Below are positions 1 through 64,000 of a stretch of 64,000 nucleotides of DNA, in pieces (within the stretch, counting starts at the first letter, position 1; every line of letters begins with the position of its first letter). The translations under genes were made by a program, and so were the position numbers. Location: NCBI RefSeq assembly GCF_001194135.2, contig NC_068991.1, positions 40,461,423-40,525,422 on the forward strand, written 5' to 3'. The notes under the pieces are model-generated. The model was not told where the DNA came from. It saw only the letters and a list, made by a program, of their open reading frames with translations, and made no database searches. Origin of the DNA: Octopus bimaculoides (Eukaryota).

Positions 1-757
1 TTGAAAGAAAACACAACCAAATTTTGCTTCCTGCTTAAGTAAGAAAACTTTCATCAGCCACAGGGAAGTAGCTGATGAAAGCTTTTAGCCATATGTGGAA
101 TACCAAAAATCAGATGGAAATTACTACTGTATTTTGTATGTATTGGTTGTTTTAAATGTGTAATGGCTTCTCAAGTGGTCTAACAGAGAATCCAAGCCTT
201 AGAGGCACCAGAAGCTATTTGAGCAACCATCAGCTGGAGGCTATGTAGACTCTTCCAAATGTGTTCACTGAAAGTTTATACGTTATGCTATCTGAAGGGT
301 ATAATTTATGCCAGAAGAAGGAGAAAGTGGTAGCAGGGTGGTTAAAGGGTGAAAGAGTGAATCTAGAGAACTACTGACTTTGATAGAACCTAGGGATTAC
401 TTTCACTATGGAAATAGCAAACTCAATGAGTTTTGTATAGTTCTACTTCCACTAGATCTGAATCTATATTGAAACTCTGGGACAGTAGGGTAGTTTACGT
501 ATGACTGCAGCCAATTTAATAAAAGTTTGACAAATGTCTTACCAACACTTTACAAGTACAGACACATTATGAAACTTACAGTTAAACTTGGTACCTATTC
601 CTTATAGTGAAATTACTATTGCAATCCCATGGAACTGTTGAGCTATTCCATTCATTAACAACTGATATAGTTACAATATCAATCACTGCAACCCTTCCAT
701 GCTTAATGACTTGTGCTGTTACACCATCAGCTCCTAGTGGGGTTTCTTGTTAATTTG

Positions 758-962
758 TTTAGCTCTTTTGTTATTATATTTCTGTTAAAATATACTGCCT
801 TAGTTTCAGTTTAGTAAAATAGCTTTGTCATCATTAAATTGGTGTTTGGAACATGAATTAACATGAAATTTTGATGGAAGATTTTAATTTAGGCCACTTA
901 AAAACAGTTTGTATCATATAGAACCCGGGAAAGTCTTGGGTGGTTTATATCAAAGAAGTTAA
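758..962. mobile_element. Degenerate piggyBac-like MITE (same family as 13983-14115 and 35035-35249)
   Basis: Internal gaaattttgatggaagattttaattt is the reverse complement of aaattaaaaccttccat(c/g)aaaattt in the other two copies. The end resembles ...atcaaaagggttaa. Confidence 0.5.
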
Positions 963-1699
963 TGGTAATTTTGACTTCCTCTACACTAGATATTATCCAT
1001 TTCTTCAATAAAATTATGCTGTGATAGGTTTTCTATGACTTTCTCATTGATTGTAGATGGATTATGAAAAAGATTTGTGAAGTACACCATCTCTTCAGAA
1101 ACACCTTCAGTATCATTAAAATAAATCCATCTTTGGAGAGGAACAGAAGTTGATTGGCAAGGACCAAATATATATTCTAAATGTGCTCTAAAGGAGACCT
1201 AAACATGCTCTCCATTGTTTTGGTATCTTTTTTTCAAAGGCCAGATAAATACCTGATGTGCTCAACCAGATGTATTCTTCATTACACAGGAATAGAACGT
1301 ATTAAATTAGAATTGTGAGATGAACACCCTAACCACTAGGCCACAAGTCTTCACACATATATGCACACACACATATGCTTGTGTGTGTATATATTATCAT
1401 ATATATCTATCTTGTTTCAATCATTGGACTACAGTTGTGCTGGGACACCATCTTGAAGGATTTAGTGAAATAAATTGATCCTATTATGTTTTAAGTCTGG
1501 TACTTATTCTATCTGTGTTAGGAAGGACATTGAGCTATAGAAATCATGCCAAAGCAGACATTCGATGACAATGCAGCTCTTGGGCCCATCGAATATTGTC
1601 AAACCACCCAACCAACCCACTACTACATAGAACATAGACATTTAATGATGATGAAATAGCAAGCAGTACCATCTCCCTCATCTTATTCATCATGGAACC

Positions 1700-2200
1700 A
1701 AATCTACTGCTAACAGCTGCAGTGAAAGAATCCAAATGCCAATAATTTATTGTGGTACCTGCCAACCACTAATGAAAGGTTCTATGGATGACCTAATCAT
1801 ATCAATATTACAGTCTATGCAAATTTTGAAGACAATTGGTGATATGACAGCATGAGCCAAAATGAAGTTGAAGCCAAGGAATTCAAGAAATTTGAAAGTG
1901 ACTTGCAAGATTTTACTTTCATGTTCTGGGAGATGTCCTATCATCAACTGAGGAAAATAATAGAAAATGCCTAGATAAGTAGTATGATGCTTTTTCTATT
2001 AATAGAAATAGTGCATCCAGGTCAGAGAGCCAATTAGATGAATGGTTGAGGAAGATAAAGGGATTAGACTTAGTAGGAGAGTTCAAAGCCTGGCTCTTCC
2101 AGAATGGGCTACTACCGAGACTTTTATGGCTACTGACAATCTTATGAAAGATTTATAACACGTTGAAGAGACATAGAAAAAGGTGAGTAAACAAACATCT
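1700..2200 (+). mobile_element. Decayed non-LTR retrotransposon RT fragment, HERO-like (R2/NeSL group)
   Basis: Hand translation gives QPLMKGSMDDLII...*AKMKLKPRNSRNL and WLRKIKGLDLVGEFKAWLFQNGLLPRLLWLLT. These resemble the FMDDL...WARMxFKPxKSRSL and GKFKAWxxQHGxLPRxLW signatures as I recall them. Contains stops. Confidence 0.65.
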
Positions 2201-3229
2201 CCATACTGCACTTGGAATTAATAGCTTTTAGCTATTTATAGTGTATTCAAACTGAGACGTGGGTATGCTGCTGAAATCTAATTTGCATAACTGTACTATA
2301 CAGCCTTTTGATATAATTTATACATACACTTCTGTTTACATTAACAATCAATTTTAGTGTCACTGAAAAATTAACAAAGTTATCACACCACATATATTAT
2401 CTGTCTGAATAGAGAAAGAGGGATCGATTTGGCTAATTTCTTGGAAGTTTAGACCTTCATCAGACCATCATCTTCAGTCCATGGAGGAATTACTAGTTCA
2501 TAATTGTTTATAGAGTATGTTGACTGGATACTCAGTTGAAGATGAATGGCACAAAAATTAATGTATTATGGAACCAAATTACAGGGTTAAATATTTACCA
2601 TATATATATGTAGAGAGAGAGCTTGGGAAGCATACAGAAATTGTATATATCTAATTTCATCATGAATGGGAAATAATATTCGTTTTCTATTTAATAATTA
2701 ATAAGTACAGTTACAGTTTGTGTACTTGCACTACTTATCTAGGTAGTACATCCCTGATATGCATAATACATCAAAAACCACATTGTTATATTTTAAACAC
2801 ACATGCAAACAAATCTATAAGAAAACTTATTTCATACATAGAGTTAATAATAAATATTGCAATTAATACTGAGCATTTATACTGTCATTACTCTGTTTAC
2901 TCTGTCATTACTACTTTCTGATATTTACATGTATGTATGTTTGTATATCTTGTTTCAGTCATTGGACTGTGGCCATGCTGGGGTACCACTTTGGCAGGTT
3001 TAGTCAAGCAAACTGACCCCTGTACTAATTTTTTTTTAAAGTCTGGTACTTATTCTATCAGTATCTTTTGCCAAATTGCTAAGTTACAAGGACATAAATC
3101 AACACTGGTTATTAAGCTGTGGTGGGAACAAAATTTGCTTAGTAAGTGCAAACTCAGGTCCAAATTCTTTTACAAACAAGGCTGATTTTTTTTCAATCTT
3201 AATATCAAAACAAACATAGGTAAGATATT

Positions 3230-6200
3230 TTATTATCATATATGGAAAAATAATGCTTCAAATCATTTAAAAGAATTTTCTATGCTCGCTCGTTTTGGTA
3301 ATGAAGTTTTCCAAGAGAATGTCCAAAGTGTTTTCCTTGCTCAAGTTCTTATATATGTACACTACAGCACAGTGTATCAGACGGTGTTGTGTCTTTGTGG
3401 TACGGAGTCAGGTCTTCAAACAGCAAAAGTGTGCTGAACGTTCTCATCACACAAAGGCTTGTCCATAGCGCTTTCTGAAGAATTGTACATTGGTGAACAA
3501 AATTCAATGCATTAGTGACCAGGGTAAATGTAAATCTAACTTCTTGGAGGACAAGGTCCAAAGAGTGGTTTCTGCGGTGTACAAAATATGTGCCAGGAAA
3601 CCTATGTCTGTGTGCATCCTTGAATGGCTGACTGGTCTGATATTGTTAGGAGATGTCTTTTTGTTTAATGTTTCAGTTGTGGTTCCTTTGATATTTTTGA
3701 TTACTTTAGACAGGCAGTTGAACATCTGAGGACCCCCAAACATCAGACTCATACAATAAAGTGATTTTGAAGGTGGTATATTTGGAAGCTGACAGTATCT
3801 AACAGTTCATGCATTAAAATTCTTTCTAATTCTGAAGTTTGGAACAGGATTTTCCATACATATGTGATAGTGTATCTCTCTCTCTTCAGCATTCAAGAGA
3901 GTAGAGACAACGCTTTCAAATATTTCCAGTAGTTAAGGCTTTTAACCAAAGGTATTTTACTGGTGAATATTCTTTGTAACTTTTCAGTTTCTTCTATGAG
4001 ACCAGATGTGTTAGGAGTTCAAAGTTGTGAGCAGTAATCTAACCTGTTCAGAACTCAGGTTTTCCATAAAGTTAGCCTTAACTACTGGTTCTCTTGTCAC
4101 AATGGTTTGTAGAATCCATCCTACGAGGTGTCTGTATTTAGAAGTCAGTTTGGTGATGTGGCTAATGAAAGATGCATCATTTGACGTGATTACTTCTAAG
4201 TCCCATATGTCATTAGCACTGAATCATTCTGGCATCAAATATTGTGATTTGTGTGTATTCCCTCTGTAATGAAGAACCTGAAATTTTGATGTATTAAATT
4301 TCATATTGTTTTAATCCACCCATTGATAAATGATGTTCAGCTCATTTTGAAATGTGACAGTATCTTCTTGAGTTTGGATGGTCATTGATGTTTTTGCATC
4401 ATCAGCATAACTCATTAGTTTGGATGAGTGCACTTCTGATAGGTCGATGATAAATAATAATAGTCCTAGAATGATTCCTTGAGGCATACTTCTGCATGCA
4501 ATATGTCTGGGGTCGGGTGTATCTCACTTAGTGCTATACATATTGTCTTTTCTTGCTGTGCAAGGTCTCTAAGATATGATAGCTTTGTTTGATTTGTGAA
4601 GTGTGAAAGACCTTGTATATTTGACATTATTATTGAATTGAGATTCTGGGTTAATGACTACAATGGTGTGGTTGTGCACTGGGGTAATAGCAGTGGTTGG
4701 TGATGTGTGAGACCTATAGGTTTTTTTTAAATTTCTTTTGCCAGAGTCATCTCTAAAAGAGAATTTTCTTGTTTTAGGAGGGGTTGTTGTCCGGAGTTGG
4801 TATGGTTACACTGTTGAATATGGTTATAGTTATACTGTTTGCAGTTATTGATTTTATTATTGTACTCAGTAGATATTTATGTGACTTGTGGGTTTCGATG
4901 AAAGTCTGTACCAACACTGCCTCTGTAAGGGATGTTTTTACTGGTTCAACGAGTCCCTGGAAGATGAGTGAAGGGACAGTCACACATCAGATATAATCTT
5001 TTATGTTGGGAATAACAACAGATTTTAAGATTCCAGGTTACATGTGTAGAAGTTAAGTGTAATTTAGCACGTAGTGGCAATGGTGATGTTATTGTAAGAT
5101 GTGTGGTTTCGCATTGGCTGGTATTGCTTGTACGAATTGTGCATCTCGTTCCAGGTGAATGAGTGAAGTTACAATCACTGTGTATGCATAGTCTCTCGCA
5201 TTGAGAATAGCAGCATATTTTGAGGTTACATGAGCTCATAAATTTTATTTCATTTACAGTTGACAGATTTATTATGGAGTTGTCAAGTATACATTCAGAC
5301 TGAGGTGAACAGTGGGGGAAGAAAGGAATGATCCTTTGCTAATTGGAGTCGTGGTAATGGTAATACAGTAGATTAGGATGATGATGATGGATTCTGAGAA
5401 GAATTTGAGAGGCTTGACTGTGGAGAAGAGCTTGGGACTGTGTTGTTAATAGGCCATCAATTGTTCTAGTACTGAAGACTGACTTCCAATGCTGATCTTG
5501 TTGCTATTGTTCAGTTGTGGTATTCCAAGAAGACAAGGAAGTAGATAGCTCTTAATTGTGGAGTTTAATAGTTCATCAATTTTTCTAATAGTGAAGAGTG
5601 ACTTCTAATGCTGATCTTGTTGTTGCTATTGTTTAGTTGTGGTATGGTTAGGAGCAGTAGAACATGATGACAAAGGTGATGATGGGTCACTTGTGGTATT
5701 CCAAGGAAAGGAATAGCTGAACTGTGAAGGGCTTTTGATTATGAAGTTTAATATTTCATCAATTATGCTAGTATTGAGAGAGTGGCCATGGTTGTTGTTA
5801 CACACACACACACACACACACACATACATATATAAATGTAAGATCCAAGAATCCGTTGTAAATATAAAAAACACCTTTCAGGAACAATAAAGTTTTATTG
5901 AGGCAGAAGGTTGTGGATTTTTTTGTATCGAAGTATAATAAGCTGGAAAAAAAATTCTTTTTATATTTCACAGACAACCAGGGTTGCCGGGTATGCAAGA
6001 GTTAAGGAATAGAGTAGGTAAGATCTGGGCTACATATGTTTCATAGTGAGCAGAACCTCATATATCCAAGTGAGGTGTATAACACAGGCTACTCTTCAAG
6101 CCAAAGATATCTTGATTAATTGAAAGTTTACATTGTTGCAAGGAGGTACATGCTAACACATGGAAGATTCAATCAGAATTCTGACAGAATCTTCTGTTGG

Positions 6201-6300
6201 AAGGTTCTTTTTATTTATTTTAGTTCCTTGTTCTATTTTGTGAAGAAGCTTAACTTCAAGCAACTTTTTACAGGTCAATTTTTAAACACTATTTTCTAAG
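3230..6300 (-). mobile_element. Decayed CR1/L2-group LINE, about 3 kb (boundaries approximate)
   Basis: Minus strand about 4300-4500 reads MPQGIILGLLLFII...MSYADDAK...ELNIIYQWVD*NNMKFN (RT motifs). The 3' region GPQMFNCLSKVIKNI matches CR1-type ends. Many stops and frameshifts; a (CA)n lies at about 5800. Confidence 0.8.
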
Positions 6301-7884
6301 CTTGAGAAAGGTAAGTAAGGGGTGCAATATTGAATTTTGTACTCTAACAACATTTTAGGGGGTGCACTTGCACCCCTTGTTCCCAGGTCCTTGGGTGGGA
6401 ACAAAGACACACATACATACAAGCTTCATTCAGTTTCTGTCTGCCAAATCCACTCACAAGATTTTGGTCAGCCTGATGCTATAGCAGATGACATTTACCT
6501 AAGGTGTCATGCACTCAGATCCATTTGGTGGGGATGCAAATGTCTTACCACACAGCTGCAGTTATTTAGACCTGAAATAGATTCCTAGCATTCTGTATAA
6601 TGTATATTATCACTCTCACTGTACTTGTTTTTACTCCATACTACCTTCTTTTGGATGGATCACACAACTCTTCACTGTTTCTTGTCATCAGGTAGACACA
6701 TCAGCAGAGGAAACCCAGACAATGCTGTCAGATGAATGTTCTTCCTATCAGCAGCCACTTTGAAATGGGCTGAGTGCATTTAATCATGTGACCTTGTTTT
6801 GTTCAGAATTGTAAATGACAACTAATTCAGTATATATGTATGTAGTAATGTTTATTTGTATAAGCTCAATGAATCACTCAGTTTTATGCATACCCAATTA
6901 TTCAAGCTCTTATGCTTATAGATTGTTGAAAAATAAGATGGCAAAGAGATCTGTTACTGATTCTTTGCTTACAATGGCTTGTTGTGCTTAGGTGGTGAAA
7001 CTGATTAATAAACACCAAGAATTATTTTACCACATGAGTACCTAAATGATCTCACATGCATAAAACTATGGTTGAAATATATGAAGTGAATCACCAATTA
7101 ACACAAATAAATGTAAAATTTCATCAAAACTAATATATATTACCTTGGCCTTAAATAAATGTTCTCTACTCTTTTTGTGTATGTCTGCTGTAATCAAGGG
7201 CAATGCTGTGCTGATGTTACCCATTGGTTACCATCAGCTCCAAAAACATGGGAGCACAACTGTTCTCTTGTCTTCAGAAGATTAAGCAAAAATATCTTTT
7301 TCTTAGTGGTGTGTGCGTGTGTATGTATATATATTTTTTTTTGGGGGGGGGGTTCAGTAATTAAACTGCAGCCATCCTAGGGTACCATCTTTATGAATTT
7401 TTGTGGAATGAATTGCCCCCAACACTTATTTTCTTTAAAGCCTGATACTTTTTTTATCGTTCTCTTTTTCCAAACTGCTAAGTTACGGGGATGTAAACAC
7501 ACCAACACTGGTTGTCAAGCAGTCAGCAAGAGACAAGCACCACACACACACATATACAGCGGGTTTCTTTCGGTTTCTTATTTCTTTATTGCCCACAAGG
7601 GGCTAAACCTAGAGGGGACAGACAAAGGGATTAAGTCGATTACATCGACCTTGGTGGCATTTGAACTCAGAACGTAATGGCAGACGAAATACCGCTAAGT
7701 ATTTTGCTAGCGTGCTAACGTTTCTTCCAGCTTGCCGCCTTATTTCTTTCAGTTTCTGTCTCCCAAATCCATTCACAAGGCTATAATAGAAGATGCTTGC
7801 CTAAAGTGCCATGCAGTGGACTGGATCCAGAACCATGTGGTTCAAAAGAAAACTTCTTACCACACAGTCTTACCTTTGCCTATA

Positions 7885-9176
7885 CAGGGTGTCCCAAAAT
7901 GAAGGCAACCAACTTTTTTTCAGTTTTGCCGAAGCAAAATATTGTTATATTTTGGGTCCAAGCATTGCAATGCTATGGTAAAGGAAACACAATTATGGCA
8001 CTACCACATTTATTCAATATGACCACCTCTGTTTCGAATCACAACCTTAAGTCTAGGTGCAAATGCTTCACATGCGGCACACAGCTGTTCTTGCAGATTC
8101 AAAACCCATTACTGGCACAGTTTTGCCTTCAGTACATCGAGTGAAGCATCAGGAGTGCTCAAGACCCTCATCTATGAAATGAACCAAACAGAAAAATCCA
8201 ATAAGATAAGACTGGAGCTTCTTGAAGGCCATACATCCTTGCCTGTGACCTGTGAATGACAATGTTTTTCTGAATCTAGTGTTGTGTCTGTCTGTCTGTA
8301 GAGCTGTGGGTTGGTGCCGTGTCCTGCTGGAGGCTCCAAGGTGCACTTTGAAAGTGTTCATTCGCTCATGGAAGCACTTCAGCTTCCAGAATGTTGCTAA
8401 TATATCGCTGGGTGTTAATTTTAATACCCAAGGACACAAACACAAGGGGAGACCTTCCAGTGGCGGTCACAGCCACCCAAACCATAACTGACTAGATTTC
8501 AACGTCAATTTATAAGTTTACCTTCAACGGAGCCTGATACACTCCAAAGTCGGTCATTCTGGTGGTTTACTCTCTGTTCAATGTCAAATTTCTTTTCATC
8601 AGTGAACACCAGGTTGGGCAACATGCCTTCAATCTGACACAGGATAAGATGACTTCTCTTCAGTCTCATGGCTTTATAAACTTGTGTGTACTTATGACAG
8701 CAGATCATCTTATAGAAATGGGTCCTGAGATTCTTCTTGAGCACTCAATACATCAATGTTCAGTTTATTTTGTTGAAGCAGCCAGTTTTCTGACAATGAT
8801 GAGGATTTCACCATGTCTTTTCTTTGGTACTTTTGATAGGCTGAAGGGTCCACACACTTTTTTTTCAGCCATGTCCAGGTCAATCAGTGGTGGAACTAGT
8901 CTCTTGGAATTTCTTGACAATTTTTCAGACTGTTGTTCAGTTAATTTTAAGTTTTTTTTTACTATAGCTGTATTACTTTCACCTCCTTTGTGGAAGGTTA
9001 TGATTGTATTTTGGTCTATAGCCATTATCTAATTTATAAATCTGAATTTATTTAGTCCGAAACAAAAAGAAGACACACTAAGCTTTTATAATTACGTATA
9101 ATTTTCAGATTTTATCACACTTATTGATAGTTATTAAAGCCCAAAACTTTGGTTGCCTTAATTTCAGGACACCCTG
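7885..9176 (-). mobile_element. Full-span decayed Tc1/mariner element, maT/DD37D-like
   Basis: TA-flanked imperfect TIRs CAGGGTGTCC(caaaatg/tgaaatt)AAGGCAACCAA. Transposase fragments VFTDEKKF, VMVWVAVTATGRSPLVF, LQQDTAPTH, VWPSRSSSLILLDF (last catalytic residue D-type) and VIRNRGGHIE*. Confidence 0.88.
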
Positions 9177-9678
9177 TATGTGTGTATATATAGATAAATT
9201 CCAGAGAACCTATTCTGCTAAGGACAACTTTACTTTTCATCTTTTCAGGGTCGATAAAATAAGTAGGCAGTTGAGCACTGGGGTCAATGTAATCAACTTA
9301 CCCTTCCTTCAAAATTGCTGGCCTTGTGCCAAAATTTGAAACCAGTATATCAAGAATTTATTTTACATAGTATACTTTGTCCTTGTTATTCAAAATTTAT
9401 GCCATGACAATTCTGTGTTATTTCTGTTATCTCATTTTTGTTGATACATATAAAGCAGCTGAGAAATTTATAATTCACATTAGAAATATGAGTGAAAGCA
9501 TATCAAAAATAGAAATCTGCATTTTCAGTTCTATTTAAGGTACAGGTGTGTGTCGTAGGTATAGAGTCGCTTCATAATGCAACAGCTTAAGCAAGTGTCT
9601 TCTACTATAGTCTTGGGCCAACAATACATTGTGAGTTAAATTAGTTGGCAGAAACTTTACGGAAATCTCTTCTGTGTA

Positions 9679-9737
<59 letters not shown>

Positions 9738-10280
9738 CCATATCACTTGAAGAAATGAAAAAAGACCCACCTAATATCCATATATATTAAAGATTGGACT
9801 GTAATCATCCCAGGTGTGTGGGCTATGGTCACAAAAATGATTTGTGGAAAATGAATTATTATTACTGCTACGTATAATGTATGTGTGTGTGTGTATATAT
9901 ATGTATATCTTTTACTTTTTGCTTACTTCATTCATCAGACTGCAGCATTGCATTTAAGAATTTTAGCAAAATGAATTACATATACACAATGGGCATCTTT
10001 CTGCTTCTGTCTACCAAATCCACTCACGAAGTTTTGGTTAGCCCAAGACTATAGTAGAAGACATTTGCCCAAGGTACCACACAACAATACTTGCATCTAA
10101 TATATTTCATTGAGGTTTATAATATGCCTACCAGATCATTCCATGGATTTGCAAAATTCTCCCCTTTATCAGTTTTTGAAATATAATTGGAATACTGCAC
10201 TGGTTTGGTTCCTTCAGGAACTGCTGATGAGGTGATCAGATTACACTGTTCTCCTAATTATCATTATCAAATGTATATAC

Positions 10281-10667
10281 TCGTTTACTCGTTTCAATCG
10301 TTTGACTGTGGCCATGCTGGAGCACCGCCTTTAGTTGAGCAAATCGACCCCAGGACTTTTTCTTTGTAAGCCTAGTACTTATTCTATCGGTCTCTTTTGC
10401 CGAACCGCTAAGTTACGGGGACGTAAACACACCAGCGTCGGTTCTCAAGCGATGTTGGGGGGACAAACATACACACACACACATATATATATATACATAT
10501 ATACGACGGGCTTCTTTCAGTTTCCGTCTACCAGATCCACACACAAGGCTTTGGTCGGCCCGAGGCTATAGTAGAAGACACTTGCCCAAGGTGCCACGCA
10601 GTGGGACTGAACTCAGAACCATGTGGTTGGTAAGCAAACTACTTACCACACAGCCACTCCTACGCCT
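10281..10667 (-). mobile_element. tRNA-derived SINE, near-intact copy of the dominant family
   Basis: Minus-strand head aggcgtaggagtggctgtgtggtaag...gagttcagtcccac has A/B-box-like motifs. Decayed copies recur at about 1410, 2950, 6410, 7370-7870, 12640, 25700, 35600, 38830, 44610, 56450 and 60530. Confidence 0.88.
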
Positions 10668-11025
10668 ATTTATGTAAACATTATCAATACCACATGCTTA
10701 AGATGTGTGTTGTTTAAATCCTGGGAGCAGCAGTTTATTGTCCAGGAAAAGACCCTTTAAAGACATATAGTGCTAAAAAACATACTTTAATGCAAAGCAA
10801 AATAAAATCACCCTTGAAGCAAACACAAGAGCAATAAATATGTATTTCACTGTAAATGCAGCTTATCAATACCAGGCACTCAAGTTACCTCCCAAACGAA
10901 ATCAAAATCTCTAGCCTGAAGTATATACAGATGGTGTAAAACCTATTTATTAGTTAGCAATGGTACGCAGGTAGAATATCTCCAGATTGTGCAATAGAAG
11001 CATCTTTATAATACAAACATTACTA

Positions 11026-11398
11026 CTTATTTGTTGGCACTCCGTCGCTTACGACGTCGAGGGTTCCAGTTGATCCGATCAACGGAACAGCCAACTCGTG
11101 AAATTAATGTGCAAGTGGCTGAGCACTCCACAGACATGTGTACCCTTAACGTACTTCTCGAGGGATATTCAGCGTGACACAGTGTGACAAGGTTGACCCT
11201 TTGAATTACAGGTACAGCAGAAACAGGAAGTAAGAGTGAGAGAAAGTTGTGTTGAAAGAGTACAGCAGGGTTCGCCACCATCCCCTGCCGGAGCCTCGTG
11301 GAGTTTTAGGTGTTTTCGCTCAATAAACACTCACAACACTCGGTCTGGGAATCGAAACCACAAGTCCGCTGCCCTAACCACTGGGCCATTGCACCTCT
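11026..11398 (-). mobile_element. Second tRNA-derived SINE family, well-preserved copy
   Basis: Minus-strand head tggcccagtggttagg (A box) and ggtttcgattccc (B box). The body ...gagcactccacagacatg...ccctttgaattacag recurs at about 21140-21410. Confidence 0.8.
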
Positions 11399-11744
11399 AC
11401 ACAAACATTACTAATACTACATTCTTAATGTACATGCGTTGTTTTGTATGTATGTGGCATTGTTTACCTTCCACATGGTGTCCTATGACAACTTTTGAAC
11501 AAGACATCCTGTAGCTCTTGGATTTTTGACTTCTAACATCTCATGAAATATTAAAAGAATAGAATCTTCTACTTGTTAGCAGCAGTAATGGCATCTGGCC
11601 ATAAAAATATTGCTTCATGTACATCTTCATCCAACACATGCAATCATTGAAAATTGGACATTAAAATGATGATATATATGAATGTACATTCATACATACA
11701 TATGTGTTTGTTTAGGCATAGCTATAATAATGTTAAGAACTTAA

Positions 11745-11970
11745 CTTCAGAACGTTGTAGTTTAAACTGGTCATATCCAGCTCAAATGTTTTACCCATTT
11801 TATCCTCAAACCAGCCAGATCCAGTCTTTCACATCTACCCAACAATGTCATTCTAAAAATAAACAATCACATCTTCAAAATCTCAAAGCTATGAAGTAAT
11901 GAATGATTAATTCAAAACTATGTAATTAAATAAACATTTCATTTGACAATAATGTGAATGCTAAAGGGTT
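11745..11970. mobile_element. piggyBac-like MITE (family shared with 42196-42435)
   Basis: Ends in gaatgctaaagggtta. Internal gattaattcaaaac and ccagatcc blocks are shared with the 42196 copy, which begins ttaacactttagcat. Confidence 0.6.
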
Positions 11971-14944
11971 ATGGTTCATTCCCATTGTCAGCTGTATCTT
12001 CTACAGCTGCAGGCTGGCCAATGCCTTGTAAGTAAAATTAGTAGACAGAAACTGTTAGAATAATGTCTTCCCCTTGACTTAACATTTCACATACTTTGGA
12101 AACAGTTTCCATTCATACAAACTGTGTTGTTTGTTTACAGTCTTCCAAGAAAATATGTCCAGCAAATGAGCTGTTCATTATTCAAAGGATTCATTGAAAT
12201 ATTACCTTGCTTTGGAGACGAGTGAGGGTTGATAACAAAAGTACCATCCAGTTGTAGAAAACTATATCTCAACAAGCTCTGTCTGAACAATGCAAGCATA
12301 GAAAAGTGAGCATTAAAACAATGATGAAAAAGTCTTGTCATTAAGCATTAAAAAATTCTACTCATTCAGCAACAGGCAAGAATTTCAAAACACTAATCAT
12401 TTAATATAGCACTTTCAGTGTCTGTATGTTGCAGTACCCTACATGCCCTCATATATCTACACAGGTCAGGGTGATGTTCCACTTACCTGTATTCAGGATT
12501 AGGCATGTTTTGTTTGGGGGGTTTTTTTCAACTTTTTGCTTTCACTCCTTTATTTCTAATGTGCACTGTGATTTTATAACTCACTTCTATCTATCTATTT
12601 CACAATGCTTCAAATAGCCTACTTTTTTGTAATATGTATGGGTGTGGAGGTAAGATTGTATGGTTAAGAACTTTGCTTTGCAACCATGTGGCTTGGGGTT
12701 TGTTGTCACTTTGTGACATCTTGGAGAGGTCTCCTCAACTATAGCCCTTGTCCATTCAAAGTCTTGTGAGTAGATTTGGTGGAGGAAAACTGAAAGAAGC
12801 CCATTGTATATATAATGTGTACACACCTTTATCTTGCACAATGGTTGTGAACAAGTGCCATTGTCATGCAAGTTCTTTGTTTCCAGTCTTCCATGAAAAC
12901 ATCTTAAGGGATATAAAGTCCATCAGCTCGACACATATAAAAATGTAGATTAAATAAGGGTTAGCATCAGGAATCTTGGGGAAGTGAGTATATTGGTAAT
13001 GTAATGTGAATTTTTAAAACACTTGATAAAAATATACAAAGCACCATCTAAGGATCAGGAGGAAGTATGCTTATAAATTTCTTCTGGAATAGGTAGATAG
13101 GTGTTGTTTGTACTATAGGTATACTGGTTATATACATGTGTAGGTTTTTTCATGAATATTTGAGTATGGTTATTTAGAATTCATCCAGTGGAAATATATA
13201 ATTTATTTTCTGTAGTCTTGCAAGCACATTGTTTTAAGTAGCTTCTAAGAAGCTTGATTTTTTTTTTTTTTTTTCTTAGATGAACATTTTTTTCTTCTCC
13301 ATCTAAAAGTTTTCATTCCTTGATTTCTATGTAGGAACAGGAGTAAATAGAAAATGAATCATTAGTTTTGTAAATTCTTGCTGCAAACAGCCATTAATGA
13401 TATTCCTTTCATTCTCTAGAATTTGCAACCTTGTATTGACTAATTGTTAAGAATTACCATTATTGACTGAAATGTTGATAACTGAAGAATACATCAGAAG
13501 TAAATACTTTTGAGGGAAGTTTTATAAAATTTCATGTAGCTAATCCATTGTACTCTGTTCAATGAATAAGGTAATTAGAATGCATAAGAAGTGAGAATAA
13601 TCAAACTGATATGGTTAAGCTGTTTCATTATTGTTCTTTGAGACAATCTCTTACAGAGTATAATAGTTCGCTAAAAGATTTTAGAAGTCATACTGACAGA
13701 ACTGCATTGTGGAGTTTATTTCAGCTACTTAAAACTCTTACCTAACAACCTGCTGTTACACAATATAATATTTTCATTTAAAATATATTGTTGGTGAATT
13801 CATATTAAATAAAAAAAGTAGCTTTCACTTGGATGGCAAATGTTTTTGCTAAATTTAATTTTCCTGACAAGCAGAATGATAAATCTTTAACAGTATTCAG
13901 TGACTGAAAACTCCAAATTTACGTATTCACAGCTCCCATTTGACTAGCTTTTTGACATGAAAATATATTGTCACTGCTGATATTTTACCCTTTTGATATC
14001 AACCCACCCTTGATTCTATGATACAAACTTCCTAGTTTAAAGTTACCTAAATTAAAACCTTCCATGAAAATTTTGTTAAATTATATTCCAAAAAGTTATT
14101 TTGATAAATCATTTTTTTTAAAATTATTTACACAAAAGATTGTTCAACAGAAATATAAGAAAAATCATTAATATATATAACAATGTTGATATTTGCTATG
14201 GTCAGTAAGCCAGTTAAGATATACAGAGACAGTATTTTATCTTATTGTAAGAGAAAACAATAAGTTTTCTTAATTTTCTAAATATCTGTTGGAACTTGAA
14301 CCTTTATATATATTTCTGTGTGTATATATATGTGTATACGTACATTTCCTCAATTACATGGATTTTGGCATATTAACAATTCTGGACATATTCTTAAATC
14401 TCTTAGGTAACATTGCTCAACTGACGTGGTCTTTATTTGATGATTATCATAGACTCTGTTGGTTATATTACTATTGTTCACATTACAAACCACTCTACTG
14501 GATAAGCTCATCATCTTAAGATTTGTCCAAACTTACTGAACCTGTTTATACTTACGTAATCAATTTTGCCCTCAATTGCCTCTATGCAATTTCTTCAAAG
14601 AATTTAGATCTTCATGATGCATGTGAAATTTTTATTAATGTTATTTCAAAATAATTTAGTAACGGTGTTATTGAGTATAAGTATAATTTTATGATAATGG
14701 TCCTTTAGTGATTAGACATCATGACTTCATTGAGTGCTATGATTTTGTGTGTGTGTGTAGGTATATGTACACACACACACATATGTATATAATGCATTAC
14801 ATTCATCATCATGAAGTTAATGCATTGCAAACATGATTTCATATTGTCACATCCACTTTTATCAAAATATATTTCTTTCATGAATGTTATATAGTGCATA
14901 TTTTTCTTTGCTCTCTCTCACACATATATACATAATATCATGTG

Positions 14945-14977
<33 letters not shown>

Positions 14978-15615
14978 ATACATAATTTTGTGAACTATAC
15001 ACCAGTTTCAGTTGCAGAGAACAACATGCACTATTGCTGCCAAGTTTGTCTCTATCTGCTTCACATACCATCTGTGCATGCAATGCACAAATCCATATGT
15101 TGAGTTAATATTAGTGCACAATCATCATTTCATAAGCACACAAATAAATGTTTCCTATTGCAAAAAATCATTACATTCTCATTTACATGCACCTCATCCA
15201 ATTTATTCCATACTTACTACTTGGAATTCGATCCATGCTTTCATTAGTAATGATCAGTTTGTAAACTTTAATCTTTAGTGATAGTTGTTTTAAGCAACCA
15301 AATTATTAAGTTTTTATATTTATATTTTTTAATACAACCTTTAAGATTTGATATTTAATTTCAGTTCTACACAAAACACAAATCTTTATTCCATTTAATG
15401 TATTATCTAATAGCTCTTCAATCAACTATATACATAATCCAATGGTGAAAATAATAAGACAGCCTTTTCTACATTATGGTCAGTTAACTATATATCAATT
15501 CGTGACTGAGCAGTTCTAATGATAAACCAAAGTGGCGTGTTGTTGATACTGGTGTATTTTCATTTTTTTTATTTTTGTTTGTATTTTTTGTTTTTTTTTT
15601 TACTTTTCTTTTTAG

Positions 15616-15648
15616 GATGTGAAGGCATTGTATTGCCCCATGTTGCTA
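15616..15648 (+). CDS. Candidate 33-nt PMCA site-A cassette microexon (GCEGIVLPHVA)
   Basis: About 60-nt near-pure T tract and about 85-nt AG-free zone ending tttag|GATGT. Donor CTA|gtactg (moderate). Length is 3n and it is stop-free in phase 1. Confidence 0.5.
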
Positions 15649-16047
15649 GTACTGATAAACATTTCAGTTTATTACTTTTTATTTTTGTCAGTGTGTACAC
15701 ATTTATTTGTAAATATTTATATTGTTGATACAATTTGCAGAAAAATCTTGATGCTATTTGTTTACAAAACTTGTATAAAAAATATATAAATTGCCTTCCA
15801 TCCAAACAACTGCAACTGTAAACAGTATTTGATATGAGTAACGTTTACCAAGATTTTACTGCATTTTATGCACCAGAATTAATAAGAACAATTGTGTACA
15901 CACCATTCTCCATATTTTATTTATAATTTCTACATTTCTTTTTATAATCTACAGCAGCTTACTATTTTTTTCATGATTTTGTTGGTTAATCACTCTACAG
16001 CTTTACGTCTTAAGTTAATATCAATTTGTTCTTTCTGTTTTTATTAG

Positions 16048-16077
16048 TGCTTGCTAATGAGCCAGAGGGGAATATTG
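16048..16077 (+). CDS. Candidate 30-nt PMCA site-A cassette microexon (xLANEPEGNI)
   Basis: ttctttctgtttttattag|TGCTTG...AATATTG|gtatgt, a good acceptor with a strong donor. Length is 3n and it is stop-free in phase 1. Confidence 0.6.
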
Positions 16078-17982
16078 GTATGTGTATTTTGAATTTTTGT
16101 TTTTGGGCATGCTTGGGCCAGATTATGGTGTTTCTTTTCAAACTGAATCTACTATCTCTCACTCAATCCCTTTCTCTTGCTCTTCTCCTTCAATGCATAA
16201 TCTGATATCCTTGTTCTAAACTAAACAACTGTTATTGCCCTTTATCATTCATTAATCGTGTCCTGCACCCTGTTGCTTCCTGACCCATTCCTTGACTTCT
16301 GAGCTTCATTGCATGATACCACATTTATGTCCTCAAGTAATTCCGATATTAAGACACTGTGGCCAACACTAGCTATAACACACTACTTTGGTGGCAATGG
16401 TTTTCTGATGCTCACTTAGCTTCTATACAGGATAGTCCTAAAACCAATAGTTGTTGTTAAAGAACAATTTCAGATAATACTCCATTTTAACATCTCACTT
16501 TATTTTGTGTTCTTGCTTTCATTTCTTTATCTTCACTTTGTTTTTCTCTACCACCAGTTTTTCCTTACCTTCCTGTACTGATATAACCCTTCCTTTACAA
16601 GATACCCTTTTAAACAAAGACATTCTGGATTCTTAAACACTAATCCCGTCAACACTTCTCTTAGTTTGCAACTTCTGTTTTTTTTCCCACTTTTTTGTGT
16701 TCACCAAAAATTTTTAATATATTTTTGTTTTATTTGAGCATGAATTTACATTTGTATGTCATCATTTTTTATCTGTGAGTATTAAACACAAATTTCATTA
16801 TATACTAAACATTTTTCCTTTTTTTTTTTTTTTGTGGTCTAAGTTACTTTCTTTCCTCATTACAGTGTATATTTTTTTATTATTTTATGTTAAGACTTAT
16901 ATAATATTTTAAAATACATACTTTTTTATTGTATTCATAAACAACACACTAGGCAGCTTTTTTATTTTTACAAATCTAATCCCCAAAGGTTTAGCTTACT
17001 TAATTTAAAACCAGTGCCTTCTGTTTTAAATTTAGAAACATTTTTTTTTATTTTGTCCAAACATGTCAAATCAGATGTAAACATGATAATTTTTGGTTGG
17101 TTTTAGTTTTTCCATTGACAATTCTGTCGTATGGCTTTAGTTTTATGTGTATATGTATATTTTGTTTTGTTTTGTCGTATGTCTTTTATGTTCCTTTTTC
17201 AGCGTTTGTCCAAATGTACTTTCATTTTCCTGTTCTACAGGTATACTTCACTCCCCTCTCCCCCTTTTGTTGCGTTATTTGGAGGCTATTTTTAGGTAGG
17301 AAGCTGTGAAAGTGCAATGATATAAGCCTGGCTTGTTAGTCTAATTTCACTTGTTATTAATTCAGTGAAATCAATTTTGAGGAATGGTCTATATAAAAAC
17401 AATTTATCATGTTCTAGTTTTGGTGTCTATTCTTCTAAATCAAACTCAGTTGTTCAGGCTCTATCATAAAATTACAATTAAAATAGTTTGTTAATTCTAA
17501 AAGTACCCCCCACAAACACACAAAAAAAAATTCAGTTTTATACTTAGAAGAAAATCTAAGTAGATGCATAACAATTTTATACAAGTTACTTTTTTTAATT
17601 TTAATTTCCAAAAAAAGAAGTTTTTCTTTCAAGTTTAGATATCATAAATATACTAATTAGAAATAGAATATGACACTTACTCATAATTATTATAAGAATA
17701 ACACAAAAGTTTTCCTCCACTTTTATTCAATAGATTTGGAAAACTTTCTAATATTTCAGTAAACTTTGTTTAATGTTTTATAACATATTCTTTCAGCTCC
17801 ATTTGTGATTGCATTTTTTGCAAAGAAGTAAATATATCAGAAACTTTCAGTTTCTCCTATTTGTAAATAGTTTGTTGAAGCTTCATAATTTAGTATTTAA
17901 CTGAGGTGCTCTTAGCCTACTTGCACATATATGTGTTGCCATCTGTTTAATCATTGGTGGTATTTCACCATTTGAATTTCAG

Positions 17983-18060
17983 ATAATAATAAAGTGAATA
18001 CTGCGGACTCAGGAAAGAAAGCTTCCCATGTCTCTAAGGCATGGCTTAATAAATCAAGCT
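17983..18060 (+). CDS. Candidate 78-nt PMCA site-A cassette exon (xNNKVNTADSGKKASHVSKAWLNKSS)
   Basis: gaatttcag|ATAATA...TCAAGCT|gtaagc, with about a 65-nt AG-free zone upstream. 26 codons, open in phase 1, giving a hydrophilic Lys/Ser-rich peptide. Confidence 0.6.
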
Positions 18061-19668
18061 GTAAGCGATTTCTACTGTTTCAACATATTAAACTTGCTGA
18101 GCCCTATCTTTGTTGGCCTTCATCTTCTTTCTTACTGCTATTTCTAACTTCCTGGAAAGCACCTACTTTACCGTACTCTCAGTCCTCTGCCACAGACTTT
18201 GTGATTGTTATTGTGTAGCTTATTGATAATGTGGAATAATTTCTTCATTTCTCCTTGACTTGTTGTGCTTTCTCAGTTCAAATGTTGTTTTGTTCAATGT
18301 CTTAGTTTTTCTTTCAGTTACAATTTATTAGTTGCTTAGATCTTACCACTCAGAAGTATGTTACTTCTGAAATCTGCCCTAGTCAATTATCCTCTGCTCT
18401 TCCAAGGTCAGCTAAAATAGAAACTTCTGAATGTAGGTCTTGCTCTATAAACAGATCTAACTAAGCTTCAATGTTTGAAACAAATCCTTTTCAATCTGTT
18501 TACACATTTATGTCTGTGTTTATTCTAATGCCACCTAAATTGCAGCAATCCAGAACTATGAATAATACATGTGCTGTTTTATTTCAATGTGTTGACAACT
18601 TCTACACACATAGATATTTGCACGTTAGTATGCATGCATGCATACTATTAAACAAAAGAAATTAACTCAGTTTTTTGCATATATGCGCCCTGAATAAATT
18701 TTACACGCTTCATTATCATTTCTTTCTTTTTATTGCCCTTTTATAGAAAGTTATTGATAGTTTCTTAAATACAATAGGCTAAAAATAATATATACATATC
18801 TACTGTCATTTCAAATTAAAGTTACTCAGCATTTAATCTGCGTAGTTGTGAATAAAGATGTTTTTTTTTGTTTTTGTTTTTTTGAAACGAAATGAAAAAT
18901 ATTTGAACTAACAACTGCTGAAATCTTCAACCCTTGATTAATAGAAATTACATTGATTATCCTCTAAAGTATAAGGATAAAATGTCTAAGCTTCTTATTT
19001 GATGTTTCAGTTTTGATTTTGTTTTGTTTTTTACCCAATGAGCTCTGGTGAAACAATTATTATCACTGAGACCAATCTTCTGTTGGGACAACCCCCAAAG
19101 ACAGTATGTCTAATTATGGATTGGTTTTATTGATAGTTTTATGCTAGAAAAATTTTACCACAGATGATGGTACAGGCAGAGTAGTAACTTCAGTAGGATT
19201 TCAATTTGGGACTGTAAGTTTTTGAGTCCTCAGTGAATTATGTTCTACTCTAGCACCTAACCATTGAGTCACTTTCTGTCATTGTTTCCATCATGCAATT
19301 GTCAACTTTGAAACCTACCCTATACTTAATGGTACTGGAAAATCAGGCAGTTTTAAGAATAGCTTTTAAGAATTACAGATTAAATTTTGCTCATTTCAGT
19401 ATCATACAATGAGGAATGCAATGCTTTCTGAAGAAAATATTACTTATGCAGGAGACATTATTTAATAGAGAAATTATCTAAAATTCCATACATTTTCAAA
19501 AGTTTTAAATTAAATAGAAATTGTTCTCCAATAATATGTTTTTGCAATATTTAAGGATCTCTTTTCTTTTTAAATTCTATCTTGTATAAATCTTTGCCAT
19601 TATATTCTAAACATGTCTTTGCTTATTTCTCTGAGACTGTAGTTGCTTTTGTACATTGCTTTCAACAG

Positions 19669-19710
19669 AGACAAGAGATGAAGAATGGCATCTCCACAGA
19701 TTTAAGCTTT
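19669..19710 (+). CDS. Weaker candidate 42-nt cassette exon (xTRDEEWHLHRFKL)
   Basis: cattgctttcaacag|AGACAA...AAGCTTT|gtgtat. UGC about 12 nt before the AG; 3n and open in phase 1; weak donor. Confidence 0.33.
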
Positions 19711-20279
19711 GTGTATTTTATTGAAAGGAAAAAAAAATCTATTCCTTGTGTGTATCTGTATGTTCAACATGTTGGCTATTTCTCCAAACTTCTACTTTTA
19801 TTTATTAGGTAATATCTCACCATCTGGTACAGTTTGATGTACAGTAAATTGTTTGAGTGAATACATGTTCTGTATTCATCAGTAACATCAATATGCACAT
19901 ACATATACATATGTGTATATTATACATTTTTATTTTTGTTAAACAAAAATCAGTTTTATTGAAGAGCTGTTGGTGTTGTGTGCCTGTTCATGCATGCAGA
20001 TTGGCAAAATGCCAATGTGAAGACAGTTGCTTTCTAAGTAGTCTTTAAAAAGTCAAATATTAAAAATTTTTTCCTTTCCATATTTCAGAGAATAGAATCA
20101 AAACTTTTCTCAACCAAAGTATTATTTTCTAGTGTGTGTGTGTGATATGCATTCATCACATGAAAATATTAGCATTTCTTGTATGCCTTGCATATAGTTT
20201 TCTTGATTTCACTTATTGGACAGTGGTCGTCCTGTGGTACCACCCCAAAGGTATAAGCTTCTTCTCAACCTCAATTTTT

Positions 20280-20327
<48 letters not shown>

Positions 20328-20328
<1 letters not shown>

Positions 20329-20855
20329 ATAAAATGTCAGGACATATGAGAGGTGAATATATTTAACCACTTGACATGCATAGGATTACAGCTGTTTCAC
20401 AACCTTCATGTAATAATAATTTCCGTGTATAATAAATTATGTTTATATGTCTGCACTAATATGCATGCTATGCATTATACAATACAATTGTACATTCACG
20501 AATCATTAAGTAGAGAAAGCTAGCTCATCAGATCACCAGAACATCAACTGTATGTATACATACAAAATTTTCTCTTTATATATACAATCTATGAATGATC
20601 GAGATTGGATAACATTAGCTTGGCATGGTCAGTGATAACAAAGGTGTTGTTTCAAATTAATTAGAAAATATGATTGAAATTAAGGTTCATATAGATGTAT
20701 AATGTGTAACATGCATATTAATGCAGACATGTAAACACAATTTATTATACGCTGAAATTATTATTACATGAAAAAGGCTGTGAAATGGCTGTAATGCTAA
20801 AGATGTCAAGTGGTTAAATAAAAATAGTACCTCTCATACATCCTGACATTTTATG
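20328..20855. mobile_element. Non-autonomous element with long (about 150 bp) terminal inverted repeats
   Basis: cataaaatgtcagga...atttaaccacttgacat...ttcatgtaataataattt on the left is mirrored by attattacatgaa...atgtcaagtggttaaat...tcctgacattttatg on the right. Sits next to a (TA)n run. Confidence 0.8.
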
Positions 20856-22366
20856 ACTTATATACTCCTCATGAAATAATTTCATTGATCAGATCTTCTG
20901 GATTTCAGCTGCAAGGAACTCTGTATTGGATTTATTATGTGGTCTGTTAGAGAAGCTTTCTGTGATAGCCACACAGTTCTATAAATCCATACATTACTCT
21001 GCAAATATATGTGTAGTGCGTGTGTGTATTTATAGATATGTGTGTGTGTATTTCATGTGTGACATACATGCATATATATGTATATATGGCCTGGTTCTCT
21101 TGCTTATGTCAACAAGTGTTCCAGTTGATAATGAATAGAACAGTCTGCTCATGAAATTAACATGCAAGCGATTGAGCACTCCACAGACATGCATGCCCTT
21201 AATGTAGTTCTCAAAAGATTCAGTATGACAAAGAAAGTGACAAGACTGGCCCTTTGAATTACAGATACAGCTCGTTTTTTGCTAGCTGTAGCAAGGTGAA
21301 ATAAATTGTCTCAAGGATACAACATACTGTCTTATGATCATGAACCAGATGTACTGACAATGTACTGACCTTATGATTATGGACCAAATACCCTAACCAC
21401 TAAGCCATGGGCCATGATGTGCGTGTGTGTGTGTGTAATGATCATTATTTACCATTCAGCTTCCATAATAACATAGGCTACACAGTTTGACAGGACCCAA
21501 TGGGTGAGAGGACTGTATAATGTTTCAGTGTTTGCTTTGGCATGGATTCTACAAATGGATCCCCTTCCTAATGCCAACCACTTTGCAGAGTGTACTGAGT
21601 GTTTTTCTCATGTTGCAATGTTTAGGCTCCAAAATAGCCCCTATAACTGTGGGAGAACAGAAGAGAGAGTAGACAATGATCCTAGGTGAAGGGCTGAAGG
21701 AATGGCATGTAAGAGGGAAGGCTGGGGAACTATGGCAGGGAACAAGGGAAAGGGGAAAGGATTAGTGACAGGGTTGAGAAAAGGTGGATGTAGAGTTGAA
21801 AGGTGAGAAGATGAGTTGTGTTAGGCTATTTGACATTATAACCTGTGAGTAAAGGAAGGAACAGGGAGAAATAGACTAAGTGGGAAAGGAATCCTGCATG
21901 AATAATTGAATAAAAGAGATATGTGGTAAATTGTGCCAATGGGTGGGGAGATGAGAAGGTGTGTTGAGTGTTGTGAGAGAAAAATGGTAGAGGGAGATGG
22001 GTGAGAAGTAGACACTTGAGAGTACCATACAAGCAGGAAGAAGAGCAGTGTGTTAATACTACAGAAGCATTATAGAGGAAGAGGCAGTGCAAAAGAAGGA
22101 GGAGAGAAAGCTAAGTGAGGAAACAGTAGATAGGTGCAGCAAGAAAAAGGAAAAGCTAGAGAGCATCCAAGAGCTGTAAGGAAAGGTTGTGAGATGATGG
22201 GTGGTAATAACAGTAACTCAGGAAAAAAGTGTGATGTGAATAATAAAGAGATGCCAGTCCTAGAAGGGAGATATAAGGAGATGTAGGCTTGATGAAGTTC
22301 AGTTTACATACATATATACATACATATGTGTTTAGAGAGAGATGTGTGTGTGTGCATATATGTATG

Positions 22367-22397
<31 letters not shown>

Positions 22398-25300
22398 TAA
22401 ATATATAGATGATATGTACAGAAAACAAGACAAAGACAGGTGAAAGAACAAGCAGGTGTATTAGTTTGATGCTTGGGAAGAAGGAAAAGTCTTTAAAGTT
22501 TGACAGAAAGGGAAAGAGAAAGAAAAGACAGAGAAAAATGTGCTGGGGTTAACAGTTTAGCATGATGAAATGTGTGTGTATGTATATAGATATATACGAG
22601 TTGTCTAACAAGTGATTTGGTCTGAGACCATGTGTTATAACTAAAGCAATTACAGCATTGAAGACATTTGTTAGCGATTTAAAAGATGTTAACTTCAATT
22701 ATTTATGTCAAAATTTTCTTCTCAGTATCTGCAACCTGACTACTGACACAGTTTCACTGCAACTGGTCTGAGACAAGGCTATTGATCAATATATGTAGCC
22801 ATTGGTAGGTTTTAAACAGTCATTCTGGTTACCATCACCTGGTGCTCGGTGTAGGTCAGTTCATTTGGTTTTTTATTGAAATTCATGGGGGGGGGGGGGC
22901 TGATGGCATTGTACAATCTAGCAGAATCAGAGTTTGATAATTTCAGAGAAGAGAATTTATCAATCCAAGACAACAGAACAAACATAATAGGAAGAAGAGT
23001 TGATACAAACAGTATAAGATGAGAGTGATAGCAACAGCAGTAGTAGCAAAAGTGGTATTGTGGCACTTTTAGTGACAAATATAGTAAATCCTTTAAATTT
23101 AACTAAATAACAAAAATTTTATAGATGAAAATTGTTGCTAATTAAATAAGCAGATGAAAGACTAAATACTAAAAATTGGTACAGGTACTAAAAATAACAT
23201 AATAATAATGACAAAATGATGATGATGGATAAAGAGTGGATAAAAAAAAGTAATAGTAAATAAAAGGTTACAGAGAAGCAAAAAGATGGAAAATTGAGCA
23301 CTTTTCACATGAGGTGTGCAGTTTTTGCAGTTGAGGCTATGCATATGCAGACAAATTCTGTGACTTGCCTTAGTATAGTATCAGAGGCATGGGTATGATA
23401 TCTAATTTAAGTTTATGGAGCCATTATGGTAATCAAGTGCATGTTGTTAGAAAAAAAAGAGGTCTCTTTTCAACATAGCTATTCCAGTACTCCCTGAAAC
23501 TTTAAAACTCTTAGATTTGCACATGCTCCTTCCAGACACCTTATCTGATATACAGTGTTTTTAACTTGTGATTGATATGTGGATTTGTGGTACGTACTAC
23601 ACAGTTACTTTGATGTCATTGTCAAAGGGATAAATAACACTTACAGATAACAGATTTAATGAATCTACTTTTTGACAACCTTGATATTACAGTTAAATAT
23701 TCTAATTAATTCATTCTTGGACATCACATCAACAAACATAATATTAACAAACTTCCTGTTATCATACCACATTTTTATCTTGATTATCTTGTCTGGAGCA
23801 AAAAAAAAAACTAGGCAAAAGAGGAATCAAGTGTTGTTTTCAAAAAAGAAGACTCTGGTGTGATGTATATATGTATATGTTTGGACATGTGATGTGTATG
23901 AATGAGGATAGCTTTTTAAAGAATTTGCAGAAGAGGTGGACTCAAGAGATGAAGTGGTGATGGCTAACTTCAGGAACTTGAATCTGGAAGAAGAGATGAC
24001 TAAGGTCTTGGATCTTTGGTGATATAAGGTTTTTGAAAAGGTTTTTTCTCAGCAAAACTAAGTTCTGAAAGTGCTATGTTTCATGCTTTCCACCCATGTT
24101 ACAATGACCTTTCCCCTGCCCCACCTCAGCTCCTACAGACTATCCAACCATGTCACCTCCCTCCTGGGAACTGTATCATCTTACTACTCCTGCCATTCAA
24201 CCCCCACCTATACACATTCTCTTCCGCATCCCTCTATTTTCCCCAGCTCATTGTTCTTGTTCATTCACCCTTCAACCCTACCCGTTTTGGCAGTCTGCCC
24301 CCATCCCCTCATTCAGCTTCCCATACTATCTTGTAAACTGACCATTCACCTACACACTTCTACCCAACTTGTGCCTTGCAGGGCCATTTGGGCACCTCCT
24401 TCCCTATATCTATCTCTTGTAGCTCTTACTGATCATTTTCTCTTTCTCTCTGCCCCCATCCTTCTTATATTAACTCTTTCATCCCCTGGCATGAAGCTGA
24501 CTCTCCACCACCACTCCCAGGGCCCACACTCCTGTAAACTGCATTGTGACTACAATAGTACAGATAGCACAAAAAAGCACCTACTCCACATTGTAAAGTG
24601 GTTGCCATTAGGAAGGGCATCCAGCCATAGAAACAATGCCAAAGCAGACATTGGAGCTTGATGCAGTTCTTGGATACATCAGATCCTGTCAAATTGTCCA
24701 ACTCATACCAGCATGGAGCATCAATGTTAAATGATGATGATCATGATGATCTCCACCTACTCTGTCCCAGAACTTATTGCAGTTTAGGGGACATGCTCCA
24801 TCCACATAATTTTTGATGTTGCCTTCCAATCTTTTCTTCACTCCTCTATACACCCTGATTCTATCATTTTTGTGTAGTCAGACAACTGCATTTGGAATAT
24901 GAAATGTTGAGTATGTCTTTGCCGTTCTTGAGTTGGCATGATGATGACATATCCCTTGCCACTCCCACTTGGTCTGCCACCAGGGTGTTAGTTTTGGGAG
25001 CTTCTGACATAACTGAGTCCTGCATCACAAATGAGTTCATCATTGGTTTGCTATAGTGTTGTTGCTGATACCACTTTCACACCCACCCACCCTCTTATAA
25101 TGTTTGTATCAACCCTTCTATTGTCTTTGTTCTGTATTAGATTCCCTTTGAAATCATTAAATTCTGATTCCGCTAGACTGTAGAATGCCATTAATGTTCC
25201 CATTGATAGAAGAAATGAAGAGAGAGTACATACCACAACCATGAATTTCAACAAAAAAAGACAAATGAACTGACTAATATAAATGAGAGAGAAAGAATAT

Positions 25301-25620
25301 AGCAACTTCCCTTAGTCTTGAAAGACCATGGATCTATGATGCTGGAAAGATTTGCTTCACCCTTATTTGTAGAGCAATGTCTACTGTGATTATAGAGACC
25401 CACACATGAGTGACAGTCTTGGCTGCAGTGATTGCATTTGAAGTTGCTGTCCCCAAGTCTTGTCCTGGTATTAGGTTTTCCATAGGTTTTCTTTTTCTTT
25501 TTGCTGGTCTGAACAAAACAAAGTACTGGGCCAAGGCGTTAAGCACTCTCCTACCATTGCTATTAACAGCTGCAAGCTGGAGGCAGTCTACAGATATGTT
25601 TATATGTGTGCGTGTACAGG

Positions 25621-25651
<31 letters not shown>

Positions 25652-25859
25652 ATATAGATAGATAGATATATGAATGTGTGTGTGAATGCATATGTGTATG
25701 TGGCTGTGTGGTTAGAAGTTTGCTTTGTAACCACATGGTTTGGAGTTTAGTTTCACTGCATGCCACCTTGGGCATTTGATTGAGAGAAAGTGTGTAGAAA
25801 TCCATTGTGTGTGTACACATTCATATATTGCACTCATTTCTGACACATCTGCTGTAAAT

Positions 25860-26950
25860 AAAACACCCATTAACATTAACATTCTTGAACACTTTAAATC
25901 TTCCTCTCTCTCCTCAATGACTACCAATATGGATCTCCTGATAAAAGTTCAGTGAAAGTAAGTACATGCCTTGAGAAAAACTATTGACTGCATCTTGCAT
26001 ATAGATTCCTCATCTAAACTTTTCACTTACAGGTTCCATACATATCTAATCTCCTGGTTCTATAACTGCCTATCAGTTTGTTCCAATACTGTGTGTGCTG
26101 ATGGAGCTTTTCTATCTTACTCTTCATGAGCTTTGATATGCCACAGGGTTCTGTTTTGCCCCCTATTCTCATGTCTAACAATACCTACTTTTATGAGATG
26201 ACATGATCCGTCATGCCTCACTAACCTTTCCCAACTACACATCATCCCATCATGACCCAGACAGCACATGGCTTACCTGTGCTGATCTATAAATGATGAC
26301 CTTGAAAGCATTCTCCAATGGAGTTATACCAATCTTATCTCTTACATCAGCAAGTACTACTCAAATCAAGAAAACACAGCACCCCCCCCCCACACACACA
26401 CACAAGCAGTTCTCTACTAGAATCCTGCACAGCTACCCAAATTTTATGCCTTACTAGTATGGCAAGTCTCTCCTAGTAAAAGCATGTCCTTAACATCATA
26501 GGACTACATCTAAAGGACTAGCCCTTCTCTTCAAGATTAGAAACTATTTCAGTTTCCAGCAATTGTTGATACTCTACAAAACTGAAATCGGATCCACAAT
26601 GTAGTATTGCTCCTACATGTAGGCTGATAGTCCTGTTGCATGCACGGATATCCTGGATTGTATCCAAAGATATACCACTCACCTAACAGACACACTGCAG
26701 CTCCCACTGGCACACCATCTATTCTCACTGCCTTTCTTCATCTATTATAATGGCCTCTGTTTCTTAAAGTTAGCAGGTCTTGTACCTTCTCCACTCAGGC
26801 ACTCCCAACCTGCTTTTCTCATTTCTCTTGTTTCATTGAATTTCACTGGCTCCACCTAAACCACTATGCCCAATCTTTCCTACCCAGAACATTGACCCTC
26901 TGCTCTTCCTTGCTCATGTCCTTTGTCCAAGTATCAACTTGGAACAGTTC
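25860..26950 (+). mobile_element. Decayed LINE RT fragment (CR1/Jockey-like)
   Basis: DMPQGSVL at about 26135 and LLILYKTEI...YCSYM at about 26560; heavily frameshifted. Confidence 0.6.
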
Positions 26951-27218
26951 AAATCTTGGCATTCTTAGAAGGCCTGAAATGGTGAAGGTACAAGACCTGC
27001 CAACTTTAAGAAACAGAGGCCATTATAATAGATGAAGAAAGGCAGTGAGAATAGATGGTGTGCCAGGGGGACAGAAGCTGCAGTGTGTCTGTTAGGTGAA
27101 TGGTATATCTTTGGATGCAATCCAGGATATACATGTGTACAACTGGAGTATCAGCCCGCATGTAGGAGCAATACTGCATTGTGGGTCTGATTTCAGTTTT
27201 GTAGAGTATCAATTGCTG
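26557..27218. repeat. Inverted repeat: arms 26557-26789 and 26984-27218, 194-nt spacer
   Basis: The reverse complement of the right arm aligns by eye along the whole left arm, and the inner ~85 bp differ at one position. Confidence 0.95.
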
Positions 27219-29912
27219 ACCCTCCTTCCAATCTCCACAAGTAATATGTGTGTGTAAGAGAAAAAGAGACACAGATAGACAGGATGCACAGCTTCCAACT
27301 TCTAAATTCCACTCACATTTCTATGGATTGATTTGAGGCTATAGCTGAAGATACCCAAGGTGTCGTGCAATAAGATAAAATCCAGTCCCATTTGATTGCA
27401 AAGTGAATTTCTTAATCATACCATCTTCTTTGCACCTGTACCGATATATATATTTCAAATTTTCACAGCTAAATAAATGAAATAGAAATATCAATGAATT
27501 TTAACCTTTTTTCTTTTTACATACAACTTACTCTAATTAAACCCACTTCTTCATCAATTGCTTTTAATATATTAGTTATATTTTCTTATATACTTATTTA
27601 CTTTTTCATTTTGTCTGATTAGACTTTCTTTGTATGATTTGGATTTCACCTAAGTGTATAAGACCAAATTTAAAACATAATAGATTCTTAGCTTCTACAA
27701 TATACCACACAAGTTTTCAACATTGAAATAGTTTGGCCCGTTTTGTTTTTCTTTCCTGGTGCATTTTTACTACTTTTTTGTATTTCTTTTAATTCACATT
27801 TAACATTTTATAAGTGTTTTATAAAGTAATAAAAAGGATTTCTCCTTAATTCTGGATTCTAGAAGAATTCCTTCTTTCATTAGAAACCAACCTTTTTAAA
27901 TGTGACATTCTTAGATTTGTACCATTAAGCACAGTAACCAGTTGAAGTGAGGTGTTTATAATTCTTCTGTCTAGGATCATAGTGCGATTGATATGAACTC
28001 ATTTATAACCCAATAACCCATGAGTTGATGGTCTGCTAAGTTATTCCATCTGTATACTCAAGTTGATTTAATCCTTGACAACACATTTGCTTTCTACTTG
28101 TCAACAGGCACATTTGGAATTCAAACTGAAAAAAAACATTATTACCAAAGTGTTGCATACAATGTCAAGTGCATAAAAGATGACTTACTAGCAATGTTTT
28201 TAGATATGTTATATATCAGATATATTCCAAAATTAAGTCAAATTGTGTGTACATTTCAAAGATTGTTTTACTTTTTTAGATCCTAGATTTGGTCTGTAGG
28301 ACTTATAAACCCGGCAGTATATGTAGAATGTATTAAATTTGCTGCTTCAAAACTGATTTCTTTTCAAAGAATTCTGACAACTGAGGATTTTGAACTTTGA
28401 AGTTTTAGCTGTTAATTTGATTTATATAGTCTGTTTGTAAATGAAAAATATGGCTTTCAGAGTGAAAAATTAGTTCTAGTCTTCTGCTTGCTTTGCTATT
28501 TGCAACAATTTTATTCAACAATTATTAGTTGAATAAAGTGAGACATATGTTTAAACTATTGTGCTTTCTTCATTTGAATCATTTCAATGTCCATCAAAAA
28601 TGTTTGTTATAATCTTGATAATGTTTTGATTTGAATGTTTTGATATTTTAAATGCAAATAGCTTTTTTTAAGATTTAAAACCTATAAACTCATGAAAGTT
28701 ATTGAGACACTACAGCTTTTAGTTGTCACAGAAAAATTGCTGAATGTTTGGCAGTTGTTATTTTTACTAAGAAATAAAATGTAGTCACTGCCTGAAAAAC
28801 TTACCAAGTTGGTTGTGATATATTGATATATATATTAATCGTTATTTGGGTCAGTTCGATTCAAGAACATACCTAATATTAAATTCTTGAAATATATGTA
28901 ACTGTTGACAGCAAGTCTATCAAATGAATCCCAGTAAAGGAGTGATGAAATCAGACTCAAATTTCTGTGCCAAATAAAGCTTGACTCCTAGTGCAAGCAG
29001 CTATTATGAAATTCAGACAACTCTTTTTTGCTTGCTACTTTGATATGACAGTGTAGCATTCTGTGATGCTAAGTAGTTTTTATGTTGCGTTGCTATTTAA
29101 ACCAATGTGGCTTTCTATGGAATTTATGTTCAAGTGGAACAACCAATACACTGGCCAAAGTAAATTTTCAAATTATTACATTTCCAAATACAAAAGTCAC
29201 AAGGACAGACCATGAACTTTGGATTATCAATGTTATGACGTGAGTAAACTTCAACAGACTTCAACAACTGTGATGAAAGCAAATAAGATTTAGAGTAGGT
29301 CAAATTAGCTTAGTGTAATTGTCTATGGCTTGCTTTTCATTTAATTACTCACTTTCTATGGTGATATTTTTTCTTATGCTTTGTGCACATGGATTGTTTT
29401 TGTATGTTTTATTGCATTTGTTCCCCTCGACCCCTCTTTTCAGTTTTGGACTGTTATTGTTGAATTCAAATGCTTCTACAAAATCTATTACACAAATCAT
29501 TAAAGTTATGTAAAAATTAATTACATTTAAAACTGATATGTTCTGAAACTTGATTTTAAGAAATTAAAAAAATATATCTATGTACTTGTATGAAACTTTT
29601 ATCTCCTACCAACATGTGCTTAGAAAATCATTGTATCTCTCTCTTCGATTGTTTAAAAAGTAACAAAATCTTATGTTCAAGGTTTGATGAAACTAATGAA
29701 CATGTTAGTATTATATAACTATTACTCAGTTGTATTACATACAGTTAAGAATTTGATTTTAATTGGTCATGGTAAAAGGTTTTCATGCTTGTCAAAGTTC
29801 AGGGTTGGTACAAGAAATTTTTTCTTTGTTTATTGATTAAAAGCATTTCACCATCATTTCTTTTTCCATTTTCCTTGCCAGCCATTTAACTTTTTTTGCT
29901 GCATTAAAACAG

Positions 29913-29924
29913 CAGTCCTTTCCT
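29913..29924 (+). CDS. Weaker candidate 12-nt (or 9-nt via NAGNAG) microexon (xVLS)
   Basis: ttaactttttttgctgcattaaaacag|CAG|TCCTTTCCT|gtaaac. Shows a branch-like ttaac, a U-run and UGCUGC; both lengths are 3n and open in phase 1. Confidence 0.33.
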
Positions 29925-31299
29925 GTAAACAAATTTGCTGTCTTAAGCTATATGTGTTGAAACTGAACAACAATTTGTTATAAATATGATACTGGTGACG
30001 GATGAGATCCATTACCTCAAAACTTACCATTCAGTACAATATTGTAATATCTAGACATCAATGGAACATCTGTCAGAAATCACTCTAGAATTCTTGGTAA
30101 CAGGGATGCCAAAAACTATGATTGAAGCAGATACTAATAAAGCTACTTGAAAGATAAGTTAAACAACATAGTGTCTCTCAATCCAAGATCAGATGTCCTT
30201 TCAATCTGAAACAGTTAAACCATTGAATAGATTGATAGTCTAATGAGTAGCAAGAATAAGAAAAAATTGTGCAAAGAAAATTTTGTGTTACTTTTACATG
30301 CATAAAGTTAGTGAATCATTTTTGAACTGGATTTTATATTGTGATAAAAAAAAAATGTGCTTCTGTAAGATAACCAAAGATACACAGCACAAGAAAAATC
30401 ACAAGAATCAAGTGTTTGTCCATATTCCTTGGATTATAAACTCATGAATGTTAACTTATCCAATTTACTTGACCATTGATCATTTCTTGCAGCAATAAAT
30501 GTTCTCCAAATGAGCAGCTATCAACCAAATCATCTGATACTTCATCAACTTATTCTAAGATTCTTTCTTGATAAAAAGAGAGTATTAAAACTAATTATGT
30601 CTATTGTGATTAATAAAAATTACTTCAAAATGTGTAATTTTATTTTCAACTTTGATAAATATGACAAACCTTTTATACCAATTTAACGTTTTTGAGAGAG
30701 TTATCAATGCTAGTTATTGTCAAAAATTTGCAGTGTTTTAGAAAACTCAAAAAATTTTATATCAATATTAATCTTTTCAGTGCCAATTATACTTTAGCCT
30801 TTGATATATCATTGTTTATCAATAAATAGTTTTATTCTTGAGCCAACTGAATTGAATTTGCACATAACTCATGTGATTTTTTTTTTTTAATTAAAATACT
30901 TCACAGTATCAAGACTTAAAGTCGGTTTTATTCATTAATACTGAATAAAACTGATTTTAAGTATTTGTTGGATAAAGAGAATAGTCTGTAGAGATTAAAT
31001 ATTGAATAAACTGATTGTGTAGAAAATTTGTTTTACATTTGTGTTTAAATCTTGTTTTCTTTTGAAATATCCTCCATTTATATGTATAAAGAGAGAGCGA
31101 ACTGGAGAATTGTTGTTTTTAATCTACTAGAATGTAAACTGAAACAAAGTGATTAAATAATACAAGTACACAATATAAAGAAAATAAATGCTGTCTGAGT
31201 TAGAACTGAAAATGTTATTCTCAAGATACCTTACATCCTTTCCACACCTCTCTCATGTATCAGTTAGCAATAATACCTTGTTTCATCTTACATTTTCAG

Positions 31300-61671
<30,372 letters not shown>

Positions 61672-64000
61672 GTAAAGCATTTTACTTTTTTCTTCTTTAA
61701 TTTGTTCTCTAATATAGAGTTTTAAAATATTTAAGTTTAATTTTTATTCTATTTTTGTAAGCTTGTAAATTATTTTAGAGTTTAAAGAAGGAGAAAAAGA
61801 TATTGCATTGCATGAATTTTCATTGAGTTTTGCAATGTGAATAAAGTTTGCCTGTTCTTGAAGCTTTTAAACTAATGGGTTTTTCAATTGCTTTTCATAC
61901 TAAATGAAAAATGTTCATGTAGTTATTTTCTCAGATACTGTATTCATGTTAATTATATAGTTATTTTATAAAACAAGGATTAGTCACTTAAACTAAAAAA
62001 AAATAGTTTAAATATATTTTATTTTAGTTTAAATATTTACTCTTAACCTAAGAAGGAAAATATATATTTTGATAATTATTTACAATGAATATAATAAATT
62101 TCTTTACTCTGTTCTTTAAATTTCAGAACAATTCCTTCCTAATAGGTGCCCATTCTACATAGTTAGAAATTCCTGCAGATATAAGAGCAGTTATTTGAAT
62201 TATTTCTCTTCAGTTTTCTGTTTAATTAAAATTCATTATGATTAGAATTGGCAATATTTAGTAAACTTCTTGTCGGTTCCTGGCTACAGATACTTTACGA
62301 TACTGTCTCCTGATTTAGTTAAGGTTTACTATTTTATGTTTCTATTTCGTTATTTTAACTCAGTTTCTTGTACCTTTCAACCTCAGACTCATTTCAAATG
62401 GTTATATTTTTGTTGTAAGCTGTTTTTTTTTTTTTCCTGTTTATTTTTTTTTCCTTCCAGGTTAATTGAAAATAATTGCTGTTCATAACAGCAATCATAT
62501 ATTCGATTTTTTTTTTTTTTTTTTTTTTCGTAATTAAAGAATAAAATATCATTTACTATATTGTACCTAAGTATGTGCTTGAAAGCAGGGAAGACAACAG
62601 AGGTTTCATTTTCCTTTATTTTCAGTAATTCTTAAATTACCTTTTTTAAGTATTTTACTCACATTTCGTTCATTAATGTGTCAAATTTCTGTTTCCATTC
62701 AGCTCCTCTCAGATACTAATTGACAAAATAGTTATCTTCTAAGAATTTCTTCTTTTAAATACAAATTAATACCAATTATTTTCAATAGTAATATGGTCAT
62801 TACCAAACTTACTTCAAGTTATTTTAATGTTCATGAATGCATTATTTGTTAGCAAAGAAAATTATGATTCTATGACTTTCATCGTCTCATATCTTGCTAT
62901 CAAATTTTATTTATTGAATTGCTTCATCACATACATATTGCTTTTTGTTGATTTTTTTTTCTTTCATATTCCTAAATTTCAGTTTACAGAGCTGAATTCT
63001 ATTTTCAGTTTGGTTTTGTATTTTTTAGATATTTTTAGTATATTGGATTAAGGACTATAGTAATTAAAACCAAATGAGTAATGATAATTATCATTGAGGA
63101 AAAAAAGCTTAAGTAAAACACCAAATTCCTGGTATTTAGATTGAGTTGTTTTTCAATGAAGGTTTCTGTGTTGTGTCCTTTGGCAACACACTTAACTCTG
63201 CTTGCTTAGGGTTCTATTGTCTATTTAAGAAGCTGCTATTAGGATGTAGTCAATGAGCTTATTCTATTGTATCTGCATGATTCTTTATATATTATAGTAA
63301 TGCTAGGTTTACAAATACATATGTAGATAAGTTTTTTTATACTTCTTTATTTATGTCTTATATGTATAGTAAATTGGCTTGCATGATTCAAAATATTTCT
63401 TTGTAAATATTACTTCAGTTAATATTTTGGCATGCAATAACTTTTTACTCCATACAGCCTACTGAAGACTCGTAAACTTCATTGATAAAAGGTGCATTTA
63501 AAAAAAAAAAGATTATTATTATAATAGTAATAATATAACAAGTTTTCTTTATTTTTGGCTTCATCTGGAGGAAGTAGCCATGTCCATGACCTTCACAAAC
63601 CATCTGAGACTAGTGAGATTGATGCAATTAATGCCCCCACCTCCCTGCCACTCTTGAATAGTTGAAGATTAATGGCTGTAAGAAAAACATGTACAAGGAC
63701 AGATTTCCAGAGGGCCAACATTCTGGAGGGAAAAAAAACAACCCAGTTTACTTCAAGCCAATGAGGAAATAGCAGCCGCTCACGTTTCCCTCAAATTCCA
63801 CCCTACTATCTTAAATTAGGAAAGGACACCCTAAACAATGTAGTCCTTGCTATATACATATACACTCATACACAAACATGGAGTAAACTGTCTGAAGGTG
63901 TTGTTTCTCCTTGTTTTAATAATGTTTTACATATATGAAATCTTTTTAGTTATACTTGTGATGACAAATGCCACTTCAGCAAAACTGAGTTCTAGAAGTG

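What the first reader, a model, noticed from the sequence alone, without database searches (positions are those of the whole stretch)
15616..18060. Candidate array of in-frame cassette exons at PMCA splice site A
Seen: the first constitutive exon (31300) opens in phase 1 in the first cytosolic loop. Three segments 13-16 kb upstream (33 nt at 15616, 30 nt at 16048, 78 nt at 17983) each have AG/GT ends, 3n length and no stop in phase 1. Chained together they stay open: GCEGIVLPHVA-M-LANEPEGNI-D-NNKVNTADSGKKASHVSKAWLNKSS-Y-SDSVP. The 78-nt peptide has 5 Lys and a KKAS (PKA-type) motif. Established: vertebrate PMCA site A inserts in this loop lie next to the acidic-phospholipid-binding region and affect membrane targeting (PMCA2 w/x/z). 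Inference: a lineage-specific combinatorial insert system tuning the Ca2+ pump, with up to 8 combinations from these three alone. I cannot tell whether it is already annotated.
Basis: partly seen in the sequence, partly recalled or inferred. Interest (0 to 1): 0.85.

Follow-up and report, generated by a model that had tools for sequence, protein, structure and literature searches.

The report
PMCA site A alternative small exons
Two of the three proposed mini-exons (30 and 78 bases) really are spliced, in varying combinations, into the mRNA of a plasma-membrane calcium pump, in the same loop where vertebrate pumps are alternatively spliced; the 33-base one has no support, so this is an ordinary new example of a known kind of regulation.

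Summary
The formal criteria (AG/GT ends, 3n length, open frame) are not evidence on their own, because 976 segments in the same 31 kb meet them.

RNA contigs from public runs decide the matter:
- **30-nt segment (16048-16077):** a real exon. It is the dominant form and is joined directly to the exon at 31300.
- **78-nt segment (17983-18060):** a real cassette exon. It is seen as seg2-seg3-D in two species and as upstream exon-seg3-D, with seg2 skipped, in one run. Contig depth suggests roughly 0-45% inclusion depending on the run.
- **33-nt segment (15616-15648):** never seen spliced in 10 RNA runs. Its donor is weak (GTACTG), and it is no better conserved than its own flanks.

A further alternative piece, probably 36 nt, precedes seg2 in many runs. 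It lies 5' of the window.

Seg2 and seg3 sit in blocks of 211 and 270 nt with no substitution in a sister species. The intron between them differs by about 6%.

The inserts lie just N-terminal of [12 protein letters not shown], the position of vertebrate PMCA splice site A.

This is a new member of a known kind, and function is inferred only by analogy. Whether the exons are already annotated could not be checked.

The parts
16048..16077 (+). Seg2: a 30-nt in-frame exon encoding (V/L)LANEPEGNI. It is the default, high-depth exon at the site and can be skipped.
   Evidence: RNA contigs join it upstream to '...GGTGAAGAAGGAG' or to '...CCACCTGGACAAAATGTACCAT'. Downstream they join it to ATTCAGATTCAG (31300) or to seg3. 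Depths are 23-4467. It is skipped in the X30 contig U|seg3|D.
17983..18060 (+). Seg3: a 78-nt in-frame cassette exon encoding (D)NNKVNTADSGKKASHVSKAWLNKSS, with net charge about +3.
   Evidence: Contigs of 136-138 nt read seg2|seg3|D in X32 and X36 (organism A) and X34 (organism C). In X30 the contig reads U|seg3|D. The seg3 to 31300 junction is also seen in X30, X36 and X11.
31300..31528 (+). Exon D: the constitutive exon after the alternative region. It encodes (D/Y)SDSVPSN...[26 protein letters not shown], the segment before TM3.
   Evidence: The acceptor at 31300 and the donor at 31528 are used in every RNA run laid. It aligns to human PMCA2 residues 325-426 and PMCA1 residues 337-447.
15616..15648 (+). 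Seg1: the 33-nt candidate, not supported as an exon.
   Evidence: No spliced contig in 10 RNA runs. Only low-depth unspliced contigs cross it: X29 15299-16075 at depth 4.3, and X36 ending at 15637 at depth 2.5. The donor CTA|GTACTG matches the consensus at 4 of 9 positions. RNA runs hold either all or none of the words that include its flanks.
15965..16175 (.). Conserved block around seg2, comprising the exon plus 83 nt upstream and 98 nt downstream.
   Evidence: No substitution or indel in organism E (X40), against about 6.3% substitutions in 16201-17779. It contains a GCATG at 16107, 30 nt past the donor.
17903..18172 (.). Conserved block around seg3, comprising the exon plus 80 nt upstream and 112 nt downstream.
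   Evidence: No difference in organisms B, D or E. All 7 sampled 31-mers of 17975-18068 are present in runs of organisms A-E.
15605..15753 (.). Conserved block that contains seg1 plus 105 nt downstream. Its role is unknown.
   Evidence: No difference in organism E. No Rfam match. The fold is not unusual, z = -1.0.

Best explanation
The window holds part of a PMCA (plasma-membrane Ca2+-ATPase) gene. In the very long intron region before the exon that encodes the pre-TM3 segment (31300-31528), two small in-frame exons are used alternatively.

Seg2 (30 nt) has a pyrimidine-rich acceptor and a G|GTATGT donor. It is included by default.

Seg3 (78 nt) has a weaker acceptor tract and a GTAAGC donor. 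It is included in only a fraction of transcripts in some samples. It appears either after seg2 or, in one run, directly after the upstream exon with seg2 skipped.

A further piece of probably 36 nt, ending ...CNPPGQNVP, precedes seg2 in many samples. It is encoded 5' of the window.

The resulting pumps differ by inserts of about 10, 22, 26 or 48 residues in the cytosolic linker between TM2 and TM3, immediately N-terminal of the basic [16 protein letters not shown] segment. The junction codons also change: V or L before seg2, and D or Y at the start of exon D.

Shown here: exon usage, the combinations, reading-frame preservation, conservation of the exons with their flanks, and the position in the protein.

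Inferred by analogy with mammalian PMCA2 site A: that insert length and charge tune membrane targeting and/or acidic-lipid regulation, and that the conserved intronic flanks carry the splicing control.

The 33-nt segment is most likely not an exon.
For: - Junction-spanning RNA contigs in organisms A and C: U|seg2|D, seg0|seg2, seg2|seg3|D and U|seg3|D.
- Only seg2 and seg3 were found as partners of the 31300 acceptor in four runs.
- The rough seg3 share, from contig depth, varies between runs: 35 vs 80 in X30, 16 vs 33 in X36, 5 vs 162-190 in X11, and none in X29 at depth above 2000.
- All forms stay in frame.
- Zero substitutions in 211-nt and 270-nt blocks around seg2 and seg3 in organism E, against 6.3% in the intervening intron. 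P is about 2e-6 and 4e-8 at that rate.
- PMCA identity and site A position.
Against: - The evidence comes from assembled contigs (k-mer paths), not counted reads. Depth is a poor measure of abundance, and rare forms are dropped.
- Tissue labels are hidden, so tissue specificity is only suggested by differences between runs.
- U|seg3|D rests on one contig in one run.
- The phasing of seg0 with seg3 is indirect.
- The upstream exon and seg0 are outside the window, so their structure (cassette exon or alternative donor) is not known.
- No functional data.
- Conservation was tested only in close relatives (7% divergence or less). No seg2 or seg3 counterpart was found within 10 kb upstream of exon D in two more distant relatives, although in the window they lie 13-15 kb upstream.
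Confidence: 0.85

Rival explanations
1. One reading: all three segments, including the 33-nt seg1, are cassette exons used combinatorially in up to 8 forms. Seg1 would be restricted to a rare cell type or stage not sampled here.
For: - Seg1 has an excellent polypyrimidine tract (95% pyrimidine) and keeps the frame.
- It lies in a 149-nt stretch with no change in organism E.
- Its words, with flanks, are identical in organisms B, C, G and H.
Against: - No spliced contig in 10 RNA runs of two species, including one with seg2 depth above 4000.
- The partners of seg2, seg3 and D never include seg1.
- The donor is weak, GTACTG, 4 of 9.
- Conservation is not exon-specific. Only 0.44 substitutions would be expected in 33 nt at the local rate.
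- 976 chance candidates meet the same formal criteria.
Confidence: 0.1
2. The seg1 block (15605-15753) is conserved because it is intronic splicing-control sequence, or a decoy 3' splice site, for the seg2 region about 400 nt downstream. It is not coding.
For: - Conservation extends evenly over seg1 and 105 nt of non-coding flank.
- Regulated alternative exons typically have conserved intronic neighbourhoods, as seen around seg2 and seg3 here.
- There is a strong acceptor-like tract without a usable donor.
Against: - Nothing tests it directly.
- The block could simply be a locally slow-evolving stretch.
- Only one informative sister species.
- No known RNA family and no unusual structure.
Confidence: 0.35
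3. Seg2 is constitutive and only seg3 is alternative within the window. The U|seg3|D contig would be an assembly artefact or a rare mis-splice.
For: - Seg2 skipping is seen in only one run, X30.
- In all other runs seg3 follows seg2.
Against: - The X30 contig has depth 35 against 80 for U|seg2|D.
- It needs real 31-mers across the U|seg3 junction.
Confidence: 0.1
4. Seg3 inclusion is splicing noise without function.
For: - It is absent from some deep runs, X29 and X13.
- It has no detectable relatives in the protein database.
Against: - It is in frame.
- By contig depth it reaches about a third of transcripts in several runs, in two species.
- It is perfectly conserved with 80-112 nt flanks in four other organisms while the nearby intron diverges by 6%.
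Confidence: 0.05

Closest known systems
Mammalian PMCA2 (ATP2B2) splice site A: exons of 33, 60 and 42 bp giving variants w, x, y and z
   Same: Several small in-frame optional exons lie in the cytosolic loop between TM2 and TM3, next to the phospholipid-responsive region and just upstream of [12 protein letters not shown]. They are used in different combinations (PMC6256341; PMC5641333). The maximal insert here, about 48 aa, is close to the 45 aa of PMCA2w.
   Different: Exon sizes are 30 and 78 nt, plus probably 36 nt. No sequence resemblance of the inserts was looked for or seen. No form skipping everything (a z-like form) was found in four runs. Seg2 is the default exon. The effect on apical targeting is untested here. 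Common origin versus convergence is not resolved.
Bivalve PMCAs with long site A regions (Tridacna squamosa 36 aa; Crassostrea gigas 39 aa)
   Same: These are invertebrate PMCAs that carry extra residues at the site A position, interpreted as an apical-targeting element. For C. gigas, one gene is said to give multiple isoforms (PMC5641333, PMC6987452).
   Different: Those papers describe a single cDNA or gene model, not demonstrated cassette usage. Here alternative inclusion is shown directly by junction-spanning RNA contigs.
Neural microexon programmes (SRRM4/eMIC-dependent exons of 27-30 nt or less)
   Same: Seg2 is 30 nt, in frame, lies in a surface loop, and has highly conserved intronic flanks.
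   Different: Seg2 is the high-depth default form in all runs. No UGC motif lies within 60 nt upstream of its acceptor. Neural specificity cannot be assessed because tissue labels are hidden.

Membership tests
PMCA (P2B-type plasma-membrane Ca2+-ATPase) | P-type ATPase phosphorylation motif DKTGT and hinge motif [17 protein letters not shown] | tested here: met
   ORF 32455-32640 contains [18 protein letters not shown] 48372-48590 contains [21 protein letters not shown].
PMCA (P2B-type plasma-membrane Ca2+-ATPase) | Closest to PMCAs rather than to other Ca2+-ATPases over the pre-TM3/TM3/TM4 region | tested here: met
   Human PMCA2 scores E 2.2e-32 and PMCA1 E 2.4e-32. The next hit is the plant PMCA-type ACA8 at 5e-9. 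No SERCA or SPCA scored E 0.001 or better.
PMCA (P2B-type plasma-membrane Ca2+-ATPase) | C-terminal calmodulin-binding autoinhibitory tail | not tested
   The 3' end of the gene was not examined.
PMCA splice site A | Located in the first cytosolic loop (TM2-TM3), just N-terminal of the [22 protein letters not shown] segment | tested here: met
   Exon D ends in [22 protein letters not shown] and aligns to human PMCA2 and PMCA1. The cassettes join its 5' end.
PMCA splice site A | Small exons of 3n length, optionally included, preserving the frame | tested here: met
   Seg2 is 30 nt and seg3 is 78 nt. Both are seen included and skipped in RNA contigs, and all forms are open.
PMCA splice site A | Several combinations of the optional exons occur | tested here: met
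   U-2-D, U-3-D, seg0-2-(D or 3) and 2-3-D are seen. The phasing of seg0 with seg3 is indirect.
PMCA splice site A | Tissue- or cell-type-specific choice of variants | tested here: inconclusive
   Runs differ strongly. Seg3 is about a third of the depth in X30, X32 and X36, about 3% in X11, and absent in X29 and X13. Tissue labels are not available and contig depth is a poor measure.
PMCA splice site A | Insert changes membrane targeting and/or lipid regulation | not testable with these tools
   Needs expression of the isoforms in polarised cells and activity assays.
Neural microexons (SRRM4/eMIC-regulated) | UGC-containing enhancer close upstream of the 3' splice site | tested here: not met
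   No TGC within 60 nt upstream of seg2. For seg3 there is one at -46 only.

The most novel reading that the evidence does not exclude
A site-A-type array of small optional exons in the TM2-TM3 loop is an ancient (bilaterian) or convergently re-invented property of PMCA genes. In this animal the long form (seg0 + seg2 + seg3, about 48 residues) would act like the 45-residue PMCA2w insert. That is, it would serve as a length-dependent signal sending the pump to a specialised apical or sensory membrane. The basic, KKAS-bearing seg3 would add a phosphorylation or lipid-binding switch. A weaker add-on is that seg1 is a fourth, very rare exon.
Probability: 0.2. Interest if true: 0.55.

Novelty: new member of a known kind. 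Interest (0 to 1): 0.35.

Why it matters
PMCA site A splicing is a textbook case of a few inserted residues redirecting a Ca2+ pump. PMCA2w goes to apical membranes and to hair-cell stereocilia.

This work shows that an invertebrate pump gene uses two to three small in-frame exons at the same loop. The flanks are conserved and usage depends on the sample. That gives a concrete system for asking two questions:
- Is the length-dependent targeting rule general?
- Is the exon array ancestral or convergent?

It also corrects the exon map. The 30-nt exon is the default form, the 78-nt exon is the regulated cassette, and the 33-nt segment should not be annotated.

The finding is useful for annotation and for comparative physiology. 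A specialist would not find it surprising.

Tried and rejected
Junctions to 31300 were therefore read from loose ends.
2. I looked for annotated isoforms in the protein collections. Only single-ORF fragments of exon D from other species came back, with no spliced proteins. The seg3 ORF found nothing. Whether public gene models already contain these exons could therefore not be checked.
3. I looked for deeper conservation in loci L001 (78% aa identity in exon D) and L002 (44%). These carry exon D, but no seg1, seg2 or seg3 counterpart lies within the 10 kb upstream that could be fetched. In the window the cassettes lie 13-15 kb upstream, so this says little.
4. I searched the window for the upstream exon and for seg0. 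Both are absent, so they lie 5' of position 1.
5. I tested the idea that the conserved seg1 block is a non-coding RNA. There is no Rfam match and the fold is not unusual.
6. I looked for a word-sharing pattern that would betray spliced seg1. Runs hold all 3 words or none.
7. Literature searches for cephalopod or invertebrate site A splicing found only bivalve cDNA descriptions.
8. Rbfox-type GCATG motifs: one lies 30 nt downstream of seg2 and one lies inside seg3, but 28 occur in 31.6 kb. This is suggestive only.

Full report
**1. Observation**

The three segments and the downstream exon are in the sequence exactly as described.
- Seg1 15616-15648: 33 nt, ...ttttag|GATGTG...TTGCTA|gtactg.
- Seg2 16048-16077: 30 nt, ...tattag|TGCTTG...ATATTG|gtatgt.
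- Seg3 17983-18060: 78 nt, ...tttcag|ATAATA...CAAGCT|gtaagc.
- Exon D 31300-31528.

These formal properties are weak evidence. In window 1-31299, 976 segments of 24-90 nt have AG/GT ends, 3n length and no stop in that phase. Only seg2 combines a pyrimidine tract of at least 80% with a donor matching at least 6 of 9 consensus positions. The seg1 donor matches 4 of 9 and the seg3 donor 5 of 9.

**2. RNA evidence**

Public RNA runs of the same species (coded organism A) and of a close relative (organism C) contain exon D and seg3. Their contigs were laid on the window, and junctions were read from the parts that run off the exon ends.

Seg2:
- It is flanked on the 3' side by ATTCAGATTCAGTTCC, the start of exon D. 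This holds in X11, X12, X25, X29, X13, X5 and X30, at depths of 66-4467.
- On the 5' side it has two different partners. One is ...AACAAAGAAAAAGAAGAAAGGTGAAGAAGG(AG), called U here. The other is ...AGTGTAATCCACCTGGACAAAATGTACCAT, called seg0 here.
- Neither partner is in the window.

Seg3:
- It is bounded precisely at 17983 and 18060 in contigs of 136-138 nt.
- In X32 and X36 (organism A) and X34 (organism C) these read seg2|seg3|D.
- In X30 the contig reads U|seg3|D, so seg2 is skipped.

Exon D:
- In X29, X30, X36 and X11 the only partners found for the 31300 acceptor are the ends of seg2 and seg3. There is no U|D form and no other exon.

Contig depths, which are a rough measure, put seg3 at about a third of transcripts in X30, X32 and X36. 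It is somewhat higher in X34, about 3% in X11, and not assembled in X29 or X13.

In X11 one contig runs from intron position 17727 through seg3 and then straight into exon D. This is a partly processed molecule. The 13-kb downstream intron has gone while the upstream one is still present.

**3. Seg1**

No contig in 10 RNA runs (X29, X13, X5, X30, X11, X12, X25, X32, X36, X34) starts or ends at 15616 or 15648. Only low-depth unspliced contigs cross it. In a word search over seg1 plus flanks, RNA runs hold either all three sampled words or none. No run shows the partial pattern expected of a spliced-only form. Contigs drop rare variants, so this is absence of evidence. It holds even in a run where seg2 has depth above 4000.

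**4. Products**

U ends ...TKKKKKGEEG plus one base, G. All forms stay in frame.
- U-2-D: ...[22 protein letters not shown]...
- U-3-D: ...GEEG-DNNKVNTADSGKKASHVSKAWLNKSS-YSDSVPSN...
- seg0-2-D: ...CNPPGQNVP-LLANEPEGNI-DSDSVP...
- With seg3 after seg2: ...EGNI-DNNKV...KSS-YSDSVP...

The split codons change with the partner: V or L before seg2, and D or Y at the start of exon D.

Contigs with U have 902 nt before seg2. Contigs with seg0 have 938 nt in three runs from two studies. Both have the same 2486 nt after seg2. Seg0 is therefore most simply a 36-nt in-frame addition, either a cassette or an alternative donor. This is an inference from contig lengths.

The inserts between U and D are then about 10, 22, 26 and 48 residues.

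**5. Conservation**

A DNA run of organism A is identical to the window over 15450-18250. Organism E differs by 111 substitutions and 89 gap letters in 2656 nt. Narrow lays give the full list of differences.
- 15605-15753 (seg1 plus 105 nt downstream): none.
- 15754-15964: 6 substitutions and 5 indels.
- 15965-16175 (seg2 with its flanks): none.
- 16201-17779: about 99 substitutions, or 6.3%.
- 17780-17902: 3 substitutions and 2 indels.
- 17903-18172 (seg3 with its flanks): none.

At the mid-intron rate the chance of no substitution is about 2e-6 for the seg2 block and 4e-8 for the seg3 block. All sampled words of seg3 plus or minus 8 nt are also present in organisms B, C, D and E.

Both real exons thus sit in conserved islands that extend about 80-110 nt into the introns, as is usual for regulated alternative exons.

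The seg1 island is equally clean, but the signal is not exon-specific. Only 0.44 substitutions would be expected in 33 nt at the local rate. It has no Rfam match and no unusual fold. It may be splicing-control sequence or a decoy acceptor.

Deeper conservation could not be tested. Two more distant relatives carry exon D but show no seg2 or seg3 counterpart in the 10 kb upstream that could be fetched.

**6. Gene identity and position in the protein**

Downstream ORFs carry [15 protein letters not shown] and [21 protein letters not shown]. Exon D plus the next exon matches human PMCA2 residues 325-426 and PMCA1 residues 337-447 at E about 2e-32. The match includes KEKSVLQ(S/G)KLT(R/K)LA(I/V)QIG and TM3-TM4.

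The alternative exons therefore insert just N-terminal of that segment, in the loop between TM2 and TM3. In mammalian PMCA2 this is splice site A. Exons of 33, 60 and 42 bp are included there in various combinations, next to a phospholipid-responsive domain, and they affect targeting (PMC6256341). The variants are w = 45 aa, x = 14, y = 31 and z = 0. Inserts above 30 aa direct the pump apically (PMC5641333).

Bivalve PMCA cDNAs carry 36-39 extra residues at this place. I found no paper on site A splicing in a cephalopod or on demonstrated cassette use in another invertebrate. Organism names are coded here and I could not check it.

**7. Mechanism**

Shown:
- Seg2 is included by default and seg3 optionally. 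Seg2 can be skipped when seg3 is used.
- A third piece upstream is also optional.
- All forms are in frame.
- The exons and their intronic flanks are under constraint.

Inferred:
- Factors that differ between samples act on the conserved flanks to set seg3 and seg0 inclusion.
- The resulting change in length (10 to 48 residues) and charge (seg3: 5 Lys, 2 Asp) of the linker before the basic pre-TM3 segment alters membrane targeting and/or activation by acidic lipids, as in PMCA2. The KKAS in seg3 fits a loose PKA-type pattern, but nothing tests it.

**8. Verdict**

The 33-nt exon and the '8 combinations' are not supported. The role of seg2 as the default exon was missed, as was the existence of a further optional piece 5' of the window.

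This is a new member of a known kind. It is useful for annotation and for comparative work on pump targeting, but not surprising. Automated gene models may well contain these exons already, and I could not check.

The decisive test for seg1, and for true inclusion levels, is junction counting in the raw-read runs X58-X60.

Noticed in passing
5' of window position 1 (seen only in RNA contigs laid at 16048): A second upstream partner of seg2, ...AGTGTAATCCACCTGGACAAAATGTACCAT (peptide ...CNPPGQNVP), is the only form assembled in X13, X5, X32, X36 and X34. Contig lengths suggest a 36-nt in-frame piece between the upstream exon and seg2. The X13 contig has a further 63 nt (also 3n) upstream, which may be another optional piece or just a different contig start.
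   Followed up: partly
window 31308-31313: In organism C the RNA reads ATTCAGATCCTAGT where the window has ATTCAGATTCAGTTCCTAGT. This is a 6-nt in-frame difference (two residues, SV) at the very start of exon D, between species whose seg2 and seg3 are identical.
   Followed up: no
window 17727-18060 joined to 31300: The X11 contig keeps the intron upstream of seg3 but has already removed the 13-kb intron downstream. This is a splicing intermediate and hints at the order of intron removal around the cassette.
   Followed up: no
window 15560-15613 and 16812-16836: T-rich low-complexity tracts attract thousands of genomic contigs (depth 16,000-95,000 in DNA runs) and create spurious 'joints' between the two tracts. 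The first tract is also the polypyrimidine run that makes seg1 look like an exon.
   Followed up: partly
window 16107-16111 and 18039-18043: GCATG (Rbfox-type core) lies 30 nt downstream of the seg2 donor, inside the conserved block, and another lies inside seg3. With 28 GCATG in 31.6 kb this could be chance.
   Followed up: partly
window 31359-31443: In the deepest RNA run (X29), minor contigs with one letter missing run parallel to the main ones in exon D (depth 52 vs 2230, and 96 vs 1950). These are probably slippage or sequencing errors in A-rich runs.
   Followed up: no
window 36950-37210 (-) and 8505-9025 (-): ORFs inside introns resemble mariner/Tc1-type transposase fragments (for example ...[12 protein letters not shown]...), judged by eye. 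They are probably transposon remnants.
   Followed up: no
window 54610-54709: A run of 100 N, which is an assembly gap inside the gene.
   Followed up: yes
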